In this document: positions 1 to 53,546 of the stretch, piece after piece
Layout of the letters: each line of letters opens with the position of its first letter
How positions within the stretch are numbered: the first letter of the stretch is position 1
DNA from: a virus
Taxonomy: Duplodnaviria; Caudoviricetes
DNA length: 53,546 nucleotides
IMG/VR virus record: IMGVR_UViG_3300045999_001420
Location: 1 to 53,546 of that record
Direction: 5' to 3' (one strand)
Notes under the pieces: generated by a model
The model's input: only the letters and a program-made list of their open reading frames with translations
Told to the model about the DNA's origin: nothing
Database searches by the model: none
Position numbers and translations under genes: made by a program

Positions 1-55
1 AGGATAGGTTGTGACCTTGTGTCGTTTGCACTTGCGGAACCGCAGCAACAACCAG

Positions 56-403
56 TTAGACATTGCCGTGGAACCTTTCATAAGTGAGTGCGCTATAGCC
101 TAACCTATCCAAGAGCTTGATCTGCTCAAGGCTCAACAGCACTGTGTCGCAGTGCGGATGGGTAAACGTCCTGTGCTTGGACGTTGTGGGGCCAAACTTT
201 TCCTTGTTCTCGAACCATGTATTGGCCCTAGGAACGTAGACGAACAGCGGCCAATGGCGTCCGTAGCTATAGACCACATAGCGTGAGAAACTACCCGCTG
301 GTTCGAGAAGCCACTCAGCGTATAGCTGACCATTGGAATTCTGGAATGCTTCCTTGCGCCGTACATAGGGACCAGCTAGCCGTCCGTTAATTCGCTTAAC
401 CAT
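56..403 (-). CDS. early phage hypothetical protein (YVVYSY...TTSKH type)
   Basis: 115-aa ORF with RBS AAAGGA; the YVVYSY and TTSKH motifs resemble a common small phage early protein. Confidence 0.75.
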   Translation of the reverse strand: MVKRINGRLAGPYVRRKEAFQNSNGQLYAEWLLEPAGSFSRYVVYSYGRHWPLFVYVPRANTWFENKEKFGPTTSKHRTFTHPHCDTVLLSLEQIKLLDRLGYSALTYERFHGNV

Positions 404-418
404 AACTTATCCTTTCTT

Positions 419-470
419 AGCCTCATCAGTGCCAGCGTCACTGGCAGACCGCCGTGAGGCGGTTTCGGCT
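419..470 (-). ncRNA. type II hammerhead ribozyme
   Basis: Minus strand reads AGCC-GAAA-CCGCC-UCAC-GGCGG-UC-UGCCAG-UGACG-CUGGCA-CUGAUGA-GGCU: full core (GAAA, GUC, CUGAUGA) and all three stems. Confidence 0.92.
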
Positions 471-667
471 TAGGTGTGAACGTAACCATCCTTCTCGATA
501 GCCAACCACATGCCGCACCACTGGACGACGATTGCGTTATCCATCCCAAAGGTGGGCTGTACGGAGGCACGGAAGTTTCGATAGCTGATACCCTTCGCCT
601 TGAGGTCACCTTGGATATGCTTGCGCTTAAGGGAAACGGCTTGGGCTTTGGTGATGCGAAGCATCAT
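470..667 (-). CDS. small early hypothetical protein
   Basis: ORF overlapping the stop of 664-864 in an operon-like arrangement. Confidence 0.75.
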   Translation of the reverse strand: MMLRITKAQAVSLKRKHIQGDLKAKGISYRNFRASVQPTFGMDNAIVVQWCGMWLAIEKDGYVHT

Positions 668-864
668 GCGAACTCCTTGTTGAGGTGGGATTGGGCAGTA
701 TCCATGGCGTCACCCTTATGGTCAGTGTGATAATCGCTTAGGTGGAGGTACTCACCCTTAATGAAGAACTGTACAGTGTACTCATTCCAGTCACTAGAGT
801 AGCGTACCTTAACGCTGCGACCGTTGGGGTTGGACCCTGTGAAGATGATACGGTTAGCCATCAT
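664..864 (-). CDS. small early hypothetical protein
   Basis: ORF coupled to both neighbours; GGAAGGA upstream. Confidence 0.7.
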   Translation of the reverse strand: MMANRIIFTGSNPNGRSVKVRYSSDWNEYTVQFFIKGEYLHLSDYHTDHKGDAMDTAQSHLNKEFA

Positions 865-1103
865 TCCATTCCTTCCGTATAAGTTACGAACAGTACGGTG
901 CAGGACCTATAGGGTGTAAACTTAAGCATATCGCCGTAGTCCTCGGTCCTACCACGGGCACCGGACAGACCCATCAAAGCTTTAGCCTTCCGAAGGATGG
1001 CCCTGTTGCTGTTTGTGTTTACACTAAAGGTGGTTCGCTTTACCCAACAGTAGTTGGCCTCGCCACCAAAGGTATCTGTGTATTCCGCTGTAAACTTAGT
1101 CAT
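861..1103 (-). CDS. small early hypothetical protein (TDTFGGEANY motif)
   Basis: ORF with AAGGA upstream; motif typical of phage early proteins. Confidence 0.75.
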   Translation of the reverse strand: MTKFTAEYTDTFGGEANYCWVKRTTFSVNTNSNRAILRKAKALMGLSGARGRTEDYGDMLKFTPYRSCTVLFVTYTEGME

Positions 1104-1119
1104 TCTTTACATCCTTATG

Positions 1120-1139
1120 GGTTGACACCGATGTCAACC
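1120..1139. promoter_or_regulatory. palindrome GGTTGACA-CCGA-TGTCAACC (operator-like)
   Basis: Perfect 8-bp inverted repeat just upstream of the 861-1103 RBS. Confidence 0.45.
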
Positions 1140-1198
1140 GAGCCACCAGTGTCCCAGAAAGCGGGTCCGATGTCGATGCGACATGGTGTCGCAGTCGT

Positions 1199-1670
1199 AA
1201 CTATCTGTGCCGGTATCCGAACTATCTATTGTAAACAGATAGGCTAAGTGCTTGATATCGCCACTGAATTTCACTACTATCTGAACTATCTGTGTTTTTT
1301 CTGTTAATGTGGAGGTAACTTGGGGGGTTATGGGGTTTACGGGTGTAAAGCCTATAGGATTAGTAGAGATTAACCAAAAAAACCCCCCCGCTTATAATAT
1401 TTTTAACAGATAAATAGATAGTATAGATAGAAAAAAACTCTCCTCCATGGTAACTCCTTGGTTTCATTGGACAATCCCTAACTTTACAGTAAAGTTAGGG
1501 GTATAAGTTTACTGTAAAGTTCCAAAAGATAGTGTGCCTAAACCAGCCAAAATCACAGATAGTTGGCGCTAAGTCATTGAAATCATTAGTCCTGTAAAGT
1601 TATGGCCGCTTTACAGTAACCTTAACCTTATGTTGCAGTGCGGTAAGTGTACATTTACAGTAAACGTAAA
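1199..1670. repeat. putative replication origin with convergent ACTATCT iterons and TTTAC-W-GTAAA palindromes
   Basis: AT-rich and free of ORFs in the track. ACTATCT at 1200, 1221, 1276, 1285; inverted AGATAG(T) at 1237, 1416, 1425, 1527, 1557; 25-bp palindrome at 1476-1500. Confidence 0.65.
1245..1257 (-). promoter_or_regulatory. IHF-like site
   Basis: TAAGTGCTTGATA is the reverse complement of WATCAANNNNTTR; a one-mismatch copy lies at 1570-1582. Confidence 0.45.
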
Positions 1671-1769
1671 GTATACCATAAGCCTTAGATGTCCATATTT
1701 TTAGGGCAAGCTATAGGCCCCCGACGTATGGTCCTACTACACACCAAAGCGCGACCGCGCGCAGACAAC

Positions 1770-1800
1770 AAAAAACCCCTCCAGCCGAAGCCAGAGGGGT
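1770..1800 (-). terminator. intrinsic terminator
   Basis: ACCCCUCUGGC-UUCG-GCUGGAGGGGU followed by a U run. Confidence 0.85.
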
Positions 1801-1805
1801 CAGGG

Positions 1806-1889
1806 TCAATCAAAGTCCCATCCGTAGATCAGGATGAGGACAGCGCCCGCGAGGATGCAGAGCAGTGCGGTTCCGTAAACAGCTTCCAT
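1806..1889 (-). CDS. 27-aa single-TM peptide MEAVYGTALLCILAGAVLILIYGWDFD
   Basis: Strong RBS AAAGGAGA; lies between a hairpin and the terminator; not in the ORF track. Confidence 0.65.
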   Translation of the reverse strand: MEAVYGTALLCILAGAVLILIYGWDFD

Positions 1890-1938
1890 GGTAGTCTCCT
1901 TTGGTTGAGGGTAGGCGGGCCTTGCGGCCCGCCCTTGG

Positions 1939-2079
1939 TTATCGTTGCGAGATCACCTCGATCCGGTGCTTCTCCTTGAGGCGCTTCTTGAGCGCCTCAC
2001 TCTGCTTTCGCTTGACGGTAACTTGTACCGTGTAGTGCTTGCCCTTGACCTTCACGGTCAGCGTAAGATGCTTGTGCAT
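1939..2079 (-). CDS. 46-aa basic early protein MHKHLTLTVKVKGKHYTVQV...
   Basis: RBS AAAGGA; flanked by GC hairpins at 2106-2129 and 1914-1933; not in the ORF track. Confidence 0.7.
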   Translation of the reverse strand: MHKHLTLTVKVKGKHYTVQVTVKRKQSEALKKRLKEKHRIEVISQR

Positions 2080-2136
2080 TGTCGTTTCCTTTGTTTGAGG
2101 GAGGTGGCTCCCGCCCGGAGGCGGGAGCCGTTGGTG

Positions 2137-2424
2137 TTACTTGCTGTCGCGGAACTGGGCTTCCGTCATCGCCTTCTTATCCTTGAAGGCTGCGCGGATT
2201 TCCTTTTCGCACTTGAGGATTGCTTCCCAGTGCCAAGAGTAGAACCGCGCCGTCAGCGTTCCCTTACCTGCCGGGAAGGTAACAGCAATCTGGCCTTTGT
2301 CCGTGATGGACACGCCACCCGTTCGTGAAGCCTTGAGGGCTTCGTTCTCAGCCTTGAGGCTGAGCACGAGCTGCATGAGCTGCTCGTTCGACGGGGCTTC
2401 GGCCTTCGTGTTGACTTTCGTCAT
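2137..2424 (-). CDS. first early gene, hypothetical (coiled coil plus small domain)
   Basis: RBS GGAGA before MTKVNT; lies downstream of the putative early promoter. Confidence 0.8.
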   Translation of the reverse strand: MTKVNTKAEAPSNEQLMQLVLSLKAENEALKASRTGGVSITDKGQIAVTFPAGKGTLTARFYSWHWEAILKCEKEIRAAFKDKKAMTEAQFRDSK

Positions 2425-2502
2425 TCTAGTTCTCCACAATGTTAATCAGCAGGGCAGGATTGCCCCGCCGGAACTGGAAGGCATCTGCTTTCCAGTGACT
2501 CC

Positions 2503-2531
2503 AATGTGGCATATCCATACCAGATTGTCAA
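2503..2531 (-). promoter_or_regulatory. putative sigma70 early promoter
   Basis: TTGACA-N17-CACATT, followed by two leader hairpins (about 2447-2496). Confidence 0.5.
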
Positions 2532-2766
2532 ATCGGCGTGCAATCCCAGCGGTTTGGGCCTTGTCGCGCCATGGGCGCTCATATGCACCGCGCACGCGCA
2601 AGCGCGGCGGAAGGGCGGCACCGGGGGTACATGGACTGCAAAATTCTACCCGCCCCCCATTTGTAGGCAACCTCTCAAAGCAAGACCCCCGAAACCAATG
2701 TTAAAATTAACAGGCACCAAAAAACCAAATGTAACATTAACATAGTTAACTTTAATATCCCATCTC

Positions 2767-2795
2767 TTGACACCTGCACCCGTGAAGGTTACGTT
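2767..2795 (+). promoter_or_regulatory. putative sigma70 promoter for terS (leaderless)
   Basis: TTGACA-N17-TACGTT; the ATG starts 7 nt later and has no SD. Confidence 0.55.
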
Positions 2796-2801
2796 CGCAG
2801 C

Positions 2802-3242
2802 ATGTTCTCACCAGTTGACTACACCAAGTGGACCGACCGGCTGTGCTTTGACATCGCGCTGCGCCTTGAGGGCAGCGGCGAGGATATCCCTGATATCCTC
2901 TCTCGCCATGGTATCTCCCCCTCTGACCTCGCGGAGTTCTCGAAGGACCCGGTCTTCGACAAGAAGGTCAGGCACTACCGGGATGAAATCCGCGAGAAGG
3001 GCATCACCTTCCGGCTCAAGGCCCGCGCACAGGCAGAAGAGCTTCTCACAACCTCATGGACACTGATCCATCACCCGGATGTCAGTGCAGCAGTCAAGGC
3101 CGACCTCATCAAGTCCACCGTCAAGTGGGCTGGCCTCGAAGTCAAGGGTGACGTGCCAGAGAGCGCAGGTGGTGTTTCGATCACGATCAACCTTGGTGGT
3201 GAGAAGCAGGAGATGAAGCTTGTCGAACATGAGTCTCCTTGA
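2802..3242 (+). CDS. terS: probable terminase small subunit
   Basis: Lies upstream of terL; helical protein with C-terminal VSITINLG typical of TerS. Confidence 0.65.
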   Translation: MFSPVDYTKWTDRLCFDIALRLEGSGEDIPDILSRHGISPSDLAEFSKDPVFDKKVRHYRDEIREKGITFRLKARAQAEELLTTSWTLIHHPDVSAAVKADLIKSTVKWAGLEVKGDVPESAGGVSITINLGGEKQEMKLVEHESP

Positions 3243-3402
3243 TCTGTTCGATGACCGTGGATGCGCGGTGTTCACATCGCCCCTCGCTGCCGCCGAAGTG
3301 GAAAGCCAGCTACGCGACCATAACTATTCGTTCCGTACACGGATCGTAAAGACCCGCAAGCGCGGATTGGAATACAGGATAAGTCTGCTCAATGGGCCTT
3401 GA
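3229..3402 (+). CDS. hypothetical protein
   Basis: Fills the terS-terL gap with short overlaps. Confidence 0.5.
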   Translation: MSLLDLFDDRGCAVFTSPLAAAEVESQLRDHNYSFRTRIVKTRKRGLEYRISLLNGP

Positions 3403-4780
3403 TATCAACTATACGCCGCCTGCCACCGGTAAGAAGTTCATGGCGTCGGACGCCAAGATGCGTGTGCTTCTGGGACCTGTCGGCTCGGGCAAGAGCGTCA
3501 CCTCTTCCTTTGAAGTCGTGCGGCGTGCGTCCATGCAGGCTCCGAACGCGCAGGGCATACGCAAGACCCGTGCGGCAGTCGTCCGCGAGACGGCGCGGCA
3601 GTTGCAGGATACGACCATCAAGACGTGGCTCGACTGGTTCCCTCCGGGGGTGTGCGGCGAGTACATGCGCACGACGAAGACGTACTTCTTCAAGGTGGGC
3701 AACGTCGAGTGCGAGATCATGTTCCGTGCTCTCGATGATGCTGACGACGTGGCGAACCTGAACTCTCTTGAGTTGACCTTCGCGTGGTTCAACGAGTGCC
3801 GGGACATCCACCCTGACATTGTCGATGCGATGTCCAAACGTATTGGCCGTTTCCCATCCAAGAAGGATGGCGGGCCGACGTGGCACGGGATGTGGGGTGA
3901 TACCAACCCGCCGACCATGGACACATGGTGGTACTACCAGATGGAAGGGCTTGACCCCAAGGATGGCGTGTCGGCCAACAACAACGGCTGGGCAGTGTTC
4001 AAGCAGCCGTCAGGCCGCAGTCCGTACGCAGAGAACATCGAGAACCTCCCCGAAGGGTACTACGACACACAAGGCCGCAGTGATGAATACATCCGGGTCT
4101 ACATTGACGGTGAGTACGGGCTTAGCTCGGCGGGTATGCCGGTCTATAAGTACTTCCGCCCTGATTATCACATGGCCTCTGAGCGTCTTCGTCATATTGC
4201 CAATGGCATTCGCCCTGTCGTTGTGGGTATGGATTTGGGCCTTACGCCTGCTGCTGTCATCGGGCAGCAGGACCCGCGCGGGCGGGCGCTCGTATTCGCG
4301 GAAGCGGTCAGCTTCGACATGGGGGTCCAACGTTTCGTCCGGCAGGTCCTCAAGCCGCTCATCTACGAACGCTTCCCCGGCGCACCCATCCTCGTCGTCA
4401 CCGATCCTGCCGGTATTCAGCGGGCGCAGACGGACGAAAGGTCGGCAGTGGACATCATCAAAGCCGAGGGGCTGAAGGTCATCCCGGCGCGGACCAACTC
4501 GATCTCGGCACGCATCAACGCGGTGGACGACTACCTGATGCGTCAAGTGGACGGTGATCCCGCATTCCTCGTGGACCCCGGATGCACACAACTTAAAGCT
4601 GCCATGATGGGCGGATATCGCTACAAACCCAAGGGTGATAGCGATATCGACAAGAACAAACACTCGCACGTTGCAGAAGCCTTGCAGTATCTCATGCTGC
4701 ACATCGCCACGGCGGGCGAGGGCATGGCCCTCCAGCAGAAACGCGACATCAGGGTCCTTGCAGCCGCAGGCTGGACGTAG
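3392..4780 (+). CDS. terL: terminase large subunit
   Basis: Walker A GPVGSGKS, Walker B-like AWFNE, GDTNPP, nuclease motifs GMDLG and SHVAEALQY. Confidence 0.93.
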   Translation: MGLDINYTPPATGKKFMASDAKMRVLLGPVGSGKSVTSSFEVVRRASMQAPNAQGIRKTRAAVVRETARQLQDTTIKTWLDWFPPGVCGEYMRTTKTYFFKVGNVECEIMFRALDDADDVANLNSLELTFAWFNECRDIHPDIVDAMSKRIGRFPSKKDGGPTWHGMWGDTNPPTMDTWWYYQMEGLDPKDGVSANNNGWAVFKQPSGRSPYAENIENLPEGYYDTQGRSDEYIRVYIDGEYGLSSAGMPVYKYFRPDYHMASERLRHIANGIRPVVVGMDLGLTPAAVIGQQDPRGRALVFAEAVSFDMGVQRFVRQVLKPLIYERFPGAPILVVTDPAGIQRAQTDERSAVDIIKAEGLKVIPARTNSISARINAVDDYLMRQVDGDPAFLVDPGCTQLKAAMMGGYRYKPKGDSDIDKNKHSHVAEALQYLMLHIATAGEGMALQQKRDIRVLAAAGWT

Positions 4781-4826
4781 TAGGCTCTGCCCCGGTTTCC
4801 TCCCATGGAACCAACCCCTGTGACTT

Positions 4827-4861
4827 GGCCCTCTGCACCCAGCAGGGGGCCTTTTTCTTTT
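4827..4861 (+). terminator. intrinsic terminator after terL
   Basis: GGCCCUCUGC-ACCCA-GCAGGGGGCC followed by UUUUUCUUUU. Confidence 0.8.
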
Positions 4862-4903
4862 GGGTATTGCAACCACAGTAGCTTTGCTTTACAACTACGA
4901 AGC

Positions 4904-6952
4904 ATGGCTGCTGGATTGAGCATATTCCGTGTAGTATCTAACGATGAACTCGCCCGTCAGGAGCGAGAGCAAATCGACCGTGAGCTTCAGGCACGGCAGA
5001 ACAGTTCACTCATGCTTGGCATCGTGGACTATCTGCGTGAGTGCTGGGACGCTGCGAGGATTTCCAAGAAGCCCATCGAAGACATCATGCTCACCGCCAT
5101 GCGTCAGCGCAACGGCGAGTACGAACCGGAGAAGCTTGCCGCCATCAAGCAGCAGGGCGGCTCCGAAGTCTTCATGATGATCACGGAAGTGAAGTGCCGC
5201 GCCGCCGAAAGCTGGCTGCGTGATATCCTGCTGGATACAGGCACGCCCCCGTGGGACATCAGCCCTACGCCAATTCCTGAACTGTCACCTGCGCAGGTAC
5301 AGGAAATCAAGGCGGCGTTTGCCGACATGGTCGCACGCCTGCTTCAGGAAGAACTCCGCGCCATGACGCCATCCGAGATGGCGGAAGCGAAGGAAGCCAT
5401 CTCGCAAGAGTATCGCTTCAAGATGTTGCAGGCCGCGCAGAACCGCGCTGACAAGATGAAGCACAAGATTTCTGACCAGTTCGCAGAGGGCGGCTGGGCT
5501 GAGAGCTTCAACGATTTCATCACCGACCTCGTTACGTATCCCGCAGCCATCGTCAAAGGTCCGGTTGTGCGCCGTCAGCGCACCCTTGGGTGGCAGCAGG
5601 ACGCCTCTGGGCGCACGGTAGCCGTTCCAGTGGACAAGATCGCGCCGGAATACGAGCGCGTTGACCCGTTCTACTTCTACCCGGAGCCGGGGATTACCCG
5701 CATTCAGGACGGGTATTGCTTCCAGCACCACCCCTTGACCCGCACGATGCTGGCCGATCTCATCGGGATGCCCGGTTACGACGATCAGGCCATCCGCAAA
5801 TTGCTCGAAGAGGGCAACGGAAGCTCGTGGATCAACCAAGACATCGAGTTGATCAAGGATGAGGAGGAGCGCAAGTACCACACGGAGATGCGCCCGACCC
5901 AGATTTTCGACGCGCTTGAGTTCTGGGGCAAGATTTCCGGCCAGATGCTCCGCGAGTGGGGCATGTCGGAGGACGAAGTACCCGACGCAGCCCTTGAATA
6001 CGACGCGAATGTGTGGGTTTGCGGCAACCTTGTCCTCAAGGCCGTGCTGAATTACGACCCGCTGGGTGAAAAACCCTATGCGAAGACCTCGTTTATCAAG
6101 TGTCCGGGTGCATTTTGGGGTAAGGGTATCCCTGAGATCATCGAAGACCTCCAGAATGTCTGCAACGCAGCGGCCCGCGCCCTCGTCAACAACATGGGTA
6201 TCTCGTCTGGACCCCAAGTTGAGGTCAATCTGGAGCGTATCCCGGCCAACGAGGACATTACCCAGATTTATCCGTGGAAAATCTGGCAGGTTACCAACGA
6301 TCCGACCGGGTCTAGCGCCCCGGCAGTGCGTTTCACACAGCCGGAAGCCAATGCGACCATGCTTATGGGCGTCTACGAGCGGTTTTCGCGCCTTGCCGAC
6401 GAGCATTCTGGCATCCCGGCCTACCTTTACGGCGATCTGAACGTCCAAGGCGCTGGTCGTACGTCCTCTGGCCTCTCCATGCTCATGGGAAGCGCCGGTA
6501 AGGGCATCCGTCAGGTGGTCATGCACATCGATAGCGATGTGATCAAGCCGATTGTGGAGCGTCAGTACGTCTACAACATGCGTTATGACGACGATGAGAG
6601 CATCAAGGGTGATCTTCAGATCATGCCGCGCGGTGCGATCAACCTCGCCAACCGCGAGACGATGAATGTACGCAGGATCGAGTTCCTCAATGCCACGGCA
6701 AACCCTGCCGACATGGAGATCATGGGTCCTGATGGCCGCGCCGCGCTGCTGCGCGAGGTCGCCAAGAGCTTGCAAATGCCGACAGAAGATATTATACCTT
6801 CGCGCGAGACAGTTGCCCTTATGCAGCGTCCGTCGAAGGGACAGCCGCCGCAAGGTGGCGGCAAACCGACTCCGACACAGCCTGACGGTTCTCCCAAAGG
6901 GGGGCAGCAGGCCAACGTCGTTACAAGTAATGCGTCTGGAGGGGCACCGTGA
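4904..6952 (+). CDS. portal protein
   Basis: Follows terL; about 680 aa; VDPFYFYP, FWGKGIPE and RTSSGLSML segments typical of podoviral portals. Start at MAAGL avoids the terminator. Confidence 0.88.
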   Translation: MAAGLSIFRVVSNDELARQEREQIDRELQARQNSSLMLGIVDYLRECWDAARISKKPIEDIMLTAMRQRNGEYEPEKLAAIKQQGGSEVFMMITEVKCRAAESWLRDILLDTGTPPWDISPTPIPELSPAQVQEIKAAFADMVARLLQEELRAMTPSEMAEAKEAISQEYRFKMLQAAQNRADKMKHKISDQFAEGGWAESFNDFITDLVTYPAAIVKGPVVRRQRTLGWQQDASGRTVAVPVDKIAPEYERVDPFYFYPEPGITRIQDGYCFQHHPLTRTMLADLIGMPGYDDQAIRKLLEEGNGSSWINQDIELIKDEEERKYHTEMRPTQIFDALEFWGKISGQMLREWGMSEDEVPDAALEYDANVWVCGNLVLKAVLNYDPLGEKPYAKTSFIKCPGAFWGKGIPEIIEDLQNVCNAAARALVNNMGISSGPQVEVNLERIPANEDITQIYPWKIWQVTNDPTGSSAPAVRFTQPEANATMLMGVYERFSRLADEHSGIPAYLYGDLNVQGAGRTSSGLSMLMGSAGKGIRQVVMHIDSDVIKPIVERQYVYNMRYDDDESIKGDLQIMPRGAINLANRETMNVRRIEFLNATANPADMEIMGPDGRAALLREVAKSLQMPTEDIIPSRETVALMQRPSKGQPPQGGGKPTPTQPDGSPKGGQQANVVTSNASGGAP

Positions 6953-7197
6953 TCCGCCCCACTGACGAGGTTGTGAAGGCTATGGCCCTCATTGTGAGGC
7001 AGTACCCGCAGGTACTGACCTTCTTCAAGGAGTGGAAGGCCCACGAACTCGAACAACTTCCATTCGCTTCAGGTGCTTCGGCAGTGTCACAGGGGCGCTG
7101 CCAAGTATTAGCCGAACTCGTGAAGTTGGCTACAAATTCCCCTGATTTGGCGGCAAAGCAGCCACGCTCGCCGACCAACCCTACGCATACCGGATAG
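6949..7197 (+). CDS. small protein after portal
   Basis: GTGA overlap with the portal stop; typical gene slot. Confidence 0.7.
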   Translation: MIRPTDEVVKAMALIVRQYPQVLTFFKEWKAHELEQLPFASGASAVSQGRCQVLAELVKLATNSPDLAAKQPRSPTNPTHTG

Positions 7198-7208
7198 GAG
7201 CGTATTAA

Positions 7209-8246
7209 ATGGCAATGCCTGAACAAATTCGTAAGCAGATTGAAGCCGCAGATGAGCAGTTGAAGAAGCTGTCTGGTGAGACGGGGGCTGATGAGGCCAA
7301 TCCGCCTGCCGATGAGACCGTTTCCGACGCTTCCACGTCTCAGGCTGACGATGCTGGGAAGACAGTTCAACCTTCTGGAGCCTCTGAGCAAGGCACCAAG
7401 GAAGACCCGAACTCTGACACGTATGCCCAGCGTTGGCGTACGCTTCAGGGGCAGTTTAACGCAGAAGTACCGCGACTGCGGGGCGCAAACAAGGATTTGC
7501 AGGCCCGTGTCGCCCAGTTGGAGAACCTTCTTTCGACACTCAACAGTGCTCCACCCGTCGCTGCGCAGGCAGCACCGCAGTCCGCACAGAAGTTCGTGAC
7601 TGACGCTGACGTGGCCGAGTACGGCGAGTCGATTGATATGATGCGCAAGGTCACCCGTGAGGAGGTTGGCTCTATGCTGGGTAAGATTGCCCAGTTGGAG
7701 AGCACCATCCAGCACCTTACGAATAACGTGGCAGGTACAGTAATTCCGCAGGTTCAGCGTGTTGCACAGCAGCAGGCTGCGTCTACGGAAGAGCGGTTCT
7801 GGACTAACCTCGCGCAGCGTGTACCCAATTGGCAGCAGATCAACAACGATCAGGACTTCCAGTCTTGGCTGTTGGAGGTTGATCCGCTGACGAATACTTC
7901 GCGTCAGACCCATCTGGAGATCGCCCAGCGCGATCTGGATGCGAACCGTGTCGTTGCGTTCTTCAACGCCTTCACGTCGGCGTCTGGCAAGTTTGCGCCA
8001 CAAGCGAATGCTCAACCTAATCGGTCTGCTTCAGAGTTGGAGCGGCAGATTGCCCCCGGTCGCGCACGCGGCTCTTCTGGTGCCTCTGCTGGTCAGACCG
8101 CGAAAACCTATACCCCGGAAGACATCAAGAAGTTCTTCAACGATGTCCGTTCTGGCAAGTACAGGGGCCGCGAAACTGAGCGTGACCGTGTTGAACGCGA
8201 CATCTTCGCAGCACAGCGGGATGGACGCATCATGCAAGCAAGCTAA
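7209..8246 (+). CDS. scaffolding protein
   Basis: Acidic N-terminus and coiled coil; lies between portal and capsid genes; RBS AGGAG. Confidence 0.8.
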   Translation: MAMPEQIRKQIEAADEQLKKLSGETGADEANPPADETVSDASTSQADDAGKTVQPSGASEQGTKEDPNSDTYAQRWRTLQGQFNAEVPRLRGANKDLQARVAQLENLLSTLNSAPPVAAQAAPQSAQKFVTDADVAEYGESIDMMRKVTREEVGSMLGKIAQLESTIQHLTNNVAGTVIPQVQRVAQQQAASTEERFWTNLAQRVPNWQQINNDQDFQSWLLEVDPLTNTSRQTHLEIAQRDLDANRVVAFFNAFTSASGKFAPQANAQPNRSASELERQIAPGRARGSSGASAGQTAKTYTPEDIKKFFNDVRSGKYRGRETERDRVERDIFAAQRDGRIMQAS

Positions 8247-8261
8247 ATCTAGGAGACTACC

Positions 8262-9188
8262 ATGTCTTTCCCCGTCGCCTCTGGTCGCCCGAACTACTCG
8301 GGCAACTTCATTCCCGAAATCTGGTCGGGCAAGCTCATCCAGAACTTCTACGACGCCACGGTTCTGTCGGCCATCGCCAACACGGACTATGAGGGCGAAA
8401 TCCGCCGCATGGGCGATACCGTGAACATCCGCACCACGCCGGAAATCACGATCAAGACCTATGTGAAGGGTCAGACCCTCACCGTCGAGAACCCGGACAA
8501 GCCGAAAATCCAGCTTGTCATCGACAAGGGCGAGTACTTCGCCTGCATCGAGGACGACGTGGACAAGGTCCAGTCGGACATCAACCTGATGGACACTTGG
8601 TCTAAGGACGCCTCTGAGCGTATGAAGATCAAGATCGATCAGCGCGTGCTGACTGCCATCATCGCTGATGTGGCTGCTGCCAACGAGGGTTCTTCCGCTG
8701 GCCGCATCTCCGGGTCTATCGACCTCGGCGCTGGCGGTGCCGGTACTGCCGTCACCCTGTCCAAGACCAATGTTCTCGAATATATCGTGGACATGGGTAC
8801 GGTGCTGGATGAAGCCAACGTTCCCGAGTCTGGCCGCTGGATCGTCATCCCGGCCAAGATGGCTGGTCTGATCAAGAAGTCGGACCTCAAGGACGCTTCG
8901 CTCACCGGCGACGGAACCTCTCCCCTGCGCAACGGGCGTATCGGCATGATTGACCGGTTCACGGTCTACATGAGCCACAACCTGCCGTCCACCGGCAGCG
9001 GCTCGACCCGTGAGTTCGACGTTATCGCCGGTCACAAGATGGGCTTCACGTTCGCCTCTCAGATGACCGAGATGGAGACGATCCGTTCCGAGTCCACCTT
9101 CGGCAACATCGTGCGCGGCCTTCAGGTTTACGGTTTCCAGACCGTCAAGCCGGAAGCTCTCGCCCACGGCGTTGTCATCGTCGGCTAA
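8262..9188 (+). CDS. major capsid protein
   Basis: FIPEIWS, NTDYEGEI, GDTVNI and RGLQVYG motifs; strong RBS. Confidence 0.92.
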   Translation: MSFPVASGRPNYSGNFIPEIWSGKLIQNFYDATVLSAIANTDYEGEIRRMGDTVNIRTTPEITIKTYVKGQTLTVENPDKPKIQLVIDKGEYFACIEDDVDKVQSDINLMDTWSKDASERMKIKIDQRVLTAIIADVAAANEGSSAGRISGSIDLGAGGAGTAVTLSKTNVLEYIVDMGTVLDEANVPESGRWIVIPAKMAGLIKKSDLKDASLTGDGTSPLRNGRIGMIDRFTVYMSHNLPSTGSGSTREFDVIAGHKMGFTFASQMTEMETIRSESTFGNIVRGLQVYGFQTVKPEALAHGVVIVG

Positions 9189-9190
9189 TC

Positions 9191-9212
9191 AATGGGGGCT
9201 TCGGCCCCCATT
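9191..9212 (+). terminator. GGGGGC-UUCG-GCCCCC hairpin (no U-tract)
   Basis: Perfect 9-bp stem right after the capsid stop codon. Confidence 0.6.
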
Positions 9213-9240
9213 CATCCAACTGCTCTGAGGAGATAACTCC

Positions 9241-9723
9241 ATGGCTACCTACACCGACTCCCTTGGTTTCTACAAGGGTTCCGCTGGCTTCCACGCTGCT
9301 GGCCTCAACAAGGTTCATCGCGTAGAGGTCGTTCTCGACTTCGCTGATATCGCTCTTGCCCGCACCGCTGCTGCCGCGACGGCGCTTGCTGCGAACGATA
9401 TTCTCGAAATCATCCCGCTTCCGGCGAAGTCGCTCGTTCTGTCCGTTGGTATGGATGTGACGACTGCCGAAGGTGCGACCGCCACTCTCGCTATTGGCGA
9501 CGGCTCTGACGACGACGGCTTTCTCGCCGCTACGTCGATCAACTCCGTTAGTTCCGTTGTGAACGTCCCGGTGCTCGTTGAAGGCGCACCGAACACGCTC
9601 AATCCGGCCTACGGTCACGGCAAGTACTACTCCGCCGCTGACACCATCGATGTGAAGCTCGGCCATAACAGCATCGATGCTGCCGTGGTCCGCGTCTGGG
9701 CACTCGTGGTCGATTGCTCGTAA
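9241..9723 (+). CDS. probable capsid decoration/cement protein
   Basis: Follows the capsid gene; beta-rich 160 aa; strong RBS. Confidence 0.65.
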   Translation: MATYTDSLGFYKGSAGFHAAGLNKVHRVEVVLDFADIALARTAAAATALAANDILEIIPLPAKSLVLSVGMDVTTAEGATATLAIGDGSDDDGFLAATSINSVSSVVNVPVLVEGAPNTLNPAYGHGKYYSAADTIDVKLGHNSIDAAVVRVWALVVDCS

Positions 9724-9727
9724 TCGA

Positions 9728-9749
9728 TAAGGGGGCTTCGGCCCCCTTA
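9728..9749 (+). terminator. second GGGGGC-UUCG-GCCCCC hairpin
   Basis: Core identical to 9191-9212. Confidence 0.6.
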
Positions 9750-9770
9750 CCTTCTTCATAGGAGAGCCTG

Positions 9771-10052
9771 ATGGCACGCGAAAGTCTGTCTGTTCACACG
9801 AATGCCGATGCCCAGATGGTTACGGGGAAGAGCCGCTTGATCGGCGTTCTCTACACCTCTGCTGGCGGATCGCTTGACCACATCAAGCTGTATGACGGCA
9901 CCTCCGCTGCCGGTCGGCTGGTACTCGAACTTGATACCACCAAGCAGGGTGTCGTGACGTGGAATTTGCCCGAAGGCGGTCTATCATTCTCGACCGGGCT
10001 TTATTGCGATATCGGCGGCGCAACCTCCTGCACCGTGCTTTATCAGGACTAA
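9771..10052 (+). CDS. small virion-region protein
   Basis: RBS AGGAG; LYDG...GLSFSTGLY pattern common in aquatic phages. Confidence 0.75.
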   Translation: MARESLSVHTNADAQMVTGKSRLIGVLYTSAGGSLDHIKLYDGTSAAGRLVLELDTTKQGVVTWNLPEGGLSFSTGLYCDIGGATSCTVLYQD

Positions 10053-10057
10053 TTGCC

Positions 10058-10312
10058 ATGGCGAAAACCCCAGCATGGCAGCGCAAGGAAGGGAAGAACC
10101 CCAAGGGCGGTCTGAATGCCAAGGGGCGGGCTTCCTACAATGCAGCAAACCCCGACAAGCCGGGGCTTAAGGCCCCACAGCCTGAAGGCGGATCACGCCG
10201 TGACAGCTTCTGTGCCCGGATGAAAGGCATGAAGAAGAAGCTCACCTCGGCCAAGACGGCCAACGATCCGAACTCTCGTATCAACAAATCCCTGAGAGCG
10301 TGGAACTGCTGA
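10058..10312 (+). CDS. Lys-rich protein (DUF6321-like)
   Basis: AWQRKEGKNPKGGLNAKGRASY...SFCARM...SLRAWNC; family recalled, not searched. Confidence 0.75.
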   Translation: MAKTPAWQRKEGKNPKGGLNAKGRASYNAANPDKPGLKAPQPEGGSRRDSFCARMKGMKKKLTSAKTANDPNSRINKSLRAWNC

Positions 10313-10482
10313 TGAAAACCAAGGCTCAGAAGAAAATCTCCAAGGTGATGCGCGAGTTCAAGGCGGGCACACTCCACAGCGGCGTTGATCCGAAGGGGCC
10401 GAAGAAGGCACCCGTGGTCAAGAACCGCAAGCAGGCCATTGCCATCGCGCTGAGCGAGGCCGGTAGGAGCAAGAAGCGGTGA
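10312..10482 (+). CDS. Lys-rich protein (DUF6496-like)
   Basis: KVMREFKAGTLHSG...RKQAIAIALSEA; TGATG coupling. Confidence 0.75.
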   Translation: MKTKAQKKISKVMREFKAGTLHSGVDPKGPKKAPVVKNRKQAIAIALSEAGRSKKR

Positions 10483-10658
10483 AGAAGTCCAAGGTCAACG
10501 AGGCCGGGAACTACACCAAGCCGAGCCTCCGCAAGCGCCTGTTCAACGAGATCAAGGGTGCAGCGGTGCAGGGCACAGCAGCCGGTCAGTGGTCGGCCCG
10601 CAAGGCCCAGCTTCTGGCAAAGAAGTACAAGGCAGCAGGCGGGGGCTACACGTCGTGA
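10479..10658 (+). CDS. basic protein, DUF5872-like N-terminal part
   Basis: 59 aa, GTG start: NYTKPSLRKRL...GQWSARKAQLLAKKYKAAGGGY; not in the ORF track. Confidence 0.75.
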   Translation: MKKSKVNEAGNYTKPSLRKRLFNEIKGAAVQGTAAGQWSARKAQLLAKKYKAAGGGYTS

Positions 10659-10888
10659 AGGCCCCCCAGAAGTCCCTCAAGGACTGGACCGCCCAGAAGT
10701 GGCGTACCAAGTCTGGTAAGCCGTCCTCCAAGACCGGAGAAAGATATTTACCGGAAGCGGCGATTAAGGCATTATCCTCCGCAGAATACGCGGCGACAAC
10801 CGCAGCGAAGCGCAAGGGTATGAAGAGCGGCAAGCAGTTTGTGCAGCAGCCAGACAAGATTGCCAAGAAAACAGCGAAGTACAGATAG
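10655..10888 (+). CDS. basic protein, DUF5872-like C-terminal part
   Basis: GTGA overlap; QKSLKDWTAQKWRT...ERYLPE. Confidence 0.75.
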   Translation: MKAPQKSLKDWTAQKWRTKSGKPSSKTGERYLPEAAIKALSSAEYAATTAAKRKGMKSGKQFVQQPDKIAKKTAKYR

Positions 10889-10897
10889 GAGCCTACC

Positions 10898-10999
10898 ATG
10901 GCGAAGAAGCCGATGATGAAGTTCACCCCCTGCTCCAAGTGCCCGTCGCCCGCCAAGTGCAAGGCTGCTGGCAAGTGCATGATGAAGGGCAAGAAGTAA
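10898..10999 (+). CDS. 33-aa Lys/Cys-rich microprotein
   Basis: RBS AGGAG; MAKKPMMKFTPCSKCPSPAKCKAAGKCMMKGKK. Confidence 0.65.
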   Translation: MAKKPMMKFTPCSKCPSPAKCKAAGKCMMKGKK

Positions 11000-11000
11000 T

Positions 11001-11243
11001 ATGACGAGGCTTTTGAGGCACAAGGTAAAGGGTACGATCTACGGCTGGAACCAGTTTCTGGCTGAGCATCCGAGCATCGAGGAAGTCACCGAAGAGCAGG
11101 CGTTCCCCGAGAAGTTCGCCCCCAAAGCGGCGAAGGGCCGTAAGCCCAAGGTCAGCCTGACTACTGACGAAATTCCCGAGCCGCCGCAGGATGACCTGCT
11201 GGCAGACCTCAACGACGAACTGACGCGGAAGACGAAGGTATGA
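11001..11243 (+). CDS. hypothetical protein
   Basis: Coupled ORF in the late operon. Confidence 0.7.
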   Translation: MTRLLRHKVKGTIYGWNQFLAEHPSIEEVTEEQAFPEKFAPKAAKGRKPKVSLTTDEIPEPPQDDLLADLNDELTRKTKV

Positions 11244-11893
11244 TCCTTTCCGACGTAATTACAGAGGCCCGGAAGCTGCTTCAGGATACGAGTTCTGAGG
11301 CAAGCCTTCGGCGTTTCACGGATGAGGTACTCTTGGGGTTTGCCAATCAGACCTTGAAGCGCATTGCCCTGATCCGCCCGGACCTCTTTTCTTACGTCGG
11401 AACCATTACCTGCACGGCTGGCGAGGTTCTCCAGTCCGCACCCTCCGACTCCATCCGCCTCATGGAAGTCTTCCGTGTGCAGGGCGGCAGCGCCGTGCGC
11501 GAGACCAACCGGCAGACTATCGATCAGACTTACCCCGGCTGGGTGGACGCCACCGCTGGTGCTACGGTCAACTGGATGCGGCATCCCCGCAACCCGAACA
11601 AGTTCTTCATCTACCCGAAGGCTCCTGCCGCGCAGGTCCTGATTGGTGAGTACGCCAAGGCCCCGCCTGATTACGCCAGCGGAACGACGGTTGAGCTTCT
11701 GCCCGACGCCTACTTCACCACGGTGGTGGACGGCACTGTGTTCTTGGCCGAGAGCATCGACAACGAGCATGTGACCAACGGGCGGGCCAAGATGTTCTTC
11801 GACAGCTTTACCGCCAGCCTCGATACCAACTACAAGACGCGACTCTTCACCGATCTTGATAGCGGTGGTCTGGACAAGAGGGACCTGCCCTGA
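11240..11893 (+). CDS. probable head-tail adaptor protein
   Basis: About 220 aa; N-terminal helix ARKLLQD...RFTDEVL; position. Confidence 0.6.
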   Translation: MILSDVITEARKLLQDTSSEASLRRFTDEVLLGFANQTLKRIALIRPDLFSYVGTITCTAGEVLQSAPSDSIRLMEVFRVQGGSAVRETNRQTIDQTYPGWVDATAGATVNWMRHPRNPNKFFIYPKAPAAQVLIGEYAKAPPDYASGTTVELLPDAYFTTVVDGTVFLAESIDNEHVTNGRAKMFFDSFTASLDTNYKTRLFTDLDSGGLDKRDLP

Positions 11894-12561
11894 TGGCTAC
11901 GCGCACGTTTATCTCACTCGAAAACAAGCTGGCAGCTAACGTGCCGGGATGCCCGCGCCCGACGATTGAGCAGTTTGTGCGCGATATCGCTATCGAAGTC
12001 TGCGAGAAGACGCTCGTCTGGCGCTACGAACAGGACATCATCCCTCTGACTGCCGGGGTCTACGAGTACGACTACGAGGTTCCGACTGACAGCGAAGTCG
12101 TTGCTATCATTCACTCAGCACTGCTTGGGGATAATATCTTTAAGGAAACACTTAGGCCGGTCTCGCAAGAAGACCTGCATCGGCTGTATCCAGACTGGCC
12201 TTCGACCGATGTCGGTCGGCGCAGTTCGCCGCGTGTTCTCAGCCAGTTCGATCCCGATCACTTCGTGGTCGCACCGGTTCCAGATACCGCACAGGTGTAT
12301 TCGATCAAGATGTTCTTGGCTCTGCGTCCTACGCCGTCAGCTACGACGATGGATAAGACTGCCATGGATGAGGTCGAGCAGTTGATCACCCATGGTGTGC
12401 TGCAACATCTGCACACTATACCTGATAAGTCATGGACAGATTACGGTGTTGCGTCCTACCACGCAAAGCAGTACACGTACAAGACAGCGGCCCGCCGCGC
12501 GAAGGCCAATCTGGGTGTTGCGCGGGCCTCCCTTACGGCGCAGATGCGCCCGCTTGAATAG
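11893..12561 (+). CDS. probable tail adaptor/tube protein
   Basis: VPGCP motif; about 220 aa; coupled to the preceding adaptor gene. Confidence 0.6.
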   Translation: MATRTFISLENKLAANVPGCPRPTIEQFVRDIAIEVCEKTLVWRYEQDIIPLTAGVYEYDYEVPTDSEVVAIIHSALLGDNIFKETLRPVSQEDLHRLYPDWPSTDVGRRSSPRVLSQFDPDHFVVAPVPDTAQVYSIKMFLALRPTPSATTMDKTAMDEVEQLITHGVLQHLHTIPDKSWTDYGVASYHAKQYTYKTAARRAKANLGVARASLTAQMRPLE

Positions 12562-12566
12562 GTGGC

Positions 12567-12899
12567 ATGATGGCTGACGTTATCAAGGTTGTTCAGGGTG
12601 ATACGAAGCCGCTGATCTCGCTGACGCTCACCGATGATGCGACCGGAGACCCATTCGATCTTTCTGCTGCCACAACGACTGTTAGTATTAACTTCCGTGC
12701 AGCCGGTTCGACAGCAACTCCGCAGGTCATTTCTTGTGTCAAGACGGACGCCGCGAACGGCGAAGTGCAGTTCGACTTTTCCGGCGACATCCTCAACGTA
12801 GACCCCGGACTGTATGAAGGTGAAATTGTTGTCAGCCTCGACGGTGCAACACACACCGTCTACGACGTTCTTAAATTCCGCGTTCGCGCAGACTTCTAG
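12567..12899 (+). CDS. Ig-like (BppU N-terminal-like) structural protein
   Basis: QGDT, DLS, GEVQF and GLYEGEI pattern. Confidence 0.55.
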   Translation: MMADVIKVVQGDTKPLISLTLTDDATGDPFDLSAATTTVSINFRAAGSTATPQVISCVKTDAANGEVQFDFSGDILNVDPGLYEGEIVVSLDGATHTVYDVLKFRVRADF

Positions 12900-12912
12900 G
12901 TAGGAGATAGTC

Positions 12913-13320
12913 GTGGCACTTAAGTATTCAGTTACGGTGAGGAACGCGCAGCTTGATGCGTTCGAGACCGCTTGCGGTGTGTCCGCTATACTCAAGATCA
13001 GGACTGGTTCTGCTCCCGCCAACTGCGCTGCGGCAGACACTGGCACGGTTCTGGCAACCTTGAACTTGCCGTCCGATTGGATGGCTGCGGCTGCATCAGG
13101 TATTAAATCCAAGAGCGGTACGTGGGAAGACGTGTCTGCTGACGCGACCGGCACTGCCGGTCATTTCCGCCTCTACGCTTCGGACGGTACTACAGTACAT
13201 GCGCAGGGCGAGATTACAGCAACCGGCCTCGGTGGTGATCTTACGCTCATCAACACGAGCATCGCTGTAGGTCAGACCGTGACGATCACCGGCTTCACGT
13301 TGACCGCCGGTAACGCATAA
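12913..13320 (+). CDS. virion structural protein
   Basis: RBS AGGAG, GTG start; Thr/Ala/Gly-rich beta protein. Confidence 0.7.
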   Translation: MALKYSVTVRNAQLDAFETACGVSAILKIRTGSAPANCAAADTGTVLATLNLPSDWMAAAASGIKSKSGTWEDVSADATGTAGHFRLYASDGTTVHAQGEITATGLGGDLTLINTSIAVGQTVTITGFTLTAGNA

Positions 13321-13332
13321 GGGTAGTTCACC

Positions 13333-14724
13333 ATGCCAGACGTTTTCAACCGCGCGAGGATGACGACTGCGACGACGGGTGCGGGCACAATCACGCTCGG
13401 CTCTGCTGTCTCTGGACATCAGTCGTTTGCCGCAGCAGGTGTGATCAATGGCACCGTGGTGCATTACACTATCGAAGACGGAGCGGCTTGGGAGATTGGT
13501 ACAGGCACGTATACGGCAACAGGTACTACGCTTTCCCGCACCCTAGTACAAAGTTCGACAGGTTCCCTTCTTAGCCTCACGGGCAATGCACAGATTTTCA
13601 TTACAGCACCGCAGTCTGCGATTAGGAACCTTGATGCAGTAGACCCACCCGTTGCACGTACCAACCTCGGCCTCGGCACGGGGAACAGTCCGTCCTTCGC
13701 AGGGGTTACTACGACGGGCACTAACGGTGTCACCGCCGCCGTGGAACTAGACTATAATTACGCCGCCGCGTCTCTCCCGGTCAGCGCACCAGCACTTGAT
13801 CTTAACTTTGCTGGCTCAGAGACCGTTGATAGCCGCGTAACGTTTACGCGCGCTACTACAGCAACCTTCGTAGGGTCAAACGGCCTCATCCAGTCTGCCG
13901 CCGTAAATGTTCCAAGAATAGATTTCAACCCGACAACGCTGGAATGTCTTGGCTTGCTGATTGAGGAGACGAGGACGAATTTGCTGTTAAACAGCGCAAC
14001 ACTTTCAACGCAAAGTGTCACTGTTACGGCAACAGCACATACACTGTCGTTTTACGGAACCGGAACTGTCACGCTTTCTGGCGCATCAAGTGCCGGACCA
14101 TTGGTTGGAACGGGTGTATACCCTAACCGCGCAACACTCACTTTTACTCCAACCGCTGGAACGCTGACACTTACTGTTACAGGAACTGTGAGCAACGCAC
14201 AGCTTGAAGCAGGCCCCTTCGCCACCTCCTACATCCCCACCACAACCACCTCTGTGACACGCAACGCCGACGTTGCCAGCGTGGCAACGAGCCAGTTTCC
14301 GTACAACGCAACGGAAGGCGCGTTGGTTTTGTCTGCTGACTATATCGGGCAAAGCTCCGGTGTTGCCTATGCCGCAGCTTTCAATGATGGCACGGCAAGC
14401 AATTTTATGGGAGTGCGCCGCAACCCAACGGCGGAAACTATTTTTGTAACGCTTGCTACCACGCTTCAGGTTGCAATATCATACACGACTGTGACTAATA
14501 ATGTGGTGTTTAAGAATGCGTTTTCGTACAGGTTGAATGATTTTGCCGGGGCCTCTAATGGCGCTATTACCGGAACAGACACCTTGGGAACTGTCCCAAG
14601 TGTATCTAAGCTTGGCCTAGGGAATGTTGCGGATGTTCTTTTTATGAACGGCCACATACGTCAGGCCACTTACTTCCCGCGCCGCCTAAGCAATGCGGAG
14701 CTTCAGGCGGTATCAACGCTATGA
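13333..14724 (+). CDS. tail/head fibre protein with C-terminal lectin-like domain
   Basis: [10 protein letters not shown] anchor; [29 protein letters not shown] and [12 protein letters not shown] motifs. Confidence 0.7.
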
Positions 14725-14767
14725 CCTTTCGCATTGGGTTTGACATAACGAACTTGGATAGGGTGAA

Positions 14768-17314
14768 ATGGTAAAGCTGGTTGGAACAGGCGGGAACCAA
14801 GTCCCAACAAACAACATGCTTGGCAACATGGCCTTTCAGAACAAGGAAGGCGCAAGCATTGACCTGCTGGGGCTTGCCGCTGGCACAGCACTTCTTCCTT
14901 CCCTCATTCCCACGGGTGATCCCAATACAGGCATGTGGTTTCCGGCTGCGGACACCATTGCTTGGTCAACTGCTGGCTCTGAGCGTCTCAGGATTGCTTC
15001 CGGTGGAACGGTTTCAACAACAGGAACTCTGACGGTTGCTGGTGGCGCTGCAAACATCAGCAGCACTTCGTTTGACTTTGTTTCATCCAGCACTTTCTTT
15101 CCTCAGATTTTATTGGTCAACACTGCGAATGACGCTTTTGGTCCATACTGGAACACAAGAAAACTTCGCGGTGCAACCGCCGCAACTTCTGGAGATTCAC
15201 TTGGGACATTTGTGTTCCAGAGCGTTGACACTGGCGGAGCACTAAGAAATGCAGCTTTTCTTTCAGTGGTCTCTGATGGGGCTGGTGCAACGTTTCATTC
15301 TGCATACTATTCATTCACACTAATCAATACAGCGGGATCAAATGTAATACCCCTTGCAATCAGAAGCCAAGGGTTATTCGTAGTAGATGGCACTGCACTT
15401 TTGCCGTCCTTTACGTTTGCCAATGATCCTGACACAGGTTTTTGGCGACCAGCCGCTAACACATTGGCTGCAAGTACCAATGCCTCTGAGAAGATGCGTA
15501 TTCTCAGTACTGGCGAAGTGGGCATCGGCACATCCACCCCCGGAACGTTTGGCAAGCTAGAGGTTCTGGGTTCTGGATATACCGCATTTTCCGTTGCCTC
15601 ATCCGATGCGTCTGGTGTTCGTGTTGTTTTGGCAGCAAATGCCGCAAGTGAAGCTCGCATAAATGTGACTTCAAATCATCCTCTCGCTACCTTTGTCAAT
15701 AACACAGAGCGCATGCGTGTAACCGCGACTGGCAATGTCGGCATCGGGACAGGCTCACCGGGTCATCTGCTCCAAGTGAACTCTACAGGTTCAACCATAT
15801 CTGCAACTACGTCGTCCACGACGACACAATTTACTGGTCCCGGTTTAAGGCTGTACAACACGAATGCGTCAATGGGTACGCAGGCGGGCCTTGGCATCGC
15901 AAGCTTAATCTTGGACGCTTCTGCCACGCAAGGTTATATGTCTTTTTTCCAGACAAACAACTCAGGCGGGTTTGTTCAAGACATCCTTCGTTACGACTAC
16001 AATGCGAACCTTTGGCAGTTTTATACAAATGCAACTGAAAAGCTTCGCATCACTTCCGCCGGACGTGTCGGCATCGGAACATCTTCTCCCGGTGCCTTGC
16101 TTGATGTTAATGGCGATATTATTGTTGCTGGAAGCTCAATCGGGAGCGGAAATGTAAGCAGCAACATCAAGTTTGGAAGCATTGCTACATACGGCCTAAA
16201 TACAACTGGCAACAATAATGTCGCCATCGGTGTAAGCACACTGCTTCAAAACACAACTGGTCTATACAATGTTGCTGTTGGCGGGTCTGCATTAAGAGAC
16301 AATACGACTGGCGAGGGCAATATGGCCGTCGGCCTTCAGGCGCTTGCTCTTAACACGACCGGAAACAACAATGTCGGTGTGGGCCGTCAAACTTTAACGT
16401 CAAATACGACGGGTCTGGAAAACACCGCGATTGGCACGTTTGCACTACTTAGCAATACAACGTCCAGCTTTAGTGTAGCCATCGGCAGCCAAACTCTATT
16501 CAGCAGCACTGGAGCCAGCAACACTGGACTAGGCGCTTATTCATTCAGGGACATCACGACTGGTGCGAATAACACCGCAGTAGGATATAACACAGGTCGT
16601 GGCATCACCACTGGTTCAAACAACACAATCATTGGCGCAAATGTAACCGGACTTAGTACAACCCTCGCAAACAATATCATCATCGCTGATGGTGCAGGAA
16701 ACCGCCGCATCAATGTTGATGGCTCTGGCAATGTCGGTATCGGCACCACGGCCCCAACTACCCTGCTCTCCGTCAACGGTATCGCTTCCTTTGGTGCCGG
16801 TGCTGTTGCCACCCCATCTATCGCAGCGTTTGGTGACCTCAATACAGGCATGTGGTTCCCTGCTGCTGATACGATTGCTTGGTCCACTGGCGGCTCTGAG
16901 CGCATGCGCGTTCATTCTTCTGGCGGCGTCTCAATTGGCAACACAACAGACCCCGGTGTAGGCGCGCTAATTGTCAATAGCACCATCCAAGGCACTCAGC
17001 TTCGCGGTGGCTACAACAATACGACAGGTGTTGCCAACACCGTCGATCAAGCACTTGGCACCAATACCGTATCAATGGTATTGATTAGCGCCAACACAAC
17101 GCTGACTTCTACGGTTCCACCCGCTGGCGCTCATGCTTCCGTCATCATCAAAACCAGCGGCGTAACTTCACGCACAGTCACATTTGGTACGGGTTTCAAG
17201 TCTGTTGGAACTCTTGCCACGGGCGCAACGGCTGACCGTTTTTGGGTGGTCAACTTTGTGTCAGACGGAACTTTCCTTTACGAAAGTAGCCGTACAACCG
17301 CAGCATACGCATAA
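14768..17314 (+). CDS. long tail fibre protein
   Basis: Repeated ERMRI/GNVGIGT units and NTTG-N-AVG beta-helix-like repeats. Confidence 0.8.
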   Translation: MVKLVGTGGNQVPTNNMLGNMAFQNKEGASIDLLGLAAGTALLPSLIPTGDPNTGMWFPAADTIAWSTAGSERLRIASGGTVSTTGTLTVAGGAANISSTSFDFVSSSTFFPQILLVNTANDAFGPYWNTRKLRGATAATSGDSLGTFVFQSVDTGGALRNAAFLSVVSDGAGATFHSAYYSFTLINTAGSNVIPLAIRSQGLFVVDGTALLPSFTFANDPDTGFWRPAANTLAASTNASEKMRILSTGEVGIGTSTPGTFGKLEVLGSGYTAFSVASSDASGVRVVLAANAASEARINVTSNHPLATFVNNTERMRVTATGNVGIGTGSPGHLLQVNSTGSTISATTSSTTTQFTGPGLRLYNTNASMGTQAGLGIASLILDASATQGYMSFFQTNNSGGFVQDILRYDYNANLWQFYTNATEKLRITSAGRVGIGTSSPGALLDVNGDIIVAGSSIGSGNVSSNIKFGSIATYGLNTTGNNNVAIGVSTLLQNTTGLYNVAVGGSALRDNTTGEGNMAVGLQALALNTTGNNNVGVGRQTLTSNTTGLENTAIGTFALLSNTTSSFSVAIGSQTLFSSTGASNTGLGAYSFRDITTGANNTAVGYNTGRGITTGSNNTIIGANVTGLSTTLANNIIIADGAGNRRINVDGSGNVGIGTTAPTTLLSVNGIASFGAGAVATPSIAAFGDLNTGMWFPAADTIAWSTGGSERMRVHSSGGVSIGNTTDPGVGALIVNSTIQGTQLRGGYNNTTGVANTVDQALGTNTVSMVLISANTTLTSTVPPAGAHASVIIKTSGVTSRTVTFGTGFKSVGTLATGATADRFWVVNFVSDGTFLYESSRTTAAYA

Positions 17315-17325
17315 CAGGAGGCACT

Positions 17326-17490
17326 ATGAAAATTGAACTGACGAACGAAGAAGCCAACGCCCTTGCCAACCTTCTTGACATTGCTGTCAAGGCTGGCGGC
17401 CTCCGCAGTGCAAACGCCGCTCTGGTCATTTTCCAGAAGCTGGAAGCTGCCGCCAAGGCAGAGAACTCTGAAACCAAGGAGGCTCAATAA
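17326..17490 (+). CDS. 54-aa fibre-associated protein
   Basis: RBS AGGAGG; MKIELTNEEANALANLLDIAVKAGG; not in the ORF track. Confidence 0.7.
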   Translation: MKIELTNEEANALANLLDIAVKAGGLRSANAALVIFQKLEAAAKAENSETKEAQ

Positions 17491-17828
17491 TGGCCGTCTC
17501 ATATGAGTGGTCGTTTCCTTCTCTGGACGTGATCCATAACCAGATCGATGAGCAGACAGGTCTCGCGGTCCAGAACGTCGTGACCACGGTTCATTGGGTC
17601 TACACGGCGCGGGATGGTGACTACACCGCATCAATGTACAGCACGGTCGGACTTCCCGGTCCCGGTCAGCCGTTTACAGCTTTCGAGGACCTGACCCCGG
17701 CAATCGTGCAGGGGTGGGTAGAAACCGCGCTCGGCGCTGATCAGGTGGCGGAAATGCAGTCGTCACTTGCGAATAGCATCGAGCATCAGAAGCAGCCGAA
17801 AGGCGGCACCGTGGCTCCCCCTTGGTAA
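17490..17828 (+). CDS. probable fibre assembly chaperone
   Basis: VTTVHW...FEDLT...VQGWV...PPW pattern seen after tail fibre genes. Confidence 0.6.
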   Translation: MAVSYEWSFPSLDVIHNQIDEQTGLAVQNVVTTVHWVYTARDGDYTASMYSTVGLPGPGQPFTAFEDLTPAIVQGWVETALGADQVAEMQSSLANSIEHQKQPKGGTVAPPW

Positions 17829-17840
17829 TAAGGTAAACCT

Positions 17841-18329
17841 ATGCTCGGCTTTAGCGCATTAGCAAAACTACCATTAGCAGTAGCAAGCCCAATTGCTGCT
17901 AATGCGCTTAATATTGCACAGGACGGTAACACTGTATCCGCTACGGGTACAGTGTTGGTGGTAGGGTCGTTAAGTGTAACACAGGACGATAACACTGTAT
18001 CCGCTACAGGTGCGGTGCAGGTAACAGGGTCGCTAAGTGTAACGCAGGACGATCAGACGCTGGTGGCGGACGCCATTACGACTGGTCTTTCGGTAACCCA
18101 AGACGACCAGACACTTTCTGCAACCGCCGTACTTACACTTTCCGAAGCCCCGTGTGTTCTTCGCGCTGCTGTTGTTGTACACGCTATAGTTGCGGCAGTA
18201 GAAGTTTCTCAGGTTCCGGTTACGATACGTGCAGTTGCGTCGTACATCAGGCTCTCAGCATCCGCGTCCTACCCGAGGATCAAGTACAGGACCTGCTGGA
18301 ACGTGGTTGCCGACAGGGAAGCGGCTTGA
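17841..18329 (+). CDS. repeat-containing virion protein
   Basis: MLGFSALA start; 21-aa QDDNTVSATG repeats. Confidence 0.6.
   Translation: MLGFSALAKLPLAVASPIAANALNIAQDGNTVSATGTVLVVGSLSVTQDDNTVSATGAVQVTGSLSVTQDDQTLVADAITTGLSVTQDDQTLSATAVLTLSEAPCVLRAAVVVHAIVAAVEVSQVPVTIRAVASYIRLSASASYPRIKYRTCWNVVADREAA
17919..18115 (+). repeat. 63-bp tandem coding repeats
   Basis: CAGGACG units at 17919, 17982 and 18045; degenerate unit at 18099. Confidence 0.8.
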
Positions 18330-18377
18330 TTTCCCTGACTATCTTGTGTACCAATAACGTATTAGTCGGAGCACGAC

Positions 18378-19325
18378 ATGGCCGTCCTCGTTAAAAACAA
18401 CGCCTACAGCACCCTTGCTTCCGGCATAACTGCTATTGCCACGACGATTACTGTGGCGGCAGGTACGGGGTCCCGGTTCCCAGCCGCAGGCGGTTCGGAC
18501 TACTTCTATGCGACGTTGATCGATACCTCGAACAACCTTGAGGTCGTGAAGGTCACATCGCGCTCAACCGATACGTTGACCGTGGTTCGTGGGCAGGACG
18601 GCACGACCGGTAGGATTTACTCTTCCGGTGATCGTATCGAGCTTCGTGTTACCGCAGCCCTCCTCGCAGATATCCGCGACTCGATCACCCCCGCTGACGG
18701 CACGGTCACGACAGCCAAGATCGTGGATGCCAACGTCACACTGGCGAAACTTGCGGCTGCGGTGCAGGCGCTCCTCGTACCAACGGGTGCCGTATCACCC
18801 TATGCCGGTACAACCGAACCTACAGGCTGGTTATTCTGCCGTGGACAAGAGGTAAGCCGGTCCACCTACCCTACCCTTGACGCTCTGATAACCACTACGT
18901 ACGGCGCATATACGAACGGTTCTGGCGGCGTTGGCACGTCCCACTTCCGTCTCCCCGACCTCCGTGGTCGTGTCGTTGCCGGTCAAGACGACATGGGCGG
19001 CACATCTGCCAACCGCCTGACGGGCCTTAGCGGCGGTGTTGATGGGGATGTCCTCGGCGCAGCCGGTGGTGCAGAGACGCACACCCTTACTGAAGCTCAA
19101 CTTGCTGCGCATAGGCATTTTACGGCTGTTGACGTAGTTAACGGCGCAACTCTGAGTGCGACAAACTCTGTTGTAAGGCAGAAGAGCGACGGCGGTGATA
19201 GTAACTACGTCTTTGTAGCGAGTACTTCCGAGCCGACGTTTGGCAGGACAAGTGTTACCGGAAGTGGAGCAGCACACAACAACGTGCAGCCGACGATCAT
19301 CCTGAACTACATCATCAAGACGTAG
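18378..19325 (+). CDS. tail fibre with tail-collar domain
   Basis: PTGWLFCRGQ, FRLPDLRGR and HNNVQPTIILNYIIK collar motifs. Confidence 0.85.
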   Translation: MAVLVKNNAYSTLASGITAIATTITVAAGTGSRFPAAGGSDYFYATLIDTSNNLEVVKVTSRSTDTLTVVRGQDGTTGRIYSSGDRIELRVTAALLADIRDSITPADGTVTTAKIVDANVTLAKLAAAVQALLVPTGAVSPYAGTTEPTGWLFCRGQEVSRSTYPTLDALITTTYGAYTNGSGGVGTSHFRLPDLRGRVVAGQDDMGGTSANRLTGLSGGVDGDVLGAAGGAETHTLTEAQLAAHRHFTAVDVVNGATLSATNSVVRQKSDGGDSNYVFVASTSEPTFGRTSVTGSGAAHNNVQPTIILNYIIKT

Positions 19326-19328
19326 GTT

Positions 19329-19577
19329 ATGCTTATGTTTGACGACCAAGCACTAAAGGTTCTGAACGCAATCATGCAGTGGATAGTTATGCCGGTCGCT
19401 GCCTTTGTGTGGGTCATCTACAGACAGCAGCAGAAACACGACACGGCCATCGCCGTACTTCAGGCCGAGACAAACACCGCACGGTTGGCTCACGACCGTG
19501 AGATCAAGGAAATCCGCGAGACGAGCCGCGCGATCATGGCGAAACTGGACTCAATTGAGGAGGCACTACGCAAATGA
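19329..19577 (+). CDS. membrane protein, holin-like
   Basis: One N-terminal TM plus coiled coil; upstream of the endolysin. Confidence 0.55.
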   Translation: MLMFDDQALKVLNAIMQWIVMPVAAFVWVIYRQQQKHDTAIAVLQAETNTARLAHDREIKEIRETSRAIMAKLDSIEEALRK

Positions 19578-19738
19578 AAAAGATGATGTCCGAGTACGGC
19601 GGCAAGGAAAAGTACAAGTCCAAGGGTGCCATGAAGCGCCACGAGGGCATGGAGAAGCCCAAGATTGAGCGCATGGAACGGATGCGCGGATACAAGGACG
19701 GCGGCATGGTTGTGAAGGTCAAGGGTAAGAACTGCTAA
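19574..19738 (+). CDS. 54-aa Lys/Met-rich protein
   Basis: ATGA and TAATG coupling; MKKMMSEYGGKEKYKS...YKDGGMVVKVKGKNC; not in the ORF track. Confidence 0.7.
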   Translation: MKKMMSEYGGKEKYKSKGAMKRHEGMEKPKIERMERMRGYKDGGMVVKVKGKNC

Positions 19739-20145
19739 TGCAGCTAACACCCAAGGACGAAGCACATCTCAAGAAGGTCCACCCGGACCTTGCCCGTGTC
19801 ATTCGCCGCGCTGCGGCCATGTGGCCGCACAAGGATCAGGTGTTCTTCATCACCTGCTCCACTCGCACTTTGGAAGAACAGAAGAAGCTTATCGCCGCTG
19901 GCGCTTCGAGGACCCTGCGTTCTAGGCACCTCCCCGGTAAGACCAACAAGCTCTCTCATGCTGTTGATCTGGCAGTGCGGATGGGTAAGACCGTTAGGTG
20001 GGACGAACCGCTTTTCGTTCAGATGTCGAAGACGATCAAGGCAGCAGCGAAAGCTGAGAAGGTCACCCTTGAGTGGGGCGGTGATTGGAAGACGTTTTCG
20101 GATAAGCCCCACTATCAGCTACCGTGGAAGCAGTATCCCGGTTAA
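19738..20145 (+). CDS. endolysin, M15 L-Ala-D-Glu peptidase type
   Basis: VHPDL, RTLEEQ, SRH...HAVD and WGGDW...DKPHYQL zinc-ligand motifs. Confidence 0.9.
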   Translation: MQLTPKDEAHLKKVHPDLARVIRRAAAMWPHKDQVFFITCSTRTLEEQKKLIAAGASRTLRSRHLPGKTNKLSHAVDLAVRMGKTVRWDEPLFVQMSKTIKAAAKAEKVTLEWGGDWKTFSDKPHYQLPWKQYPG

Positions 20146-20160
20146 CATAGGAGTACGTGC

Positions 20161-20328
20161 ATGTTCACCTCTATCGACAAAGCACTCGTGGGTCTCGTCA
20201 TGGGTCTGCTGTTCATCGTCCAGACCTACACCGGTTTCAGCACGTCGTGGATCACCGCTGACACGGTTTCGACTATCGTCGGCCTGATCACGCCGGTTCT
20301 TGTCTGGGCGATCCCCAACAAGAAGTGA
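20161..20328 (+). CDS. 55-aa two-TM holin-like protein
   Basis: RBS AGGAG; MFTSIDKALVGLVMGLLFIV...VLVWAIPNKK; not in the ORF track. Confidence 0.7.
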   Translation: MFTSIDKALVGLVMGLLFIVQTYTGFSTSWITADTVSTIVGLITPVLVWAIPNKK

Positions 20329-20555
20329 CTTGGCAAGAGGTCATAGCGACAATCGTCGTTCTTTTGGGGCTGGGCGCAGGAGTAGTCTTGTTTGCCCAGC
20401 GTCCGTCGTTCTGGATCGAGTTTGGCGTTCGGCTGGGTAAGCGATTGTGGCCGCTGCTTATTAAGCGTATGTCTCCCAAAAAAGAAGAAGCGTGGCGCGA
20501 CTGTATTCGTCGCGGTGGTGAATGGGATCACTTCCGCAAGAAGTGTAAGGACTGA
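20325..20555 (+). CDS. lysis-region membrane protein
   Basis: GTGA coupling; N-terminal TM and basic C-terminus. Confidence 0.6.
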   Translation: MTWQEVIATIVVLLGLGAGVVLFAQRPSFWIEFGVRLGKRLWPLLIKRMSPKKEEAWRDCIRRGGEWDHFRKKCKD

Positions 20556-20560
20556 GGGCG

Positions 20561-23179
20561 ATGGCCGGTATCAAGATCACGAACTTCCTCGGCATTGCAC
20601 CGAAGCTGTCGCCTGAACTTATCGGTGCGCAGTTCGCTCAGACGGCTGTGAACCTGAACCCATACTCTGGCGACCTGATCCCGTATCGCACCTCGAAGGA
20701 AGTCGGTAACACCAACCGTGGCGCTGGTGTACAGACGATCTACCCGATGCGCGACCCTAACGATGCTACGGTCAACAAGTGGCTGTCGTGGACCTCTGAC
20801 GTGGACATTGCCGTCCCGACGACGCTGGATGAAGAAGAGCAGCGCATCTACTACACCGGAGATGGCGTACCGAAGGTAACGGACTACAGCCTCGCTGTGT
20901 CGGGCGCTGGTCCTTATCCCGTTTCGGCTGGTAGCTACGACCTCGGGCTTCCGCTCCCAACGACCAAACCGTCTGCATCTGCGACAGCGTTCAGCGAGAA
21001 GACCACCAGCACCGTCGCTCGTGACGGAGCCGGTATCGCTACGATTGTAACTTCTGTTGCGCACGGACTGGACGTAGGGTCTCGTGTTAATATCTCGCAG
21101 TTATCTTATCGGACGGCGACATACGCGCGTGCTAATACGGGTGTAGTTACTGTCACTCTAGCCTCGCACGGCTATGAGACCGGTGCGCAACTCTTTATGA
21201 GCTTTGACGGTACTGGAGCGTCAAACCCTCCGACAGCGGCAGGGACGTACCCGATCACTGTAACAGCTTCAAACACATTTACGTTTACTGATACTGTAAA
21301 TGCTACGACTATTGCGGCTGGTACAAGCTGCGAAATTGGCCTCTATGACTTCAACGTAGTCAATGCCGAAGTTGTCACGATCCCTGACAGCACGACGTTC
21401 ACGGTTGCTTCCGCTGGCCCTAAGACCCCCACCATAACGGCGACGACCGGCAAGGTAAACCTCGCAGGCACTGTTCAGAGCCGCAAGTACGTCTATACGT
21501 GGATCACCCCGTGGGGTGAGGAGTCGATCCCCAGTGAACCGTCCGATGCCGTTTACGTACGCGAAGGTCAGACTGTTACGGTTAGCGGATTGCCGACCGC
21601 CAAGCCCAGCGGCAACAACTTCATTCGCGGGTTCCGGCTTTATCGCACTGTGGTCAGTGCATCTCAGGGTACGCAGTACTTCCTGCTGAAGACGGTGTAT
21701 TTCACGAACGCAATGACGTTTGCTGCCCGTACGTCCAACGTGGTCACGGCGAAATTCCAGCACCCGCATAACCTCGTAGTGGGCAGCAAGATCAAAATTA
21801 CCGGCACGGCCTTCGGCGGTACACCCGACACGAGTTTCAACGTGACGGACGGTACGGTTGTTTCTGCACCAGATAAGTATACGATTACGTACAATGCTGC
21901 CGGTTCTGACAAGGCGAACACTGCGACATCCGCAGGTACGCTATTCTGGGATGTGACTGAACCCGGTAAGACAACCTACAGGTACTACGAGTCCAGCACA
22001 TTTACGGACGACTTCAAGGTCAGCGGTCTGGTCTTCATTCTCGACTCACTCTACGCCGATGCGCCGGATGGAAATATGCAGGGCCTCACGATGGCCCACA
22101 ACAACATCTTGGTCGGTTTCGTGCAGAACGAAGTTTGCTTCTCCGACCCCGGTCGCCCGTGGTCGTGGCCGTTGCGTTATCGCATTGTGGTGGAGCACAA
22201 GATCGTGGCTGTTGCCGCAGTCGGCGGTGCTATTTACGTCTTGACGACCGAATACCCCTATCGCCTGTACGGCGATAGCCCTGATGTGATGACCGCTACC
22301 CGGTTTGATATTCCGATGCCGTGTACCTCGAAGCGCGGCGTGGTCAACATGGGCTACGGCGTTCTGTATCCCACCTATGGCGGCATCGCGTTGATTGGGC
22401 CTGATACAGGTGTCGCTCTCGCCACGAAGTCGATCCACGACCGGGATACATGGGCTGAAGCCTGCGATCCCTCGACCGCTGTTGCCGAGTTCTTCAACAA
22501 CAAGTACTTCATGTCCCACTCCACGGGGTCGATGTTGTTCGAGCGCGACGATCAGATCGGCGGCGTCATGGTGACAACTCCCACCAAGTTCAACGCTGCA
22601 TACTACGACGCGCGTTACGATAAGTTTTACTATGTCACCGCCGACAGCGGTGAGCTTTATGAATGGGATGCTGTAGGTCAGCCGCTTCTTACGACAGAGT
22701 GGAAGTCCAAGGTGTTCATCAATAAGGAATACACCAACATCGGTGCCGCGCGTGTCGTGGCTGATTTCAGTGCGGATCAAGCATCGTTCGATGCCATCGT
22801 GGCGTTCAACGTAGCCGTTGTTGCGCATAACACCGAAATGTGGAGCCTGTCGGATCAGCTTGGTACACTCAACGGGCAGCTTAGCTATACCGACCCGGTG
22901 ACTACAGCTTACACGATTGTCGATAACTCCATCGGTGGATCGCTGGTCAATGGCGATGTGCGCACGCAGTACACACTGGAGATCGTAGGCTCTTACGAAA
23001 TCAACTTCCGCCTGTGGGCTAACAAGGTTCTCGTCGCTGACGTGGTGATCTCGGACTCGGAAGTCTTCCGGCTTCCCACGGGCTACAAGTCGGATACCTT
23101 CGAGGTCGCGGTCAGCGGTTCCGCCCGCATCCGGGCTATCCATCTTGCAGATACACCCCAAGGTTTGGTGAACGTATGA
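20561..23179 (+). CDS. tail nozzle/stabilisation protein
   Basis: FLGIAPK N-terminus, YVYTW...GEESIPS, FSDP...WP, WKSK and FRLP motifs; 872 aa. Confidence 0.75.
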   Translation: MAGIKITNFLGIAPKLSPELIGAQFAQTAVNLNPYSGDLIPYRTSKEVGNTNRGAGVQTIYPMRDPNDATVNKWLSWTSDVDIAVPTTLDEEEQRIYYTGDGVPKVTDYSLAVSGAGPYPVSAGSYDLGLPLPTTKPSASATAFSEKTTSTVARDGAGIATIVTSVAHGLDVGSRVNISQLSYRTATYARANTGVVTVTLASHGYETGAQLFMSFDGTGASNPPTAAGTYPITVTASNTFTFTDTVNATTIAAGTSCEIGLYDFNVVNAEVVTIPDSTTFTVASAGPKTPTITATTGKVNLAGTVQSRKYVYTWITPWGEESIPSEPSDAVYVREGQTVTVSGLPTAKPSGNNFIRGFRLYRTVVSASQGTQYFLLKTVYFTNAMTFAARTSNVVTAKFQHPHNLVVGSKIKITGTAFGGTPDTSFNVTDGTVVSAPDKYTITYNAAGSDKANTATSAGTLFWDVTEPGKTTYRYYESSTFTDDFKVSGLVFILDSLYADAPDGNMQGLTMAHNNILVGFVQNEVCFSDPGRPWSWPLRYRIVVEHKIVAVAAVGGAIYVLTTEYPYRLYGDSPDVMTATRFDIPMPCTSKRGVVNMGYGVLYPTYGGIALIGPDTGVALATKSIHDRDTWAEACDPSTAVAEFFNNKYFMSHSTGSMLFERDDQIGGVMVTTPTKFNAAYYDARYDKFYYVTADSGELYEWDAVGQPLLTTEWKSKVFINKEYTNIGAARVVADFSADQASFDAIVAFNVAVVAHNTEMWSLSDQLGTLNGQLSYTDPVTTAYTIVDNSIGGSLVNGDVRTQYTLEIVGSYEINFRLWANKVLVADVVISDSEVFRLPTGYKSDTFEVAVSGSARIRAIHLADTPQGLVNV

Positions 23180-23463
23180 GTTTTGTTGCTCTACCTCCGG
23201 TCCCGACCTCCGGTCTTAGTGAAGCCGAGTTCCAGCTTTTGGCCGCGCTTACGCAGAATATCTCTGTGCTTACGGGTCAGGTTTCTTCTTCGAGCAAGGC
23301 CATTATCCCCGGACAGTTGACCCTTGGGTTTGCTCCCGATGGGCAGGCAAGTGGGGCGGCTAGTGACGTGGCGACCCTTACGACAGAATTACAAATCCTA
23401 ATAAACGATGTACAAGCATTGCGTGATACGTTAAACATTCTGATTGCGCAGCTTCGGGCTTGA
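23176..23463 (+). CDS. small coiled-coil tail protein
   Basis: Heptad C-terminus; follows the nozzle gene. Confidence 0.6.
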   Translation: MSFVALPPVPTSGLSEAEFQLLAALTQNISVLTGQVSSSSKAIIPGQLTLGFAPDGQASGAASDVATLTTELQILINDVQALRDTLNILIAQLRA

Positions 23464-23474
23464 GGAGAGATGTT

Positions 23475-24311
23475 ATGGCTGGCACTATGAACGGACGCGG
23501 CGGTCTCAATCCGTCCGGCGTTTTTGACATCCGCAGGTTGATGCCTCAGAACCCGTTCAATAACGTGAACCCGCAGGCAGCGGCTATGCCGCTCGGTAGT
23601 GCGCCACCGATGGCTGGTTCGACCCTCAACATCCGCGCTCCGCAATTGCCGCCTGCCTACGCAGACGGAGGAATGGTGCCCCCTGCACCGCCAGCAGCCC
23701 CACCGATGACCCAGCCCGGTACGTCGCCCCAACAGCCCGGTCTGGCCGCACCCGGTGGGGCTGCGCCCACTCAACGCATGTCGCTCCAGCAGCTTCAGCA
23801 GGAAGCCCAGAAGTTCGCGCAGGCCAATCCGCAGGCAGTCCAAGCGATCCGCGAAGCCCTCATGGAGGGTGTGCAGGACGGCGACATCACGCCGCAGCAG
23901 ATCACGATGCTGGTTCAGATGGCGGTCGCCGCAGCACAGAACCCGGAACTCTACCCCCGTCTGCGCCAGATGGCGATCCAGCAGGGCATGGCCGATGAAG
24001 AAGACCTCCCCATGCAGTACGATCAGGGGATCATCTTTTCGCTTATCGTAGCCGGTGCGGCCATGCAGCAGTCCGGTGGTCAGGGTATGGCTGCGCCGCA
24101 GGTTCCCGGCGCTCAAGCGCCAGCGGCCATGATGAAGGATGGTGGTCATATCGCCATGACCCGCAGCCCCACGGGTGACAACACAGGCCGCGCCGACGAC
24201 ATCCCCATTCGCGTATCTGGCGGTGAGTATGTCATCCCCAAGCATGTCGTGGAGCGCAAGGGCACGGACTTCTTCGACAAACTCATCGGTAAGGACACGG
24301 GTGTAGCATGA
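23475..24311 (+). CDS. internal virion protein (Pro/Gln-rich)
   Basis: RBS GAGGAG; C-terminal DDIPIRVSGGEYVIP motif. Confidence 0.7.
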   Translation: MAGTMNGRGGLNPSGVFDIRRLMPQNPFNNVNPQAAAMPLGSAPPMAGSTLNIRAPQLPPAYADGGMVPPAPPAAPPMTQPGTSPQQPGLAAPGGAAPTQRMSLQQLQQEAQKFAQANPQAVQAIREALMEGVQDGDITPQQITMLVQMAVAAAQNPELYPRLRQMAIQQGMADEEDLPMQYDQGIIFSLIVAGAAMQQSGGQGMAAPQVPGAQAPAAMMKDGGHIAMTRSPTGDNTGRADDIPIRVSGGEYVIPKHVVERKGTDFFDKLIGKDTGVA

Positions 24312-25540
24312 CCCAGATCACTTATATCAAGTCGTCGCTGCGGCACTCCTCCGCGCTTACGACCCCAGAGGTCGCCCTCACGCAGTTCGGCCTGTGGAAG
24401 AGCATCAAGCGGGCGTTTAAGAAGTACGCCAAGCCGCTTGCCGCCATCGTCGGCATCGCAGCATCCATCGCTGTCCCGTTCATCGCCCCAGCGGTTGCTG
24501 GAGTTATCTTTGGTGGTACGGCCCTCGCTTCCGGTGCTATCGGCGCTGCTATTGCAGGCGCTGGGTTGGGTGCTGCCGCAGGCGCACTGACTGCTTATGG
24601 TACGGGTCAGAGCGTCCTCATGGGTGCTGGCCTTGGTCTTCTCGGCGGTGGCCTTGGCGGCGGCATTTCTGGATTTACCGGCAGTGGCGGTGCGTTCTTG
24701 GGTAGCACGGCTGACGCTATCTATGGTTCTGGCATGGCCGCTTCTGCACTTACCGGCCCCGGCGCTGGTGGTTTGCTGGCTAGTGCTCTTCCCGGCTCCG
24801 CAGGTGCTGCCGCTCCCGGCACTGCTGCCGCAGGCACCGCAGGTACTACCGCCGCCACAACTGCTTCGACCGGTATCGGCTCTCGTCTTCTTGAAGCTAC
24901 GCTCAAGGCGGGTCCCGGCGCTGTCGGTACGCTTGTCTCCAGCCTTGCGCCGTCTGACGTGGGCGCTGCGACGGCGGAACTTAAAGCTGAGATGGAGCGT
25001 CTCCAGAACTCTGACATCAACGCCTATAACAATGCGAAGGTTCTGTACGACCAGCTTTTTGCACGCTACATGCAGATCGATTCTACCGCCGCTGCGCGGC
25101 TTGCTGAAGCGGATGTTCAGATGAAGACCGCTGGTCTTATCTCTGGAGTAAACGTCGCTCGTGGTGCTGCGTCTGCTGAATATGCCGGTGAAGCTGAGAA
25201 GCGCCGCCTTGGAGTACAGGGTTCGCAGGAAGCTTCCGGTGCTTTCACCGATACTTACTATCAGGGCGAGGGTGCCAAGACACAGGCACTCGCTGGTCTG
25301 TCCGGGGTTAACCCCCGATATTCTTCAAGCAGCGGTAACTATCTTGCCAACCGTGTAAATCGTGCTGAAGAGCAGCAGGCTGGTCTTGGGGCAGATATCG
25401 CTGCCGGTTTGACGCCATACACCTTGGCACTGGCTCCGAGGGACACGACTGTTACGAGCGAAGACTACGACCGACTGCTGAGAGAAAACGACAGTCTGCG
25501 CCGCCGCAGGCTCACTGAAGACAGTCTTACTGGCGCTTGA
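24308..25540 (+). CDS. ejection (DNA injection) protein
   Basis: Gly/Ala-rich hydrophobic N-terminal half and helical C-terminus. Confidence 0.7.
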   Translation: MTQITYIKSSLRHSSALTTPEVALTQFGLWKSIKRAFKKYAKPLAAIVGIAASIAVPFIAPAVAGVIFGGTALASGAIGAAIAGAGLGAAAGALTAYGTGQSVLMGAGLGLLGGGLGGGISGFTGSGGAFLGSTADAIYGSGMAASALTGPGAGGLLASALPGSAGAAAPGTAAAGTAGTTAATTASTGIGSRLLEATLKAGPGAVGTLVSSLAPSDVGAATAELKAEMERLQNSDINAYNNAKVLYDQLFARYMQIDSTAAARLAEADVQMKTAGLISGVNVARGAASAEYAGEAEKRRLGVQGSQEASGAFTDTYYQGEGAKTQALAGLSGVNPRYSSSSGNYLANRVNRAEEQQAGLGADIAAGLTPYTLALAPRDTTVTSEDYDRLLRENDSLRRRRLTEDSLTGA

Positions 25541-25548
25541 GGTTCTAG

Positions 25549-27804
25549 ATGGCATACGTAGCAGGGCTTTACACCAAGGCCAGTCAGGCTTCCGCCGACG
25601 AGGCAAGGCGGTTCCGCGACTTCCAGACCCAGATCGATGAGATGGGTGCGCGTGAACGCGCAGGTCTGATGCGTCAGCAGCAGGCCGCTATGGATCGCCA
25701 GATGGCTGGTCTTGTTCAGCCGGGTCAGCTTTATACGCCCGAAACGCTGCCGCGTGTTTCTCCCGCCGGGACTTCAGTTGCGACCTCGCCGCTTCCGGCG
25801 ATGATGCCAGAGCAGCAAATCCAGCCTGAACTCACCGCACCTGCCGGTGCTGCTCCCGCACCTGCTGCCGGACTTACACCGTTCCGCATGTCTCCGGGTC
25901 CGATTGAGGCTGGCGGTACGCAGCCGCCCAGTGTCGCCCCTACCGGAGATCAGACAAAGACCGGTTTCGAGCAGGTTTTGCAAGGTGCAAAGCCAGTACT
26001 TCAGCGCAGGTACAATACGGATATACTTGAGAAGCTGCGCGTCTCTCCGCTACAGGGTGCGTATGACTTCTTCTTTACGCCTACCGGAGAAGTCGCGTCT
26101 AAAGAACAGACCGCAAAGCTAAATACTGAGGCAAGCACTTGGTACGCAAGCGAAGCTGTGCGCAATTTTATTACTTCGGATCAGACTGCATACACAGAAG
26201 CAGCACGCGATCCAGTCGGGTATTACCAGAAGAACAAGGACAAGATTGGCAAGAAAGCCGCCGCACCCGCAGCGGCTGCACCTGCTGAACAGCCCGCACC
26301 CGGTGGTACGCAGCCTATTCCTGCTCCGACTTCTACTGGCATTGCTCCGCTCGAAGTGCCCGCTGCCGTCCCTGTGAAGGACGAAGCGTTTGCAACGCAG
26401 TCGGCTGTGAAGCTTGAGAATGAGTTCCTGCCGCGCGTTGCTGAAGTCCCGCAGATGATGACTTCGGATACCGTCCAGCGCCTTGTGCGCCGCGCAACGG
26501 AACTTGGTGTGGACCCTGCTGCCGCCGTCGCCATCTACGGTGTCGAGACAAACTTCGGTCGTCGCGTAGGCGTCAGCGAGAAGGGCGCTCGTGGTCTGAT
26601 GCAGGTTATTCCTGCTACGTTCAACGGGATGAAGACGTTCTTCACGGACCCGGCTGAGATCAAGCGGTACAACATCCCGCAGCCCCTCGTGGATGCTGCG
26701 AAGAATATGTCTGCCGACGACGAAAACAGCTTCGATGCTGGTCTCCTGCGTATGAAATATGCAGAGTATAAGGGCGTAGCCAACAACCTCCTCGGCGCTG
26801 GATATAACGCATCTGCTGAAACGATTGCCAAGCTTGGTCGTCCACTGGCAACCGGCTCTGGCATCACGAACGAAGACTACAACAAGGCGTATATCGCACT
26901 CTACAACGAGGCGCGTAACTACGTTGGTCTTGAGCCGAACGCCCAGATGGCAAACTACGAAGCCACGGCACCACTCAGGCTTCAGGAGATCGACACCAAC
27001 GAGCAGCTTGAACTTACGAACTACAACAACGAGATCGGTCTGCTCCAGACGCAGAACGAACGTATCCTCGCCCAGCGCAATGTCATCGCGCAGCAGATCG
27101 CGTTCGCTCAGCAGAGCGGTTTTGCCAACCGTATTCCGGCATTGCAGCAGCAGCTTCTCCAGATCGATGACCTCCTTATGCAGGTGACGCAGCAGGCCAA
27201 CCAGTTGAACGCCGGGTATCAGACCAAGTTCAACGAGTTCAACATGCAGCGCACGACGGAGTTCAGTAACGTTGCTATCGGCAGGATGCTCCGTGGTGAT
27301 CCACGGTCGCTGTCGGAGCAGTGGTCCCGTGCCTATGGAGAACCTGTCACCATCCAGCGCCGGTCTGACGGCAAGTACAATATCTTCATGGGTGCGGACG
27401 GTCGCCGCATGAGTCCCGCAGCGGGCATGACCCCGGATGAGGTGGCTACCCAGTTCAAGATGGAGTTCGACTCTGCCTTCCGTGCGCAGGAAGCCGAGCG
27501 CCGTCAGGCCGAGCGTGATGCCGCAGTGCAGCATGACCGGGAGTTGGAGAAGATTTACGTCGAGAACGTCGGAAAGATCGAGGTCGCCAAGATCAGCAAG
27601 TCGCCTGTGCCCGGTTTCAGCAAGCCAGAACCCGTAAGGTACAACGAAGCGGGAGTTGCCATCGAGTTCATCTCCTTCGGTGAGGGTGCTTACGACAACC
27701 AACTTATCCGTATCAAATCCCCGCCGCAGCAGGAACTTAAGGATGGTATTCTCACCATCGATCAGGCTATAATCACCCGCGAACCAAGACCGGGACTTCA
27801 GTGA
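25549..27804 (+). CDS. ejection protein with lytic transglycosylase domain
   Basis: AIYGVETNF...KGARGLMQVIPATF...GYNA SLT motifs. Confidence 0.8.
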   Translation: MAYVAGLYTKASQASADEARRFRDFQTQIDEMGARERAGLMRQQQAAMDRQMAGLVQPGQLYTPETLPRVSPAGTSVATSPLPAMMPEQQIQPELTAPAGAAPAPAAGLTPFRMSPGPIEAGGTQPPSVAPTGDQTKTGFEQVLQGAKPVLQRRYNTDILEKLRVSPLQGAYDFFFTPTGEVASKEQTAKLNTEASTWYASEAVRNFITSDQTAYTEAARDPVGYYQKNKDKIGKKAAAPAAAAPAEQPAPGGTQPIPAPTSTGIAPLEVPAAVPVKDEAFATQSAVKLENEFLPRVAEVPQMMTSDTVQRLVRRATELGVDPAAAVAIYGVETNFGRRVGVSEKGARGLMQVIPATFNGMKTFFTDPAEIKRYNIPQPLVDAAKNMSADDENSFDAGLLRMKYAEYKGVANNLLGAGYNASAETIAKLGRPLATGSGITNEDYNKAYIALYNEARNYVGLEPNAQMANYEATAPLRLQEIDTNEQLELTNYNNEIGLLQTQNERILAQRNVIAQQIAFAQQSGFANRIPALQQQLLQIDDLLMQVTQQANQLNAGYQTKFNEFNMQRTTEFSNVAIGRMLRGDPRSLSEQWSRAYGEPVTIQRRSDGKYNIFMGADGRRMSPAAGMTPDEVATQFKMEFDSAFRAQEAERRQAERDAAVQHDRELEKIYVENVGKIEVAKISKSPVPGFSKPEPVRYNEAGVAIEFISFGEGAYDNQLIRIKSPPQQELKDGILTIDQAIITREPRPGLQ

Positions 27805-30800
27805 TGGCTAATCCGCTCGATCCGACCTTCTCCCCGCTCACCTCTGGTCTTGCAGCCCCGCCGCCTTCGATGGCGGAAGATTACGCCACACGACTTAGAC
27901 AGGCGGGTCTGGCACAGCGGCAGGGGTTTGTTCAGGAACCGGAGCTTCCTACCGGCAGGACGGCACGCCTCGCTTACAGCCCTTCGACCAAGCAGTTCTT
28001 CGTCGGCGGTTACACCTTTGACGATGACAACGACACTGCTGCCGTGGCGCTGTCGAAGTATGCCAACCAAGAAGCTCCGCTCCCTGAAGGTGACTGGCAG
28101 GAAATCGATCCGGCCAGCTACGCACAATATGTTGAGGGTATCCGCAGCCCCGGCTTCTTCCAGCAGATTGCCAACAACTTTGACATCGGTCTTGATGAGG
28201 CCCAGCAGACGCTGGGCTATGGTCTTATGTTTGCTGGTGCGACCGAAACGGGCGCACGCTTGGCAGACCAGAGTGCCGACCTTGCCAAGACCCAGATTTA
28301 CCAGCGCAACATCGAGAACATCGGTGAGAACGGCGTCCTTGACTGGGTTGCTGCAACCATTGGTCGTCTGGGCCCCAACATTATTGAGTCGGTGATCACT
28401 GCCGGTATCGGTGCCGGTATCGGCTCTGCGGCCACTCCCGCTGGTACAGCGGGCGGTGCGGTTCTGGGCTTCTTCGGCAAGTCTGCCGTTAAGAAGGCGC
28501 TCTACGAAGCTGCCAAGAAGCACTACACCGGACAGGCATTGGATGCCGCAGAAAAGAAGCTTCTTCTGTCCAGCGCGGGTATGCTGAACGCTGCGTCCAA
28601 CGCAGCCAAGACCAAGCTGGCCCCCGGTGCGTTCAACCAGTTCATGGAGGAAGGTCTTCAGGCTGGTGCCGAAAACGTAGCCCGTAGGGTTGCCGCCCGT
28701 GCTCCCACGGAGATCGGCGCAGCCGGTCTGTCTCTGGCATCCAACGTCTTCCAGCAGACCGGACAGGCTTATGGCGAGACCATGGCTGACGGTGGCGAAG
28801 GTAATCGCGCTGTCGCTCTCGGTGTTGGTGCGCTTGGCGGTATCGCGGATACGGCTGGTGAGTTCCTGCTGGCTGGCCGTGTGTTCAGCGAAGCGATGGG
28901 TGACGTTGCCGGGTCCATTACCAAGCGCAAGAAGGCCCTCAACATCCTCAAGGGCGTAGGCGCTGGCGCTGGCGTAGGTGCGGGTATGGAAGGTGGAACG
29001 GAAGCGTTCCAAGAAGTCCTCCAGCTTGCTGCTAACCCGGTGGTCGATGTCAATACGGCAGAGGGCCAGAGCCGTCTGCTCAACGCCTTTGCTGGTGGTG
29101 CGCTCCTCGGTGGTGGTTTCGGTGGTGCCGGTGGTATCTTTGCTGGTAGCCTCACTGACAATAAGCAGGAAGCCAACCTTCTGCTTCCAGTGGCGAAGAC
29201 CGACCCCGGCTACGCCCAGTACCTCCTCGATGTGAAGAAGCAGCTTGGCGAGGCTGAGTACAATAAGGTCTTCGGCCCGCCCCAGCCGTACACGAACATT
29301 ATGGAACAGGAAGCGATCAAGGCATCGCAGGTCCCGCTGACTGGGGCCGCGCCTACGACCTTCCAAGTTCAGCCTACCCCGCCGATCAATCTCGGTAGCC
29401 CAAACGTCGCCACTGAAGAATTTGGTATGTCGGGCACTGCGACGGGTGAGCTTCCGCAGGGGGTTATGGCACCCACTGTTTCGGACATGGCTCCTGCGCC
29501 CCCTGCACCGCCCGCACCTATCTCCATGGGTGCCACCATGGCCCCCGGCCAGATGGGCGGGGCAACGACTTTCGAGCAGTTCCAAGCTGCTGCGATGCAG
29601 CAGGCGCAGCAGGCTGCGGCAGCACCCGTGGCTCCTACCCCGCCGCCCGTACAAGACCTTCGTAGTGTTGGTATCCCACAGCCTGCGGCTGCTGGCGCAG
29701 CGCCGCTTCCCGGTGGCGAAAGCATCAACGCTCGTCTCCTTCGTAGGGGTGCTACCGCACAGGCCACACCGCCCGCTCAGCAGCAGGGTACGATCCAGCA
29801 GGTTGTTGAGCAGGGTCCTCTTCGTATGGCAGGGCAAGTTCCTGCTCGTATGGGTGCATTACTTCGCCCCACTGCGGTGATGGATCGGGTCCCTTCAACT
29901 GCTGGTCAGGCTACCGGCACCGTGGTGCAGCCGCTCACTGCTGCCATTAACCTCAAGCGTCCCGCCTCCCCGGCGGGTGGGCGTACAAACGCGCTTGCCT
30001 TTCTGTCTAATGTCATCAATGCAGGACAGAATACGTTTAATACAAGCGAACTTGGGTCGTATCTTTTCCCTAAGAAGACAAAGCTCAACGCCGTTGATCG
30101 CAACCGTGTGAACACAATTATTGATCGCCTGATCACGGACAAGTTAATCGCTGAAGGACCCATTGGTACATACACTATAGATACGGAGAAGGTTCGTGCC
30201 ACTCAGCCCGGAGCAGGAACAGAAGGTGCAAAGCCTGCTGGAGAAGGGGCAGGCAAAGACAGAGGCGCAGGCAAGGGCAATCGTCTACGCGCAGAGCAAC
30301 CGCCCACCGCCAAAGAACCCGCATCCGAAGCACAAGGGCCTGCCGCCCGGAGTAAAGAAGTACGGGAAGAAGTTGGTGGAGCCGCTCTTCTAGCGGCTAA
30401 GAAGCCCGTCGTGGAGAAGAAGCCGCCGCGTAAGACGCTCAAGAAACCTGCGGAGCCGGAACCCCCAAAAGCGGAAGGGGCAGCGGTCGCCCCCTCGCAA
30501 GAGGCCGCAAAGACTAAGGGTAAGAAGCCTGCTGCCGAAAAGGTGAAGCCCTACAAGGACCTCACTGAAGACGAGCAGCTTGCGCTTGCCAAGGAAGCCG
30601 AGAAGCAGGGGGCAATAGTCGCTACGCTGATGGAGCGTGAGCAGGATGTCCCTGACCTTCCCATGAATGCGACCAAAGTGGAAGCCGACCTCTATGAGGT
30701 GTACGGCACCATTGGCAATATCATCCTTGCTCAGCGCGACAACAAAAAGAAGGGCACGTCCGTAAAGAACGCTGCCAAGCAGTCGTTCATCGATAGCGTT

Positions 30801-33800
30801 GGTACGCTCTACAACTGGGCAACCAAGCCGGGTATGGCGCAGGAAGCCAAGAACACTGCTGCCGCCTTCTTGGATGCGCAGATTTCCGCCAGCGAGACCG
30901 TGCCGCTGAAGGAAGGCGTGAAGCAGGCAATCAAAGACGCTGAGCAGGGTATGTTCAGCCTCTCCCAGTTCGACGCTGTAACTAATCCAGTGGATGAGAA
31001 CGGTCGCCCTGCCAAGGGTGTGAACCCGATCCGGGCCAAGGCTATCGTGGACAGGTTCCGCAGCGGCCTTGCCAAGGCTCCGAAGTTCTTCGTCTACAAG
31101 AACCAAGCTGATCTCCAGAGCCGTAACCCTGACCTCTACCAACGCGCAGTGGCAGCGCGTCCGCAGGGAGATTTCGATACTGCCATGGCTTCCGGCTACG
31201 CCTTCGATGGCACGGTGCTGGTCTTCACCGACCGCATCCCGACCGAAAAGTACATGCGGTTCCTGCTGGCTCACGAGGCCATTGGTCACTTTGGTATGCG
31301 CTCCCTGCTGCCCGCGAAGCAGTTCGATGCGCTCATGGACTACGTCTATGATAATAACCCCAGTGTGCGTCAGTCGGTCGATGGTGCCCTGAAGGGTAGC
31401 AAGGACCTTGGTGCCCGCCGCGAGGCGGTCGAAGAGCACATGGCGAAGTTCGCTGAGACGCTGGACAGCAGCATTCTCAGGCGCGTGTGGTCTGCCATCA
31501 AGGACGTGCTGAACAAGCTCGGCGTTAAGTTCGAGGACGACATCGTCCGCTATCTCGTGTCTCAGGCCCGCAGCACCGTGCGCAATGGTTCGTCCATGTT
31601 CACGCCCAGCACCTTCGCGCTCAACCTCCAAACCGTGATGACCAACAACGGCACTGGGCGGTTCAGCGTCGATCCGGTCTACTCTGCACAACATACGTTG
31701 CGCAACCAACTGGACCTCATGGCTACGCCACTCGCCAGCATCGAGGAGACGGGCAATACTCTCAGGGACCTCAAGATCGATGGTCTCGACAAGTTCGAGA
31801 ACTTCATGCGCAACGTCTTCCGTCTGCGCAACTTCAATGCTTTGCGTAACCATGGGGCACAGATCGCTGAACGCCTCAAGGACGCCATGCGCACGGGTGC
31901 GCAGTCCCTGTACAACACCTACAACGAGCGTCTTGCGAAGCTACTGGCACTGACGGGCAACTCCCGCCAGACCGTTTCCTATGCCATGGTGATCAGCCGC
32001 CGTATCGCCAGCAGCCGCTTCAAACTCGATGAGAACCTGCGCAACAAGGCGCTACTGGTTCTCGGTGACGAACGTCTGGATGGTTCCGGGCGCGACACAA
32101 CGGTTGACGAGGATACGCTCAAGCAGCTTCTCGCTCTCGGTACGCTGTCCAAGAAGGAACTCGAAGACGGCGCGACCATCACCTACGAAGAGGCCATCGA
32201 AGGCGGCAAGACCAAGACGGTCACCGCCAAGGTCAAGGGTCTACAGGAAGAACTCGGTCGTGGTCTGACGGACGAAGAGTACGACATCTATGTTCAGACC
32301 CGCAAAGACCTTGCTGATCTCGACATCGAACGCCTGAAGGCGCAGTTCGACAACTTCTTCCTTGCCGAGAAGGTATCCACCAAGGGCATCAACAAGGTCC
32401 TTGCCGATAAGGAGATGACAGCCGACGACGGCAAGTTCGTCAGGGACATCGTGAACCACGCCAAGAAGCTCTTCGTGGATGACATGGAGTACGACGAGCG
32501 CGGTATGCCGGATGTCACGACCAAGACGGCTATGCGCATGGAGCAGTTCTTCAAGGCGGTCAACACGGCCATCGTGAAGAAGGAATTCACCGACGACCTC
32601 AAGAAGGACGTGCGGGAGTTCTACGCCAACGAGAAGCAGGCCGAAGCTGCCATCAAGAAGATCGAGGACTTCCGCAGCCGCCGCACAGAGTTCAGCGGCC
32701 TTGAAGAGCAGAGTGTAATTTATACCGTGCAGGACAGGGTCAAGGAGATCGTCCTTGCCGACGCCGCTTTCGAGCGGGCGCAGATGTTTGTGCGCAGGTC
32801 CATCGCTTCGTCGCACGTTCCACTGTGGCGCGAGGGCAAGTTCCAAGTCCGTGTTGAAGCGCAGATCAACGGCAGGACGGTCCAGCTTCACCCCGACGTG
32901 CAGAACAAGATGATCTACAGCTTGGCCCCGAATTTGTCGGAGGCTGAAAACGCAGCAGCGTTCTACAATGACAACATGAAAGATGTTGAGTACAGCGGTC
33001 TCGTCAGGGACGACGCAACCGGCGAGTACAAGACGCAGACTTTCAAGGTGTTTGCCCGCGCATCCAAGACCGTGGATACCGTGTCGTCCGATCCGTCCAT
33101 CGACATCGACAACTTCCTCTACACGATGCGTGTTCTTGGCATTCCTCTGGCCCCGGACAAGCACGCCAAGGCGATCACCATGTTGACGGCTCCGGGCAGT
33201 GCGCTTCGTAAGTCGTTGAAGTTCGATGACACCCCCGGCTACGATGCCAGCAGGACGGTCGAGGCTGTTGCACGCCACGTCACCACACGCTCTTCGCTCA
33301 TCGTGAAGACGCGCTTCCAGCCGCTGCTCCGTGATCTCATGGATCAGTCCTCCGAGACGGGCCAGAAGTGGTTCGGTGACAAGGAAGCTGTCATCACCGC
33401 CAAGGAGCGCCTCGACGCCGCGACTGACCAGAAGCAGAAGGACTACTGGCAGGACAGGCTCAACAAAGAACTCTATATGTACGTCACCACTAACCCCGGA
33501 GCCAAGGGGTGGGATGGTAGCCGCTCGACGTTCAACAACCAGCCGACCAAGGCCAGCCTTGGTATGCGTTACTACAGCGACACCAGCGCAGAGTTCGACG
33601 CCGTCAACGACGCGCCCAATATCAACGAGTCCACGTTCGAGGGTAAGCGGTACGCTGCGCTGGCAAAGATGGTCACCAGCATCGGCTTCCTCGGCGGTAT
33701 GATGACGCAGTTCGCGCAGAACCTGATGTCGCCCGCTACGAACGTGCTGCCGTATCTCGCATCCAAGGACAGCCAGACTGGCTTCGGTGGTGGCTTCGGC

Positions 33801-35297
33801 ATGGCGGTCATGCCCACCTACCTCAAGGCGTTCAAGGACGTTGTCGGGGTGCGCGGGATGAACCCGTTCACTGATCCCATCGAAGACGCCAAGGCGTTCG
33901 AGAAAGCCGCTGCCGAGATCAAGGCCGCGCGTGATGCTGGTGACACTGCCAAGGAAGCTCAGCTTGTCCAGCAGTATAACCTTAGCTACTACGAAGCTCT
34001 GAACATCGCCCGCGAAATCCGCGAAGGCAAACTCATCCCGGCACAGGCAAACGCCCTGCTGGAGACTGCTCGTGGTATGTTCACTGGTAAGATTGCCAAG
34101 GGCTTCCTCAAATTCTCCGACGTGTACATGGCTCCGTTCAACGTATCGGAACAGGCCACTCGCCGCGCCACCTTCCTCACTGCGTTCCGGTTGGAGTTCA
34201 ACCGCCTGAAGGAAGCCGGGTTCAACGAGGACAAGGCCAGCGAGATGGCCCGCCTCTTCGCCATCGATACGGTGGATAAGACGCTGGGTGAATACTCCAA
34301 CACCAATCGCCCGCCTGTGTGGCGCGATGGCGTCATGTCGCTGCTGTTCGTCTACAAGACCTACCCTCTGACATCTCTGCTGCTGTTCAAGAACCTGTCT
34401 CGCGCAGGTAAGATCGGCATGTTGACTTCGCTCTACGTGCTGGCTGGTGCTGCTGGCTTCCCGCTGGTGGACGACATTGAAGACCTCATCGATACGCTCT
34501 CGCAGCGGTTCGGCCTCGACCTCGGTCAGGGTCCTGCCGTGCGCATGGCGATTGTCCGTCAGCTTGAAGAGTTCTTCCCCGGTTGGTCTGACCTGATCCT
34601 GCGTGGCCCGATGAACCACTACACGGGTGCGGACGTTGGTGCGAAGTTCGGTCTGGAGGACTTCCTCCCCGGCACGGGCATCTTCCTCAAGGGTGCCAAC
34701 ACCACGGAAGAACTCAAGAGCATCGCTGGACCCGTGGTAGGTATGGGTCTGAGCATGGGCAACTTCCTGTACGACCTCGGTCGCGCTCCGCTTTCGGCCA
34801 CTGTCAGTGCGGTAGACGTAGCCCGTGAAGCTCCGATCTCTCTGGTCCGCGCCATCGGTGACAGCGTAGCCTACATGCAGAATGGTGCCATCGTGGATCG
34901 CCGTGGCTACATCGTATCGCCAGAAGTCAGTGCTGCGACCGTGCTCTCCCGCATCATTGGTTTCTACCCGGCTGACGCAGCGCGGCAGTACGACTTCATC
35001 AAGTATGCTAACCGCATGAACTACGACTACAAGGAAGTCGGGATCGCCTACCGCATGGCTTGGGTCAAGGCTATGATGACAGGCGACAGGTCACAGGCCG
35101 CACGCATCGTGCGCGAGGTCAACGACTGGAACGAGGCCAACCAAGGTGGGCCGGGGGTTATCCGTAACTTCCTGCGCAACGCCCAGAAGGCGCTCAAGGA
35201 AGCCCGCCGCCCTGCTGGTGAAAGGTTCCTCAAGTCTGCGCCAGTCGCGTCTCGCGCCAGCTACGACCGCTTCATGGGGTACATCGCACCAGAGTGA
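27804..35297 (+). CDS. giant ejection/polyvalent-type protein (2497 aa)
   Basis: TM-like Gly/Ala segments, zincin-like HEAIGH (31272-31289) and PLxRFG-like PLWREG (32820-32837). Confidence 0.8.
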   Translation: MANPLDPTFSPLTSGLAAPPPSMAEDYATRLRQAGLAQRQGFVQEPELPTGRTARLAYSPSTKQFFVGGYTFDDDNDTAAVALSKYANQEAPLPEGDWQEIDPASYAQYVEGIRSPGFFQQIANNFDIGLDEAQQTLGYGLMFAGATETGARLADQSADLAKTQIYQRNIENIGENGVLDWVAATIGRLGPNIIESVITAGIGAGIGSAATPAGTAGGAVLGFFGKSAVKKALYEAAKKHYTGQALDAAEKKLLLSSAGMLNAASNAAKTKLAPGAFNQFMEEGLQAGAENVARRVAARAPTEIGAAGLSLASNVFQQTGQAYGETMADGGEGNRAVALGVGALGGIADTAGEFLLAGRVFSEAMGDVAGSITKRKKALNILKGVGAGAGVGAGMEGGTEAFQEVLQLAANPVVDVNTAEGQSRLLNAFAGGALLGGGFGGAGGIFAGSLTDNKQEANLLLPVAKTDPGYAQYLLDVKKQLGEAEYNKVFGPPQPYTNIMEQEAIKASQVPLTGAAPTTFQVQPTPPINLGSPNVATEEFGMSGTATGELPQGVMAPTVSDMAPAPPAPPAPISMGATMAPGQMGGATTFEQFQAAAMQQAQQAAAAPVAPTPPPVQDLRSVGIPQPAAAGAAPLPGGESINARLLRRGATAQATPPAQQQGTIQQVVEQGPLRMAGQVPARMGALLRPTAVMDRVPSTAGQATGTVVQPLTAAINLKRPASPAGGRTNALAFLSNVINAGQNTFNTSELGSYLFPKKTKLNAVDRNRVNTIIDRLITDKLIAEGPIGTYTIDTEKVRATQPGAGTEGAKPAGEGAGKDRGAGKGNRLRAEQPPTAKEPASEAQGPAARSKEVREEVGGAALLAAKKPVVEKKPPRKTLKKPAEPEPPKAEGAAVAPSQEAAKTKGKKPAAEKVKPYKDLTEDEQLALAKEAEKQGAIVATLMEREQDVPDLPMNATKVEADLYEVYGTIGNIILAQRDNKKKGTSVKNAAKQSFIDSVGTLYNWATKPGMAQEAKNTAAAFLDAQISASETVPLKEGVKQAIKDAEQGMFSLSQFDAVTNPVDENGRPAKGVNPIRAKAIVDRFRSGLAKAPKFFVYKNQADLQSRNPDLYQRAVAARPQGDFDTAMASGYAFDGTVLVFTDRIPTEKYMRFLLAHEAIGHFGMRSLLPAKQFDALMDYVYDNNPSVRQSVDGALKGSKDLGARREAVEEHMAKFAETLDSSILRRVWSAIKDVLNKLGVKFEDDIVRYLVSQARSTVRNGSSMFTPSTFALNLQTVMTNNGTGRFSVDPVYSAQHTLRNQLDLMATPLASIEETGNTLRDLKIDGLDKFENFMRNVFRLRNFNALRNHGAQIAERLKDAMRTGAQSLYNTYNERLAKLLALTGNSRQTVSYAMVISRRIASSRFKLDENLRNKALLVLGDERLDGSGRDTTVDEDTLKQLLALGTLSKKELEDGATITYEEAIEGGKTKTVTAKVKGLQEELGRGLTDEEYDIYVQTRKDLADLDIERLKAQFDNFFLAEKVSTKGINKVLADKEMTADDGKFVRDIVNHAKKLFVDDMEYDERGMPDVTTKTAMRMEQFFKAVNTAIVKKEFTDDLKKDVREFYANEKQAEAAIKKIEDFRSRRTEFSGLEEQSVIYTVQDRVKEIVLADAAFERAQMFVRRSIASSHVPLWREGKFQVRVEAQINGRTVQLHPDVQNKMIYSLAPNLSEAENAAAFYNDNMKDVEYSGLVRDDATGEYKTQTFKVFARASKTVDTVSSDPSIDIDNFLYTMRVLGIPLAPDKHAKAITMLTAPGSALRKSLKFDDTPGYDASRTVEAVARHVTTRSSLIVKTRFQPLLRDLMDQSSETGQKWFGDKEAVITAKERLDAATDQKQKDYWQDRLNKELYMYVTTNPGAKGWDGSRSTFNNQPTKASLGMRYYSDTSAEFDAVNDAPNINESTFEGKRYAALAKMVTSIGFLGGMMTQFAQNLMSPATNVLPYLASKDSQTGFGGGFGMAVMPTYLKAFKDVVGVRGMNPFTDPIEDAKAFEKAAAEIKAARDAGDTAKEAQLVQQYNLSYYEALNIAREIREGKLIPAQANALLETARGMFTGKIAKGFLKFSDVYMAPFNVSEQATRRATFLTAFRLEFNRLKEAGFNEDKASEMARLFAIDTVDKTLGEYSNTNRPPVWRDGVMSLLFVYKTYPLTSLLLFKNLSRAGKIGMLTSLYVLAGAAGFPLVDDIEDLIDTLSQRFGLDLGQGPAVRMAIVRQLEEFFPGWSDLILRGPMNHYTGADVGAKFGLEDFLPGTGIFLKGANTTEELKSIAGPVVGMGLSMGNFLYDLGRAPLSATVSAVDVAREAPISLVRAIGDSVAYMQNGAIVDRRGYIVSPEVSAATVLSRIIGFYPADAARQYDFIKYANRMNYDYKEVGIAYRMAWVKAMMTGDRSQAARIVREVNDWNEANQGGPGVIRNFLRNAQKALKEARRPAGERFLKSAPVASRASYDRFMGYIAPE

Positions 35298-35413
35298 TAG
35301 TGGCCCGTATCGTGGAGCCTTACGGCATCGCGCCCCCCAAAGGAAGAAATGAAGGCCTTAGCTGGTGCTGTTATATCTACCGACCTGCACCTGCGGCGAG
35401 TAGCCCGAAATGA

Positions 35414-35830
35414 CTAGCGGGCTACCTTGTTGGCGTAACGGGCTGCTGCCTTAGAAACCTTGCGCCCATAGGCTACGCTAATACCTTGGTTGTGACAAGC
35501 AGCAGCACGCCACAGGTTGCGGGTCTTCTTCCAACAGAGCGCCAGATGCTTCATGCCCGCATCAGTCTGGGTCGCACAGGATGCTGCCCGGATGTTCTTA
35601 TACCCAAGCGCACGCGCTGTGGATGGCAGGATTTGCAGTGGGCCTTTCTCCCCGGCAGCGCCAGTGCGTCCGCACTGCACGCCGCTCTCGACCTTGGCGA
35701 CACGAAGGGCAAAATGCACGGGCACCCCGTGGCGCTTCGCAGAACTAATCACCAGTGGCTTCGCATCAGCAAACACCATAGTGGTGGAAAGCACGAGGGC
35801 CACACCTGTGGCAGCGATAAACTTCTTCAT
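35414..35830 (-). CDS. secreted SLT-family lytic transglycosylase
   Basis: Signal peptide; VESG catalytic Glu, GPLQI.P.TAR and HNQG. Confidence 0.85.
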   Translation of the reverse strand: MKKFIAATGVALVLSTTMVFADAKPLVISSAKRHGVPVHFALRVAKVESGVQCGRTGAAGEKGPLQILPSTARALGYKNIRAASCATQTDAGMKHLALCWKKTRNLWRAAACHNQGISVAYGRKVSKAAARYANKVAR

Positions 35831-35840
35831 GCACTATCTC

Positions 35841-38714
35841 CTATACAACGACCTGAAGCTGGTTCAGGGTCATGTTATCAATGGCATTGTCGGCGTCATC
35901 GAGAATGCTACGCAACCTGTCGTGGTTAAGGTTGATACCAAGAACGTATATCTGACCGGGCTTGACGGGACAGTCCTTACCGATTGAAAACTTCTCCGAT
36001 TTAGGTGTGGCATTTATGCCACTCAAAGTGAAGGTCTTGACGATGGCGTTGTAATCACCGTGGTTCGTGTTGACCCACTGCTTAAAATGTTTCCTGTCTA
36101 TCATCATCGTACCACTGGTGAACGGCTCACTCGCCGCCTTGCGATACGCATCGATGCGCACCCGGATACCGTTACGAGGGATGCGGCTCTGGTCTGTCAG
36201 CGCCTTCGGATTACCAAGTGTGTGCATGACGGTGACCGTCTCGCTGGAAGTATCGTTGAGATATGCAGCCAGCATATCGAAGGCGTCCATCTGGTTGGAC
36301 TTGACCGTGTCGCGCAGCAGGCCAATCTGACTGAGGATAGCACGTGTGCATTTTTCATAGTCGTACTGGATCAGATTAAGTTTGCTGGCAAGCTCGTTGC
36401 CCAGATCAGCGTTTACGATACCCTGCTCCCAGAAGCGTTCTTGACCGGAGAACCTCACATCGTACTTCTGGAAAAACCGGATGCGGTGATCTTCGATCAT
36501 CGCCCTGACGCCGTCCTCGCCAAGCTCCACGAGATGCTTGAGCAGCACTTCACCGGCCAAACCGTGGTTGTTGCTGAGTGTGTCGAATATCTTTTTGCCA
36601 GCGTTAGAACTGTCGCTGAACATAGGCACAGCGTGCATGTTGATCTCCAGCAGTCGGGCAAGCTGCGCGTCCGTATCCATACCAGAGGACATCATCTTGG
36701 AACCCAGTGACCTGTTGGATGAGGTCACGCATGGTAGGCCCCACGTCTTGGCGTCCTTCTCCTCGGCGTTCTTGTTGAGGCGGGCCTTGTCCTTGCCCTG
36801 AGTAACCCAATAGCAGAAGTCACCGACCTCCTTGTCGGGCATCATGGTCGCTTCATCGATAGTGATGGGTAGGTTGTTATAGAACCCGAAGCGGGAGAAC
36901 ACGGCGTTCTGTGTATACTTTGCTGCGAAGTGCAGCTTGTCTGGGATACCGTAGATCGACTGCATCCAAAGCTGAGCGATGGACTTGCCCGATCCTGTCG
37001 GGCCGCAGAGGCTGATCACCACGCCACGAAGCCCACTGAACTGGTACAGTGGTGCAGAGAACGCCACGCCAAGGGCGAAGCCGTGAACGGGCAGATTGCC
37101 ACGCTCGATGATGGAGGTAAGCAGGGACCAGTCGCGGAGGCTACCCTTTACATCGAACAACTTCTCGCCAAGCTTCTGAGATGTGGCGGCGAGGTTGATG
37201 TTCTCAACCACTGCGGAACCACTGTCGTCGCGCTTGATGATCCGGTCACCGATCAGGAACTGGGTATTGTTCTCCTTCCAGCCCATGGTGGAGTAGAGAT
37301 TTGTCACCGCCTTGATCTTGCGGAGTTCGTCCATGTATGAGCGTAGCATTGTTTGAAAACTCAGCGTTTGGTTCTTGCTGGCAAGAACGATCCCTTGGTC
37401 TGCGATAGCTGTTGCAAATTCCCGGTTCTCTGCGGCGAGGAAGGCTTGTCGGAAGCGGAGTTCCTTCCACCCTGAGTGCGGGCGGTTCCAGTGGTAGCGC
37501 ACTACCTCGTAGCCCAGTGTCTCGTCGTAGCCATAACCTACTGGATATAGGTCGAACTTGCACACGTCGATGTCCGTGCCGTCCGTGACTTGTTTGATAC
37601 CATCCGCCGTGCGCTTGAACGGCTTGGGAATTTGGACTTGGAACGCCACCTGATCTGGTGCGGTCTGCTCGACGGTGACCTCTTCCCGCTGCAAGCCCAG
37701 CCGTGCTGGTGACCCGATGCGTCCGTTGAAGCGGCACGACTTGCAGATATCCGGGCGTTCACTGTCGAACTTGGCGCAGGTAGTAGGACCCGTGGCGGCG
37801 TTCTTCCAATGGTCCACCTTGCGGATGGTCTCGTCTTCGCTGAAGTTGGGGTGGTCCTTCGACCACGCGATAGCTGTATCCTCTGGGGCTTCGCAGAAGG
37901 CAGCGATGCCGATCACCCCATACCACATGGGTTCACTGACATCCTTCTGGTTGTTAACTGCCCAGTTAACCTGAGCGCACTTGGAAACAATGACATCCGG
38001 TTTAGCTGGAGGGTAGTCTTGTCTTACTGCTAACTTATCAATCAGAGTAGTCTTGTTGTTAGTAGGACTAACAAAACCACGGCTAGGTCTAGGAACAACA
38101 GGACCGCCGAACTTATTGAGGCATTGCCGCAGTGCTTCCGCAGTGGTCGGCTCGGCGTTGATCATCACCTTGACTTCGTTGCCGCCCTTGGGATTGATCG
38201 TTCCTGTGGGGCGTAGAACTCGGGCTGCGTCAGCAGGCACCGATGGATCGACCTTGAAGCTGTGCGCTCGACACGCCGCCTTGAGGCTCTCAGCCAGCGG
38301 CTTCCATTCGGATATCGGGAGGTCTTCTTCCAGTACCCAATAGACGTGCCAGCCGTTGCCTGACGATACCACCATGGGCTTGGGTAACCCGGTGTCCTTG
38401 ACGAACTGGCCCAGCGCCAGCAGACCGTCCTTCTTGGTGGCGTACTTCTTTGGAGTATCTTCTCCACAGTCAATGTCGAGAAACAAAGCCTTAAGAGCCG
38501 ACACTGCGGTGGCCTTGCGGGTGCCGCTCTCGCTGAACGATGCGACTGCGTAATAGACGTTGTGCCCTTTGTCGCTCAGCGCGTTTGCAAAACTGGCGAG
38601 TTGTTCGATGTTGTCGAAGCTGCGCTGCTTCGGTGCCGATCCGCTGTCGATGACGGTTACGACATACCATCCTGTGGACGGCAGAACGTGCCGCAAGAAA
38701 TCCAGCGTGTTCAT
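35841..38714 (-). CDS. primase-helicase (AEP/RepB-like primase plus DUF927-like helicase)
   Basis: FLDID, SSGNGWHVYW, RVLRPTGT; Cys cluster; Walker A GPTGSGKS and Walker B ITIDE. Confidence 0.88.
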   Translation of the reverse strand: MNTLDFLRHVLPSTGWYVVTVIDSGSAPKQRSFDNIEQLASFANALSDKGHNVYYAVASFSESGTRKATAVSALKALFLDIDCGEDTPKKYATKKDGLLALGQFVKDTGLPKPMVVSSGNGWHVYWVLEEDLPISEWKPLAESLKAACRAHSFKVDPSVPADAARVLRPTGTINPKGGNEVKVMINAEPTTAEALRQCLNKFGGPVVPRPSRGFVSPTNNKTTLIDKLAVRQDYPPAKPDVIVSKCAQVNWAVNNQKDVSEPMWYGVIGIAAFCEAPEDTAIAWSKDHPNFSEDETIRKVDHWKNAATGPTTCAKFDSERPDICKSCRFNGRIGSPARLGLQREEVTVEQTAPDQVAFQVQIPKPFKRTADGIKQVTDGTDIDVCKFDLYPVGYGYDETLGYEVVRYHWNRPHSGWKELRFRQAFLAAENREFATAIADQGIVLASKNQTLSFQTMLRSYMDELRKIKAVTNLYSTMGWKENNTQFLIGDRIIKRDDSGSAVVENINLAATSQKLGEKLFDVKGSLRDWSLLTSIIERGNLPVHGFALGVAFSAPLYQFSGLRGVVISLCGPTGSGKSIAQLWMQSIYGIPDKLHFAAKYTQNAVFSRFGFYNNLPITIDEATMMPDKEVGDFCYWVTQGKDKARLNKNAEEKDAKTWGLPCVTSSNRSLGSKMMSSGMDTDAQLARLLEINMHAVPMFSDSSNAGKKIFDTLSNNHGLAGEVLLKHLVELGEDGVRAMIEDHRIRFFQKYDVRFSGQERFWEQGIVNADLGNELASKLNLIQYDYEKCTRAILSQIGLLRDTVKSNQMDAFDMLAAYLNDTSSETVTVMHTLGNPKALTDQSRIPRNGIRVRIDAYRKAASEPFTSGTMMIDRKHFKQWVNTNHGDYNAIVKTFTLSGINATPKSEKFSIGKDCPVKPGQIYVLGINLNHDRLRSILDDADNAIDNMTLNQLQVVV

Positions 38715-38776
38715 ATTATCTCCTACACTTGAGGGAGGAACGGGGGCCGCAGCCCCCGTGGATTTGTGATGCTATC

Positions 38777-39052
38777 TTAGCCGACCAGCGTAAGCAACCG
38801 TTCGCGCCGCACTGTTGGACCTGCTGAGACAACCTCCTCGAACCAGAGTTTATCTTTCAATAGGTCCAGAAGTATCCGCACGACCTTACGCACCCTCCGT
38901 GCGTGTGTGTCTCGCATGTTCTTACCGCGTACCCAGTTGTAGTAGGTCATGCGGGAGACGGACATGGCCGAAGCCATGTCCTCCACACTTAATCCCAGAC
39001 GCTGCCGAAGAACCTCTACCTTGGAGAAGTCAATCGGATTAGGCGTCGTCAT
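38777..39052 (-). CDS. XRE-type HTH regulator
   Basis: LRQRLGLSVEDMASAMSVSRMTYYNW. Confidence 0.8.
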   Translation of the reverse strand: MTTPNPIDFSKVEVLRQRLGLSVEDMASAMSVSRMTYYNWVRGKNMRDTHARRVRKVVRILLDLLKDKLWFEEVVSAGPTVRRERLLTLVG

Positions 39053-40010
39053 TCGGCGCATCCAGCAACATGGCAGCGATCTCATCCTCAAGGCTGGACG
39101 ATGCTACCTCGACGGGCTGGGGCTTGGCCTTCGGCGCAGCCGCCTTGGGAGCAGCGGCCTTGGGGGCGGGAGCAGCCTCAGTCTTGGCACCGAACCCACG
39201 CTTGGGGGCCGGGGCCTCCTCTTCCTCGACCGGCGCGGGGGCGGGAGCAGCCTTCACCAACTGGGGCTTGGGCTTCTCGGGCGCTGCGATCTGCGTCGGG
39301 GCGCTCTTCACCTTTTCTCCTGTCATCTCAGGAATAGAGGGGTTGGTGAGCACTTCGTCCACGGCAGCGATCTCTTCCTCATTCAACCAGCCGCCGAACC
39401 CGAACTTGATCTTCGGGAACGAAGCATTGGTGTCGAAGCCAATGCGGGTGCGCACCAGTTCCGGGGCGATGCCACGGTGGGACAGGTCCTTCTGGTACTG
39501 GTTGAGGTCCTTCAGCGCCGCCGGGGTGACGAGCATCAGGTAGATCGGACCAGACGGATCGTCAGCAGATACCACGGCGATGCGCTTGCTGTCGCTGCAC
39601 GCCTTGAGGTCCTGACCCTGCGGCCCCTTCTTGGAACCCCATGCGTTGTGCGGGCAGGTAGCGCAGAGGTCGTTCTGCGGTGCGGTCGCGTTGCTGTCCG
39701 GTGCCACACCATCCATGGAGGAGCAGTCGGGCGCGGTCACCTCCGCATTGGGGTCCCACGGCTTTGCGTAGAAGGTCTTGGACAGGCGCGGGTTGGAGCC
39801 GACGATCACCACGTCAATGGTGGTGGACTGAAGAACAGTCTCGGCATCGCCTTCCTTGATGCGGAAGCGGCCACCCTTGATAGAAATGCGCGGCCATGTT
39901 TCTCCGTTAGAGATACCACCCACAAGCTTCTCTGCCAGAGCAGAGGGCTTGCCGATGCGGTTCGCAAGATGCGCCGGAACCTTAGCGTCGAGGGACACGA
40001 TGTTGCTCAT
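39039..40010 (-). CDS. probable ssDNA-binding protein
   Basis: PRISIKGGRF, CxxC...KAC, low-complexity linker and acidic tail; lies in the replication module. Confidence 0.65.
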   Translation of the reverse strand: MSNIVSLDAKVPAHLANRIGKPSALAEKLVGGISNGETWPRISIKGGRFRIKEGDAETVLQSTTIDVVIVGSNPRLSKTFYAKPWDPNAEVTAPDCSSMDGVAPDSNATAPQNDLCATCPHNAWGSKKGPQGQDLKACSDSKRIAVVSADDPSGPIYLMLVTPAALKDLNQYQKDLSHRGIAPELVRTRIGFDTNASFPKIKFGFGGWLNEEEIAAVDEVLTNPSIPEMTGEKVKSAPTQIAAPEKPKPQLVKAAPAPAPVEEEEAPAPKRGFGAKTEAAPAPKAAAPKAAAPKAKPQPVEVASSSLEDEIAAMLLDAPNDDA

Positions 40011-40032
40011 GGTTTTCTCCTGTTATGAGCGG

Positions 40033-40332
40033 TTAGATTTTAGTGACGAACGAACCAGCGGTGATACCACTGGTATTCAAGACTTCCGGGGTAATGCCCA
40101 TCTTCTGAAGGGCTTCACTGTTGATGATCTGCCGTGCCACGTCGATGGGTGTGTTGCAGTAGACGATGCGGGCGCTATCGGCATACGTACTTTTGGTGTC
40201 ACGCTTGTGGATAAGATACCCGTTCTCAATCTTGTAGATTTGTATCATAGGCGGGCCAGCACTTTCGACCGCTGGGGCAAGACGATCCTCATCCGCGATG
40301 CGCTTGATCCACCTCTTCAGTCGGCTGATCAT
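40033..40332 (-). CDS. hypothetical protein
   Basis: Coupled ORF; IYKIENGYLI motif. Confidence 0.7.
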   Translation of the reverse strand: MISRLKRWIKRIADEDRLAPAVESAGPPMIQIYKIENGYLIHKRDTKSTYADSARIVYCNTPIDVARQIINSEALQKMGITPEVLNTSGITAGSFVTKI

Positions 40333-40730
40333 GCTGCTTCCACCTTCTTCGTGGGCTTGCGCACGTTGACTTCCAGACGGGTGCCGTACAGCACGCCGCT
40401 CGGTACGCTCTTGGTGGAGTCGATGTACCCACGCACAGCGGTCTTGCTGACGCGCTTCTCGAAGATGTCGAAGGCATCGTTATCCTTGACAAACTTCAGG
40501 ACTGCATCCCAGTCTTCCACGCTGGCGTAATCAACCGTGGTCAGGAAGGCCGTACCGTGGTTGGTCTTGAAAGATGTTACGCCTTGCTCGTCGGCCTTGT
40601 TCTTGATCCACGCTTCGAGCTTGTCCAGCTTGGCGTCGATCTTGCTAACCTCTTCGTCAAGCTTGGCGCGGATGGCGCTCTTCTCATTGCGGAGCCGCAC
40701 GTATAGTGCGACGATGTCGTCTACTGTCAT
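40329..40730 (-). CDS. coiled-coil replication-module protein
   Basis: Start MTVDD after AAGG; DWD...F.KRV...VPSG pattern typical of this gene slot. Confidence 0.7.
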   Translation of the reverse strand: MTVDDIVALYVRLRNEKSAIRAKLDEEVSKIDAKLDKLEAWIKNKADEQGVTSFKTNHGTAFLTTVDYASVEDWDAVLKFVKDNDAFDIFEKRVSKTAVRGYIDSTKSVPSGVLYGTRLEVNVRKPTKKVEAA

Positions 40731-40737
40731 AGTTGTT

Positions 40738-42288
40738 TTACCTTGTGGTATCCTGTTGGATGAGATCGAGAAGCAGCCCTTGGAGCTTCTGCTTGCTCTG
40801 GAGACGGTGATACATTTTGTACTCCAAGTCCGTAGCCTCGATGTGAACCACGTTGGATGCGTGCTTCTTACCGATGCGTTCGACACGCCCGTTAGCTTGG
40901 ACGTATTGTTCGTTGCTCGTGATGGGTCCGTACCACACGATGGTTGATGCCGATGTCAGCGTAAGCCCGTGTGCCATGGTGGCAGGGTGGGCGATCAGCA
41001 CCTTCGGGTGCGGAGCGTGCTGAAAGTTCTGGAAGATTTCGTTGCGCTTATTGCTGCTAACTTCTCCGTTGACCACGCCGACCGTCCAGTGCTTGGACAG
41101 TTCGCGCTCCAGCATGTTGAGCGTACCCGTCAGCGGTACGAAGACGATGATCTTCCCGCCAGCTTCCTCGATAACTTCCTTCACCGCATTGACGCGCGGT
41201 GCGCAGTCGAGTTCGATGTGCTGACCGTCTTCACCATAGGCTACGCCACAGGATATCTGGATCAGCTTCTGCATCTTGACGGCTTCATTGACGGCAGTGA
41301 TCGCACCATCTTCTGCCTCAGTTATCAGATGCTTGATCATTTTGTCGTAGTGCTTGCGCTGATCCGGTGTGAGGTCCACCTGCCGGGTTTGGAACACAGT
41401 CTCTGGTAGATCGAAGCACTCATCACGGGTGTAGCGTATTGCAGGATGCAATACATGCCGAACGATCTCCACGCTCTCAGGCCGGGGAACCCATGTGTAC
41501 TGCTTGAGCTTGTACATAACTTGTTCGCGGAAGGCCGTGTAAGTCTTAGGGATAAACGGGCTGTCCACGAGGCGGGCCAAGGCCCACGCATCTGTTGGTT
41601 CATTGGGCGTAGGCGTTCCGGTCATCAGCCACAGCCGTGCTTGCGGGTTGCGGGCCATCCAGTTACGGACTTCCTTGAACCGCCTTGTGCTGGGATTACG
41701 CAGCACAGCAGCTTCGTCCACGATGAGCAGATCGAACATGCCATGGCACTCGTCAGCGATGATACCGAACCCGTCATGGTTGATGATGTAGAAGTCAGCA
41801 TCAGTCTTGAGTAGCTTCCTGCGCTTCTCGGCAGACCCGTGGAGCACCACGCTCTTGCGTCCAACAAAGTTGGTGAAGACGGCGTCATCCCACACGCGCT
41901 TCAGCGTTGACAGGGGCGACATGATAAGCACCTTCTTCACGGCACCCGTCTCGATAAGATAGTCAGCCGCCCACAGTGCGCTCTGCGTCTTGCCTGTGCC
42001 GATGTCGTTCAGCACCAGTGCCTTCTTGTTGAGCGTCAGGAACCCAGCCGTTTGCTTCTGGTGTTCGTACGGCTTGAACCGCCCCTGCCATTCATAGAAG
42101 TGCATGATGGGAGAAGGGACATCGAAGCCCAGAGACTGCAACACCGTCGCCTCTTCGAGCCGCAGCGGAACCACGACCGCTTCGCTACCCTTGATGGTGA
42201 CTTGCTTCGCCGATGGAAGGGTTTCGAGTACCCGGTTTGGGTTACTCAGTTTGAGGAGCAGCGCCCTCGCGTTTGGTAGTACCAGCAT
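40738..42288 (-). CDS. SNF2-like SF2 helicase
   Basis: GTGKT, VDEA, TGTP, HGLTL and QANGRVERIG. Confidence 0.9.
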   Translation of the reverse strand: MLVLPNARALLLKLSNPNRVLETLPSAKQVTIKGSEAVVVPLRLEEATVLQSLGFDVPSPIMHFYEWQGRFKPYEHQKQTAGFLTLNKKALVLNDIGTGKTQSALWAADYLIETGAVKKVLIMSPLSTLKRVWDDAVFTNFVGRKSVVLHGSAEKRRKLLKTDADFYIINHDGFGIIADECHGMFDLLIVDEAAVLRNPSTRRFKEVRNWMARNPQARLWLMTGTPTPNEPTDAWALARLVDSPFIPKTYTAFREQVMYKLKQYTWVPRPESVEIVRHVLHPAIRYTRDECFDLPETVFQTRQVDLTPDQRKHYDKMIKHLITEAEDGAITAVNEAVKMQKLIQISCGVAYGEDGQHIELDCAPRVNAVKEVIEEAGGKIIVFVPLTGTLNMLERELSKHWTVGVVNGEVSSNKRNEIFQNFQHAPHPKVLIAHPATMAHGLTLTSASTIVWYGPITSNEQYVQANGRVERIGKKHASNVVHIEATDLEYKMYHRLQSKQKLQGLLLDLIQQDTTR

Positions 42289-42568
42289 TGATATAATCTT
42301 CCAACAGTTTCAATGTTTCAACGTCGAACACTACAAAGCACTTGCCACCAGCAGCTTCGATCTGCGCCATGCAATGGCGCTGTAACTGGGTAGGCTTCTT
42401 GGTCCTGTCGGCTTTGACTTCGATACCAACGAATTGGCCTCGCACAATCGCCACCCGATCAGGGATACCAGCACGTCCATAGGGTCCAGCTTGTGGGCTG
42501 TAGAACCAAATCTTGTGCTGATGAAGAAGCTTGTCTACCTTCGCTTTGACCTTGGCCTCTGGTGTCAT
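42242..42568 (-). CDS. VRR-NUC nuclease (resolvase-like)
   Basis: TPEAKVK, GIPD, IEVKA and PTQLQ. Confidence 0.88.
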   Translation of the reverse strand: MTPEAKVKAKVDKLLHQHKIWFYSPQAGPYGRAGIPDRVAIVRGQFVGIEVKADRTKKPTQLQRHCMAQIEAAGGKCFVVFDVETLKLLEDYINAGTTKREGAAPQTE

Positions 42569-42569
42569 G

Positions 42570-42598
42570 AACGTAGTCCCGGTTTACAGCATTGTCAA
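42570..42598 (-). promoter_or_regulatory. putative promoter TTGACA-N17-TACGTT
   Basis: Same hexamers and spacing as 2767-2795; intergenic. Confidence 0.5.
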
Positions 42599-42600
42599 GT

Positions 42601-43260
42601 TCACTGTGCGTAGTCACACAGGTGCCGCGCAGGGCAGAAGCGGCACAGACCACTGGGGCGGGCAGGCCAAACCTCTGTTTCTACTGACTTTTCTATGCGC
42701 TTAATCTGTGTAAGGAGTTTCTCCCACAGTGCTGCGGCGTCCTGTCGCATGTAGACCTCACGGTCCATGGCCTTGTCCTTGAGCCAAACAAATCCTACGG
42801 AGACGCGCTCGACTTCCGGGTAGTGCGTGAAGATTTGCAGTGCGTACAACTCAAGCTGATCGAAGTCGGGCTTGCGCTTGCCGGTCTTCCAGTCGAGTAC
42901 TTTTGCCTGCTTCTGGTTTACTACCAGCACGTCGATCTTGGTGCGCAGCCAAGCGTCCTTGTCGAACCAACCTGTGGGCTTAAGCTCTGCGTTCAGCGTA
43001 AGCTCCTGTTCCACCAGCAGTTCACCCTCACCAAGGCTCTTAACGATGGCAGAGGTCAGCGGCTCGTAGTGCGCCGCCTCCTGCGGTAGATCGGTGTTGG
43101 TCTTGAGGCGGTCCTCCAAGAACTTGTGGATGCGCTCACCATGGTGGGTCGCCTCGCTGCCGGGATCAGTGACAGCCTTCCTGACCCGCTGGTGGTAGTA
43201 TCGCAGCGGGCAGTTCATGTACATCTTGATCGATGAGTATGAGTGGGTGAGCTTAGTCAT
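42601..43260 (-). CDS. PD-(D/E)XK (Cas4/RecB-like) exonuclease
   Basis: SYSS, CP, G..IH, KIDV, DWKTG, QL.LYA and CRFCP...C. Confidence 0.88.
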   Translation of the reverse strand: MTKLTHSYSSIKMYMNCPLRYYHQRVRKAVTDPGSEATHHGERIHKFLEDRLKTNTDLPQEAAHYEPLTSAIVKSLGEGELLVEQELTLNAELKPTGWFDKDAWLRTKIDVLVVNQKQAKVLDWKTGKRKPDFDQLELYALQIFTHYPEVERVSVGFVWLKDKAMDREVYMRQDAAALWEKLLTQIKRIEKSVETEVWPARPSGLCRFCPARHLCDYAQ

Positions 43261-43679
43261 CGTACATTTACTCCTGCTTCCTTGAACATAATAGCAGCAA
43301 CCTCAAACTCCTCGTCGGGCATCGAGGTCTTGCCGTTACCGATCACAACCCTTGTGACCCCCGCTTGGATGAGCGACCGCGCACAGCGCGAACAGGGGTG
43401 ATGGGTGACGAAGGCAGTGCCGCCCTTGAGCTTGGCCCCTACCCGTGCAGACTGAGCGACGGCGTTCTCTTCGGCATGGCTAGTCCAAAGATACTTGGCA
43501 GGGCGCTCCATGCGCTCGCTTATGTCTTGAACGCCGCGCGGCAGTCCGTTGTACCCGGTTGCCACCACGATCTTGTCTTCGCTCACCACGACACAGCCGA
43601 CCTTGGTGCTCGGGTCCTTCGACCTCTGCGCAACCAGTATCGCCATGTCCATGAAGTGCTCATCCCACGAACGACGCAT
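43257..43679 (-). CDS. dCMP deaminase
   Basis: RSKDPSTKVG, GYNG, HAEENA and PCSRC. Confidence 0.92.
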   Translation of the reverse strand: MRRSWDEHFMDMAILVAQRSKDPSTKVGCVVVSEDKIVVATGYNGLPRGVQDISERMERPAKYLWTSHAEENAVAQSARVGAKLKGGTAFVTHHPCSRCARSLIQAGVTRVVIGNGKTSMPDEEFEVAAIMFKEAGVNVR

Positions 43680-43876
43680 CACACGATCTCCATACACATG
43701 GCCGGGATTTCCATCACAGCCTTGGCTTCACCCTGAGTGCGGAGTTCAGACAGGCAACTCTCGACGCATTCGGTAATGTCTGAGAGGGAGACGCCGGGTT
43801 CGAGTACGAACGTGGCCGTGACTGTCACGGTGATGAGGTCACCTGTGCGTCCCGCTGGCAATGTCTTCTTGGTCAT
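43679..43876 (-). CDS. hypothetical protein
   Basis: Coupled ORF. Confidence 0.6.
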   Translation of the reverse strand: MTKKTLPAGRTGDLITVTVTATFVLEPGVSLSDITECVESCLSELRTQGEAKAVMEIPAMCMEIV

Positions 43877-44145
43877 CTGCTTTCCTTTGCTTGATTGTAG
43901 GCTTGGATTAGAAGTTCTCTGGCGACTACTGCTGGTGCTTTATCCTGTCTAGCAGCTTCGTCCATGATCCACGAGACGATGCTTGCGGGAAGCGGCGGCG
44001 AGATGGTCTGGTTCCAACTGAGTGCCCGCCTGATCGCCATCGATACGTTGGGCTTGCTACACCCAAGCTGCTTGGCGATCTCGGTGACCGTGGTGCCAGC
44101 CTCGTAGAGTCTGACGATTTCATTGCGGAGGGACTGGCGCTTCAC
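43873..44145 (-). CDS. HTH protein
   Basis: GTG start; IVRLYEAGTTVTEIAKQLGCS. Confidence 0.7.
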   Translation of the reverse strand: MKRQSLRNEIVRLYEAGTTVTEIAKQLGCSKPNVSMAIRRALSWNQTISPPLPASIVSWIMDEAARQDKAPAVVARELLIQAYNQAKESR

Positions 44146-44330
44146 GATGCGGTCTCCTTCCATGCGTCCATGCAACTATCAGCGGAGTTGTGATAACCCG
44201 CCACTCTGAGTGCGCCAGCGGCAATGAGTACTATCTCCCGCAGCTTCTTCACGTCTTTCTCTGACTTTTGAAGCTGTTTGGAAAGAACCCTGTTAACAAC
44301 TTGCAGCGCCTCGACTTTGTTCTCACTCAC
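44142..44330 (-). CDS. hypothetical coiled-coil protein
   Basis: GTGA coupling to the polA stop. Confidence 0.55.
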   Translation of the reverse strand: MSENKVEALQVVNRVLSKQLQKSEKDVKKLREIVLIAAGALRVAGYHNSADSCMDAWKETAS

Positions 44331-46216
44331 TTGCAGTCTCCGTAGTTCTTGCCGATGTCGGCTTCGCACGCAACAGGAAGGTCCGGTGCCCACGATGGAG
44401 GGGTGGACATGCACTGCATGATGAACGCCTTGGCTTCTTCGGCTTCGGCCTCATCGACGCAGCACACCACCTCATCGTGAACTTGTAGGACGATCTTGTA
44501 CCGCTTCGCAATGGCGACCATCTGGCCTGTCACCACGATCCTTGCCAGTGCCTGTACGATATTCTCCGTAACCTTGCCGCCGTAGATGCGCACCCATGGA
44601 AGGCCCTCGGCGCTCTCGCCTGTGAGCTTGGCAACCACTGCCTTGCGGTACGTACGTCCGTCAGAGATGTAGAACAGCCCCTCGCCAGAGGCATTGCGGA
44701 GAAGCAGCGGGTACTGGATGGACAGCCCGTTGGGCAGGATGATGGAGTTGTCCTTGTACGGGAGCATCGCCTTCATGGGCAGCACCTGCCCCTCGCGCCC
44801 TAGTTCAAGGTCGTCCAGCACCCGTGAACAACGGTTCCAGAACATGGCGATGCGGTGGTTCTTGGTGCGGTAAAGCTGCACGATGTTACGTGCAGTGTGC
44901 TCATCGATCTCAACCTTGATGCCGCCCTGCCCCAGTGCCAGTGCATCGCGGAACTTAATTGCGCCCATGCCATAGCCGAGACCAAGGATGCAGGTCTTGC
45001 CGACGAAGCGTTCCACCTTGTCTGTCTTGGTGACCTTCTTGCCGTAGACCTCAGTGGCGAACTCGGAGTACACGTCACGCCCTTCGCGGAAAGCTTGGAG
45101 CAGATCGCTTTGGTCAGACACCCATGCCACCATGCGGGCTTCGATCTGCGAACTGTCGCAAGCGATAAGAACTTTACCCTTGGGTGCGCAGAGGGACTTG
45201 CGTAGTGTTCCTCCACGAGGGAGGTTCTGCAAGTTCATCTTGTCGCCGCCAGAGAAGCGGCCCGTGTGCGCCCCGTAGTAGTGCAGCATGATCGGCAAGC
45301 TACCGCGCTTAGCTACACCGATAAGCGAAGATGTGCGGGACTGTTCGATGGTAGACTTGACGCCCAGCCGTGCGGCTACGGCGTTCTGTACTCTCGGATC
45401 ATCATGCTCCAGCAGGGTGGTGAACGCCTTGTCCGTCTTACTGAAAGCGTATGCTGTCTTGCCAGTGCGAGGGCTGATCTTGGTGGGAGGGTTGACGCCA
45501 TAGTTGGACAGGAAGCTGGCGAAGTTCTCGTTGCTCATCAGCACTTTCTTGGCGTCATCCTCAGAGCAGTCCAGCCCAAGGTCAGCAACGAGGTCGCTCT
45601 TCCGGTTCATCACCTCCATGAGGTGTGTCTGAAGCATAGGCTGGTCGAGTTCGATGGTGGGGTCAGTGTACATTCGCATGGTGATGTCGATCACCCGGAG
45701 TTCTTCGGCAGTGAAGCGGCCCTTCATCTTGTGGAAGAGCTTGCGTGTAAGATCAACGTCGTTGACGCAGTAGGCAGCGTAACGTGAAAGTTCTTCAGGC
45801 GAGAAGTCATTGCGGCGTTTGCCCAGTGCGTTGACCACCTCGTCGCCCTTGGCACCCAGCTTATAGTGCGCAGCCAAGGCTTTCAGACTTCCGCCTACAG
45901 TGACGTTGTGCAGGGGCCGCGCCATGGACAGCGTATCCAGCCACAGCTTGGGTTCGATGAAGTAATGCCACGACAGGATAGCCCCGTCGAACACGGTGTT
46001 ATGGCAGAGGATCGCCTTGTTCTTATAGTTCAGCGACCGCAGGAACTTGCCGGGATCGTCGCCGCTGTACCAGTCAGTGGGGTAGTCGTTGACCTTGATG
46101 CCCACGCCGATCACCTCGAAGCGACGGTCACGGATGTAAGCTTCAGTGGTCATCTTCGACAGGGAATATTCCTTGTCGTAGTAAGTCTCGAAGTCAATGG
46201 TTACGATGTCCATCAC
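44327..46216 (-). CDS. polA: family A DNA polymerase with 3'-5' exonuclease
   Basis: DFET, HN..FD, TGRFSG, NLQN, DSSQIEAR, KTCILGLGYG and QVHDE. Confidence 0.95.
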   Translation of the reverse strand: MMDIVTIDFETYYDKEYSLSKMTTEAYIRDRRFEVIGVGIKVNDYPTDWYSGDDPGKFLRSLNYKNKAILCHNTVFDGAILSWHYFIEPKLWLDTLSMARPLHNVTVGGSLKALAAHYKLGAKGDEVVNALGKRRNDFSPEELSRYAAYCVNDVDLTRKLFHKMKGRFTAEELRVIDITMRMYTDPTIELDQPMLQTHLMEVMNRKSDLVADLGLDCSEDDAKKVLMSNENFASFLSNYGVNPPTKISPRTGKTAYAFSKTDKAFTTLLEHDDPRVQNAVAARLGVKSTIEQSRTSSLIGVAKRGSLPIMLHYYGAHTGRFSGGDKMNLQNLPRGGTLRKSLCAPKGKVLIACDSSQIEARMVAWVSDQSDLLQAFREGRDVYSEFATEVYGKKVTKTDKVERFVGKTCILGLGYGMGAIKFRDALALGQGGIKVEIDEHTARNIVQLYRTKNHRIAMFWNRCSRVLDDLELGREGQVLPMKAMLPYKDNSIILPNGLSIQYPLLLRNASGEGLFYISDGRTYRKAVVAKLTGESAEGLPWVRIYGGKVTENIVQALARIVVTGQMVAIAKRYKIVLQVHDEVVCCVDEAEAEEAKAFIMQCMSTPPSWAPDLPVACEADIGKNYGDCK

Positions 46217-46524
46217 AGCACCAGTCTCTGCACTACTTTGCGATTGAGTTTATATTCTTCGAGCGTGTCGGGGTGAACACCCTTGATGAACTCAAAGAAA
46301 TCGTCCATTGCCACAAGTGCTGCTTCGAGCATCATAATACGCTTGTCGAGGGCGTTAATTTGGACCGCCGTTGCGGGTAGTGTGCCAGTCGCTTGGTTAA
46401 GCGCAAACTCAGCGTCTCGTGCCCAGTTTACCAGCTTGTAAGCGTCAAGCGTCCAGCCTGTTACGGAGTCTCTCGCTGGATGAGCAAGACCAGCGGCTCC
46501 ATAAATCTTCGGTATTGGTATCAT
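46213..46524 (-). CDS. hypothetical protein
   Basis: Coupled ORF; RBS GAGGA. Confidence 0.65.
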   Translation of the reverse strand: MIPIPKIYGAAGLAHPARDSVTGWTLDAYKLVNWARDAEFALNQATGTLPATAVQINALDKRIMMLEAALVAMDDFFEFIKGVHPDTLEEYKLNRKVVQRLVL

Positions 46525-46721
46525 CTCATCCTCTTCCTGATATCGGCCAGCACGAAGTGCGGCCAGTGTGATTGACTGCGGGGTGACATGGATATGGTTA
46601 TTCGCACTGTGCGCCCACTGCTGTCGCCTACGGTTGCCTTGAAGTGTTTGCCCATCTCTATGCCGAGTAACTTATACCCTGCGCCTTCAACTACCTTTTT
46701 TATCTGTCGTTCTGACACCAC
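46521..46721 (-). CDS. small basic protein, HicA-like
   Basis: GKHFK and S.SP...ADIRK pattern. Confidence 0.45.
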   Translation of the reverse strand: MVSERQIKKVVEGAGYKLLGIEMGKHFKATVGDSSGRTVRITISMSPRSQSHWPHFVLADIRKRMR

Positions 46722-46962
46722 CGTCGTCCATCCTTATGACTAGCCTGCCGCCCAGTACGTTGATAACCGCTTCGATATCTGCCAGCTTGGGGGAGTTAAC
46801 CCCCTGCCGCCATTTGCGCATGGTGCTGGACGCGATGCCTGACCGTGTCGCCACGTCCTCCTGACTAGCCCGCTGGTGGTTCATCTGGTGCCATATCCAC
46901 CTGATCGCAGGATGGACAGCCTTACCTACCGCTGGTTCCTTTGTGCGTTGATACTGTCTCAT
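46687..46962 (-). CDS. XRE-type HTH protein
   Basis: SQEDVATRSGIASSTMRKW...PKL. Confidence 0.75.
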   Translation of the reverse strand: MRQYQRTKEPAVGKAVHPAIRWIWHQMNHQRASQEDVATRSGIASSTMRKWRQGVNSPKLADIEAVINVLGGRLVIRMDDGGVRTTDKKGS

Positions 46963-47120
46963 GAAATACCTTTCTTCAGTACGTCCATCCCCGCTACAAG
47001 AGCTATCATAGCGTTCATTATCTTCTTAAACCTTTTGGAGGGGTCATCTGTGTTTAGGGCATCCTTAAGATCACTGTGTGCATTCATCATGGCGTTCATC
47101 GCCATCTCGGCCTCCCTCAT
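46959..47120 (-). CDS. 53-aa hypothetical protein
   Basis: RBS GGAGAGG; ATGA coupling at both ends; not in the ORF track. Confidence 0.6.
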   Translation of the reverse strand: MREAEMAMNAMMNAHSDLKDALNTDDPSKRFKKIMNAMIALVAGMDVLKKGIS

Positions 47121-47416
47121 GGTCTGTTATCCTCTCCAATCACACGCTTCTCGTAAGCTATGAGAAACAACAGGCAGCAGCCAGCATGAGCCAGATGGCT
47201 AAGTCCTGTCTCAGGGTCGGCCTCTTCGCGCCGCCACCACGCCCACATATGCCGCATCAAGGCAGCGAACGGGCGGTTCCACCGCATACCTTTCTCCCAG
47301 TTGCGGTCGCCGTACTTGGTCGCACCGAACTGCAAGACCTTTACGATCTCCTCGACAGCATCAGGCGGTAGCAGGTGCCACGGTAGCTTCTCGTTGTCGA
47401 ACTTGTTACCTTCCAT
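47117..47416 (-). CDS. dATP/dGTP diphosphohydrolase-domain protein (DUF5664-like)
   Basis: KFD..K..WHLLP, GATKYGDRNWEKG, RH...W and DPETGLSHLAHA. Confidence 0.85.
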   Translation of the reverse strand: MEGNKFDNEKLPWHLLPPDAVEEIVKVLQFGATKYGDRNWEKGMRWNRPFAALMRHMWAWWRREEADPETGLSHLAHAGCCLLFLIAYEKRVIGEDNRP

Positions 47417-47431
47417 TGTCGTTCTCCTTGA

Positions 47432-47779
47432 TCACAGTCCTTCCCCTTCTTCACAGTCAATCGTCAGCTTCACACAGGCGATGCGGTGGCTTAGTCCGTT
47501 TTTGTCAAAATAGCCTGCCTTGTCTTGTGTGTCGTGGATGCCGCAACAATGTTCAAATACATTCACCCACACCTCACGCTGGATGCGCGGCTTCACTTCA
47601 ACGAGGTCGTTTATGGAATTGCTCATGCTCCATTGACCTTCTTTTAACCACGAGGTTACAATCCATGAGCCGTTTCTTTTAATCGCCCCGTGAACAGGAG
47701 TTTGACCACCTGCGTCCAGCGCATAGATACGGACTTCGCAGCCGTCTTCCGTCCGGTATTGCTTACCAAGTTCAATCAT
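47432..47779 (-). CDS. hypothetical protein (KQYRTEDG type)
   Basis: RBS GGAGGA; common phage motif. Confidence 0.7.
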   Translation of the reverse strand: MIELGKQYRTEDGCEVRIYALDAGGQTPVHGAIKRNGSWIVTSWLKEGQWSMSNSINDLVEVKPRIQREVWVNVFEHCCGIHDTQDKAGYFDKNGLSHRIACVKLTIDCEEGEGL

Positions 47780-47781
47780 TG

Positions 47782-48240
47782 TTATCCTCCAACCTTTCTC
47801 AGTTCGCCATCGTTGTCCCAATAAAACGTATGCACTGGCTCTGCGCAGACAGGGCTATACCTACAGGCAACCTGCGCTGCTTGCGTAGCAGGGGCACCAC
47901 AGGCCAAGGCACCGTAAGCGAAGTCACGGCCACCTCCGAACGCGCACATGGTCATGCCGTGGTCTACTGCATAGGGCGCTGCTTCATACCGCCGCACCCC
48001 CTGCCTATCGATAACGATCAGTTCAGCATCGCGCATCGCCCGAACCATAGGTGGGAAATCTTCTACTTTAGCCCCGGCCAAGTACCACTCGGCCATAGCG
48101 ACAACGTGTGCTGTCTCACCCGCCCCGGTTATAAGCTCGTCGGTCCTTGTCCAGAACTTACGAACCCTAAGCATGGTGGTATCACTGGGTGCGCCGCTGT
48201 CCACTGCGCACGTACTGCCGTCGAATACGATGACAGTCAT
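47782..48240 (-). CDS. HslV/proteasome-beta-like Ntn-hydrolase
   Basis: N-terminal M-T, DG...VDS, RK, GAG and FGGG.DFAYGAL. Confidence 0.6.
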   Translation of the reverse strand: MTVIVFDGSTCAVDSGAPSDTTMLRVRKFWTRTDELITGAGETAHVVAMAEWYLAGAKVEDFPPMVRAMRDAELIVIDRQGVRRYEAAPYAVDHGMTMCAFGGGRDFAYGALACGAPATQAAQVACRYSPVCAEPVHTFYWDNDGELRKVGG

Positions 48241-48326
48241 TGATCCATCTCCGAGAACATCAGGTAGACGATGAAGCCCATGAAGCCGATACATCCAGCG
48301 ATGAGGATCACATATTCCATAGTCAT
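48237..48326 (-). CDS. 29-aa single-TM peptide
   Basis: RBS AAGGAG; MTMEYVILIAGCIGFMGFIVYLMFSEMDQ; coupled at both ends. Confidence 0.6.
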   Translation of the reverse strand: MTMEYVILIAGCIGFMGFIVYLMFSEMDQ

Positions 48327-48733
48327 ATACTCCTTTGGTTAGCCTTAACTGTCAAGGCATTGATACGGATGAGGCGTTCAACCTCGATGACGTTGTAGTG
48401 GTGTTGGTTCTTGATCTCCTCGAACTTGCTGACCGAATGGACGATGGTCGTATGGTCCTTACCAAGGAAGCGACCGATCATTGGGTATGAGATATCAATC
48501 CTATTACGATACACTACCCAGCAGAAGTGGTGGCGCGGTATAGCGACACACCGCGTACGGTTCTTGGATTTTATCTCCTCCTGCGTCACGCCATAGTGAG
48601 AACATATCACTGATAGGCAGCGTTTAAGGGTGAAGATGGCGCGGTTTCTCTGCGCCACCTCTAGTACCTCTTCAAACACTTCTGGATAGTGGTACATTAG
48701 GTAATCGGCCCTGATATATTTATGGTTGTACAT
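48323..48733 (-). CDS. DnaA C-terminal (domain IV)-like HTH protein
   Basis: SKNR...PRH...SYPMIGRFLGKDHTTIVH. Confidence 0.85.
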   Translation of the reverse strand: MYNHKYIRADYLMYHYPEVFEEVLEVAQRNRAIFTLKRCLSVICSHYGVTQEEIKSKNRTRCVAIPRHHFCWVVYRNRIDISYPMIGRFLGKDHTTIVHSVSKFEEIKNQHHYNVIEVERLIRINALTVKANQRSI

Positions 48734-49433
48734 TGTCGAACACTCCGAACCTTTTGCGTAGGGCATCACGGTGGTGGTCGATCACCGCATCGAATTGCCG
48801 TGCCATCTCCTTATAGCTGGCAGACGGACCACCAGCGCGTGTGGTAAGGATGTTGATCAGTGCGTCCGGGTATTCACCGTTGACCATCCATTGTGCAAGT
48901 TCATCAGAGTTGAAGTAACTCGTATAGTCAACGACACCGCGCACCCCCAGCTTGAACCGTGAGAGGGCACCAAGCTTATAATTACGCAGTACAGTAAGCC
49001 ACACCCTGCGGGCGTCCTTGTCGATGAGCGTATGCTTATCGGGTCTGGGGTTGATGCAGATGCCGCTTACCATGGCGAACTTGATGCCGCCGTAGTACTC
49101 AGGAAGGAGTTTGTTCTTGCTATAGTGGTTTGCCCTGCCGATCCGATAGCGTCCGGGTCCGACACGAAACAGAGAAAGTTCCAAGAACCTGTTCATCTTG
49201 TAGACCATGCTAGTAGCGATGGTGCTGTACAGCGTCTCGCTATCCATAACAAACGTGATGGTGTCGTCCGGTGCGATAGTGGCGAAGTGTTTGCCGTTCG
49301 CCACGAGGTGGAAGTCGTTATCCTTCTTGAACATCCGAATGTTCTTGCCGCTTATGGGCTTGCCTAGACTTGGGGTGCGGCATGAAGAGAACACATCAGC
49401 ACAGTACTCGTAGTTGTAGAGGGTGTAACCCAT
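48720..49433 (-). CDS. hypothetical protein
   Basis: 237-aa ORF; RBS AAAGGA. Confidence 0.75.
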   Translation of the reverse strand: MGYTLYNYEYCADVFSSCRTPSLGKPISGKNIRMFKKDNDFHLVANGKHFATIAPDDTITFVMDSETLYSTIATSMVYKMNRFLELSLFRVGPGRYRIGRANHYSKNKLLPEYYGGIKFAMVSGICINPRPDKHTLIDKDARRVWLTVLRNYKLGALSRFKLGVRGVVDYTSYFNSDELAQWMVNGEYPDALINILTTRAGGPSASYKEMARQFDAVIDHHRDALRKRFGVFDNVQP

Positions 49434-49445
49434 GGTATGTTTCCT

Positions 49446-50066
49446 TTAGCGGTTAAGGATTTTGTGGATGGCAATATCACGCGCCAGTCGCTTGAGATCA
49501 GGGTTGATTTCCATCTCCACGCTGGATAGGCGGTGCTGCGGTACTTCAATCTTCCTGCGTATCTCCGAGGGAAGAAGGTCCACCAGTGGAGGAAACGTCT
49601 TGATAGCAGGAGGAAGCGAAGCGTACTTCTTAAAGACACTGCGCACTGCCTTTATTGCTCCGTCCCGTGCAGTATACAGTTCGTCAATACGCTGCCGCCA
49701 ACTAAGGATAGCGTCCACGATATCTTCAGTCACGGGCGTACGGTTGATGCCGACCCTATCCCCTTGAGTACACACAATATACTCTCCCGATGGATGGGTG
49801 TAGGCTGCTAACTGAACACCGGATAGTTTGAACGATGTATTAAGCTGCCTGTCGCCAGCACAGGAGATATCAATGCGATCCAACCTGCGAAAGAACATAG
49901 ACGGCAGACTATTCATGGCCGGAAGATGAGGGCCGTACATAATTTCATAGAGCCTGTCGCCAACGTCAGGCTTTTCCTTTTCGGCATCCTCGATGAACTT
50001 GCGATAGACAATCATGATGTTGTCAGTCACTTGCGCACTGAGCTTGTCGGATATTCGTACTGTCAT
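49446..50066 (-). CDS. hypothetical protein, Nmad5-like
   Basis: RBS AAGGAG; C-terminal VFKKYASLPPAIKTFPPLVDLLP resembles the Nmad5 signature. Confidence 0.55.
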   Translation of the reverse strand: MTVRISDKLSAQVTDNIMIVYRKFIEDAEKEKPDVGDRLYEIMYGPHLPAMNSLPSMFFRRLDRIDISCAGDRQLNTSFKLSGVQLAAYTHPSGEYIVCTQGDRVGINRTPVTEDIVDAILSWRQRIDELYTARDGAIKAVRSVFKKYASLPPAIKTFPPLVDLLPSEIRRKIEVPQHRLSSVEMEINPDLKRLARDIAIHKILNR

Positions 50067-50119
50067 AGGTATCTCCTTTGTAATGAAGGGGTGCGGCGTC
50101 ATTGCCGCACCCGGTTGAG

Positions 50120-51232
50120 TTACATCTTGACGACTTCACCCCATGGTGCCTTGTCGCTGTAGTTGCTGACCCACAGGACGGGGTAAGCGGGAGCGGAACC
50201 AAAGTCATCGCAGCACAGGTCGGTCAGAACCACGGTAGCGACAGGATTGATATCATTCTCTTCGAGGTGCTTGAAGATGGGCGAGAACGCAGTGCCGCCA
50301 GTGCCGGGAGACACAAGCTTGCCGATGTTATCGTCGGGCATGAACACCTCGGTCTTGCAGACCTCATGATGGAAGTACACTACGTGCAACTTCTCAGGCG
50401 CACCATCGCAGTGGATAGCACGAAGCTCTGCTGCAAACTCGTTAAGCACACGGTCATCGATAGACCCGGAGCAATCCAGAGCCACAACCATCTCGCCCAG
50501 CTTCTCACCAGTGCGGGAGGGGAGGTACATACCCTGCGTGAAGAACCTGCGATTGGGACGGGCGAAGGTACGCTCGTCGGTCTTGGCCTTCATAACGAAG
50601 CGGCGCAGCACGTCACGCCAATCGACCTTTGGCTGGAGCATATCACCAATAAGCCGCTGGAGGTTCTGCGATAACTTGCCAGCCATCTTCGCTGCCTGTG
50701 CAGCTTGGGCCACGAGGACCTTGGTCTCAGCCATGGCTTGCTCTTGCTCAGCAGCGTTGCCGTCTGCCTCTTGGATATCGTCACCAGTGCCGCCGATAGG
50801 ACCGTCACCGCCGCCGCCCTGATCAGGGAGTATCTTATAGATACCATCAGTGGTGCCGCCGCCAGCATCATAGATCGACTTGTTAAGCAGCCCACCATCG
50901 ATGAACTTGCCGATCTTCTCGTCGGTCAGAAGCTGGTTGATGACGTAGTCACCAGCCATATTCCACTTCTTGTGGTTCCTGCCCTGCAAGCGGTACATAT
51001 GCTCGAACATGGGATGGAAAACCTCGTGGGCCACGAGGAACTTAAGCTGCTCGTCGTCAAGGTCCTCGATGAACTTGGGATTGAACTTCACCCACTTGCC
51101 ATTGGTGCAAGCAGTGCGGACGTTGGGATCGAGGGACATGGGCATGTTAAGAGCAAGCGTCCCAATGAACGGCTGCTCAAGAACCAATGCAGTTCGCGCC
51201 TTGGCAAGTCTACGATTGAGGTCCATAGCCAT
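50120..51232 (-). CDS. metallopeptidase-vWA protein (DUF2201-like)
   Basis: TACTNG, HEVFH, WNMAGD.VIN, MIDAS DCSGS, GGT and TD. Confidence 0.88.
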   Translation of the reverse strand: MAMDLNRRLAKARTALVLEQPFIGTLALNMPMSLDPNVRTACTNGKWVKFNPKFIEDLDDEQLKFLVAHEVFHPMFEHMYRLQGRNHKKWNMAGDYVINQLLTDEKIGKFIDGGLLNKSIYDAGGGTTDGIYKILPDQGGGGDGPIGGTGDDIQEADGNAAEQEQAMAETKVLVAQAAQAAKMAGKLSQNLQRLIGDMLQPKVDWRDVLRRFVMKAKTDERTFARPNRRFFTQGMYLPSRTGEKLGEMVVALDCSGSIDDRVLNEFAAELRAIHCDGAPEKLHVVYFHHEVCKTEVFMPDDNIGKLVSPGTGGTAFSPIFKHLEENDINPVATVVLTDLCCDDFGSAPAYPVLWVSNYSDKAPWGEVVKM

Positions 51233-51318
51233 AATATTAGTATCCTCTGTGTTGCAGTTGTCGGGACCGGGACTATCGCACGGCAGCATTGTCGCTGCCA
51301 TGCGACACATCGTCGCGG

Positions 51319-51579
51319 TCAGTGCTCGTTATATTCAGCGACGACAACCGTCTGGTTGTCATAGCTATGTTGTATGCAGTCGATGACATCGTCCAATACT
51401 TCGTCAGCAGGATACTCGCCCTTGCTATGGTGCCCGATCATGTATGCCATAAGCGCCACTGCTTTGCCGAAAGCGATGATGACCTCGCCCTGCGTTGCTT
51501 CAGTCGGCGGTACAGCCATAAGCTGGGTGACCATCTGGTGTACGCGGTCCATGTTTACTGCTTCGTTATCGCTTGCCAT
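51319..51579 (-). CDS. acidic hypothetical protein
   Basis: ORF within the early operon. Confidence 0.6.
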   Translation of the reverse strand: MASDNEAVNMDRVHQMVTQLMAVPPTEATQGEVIIAFGKAVALMAYMIGHHSKGEYPADEVLDDVIDCIQHSYDNQTVVVAEYNEH

Positions 51580-51814
51580 CGAGTAACCTCATCATATGTT
51601 TATCGTAGTACCGTTTGAAGTGTCCGTAGCCACTACGTTGCTTGTCTTCACTCAGTAGTGCGTAACTATATACTACTTCCTTCTGCCCCCTTACCTTAAT
51701 GGTGATTTTGTACTCGTCTCCGAACATCAGCTTGAGGGTAGCAGCCAAGGCGAGAACCTTGTCTCGCCCCGGCCAGTGATTAGGTGCCAGCTTCACGCCT
51801 TCCCAATTATTCAT
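51566..51814 (-). CDS. hypothetical protein (WPG motif)
   Basis: Coupled ORF. Confidence 0.6.
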   Translation of the reverse strand: MNNWEGVKLAPNHWPGRDKVLALAATLKLMFGDEYKITIKVRGQKEVVYSYALLSEDKQRSGYGHFKRYYDKHMMRLLDGKR

Positions 51815-52044
51815 CCCCTACCCCAGTGATAGCGCATTATTGTTAGCCTAAACGATTGCCAGCGTTTTTCCTGTTCCTGTGGGGAGAGCTTGCCGTAGTG
51901 CTCGAACACAACTACGTAACTCCCATCTTCCTTCACCGCTCTGCAAGCGCCGAACATAGGTATATCGACACCCAACAGGCGAAGGGATGCGAGGATCACT
52001 TGCACTTGCTCCGTCCCCGGCCACTTATGCGGCAGTTCAATCAC
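51811..52044 (-). CDS. hypothetical protein (WPG motif)
   Basis: Coupled ORF. Confidence 0.6.
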   Translation of the reverse strand: MIELPHKWPGTEQVQVILASLRLLGVDIPMFGACRAVKEDGSYVVVFEHYGKLSPQEQEKRWQSFRLTIMRYHWGRG

Positions 52045-52901
52045 AGCCCACCCATAAACACCGCCATCTTGTCCATGATAGCCTTGGCCTCATCGATCTT
52101 CTGGCTACGGAACGTATCGTTACCGACGATAGCATCCTTGTTAATGTTAGCAAGCTTCTGCTCGACCTCGTTGCGCATGGTTTCGAGGTTGGGATCGTCG
52201 TTGAAGTTAAGGCGCGGCAGCAGTTCGCACAGGCTTTGGATATGCTCGATGCTGCTCTCGTGGAACCGGGACTTGGGATCGTCTACCTTAACCATCTTCT
52301 CCACAAGGTGCTCGACCCGGTCATAGAGCCGCTGCCATACGTCCTTCATTGCGGAGGCACTGGCGTCCTGCACCCGGCGCTCAACGTCCTGTTGAATACG
52401 GGACAGTTCATCGCTGCCGATGCTTACACGAAAGTCGTTAGACGGAACCGGGAACACGGCCATATCCATCTTGAACTTGGCAGCGATGTCGTTGTCGTTG
52501 GGATAGTCCTCCTCGCGGTAGAGTGAACCAAGGAACCGCTTGGCGTCTGCCTTGAGCAACGCATAGTTGCTGGTGAACAGGTTAACCAGCGTATCCCACT
52601 CGCTCTTCTCGCGGCGGAACTCAGTGATGAAGTTAAGGTAGTTGGCAGACGGCAGCATCTGCGTACCCTCGATGCCCCACGGCAACGTGTTCTCATAGTA
52701 CTTGTTGCGGATATAACCTGCCTTCTGGTGGACGTTGGACAGGTAGTCGTTCATGGGCAGGAGGGATTTGTTGTAGCGACCAACGGAAGCGTTGACACCA
52801 TGGCTGTGGGCAACCTCTTGGGTTGCCTTCTTGTCGTACTTTCGCGCGGTCCACTGGGAGATGTTAAGCTGCACGAGGAGAGCGCGGTCAGAAAGGTTCA
52901 T
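52041..52901 (-). CDS. DUF3150-like helical early protein
   Basis: LNISQWTARKYD, TLPW, DYP and LN..DDP.L; family usually found beside DUF2201. Confidence 0.7.
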   Translation of the reverse strand: MNLSDRALLVQLNISQWTARKYDKKATQEVAHSHGVNASVGRYNKSLLPMNDYLSNVHQKAGYIRNKYYENTLPWGIEGTQMLPSANYLNFITEFRREKSEWDTLVNLFTSNYALLKADAKRFLGSLYREEDYPNDNDIAAKFKMDMAVFPVPSNDFRVSIGSDELSRIQQDVERRVQDASASAMKDVWQRLYDRVEHLVEKMVKVDDPKSRFHESSIEHIQSLCELLPRLNFNDDPNLETMRNEVEQKLANINKDAIVGNDTFRSQKIDEAKAIMDKMAVFMGGL

Positions 52902-52951
52902 GGTAACATATCCTTTGTAGTTGATTGGTTGGTTGGGTAGTACGCTGGGGC

Positions 52952-53533
52952 TTATGCCCCAGCGTTGTCTGCCTTGATGCGGGCGATAGCCTCTTCGCTG
53001 AGCACAGCCAGCGCACGCTGCTCGACCGTTGCAGGGATGATATTAGAACGAAGCTGTTCAGCAGCAGGCCACACTGCCACGACATCGTTAAAGGTACGGG
53101 ACCCATCGATGAGGCGGATATAGTCCTCCTGCTTGGTACGGACAGCCTTAGCATGGGCCTGACGGGCCAGAACATAGGCGTTGAGGGCGTCCCTAGCTTC
53201 CTTTGACCAGACATATCCACGGTCGCCGCACCCTGTATGGCGAGGGACAAGCGGCGCTTCCGCCGCTTCGTTGAACATGAACGAACTCTCGTGGTCGTAG
53301 CGACCACCGTATTGGATGCAGGTGTCACGCTTGGCGGCACCGTACTTCTCCAGCACCTTCATATCCTTGGGTGGATAGACGGCAACCACAGCGGCGGTCA
53401 CGAAGGGCTTGGCGACAGCGTATGCAGCATCGAGCGTAGCCTTTTCCTTGGGGCATTTGACGTTCGCTGATGCGAAAATCTTGAGCCTCTTGCGGAGTTC
53501 GGCGTTGAGAGCCTTATCTTTGAGCTTAGCCAT
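52952..53533 (-). CDS. hypothetical protein, Nmad5-like
   Basis: RBS GAGGA; LN.ELR N-terminus and SRTFNDVVAVWPAAEQL. Confidence 0.6.
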   Translation of the reverse strand: MAKLKDKALNAELRKRLKIFASANVKCPKEKATLDAAYAVAKPFVTAAVVAVYPPKDMKVLEKYGAAKRDTCIQYGGRYDHESSFMFNEAAEAPLVPRHTGCGDRGYVWSKEARDALNAYVLARQAHAKAVRTKQEDYIRLIDGSRTFNDVVAVWPAAEQLRSNIIPATVEQRALAVLSEEAIARIKADNAGA

Positions 53534-53546
53534 AGTATATCCTCTC

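Follow-up and report, generated by a model that had tools for sequence, protein, structure and literature searches.

The DNA analyzed here, a window of 53,546 nucleotides that spans an IMG/VR virus record in full (linear, estimated to be 97% complete), carries a complete type II hammerhead ribozyme on its minus strand at positions 419–470, with every nucleotide of the core present. The element is most probably a genuine type II hammerhead within a polycistronic phage transcript, where it would cut one operon into two separately capped mRNAs. The motif, its placement between two genes, the covariation of its stems and the conservation of its slot in related contigs are observed directly.

The 66-nt gap between an upstream ORF (470–667) and a downstream ORF (56–403), both on the minus strand, houses all the elements of the hammerhead. 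Read from 5' to 3', these follow the order stem II strand, GAAA, closed stem III, cleavage site, closed stem I, CUGAUGA and second stem II strand, which is the type II permutation. The 5' strand of stem II (AGCC, 470–467) pairs with GGCU at 422–419, the C467–G422 pair being the conserved 11.1–10.1 pair; the 3' strand was assigned from the sequence, the Rfam alignment and covariation. The core GAAA (G12, A13, A14 and A15.1; 466–463) is invariant in all eight family copies compared, and its last residue, A463, pairs with U448. This pair closes the stem III hairpin (462–449), which consists of CCGCC (462–458), the loop UCAC and GGCGG (453–449). U16.1 and C17 occupy positions 448–447, and the cut is predicted, from the Rfam alignment and standard numbering, to fall 3' of C447, between 447 and 446; by that hammerhead numbering we take C447 to be the cleavage-site nucleotide C17. 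The stem I hairpin (446–430) is formed by UGCCAG (446–441) and CUGGCA (435–430), and is capped either by a possible seventh pair, U440–G436, or by a UGACG pentaloop. The second core segment, CUGAUGA (C3–A9; 429–423), is likewise invariant in 8/8 family copies. An A-rich tail with the Shine-Dalgarno-like AAGAAAGGA (418–410) lies directly 3' of stem II, with its GGA ending 6 nt before the ATG, and AAAGGA-like tails are present in the alignment in all nine family copies.

The defining sequence features of a hammerhead are found at this place. The core comprises C3-U4-G5-A6-U7-G8-A9 at 429–423 and G12-A13-A14 (the GAA at 466–464); the A15.1–U16.1 pair (A463–U448), which is A-U in 8/8 copies, is followed by an H17 residue that is not G (C447); and three helices backed by covariation surround the core, loops closing stems I and III but not stem II, as in type II. 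The original prediction had placed a complete type II hammerhead here, starting at the UAA of the upstream ORF and cleaving between 447 and 446, and it holds on each of these points: all parts were found, the last A (A470) of the stop codon (472–470) is the first base of stem II, and C17 corresponds to position 447 in the Rfam alignment. The interval of 1–2 nt that it had left between the ribozyme and AAGAAAGGA does not exist, as stem II abuts the tail directly.

A search with the Rfam hammerhead models, which had been named as a check of the prediction, returned a full-length match to Hammerhead_II (RF02276) at 412–470. The score of 37.4 bits reaches the gathering score of 37 and is marginal; its E-value, computed for the whole window and all 4227 families, is 4.6e-4, and RF02276 is the sole family that reaches its cut-off. 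No match to RF02276 was found in any of 14 control genomes, and Rfam detected no second hammerhead in the window at E up to 10. A family-specific covariance model (R1), run over the window with the filters off, recovered 417–472 alone. Its runners-up, at 13241–13302 and 7242–7300 (16.5 and 14.8 bits, respectively), are devoid of the core and lie inside coding sequence. A weak Rfam match to suhB/mmgR on the plus strand at the junction between the terminase and portal genes (4791–4865; 27.1 bits, gathering score 41, E = 0.15) is probably due to chance.

Structure prediction with RNAfold yields the hammerhead as the minimum-free-energy (MFE) fold of the 56-nt core, at −24.5 kcal/mol, and also of a 96-nt stretch. 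The program picks a 2-bp extension of stem II consisting of C473–G416 and U472–A417. When 40 nt are added upstream, the predicted MFE fold of the window copy is an alternative structure that pairs GCCUCA with the core UGAGGC, which is possible because the stem III loop is inverted in this copy (see below). This inactive fold was considered as a switch and rejected; it appears in the 140-nt context only and is absent within 3 kcal/mol of the optimum in the 56-nt core.

Homologues of the 115-amino-acid product of the downstream ORF were collected from nine viral contigs and three metagenome contigs, which together with the window make a set of 13. A hammerhead occupies the same slot in five of the 13, namely the window and contigs L002–L005 (73–97% protein identity), and the gene order of these four contigs is the same as that of the window. 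The slot contains no hammerhead in the other eight contigs (57–69% identity), and in L006 and L010 a different upstream gene ends 5 nt before the ATG. The search of metagenomes for relatives gave three loci, all without the ribozyme. Rfam matched the slot hammerheads of L002, L004 and L005 and overlooked that of L003 at E up to 10. The latter, at 2924–2987 of its contig, was spotted by eye; it has the full core and a 9-bp stem III, and scores 67.5 bits with R1. Long stem III variants of the subclass of hammerheads without a pseudoknot, described below, can thus escape the Rfam filters. Extra copies are found downstream in three of the relatives, which contain in total two (L003), three (L004) and two (L005) hammerheads on one strand within 2.5–3 kb.

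Covariation was analyzed over eight of the nine family copies, with the omission of copy b of L004, whose ribozyme is identical to that of copy b of L003. Standard pairs fill all pair cells (120/120), and both sides have changed in 7 of the 15 pairs. The covariation score was reached by none of 500 shuffles, and sliding the partners cut pairing to 21–44%. Stem II keeps its four pairs in all eight sequences, with one A-U to G-C change, five of the seven pairs of stem I are changed on both sides, and the sequence of stem III differs among relatives with its pairing kept. The core positions are all invariant across the eight copies while the stems vary. Covariation around an invariant core is, at the level of sequence, the pattern that would be expected from selection for a working ribozyme, unlike that of a mere hairpin.

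A comparison of the ribozyme with its flanks reveals that the two have had separate histories in part. Relative to L003, 140/150 nt upstream and 135/150 nt downstream are identical, against 17/40 in the interior of the ribozyme; relative to L005, the interior is identical at 30/32 positions, against 113/150 upstream and 107/150 downstream. Because the interior is discordant with the flanks, the stems appear to have been exchanged between copies or lineages, with the borders (core and stem II) unchanged, and the stems of such cassettes appear to be swapped among copies independently of the flanking genes. The copies inside one genome carry different stems, which would presumably limit mispairing and recombination between them. 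The stem III hairpin of the window is the exact reverse complement of that in L005 and in copy b of L003, an inversion that turns a GNRA loop (GUGA) into UCAC.

A second slot is filled in L004 and L005, and is empty in the window even though the downstream gene is 96% identical. The corresponding junction of the window (52902–52962, minus strand) precedes a gene for a 286-amino-acid protein, and it is the L004 counterpart of this gene that follows a hammerhead. Neither a hammerhead core nor a model match was found at 52902–52951. The junction displays a 7-bp hairpin with a UAA stop codon in its loop, together with strings of 8 nt and 10 nt that are common to the slot hammerhead of L003, and possibly represents a relic or an alternative element.

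The placement of the ribozyme was compared with that of other phage hammerheads in a survey of viral contigs. A pattern search (core plus a GCC/GGC stem II) returned at least 120 stretches, and a descriptor script applied to the retrieved loci reported, among the matches listed, 145 type II hammerheads in 101 loci, a sample that is ascertained by one stem II sequence and for which ORF calls are mechanical. Two or more hammerheads occur in 22 of the 101 loci among the matches listed, with largest counts of 9, 7 and 6. In 104 of the 145 hammerheads among the matches listed, a same-strand ORF (at least 35 codons) has its stop codon at −2 to +4 nt from stem II, as compared with 154 of 2900 positions drawn at random from the same strands. 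The distance from stem II to the next start has a median of 22.5 nt (n = 136 among the matches listed), and in 97 of these 136 cases, again among the matches listed, an SD-like tetramer is present. The layout of stop codon, ribozyme and SD is the rule for phage type II hammerheads and is highly non-random. The three largest arrays are found in unrelated viral contigs, L033 (2150–5070), L022 (890–4800) and L031 (3844–8600), which hold nine, seven and six type II hammerheads, respectively, or nearly one per intergenic gap.

The upstream ORF encodes 65 amino acids of no known family, and the downstream ORF (ATG at 403–401) a viral hypothetical protein with no family match. The Atlas places the flanking proteins in clusters of hypothetical proteins, with a weak DUF8033 lead (13%) for the 115-amino-acid product. 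Among five small ORFs of the operon that were searched, two matched PHROGs, both families of unknown function, and none matched Pfam; none of six was above the NCBIfam cut-off. The genes form a minus-strand run comprising 1103–861, 864–664, 667–470, the hammerhead, 403–56 and an ORF that begins at 63 and is cut off by the end of the contig. The junctions 864/861, 667/664 and 63/56 are overlapping stop and start codons, and the ribozyme junction is the sole exception in the run. No promoter-like or terminator-like site was found at 404–469, and the genes on both sides of the ribozyme are presumably co-transcribed. The contig ends (1–63 and 53534–53546) cut the operon, and the ORF from 63 matches the first five residues of the next gene of L002–L005. 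At the site of the contig ends the relatives hold about 2 kb with an AAA-type ATPase and further hammerheads, a segment that is lacking or replaced in the window. Because the contig ends inside the operon, further copies are possible in the missing part, and the phage genome may hold more hammerheads than the window displays.

On the plus strand, the genes between about 2800 and 35300 comprise that of the large terminase and other long ORFs, among them a single ORF of 2498 amino acids (27801–35297). On the minus strand, a DNA polymerase, an SNF2-type helicase and a DUF927 protein are encoded among the genes that run from 53545 to 35400. Were the genome circular or permuted, the small minus-strand genes at 2439–56 would lie upstream of these replication genes. 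This order of small same-strand genes makes the assignment to an early operon, as originally predicted, plausible, although no minus-strand promoter was identified for the gene run. Blastn of positions 1–1500 of the window gave one match, of 77 nt, to Roseobacter phage CRP-3, tblastn of the 115-amino-acid protein found none in cultured phages, and the identity of the large terminase to any phage record does not exceed 44.5%; by sequence comparison, the phage has no close cultured relative.

Several structural elements precede the run on the minus strand. A strong terminator-like hairpin at 1801–1774 is followed by about 650 nt of AT-rich non-coding DNA (1105–1770) and then by the ribozyme gene run. 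The palindrome TTTACWGTAAA, with one mismatch allowed, matches five times in the window, where 0.25 matches are expected. Four of the five are in the AT-rich stretch (1483–1493, 1508–1518, 1610–1620 and 1654–1664), which is likely an operator or iteron region, and the fifth is located within ORF 861–1103, at 1018–1028. GC-rich hairpins at 2103–2132 (13 pairs) and 1914–1934 (8 pairs) are positioned directly 3' of the stop codons of minus-strand genes of 100 and 46 amino acids, respectively. Each of them precedes a CAAAGGA-type RBS, an arrangement that corresponds to the stop-structure-SD layout of the hammerhead slot, with a plain hairpin in place of the ribozyme.

In most type II hammerheads, loop I is paired with the tail that follows stem II, and this pseudoknot was needed for fast cleavage at 0.5 mM Mg2+ in a dissected type II ribozyme, as stated in the parts of Perreault et al. 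(2011; PMC3088659) drawn on here, which also describe many examples that use neither known contact. In the window, no pseudoknot of at least 4 bp between loop I and the 3' tail was found; the best Watson-Crick run is 1 bp, and 1–3 bp over the nine family copies. The survey divides type II hammerheads accordingly, among the matches listed: with a stem II of at least 4 bp, the pseudoknot occurs in 6 of 73 sequences (5 of 73 when the tail is shuffled), and with a stem II of 3 bp, at least four pairs between loop I and the tail occur in 57 of 72 (18 of 72 when shuffled). The window ribozyme falls into the class with at least 4 bp, and belongs to a subclass without the usual pseudoknot. In the 67 distinct sequences of this class among the matches listed, an A precedes stem II in 58 and stem I has seven 'pairs' in 46; of the latter, 43 have a 3-nt loop, with U-G as the seventh pair in 39 and U-A in 4, resulting in a U-NNN-G cap. 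Pairing of loop I with the region around the AUG was looked for by eye and discarded as inconsistent between copies. Four of the nine family copies reach the Rfam cut-off, four lie below it and one is missed, the scored copies ranging from 29.5 to 38.2 bits. Because the scores lie at or below the cut-off, pipelines that rely on it will under-annotate the pseudoknot-free subclass.

Since the pseudoknot is absent, activity at cellular Mg2+ concentrations would rest on another tertiary contact, for which the uridine of loop I and the adenines on either side of stem II are candidate partners. We tentatively put forward, and regard as rather unlikely, the broader proposal of a distinct pseudoknot-free subclass, defined by a 4-bp stem II after a conserved A and by a 6-bp stem I with a U-NNN-G cap, in which this contact is made and translation gates cleavage. 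If true, the tertiary contact that the subclass would use, between this uridine and these adenines, is one that has not been described. Furthermore, with stem II resting on the stop codon, the ribozyme would be melted by a ribosome that terminates there, so that translation of the upstream gene would gate its cleavage.

In the mechanism that we favor, the transcript would fold into a three-way junction and cut itself 3' of C447. The upstream message (genes 1103–470) would end just past its stop codon, in the stem III hairpin and a C17 with a 2',3'-cyclic phosphate. The downstream message (gene 403–56 onward) would have a 5'-OH start flush with the stem I hairpin, and then the remnant of the core, the RBS and the AUG, in agreement with the hairpin-capped 5'-OH end that had been predicted for the downstream cistron. 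After the cut, the 4-bp stem II alone would join the halves. Both new ends would carry a closed hairpin because of the type II topology, unlike those generated by types I and III. The operon would be split into two mRNAs, with stability and translation uncoupled: one with three genes and one with at least two, each translationally coupled internally. Terminal hairpins shield bacterial mRNAs from 3' exonucleases and also from 5'-end-dependent attack by RNase E or RNase J, for which 5'-OH ends are poor substrates. Given this protection by hairpins and 5'-OH ends, the cutting of a polycistronic message is the best reading of the element; cleavage in vivo, and any effect on stability or translation, are what we infer. 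The slot is empty in most relatives, and the ribozyme is therefore dispensable for expression of the 115-amino-acid gene.

The original prediction went further and described a self-cleaving timer or translational switch, in which an extended stem II masks the RBS of gene 403–56 and cleavage frees it after a delay. This appears improbable from the predicted structures. The pairing on which it depends, between CCU (474–472) and AGG (413–411), can be drawn as had been proposed, and the ribozyme ends directly at the SD-like tail; however, the pairing comprises 3 bp across a 1 × 5 internal loop, is absent from the MFE fold and is not conserved, the other eight copies offering 2–4 possible bp at the equivalent place when inspected by eye. 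Its 5' partner sits, moreover, in the last sense codon and the stop codon of the upstream gene. The thermodynamic prediction gives a mean unpaired probability for the region from SD to AUG of 0.84 in the uncleaved RNA of the window and 0.80 in the 3' product, which argues against the release of a masked site. Accessibility is predicted to rise after cleavage in copy b of L003 (from 0.32 to 0.64) and in copy a of L005 (from 0.61 to 0.77), but over the nine copies it goes up in six and down in three, with no consistent direction. A timer would also have little room to operate, as hammerhead cleavage is normally fast and co-transcriptional; the rate given in the part of Perreault et al. used here is above 1 per minute (PMC3088659).

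Alternatively, the hammerhead could be a passenger or decaying element that is spread or swapped between slots by recombination and tolerated, without a selected effect on expression of the flanking genes; such an element may cut, or be too slow in doing so without a tertiary contact. The patchy occupancy of the slot (filled in five and empty in eight of the 13 contigs), the second slot that is empty in the window, the discordance between the interior and the flanks, and the missing pseudoknot are all compatible with this explanation. It is nonetheless doubtful, because the core is invariant and the stems are perfectly paired in 8/8 copies despite being entirely different in sequence, where a neutral relic would decay, and the stop-ribozyme-SD layout is far from random. 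A further alternative is that segments bounded by hammerheads, with their 5'-OH and 2',3'-cyclic phosphate ends, are joined by a host RtcB-type ligase into circular or spliced RNA. The relatives with two or three hammerheads on one strand speak for this reading, and the possibility was raised by Perreault et al., but the window contains a single hammerhead, and the part of that paper drawn on here reports that such products were sought and none was detected (PMC3088659). Circularization or splicing is thus very improbable for the element described here, and message cutting remains the preferred reading.

The window hammerhead is real and well-supported, but ordinary, since the arrangement has been known since 2011; as one more intergenic phage hammerhead, it matters little alone. 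Of wider use are the natural controls provided by this phage group, in which the same flanking genes recur both with the ribozyme and without it and some copies have their stems swapped, and such comparisons bear on what bacterial and phage hammerheads do. The role of these ribozymes is still open according to the portion of the review by Weinberg et al. (2019; PMC6765202) consulted here, which also offers the message-cutting reading. Cleavage in vivo is described for three type II hammerheads of Desulfovibrio vulgaris in the part of that study available to us (PMC8782182).

A comparison with the type II hammerheads of RF02276 and Perreault et al. (2011) reveals the same full core, GUC triplet and G10.1–C11.1 pair, the same closure of stems I and III with stem II open, and the same intergenic location in sense orientation in a phage. 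The differences are that the window ribozyme is without the pseudoknot between loop I and the 3' tail which those sections of the paper attribute to most type II examples, and that it belongs to a subclass in which an A precedes a 4-bp stem II and a U-NNN-G cap closes a 6-bp stem I. A further parallel is found in the clustered prophage hammerheads of Clostridium scindens, Azorhizobium caulinodans and Agrobacterium tumefaciens. As far as the parts of the paper drawn on here describe them (PMC3088659), they are likewise on the sense strand between small phage genes of unknown function; clustered prophage hammerheads cleave polycistronic transcripts of about 2 kb in vitro, and in one case in E. 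coli, and the processing of long phage transcripts has been proposed as their role. The proposed polycistronic cutting is common to both systems, and relatives L003–L005 carry two or three copies. By contrast, a single copy is present in the window, so that clustering is seen in the relatives and not in the window itself.

The proposed mode of action has a protein-dependent precedent in the early mRNA of phage T7, of whose RNase III sites the hammerhead would be a protein-free counterpart. In T7, intercistronic RNase III hairpins cut a long transcript into gene-sized mRNAs with a stabilizing terminal hairpin, in a reaction that requires the host RNase III and leaves 5'-phosphate and 3'-OH ends. 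The hammerhead, unlike these sites, would cut unaided, generating 5'-OH and 2',3'-cyclic phosphate termini. The two systems are alike in their mode of working and not in family membership.
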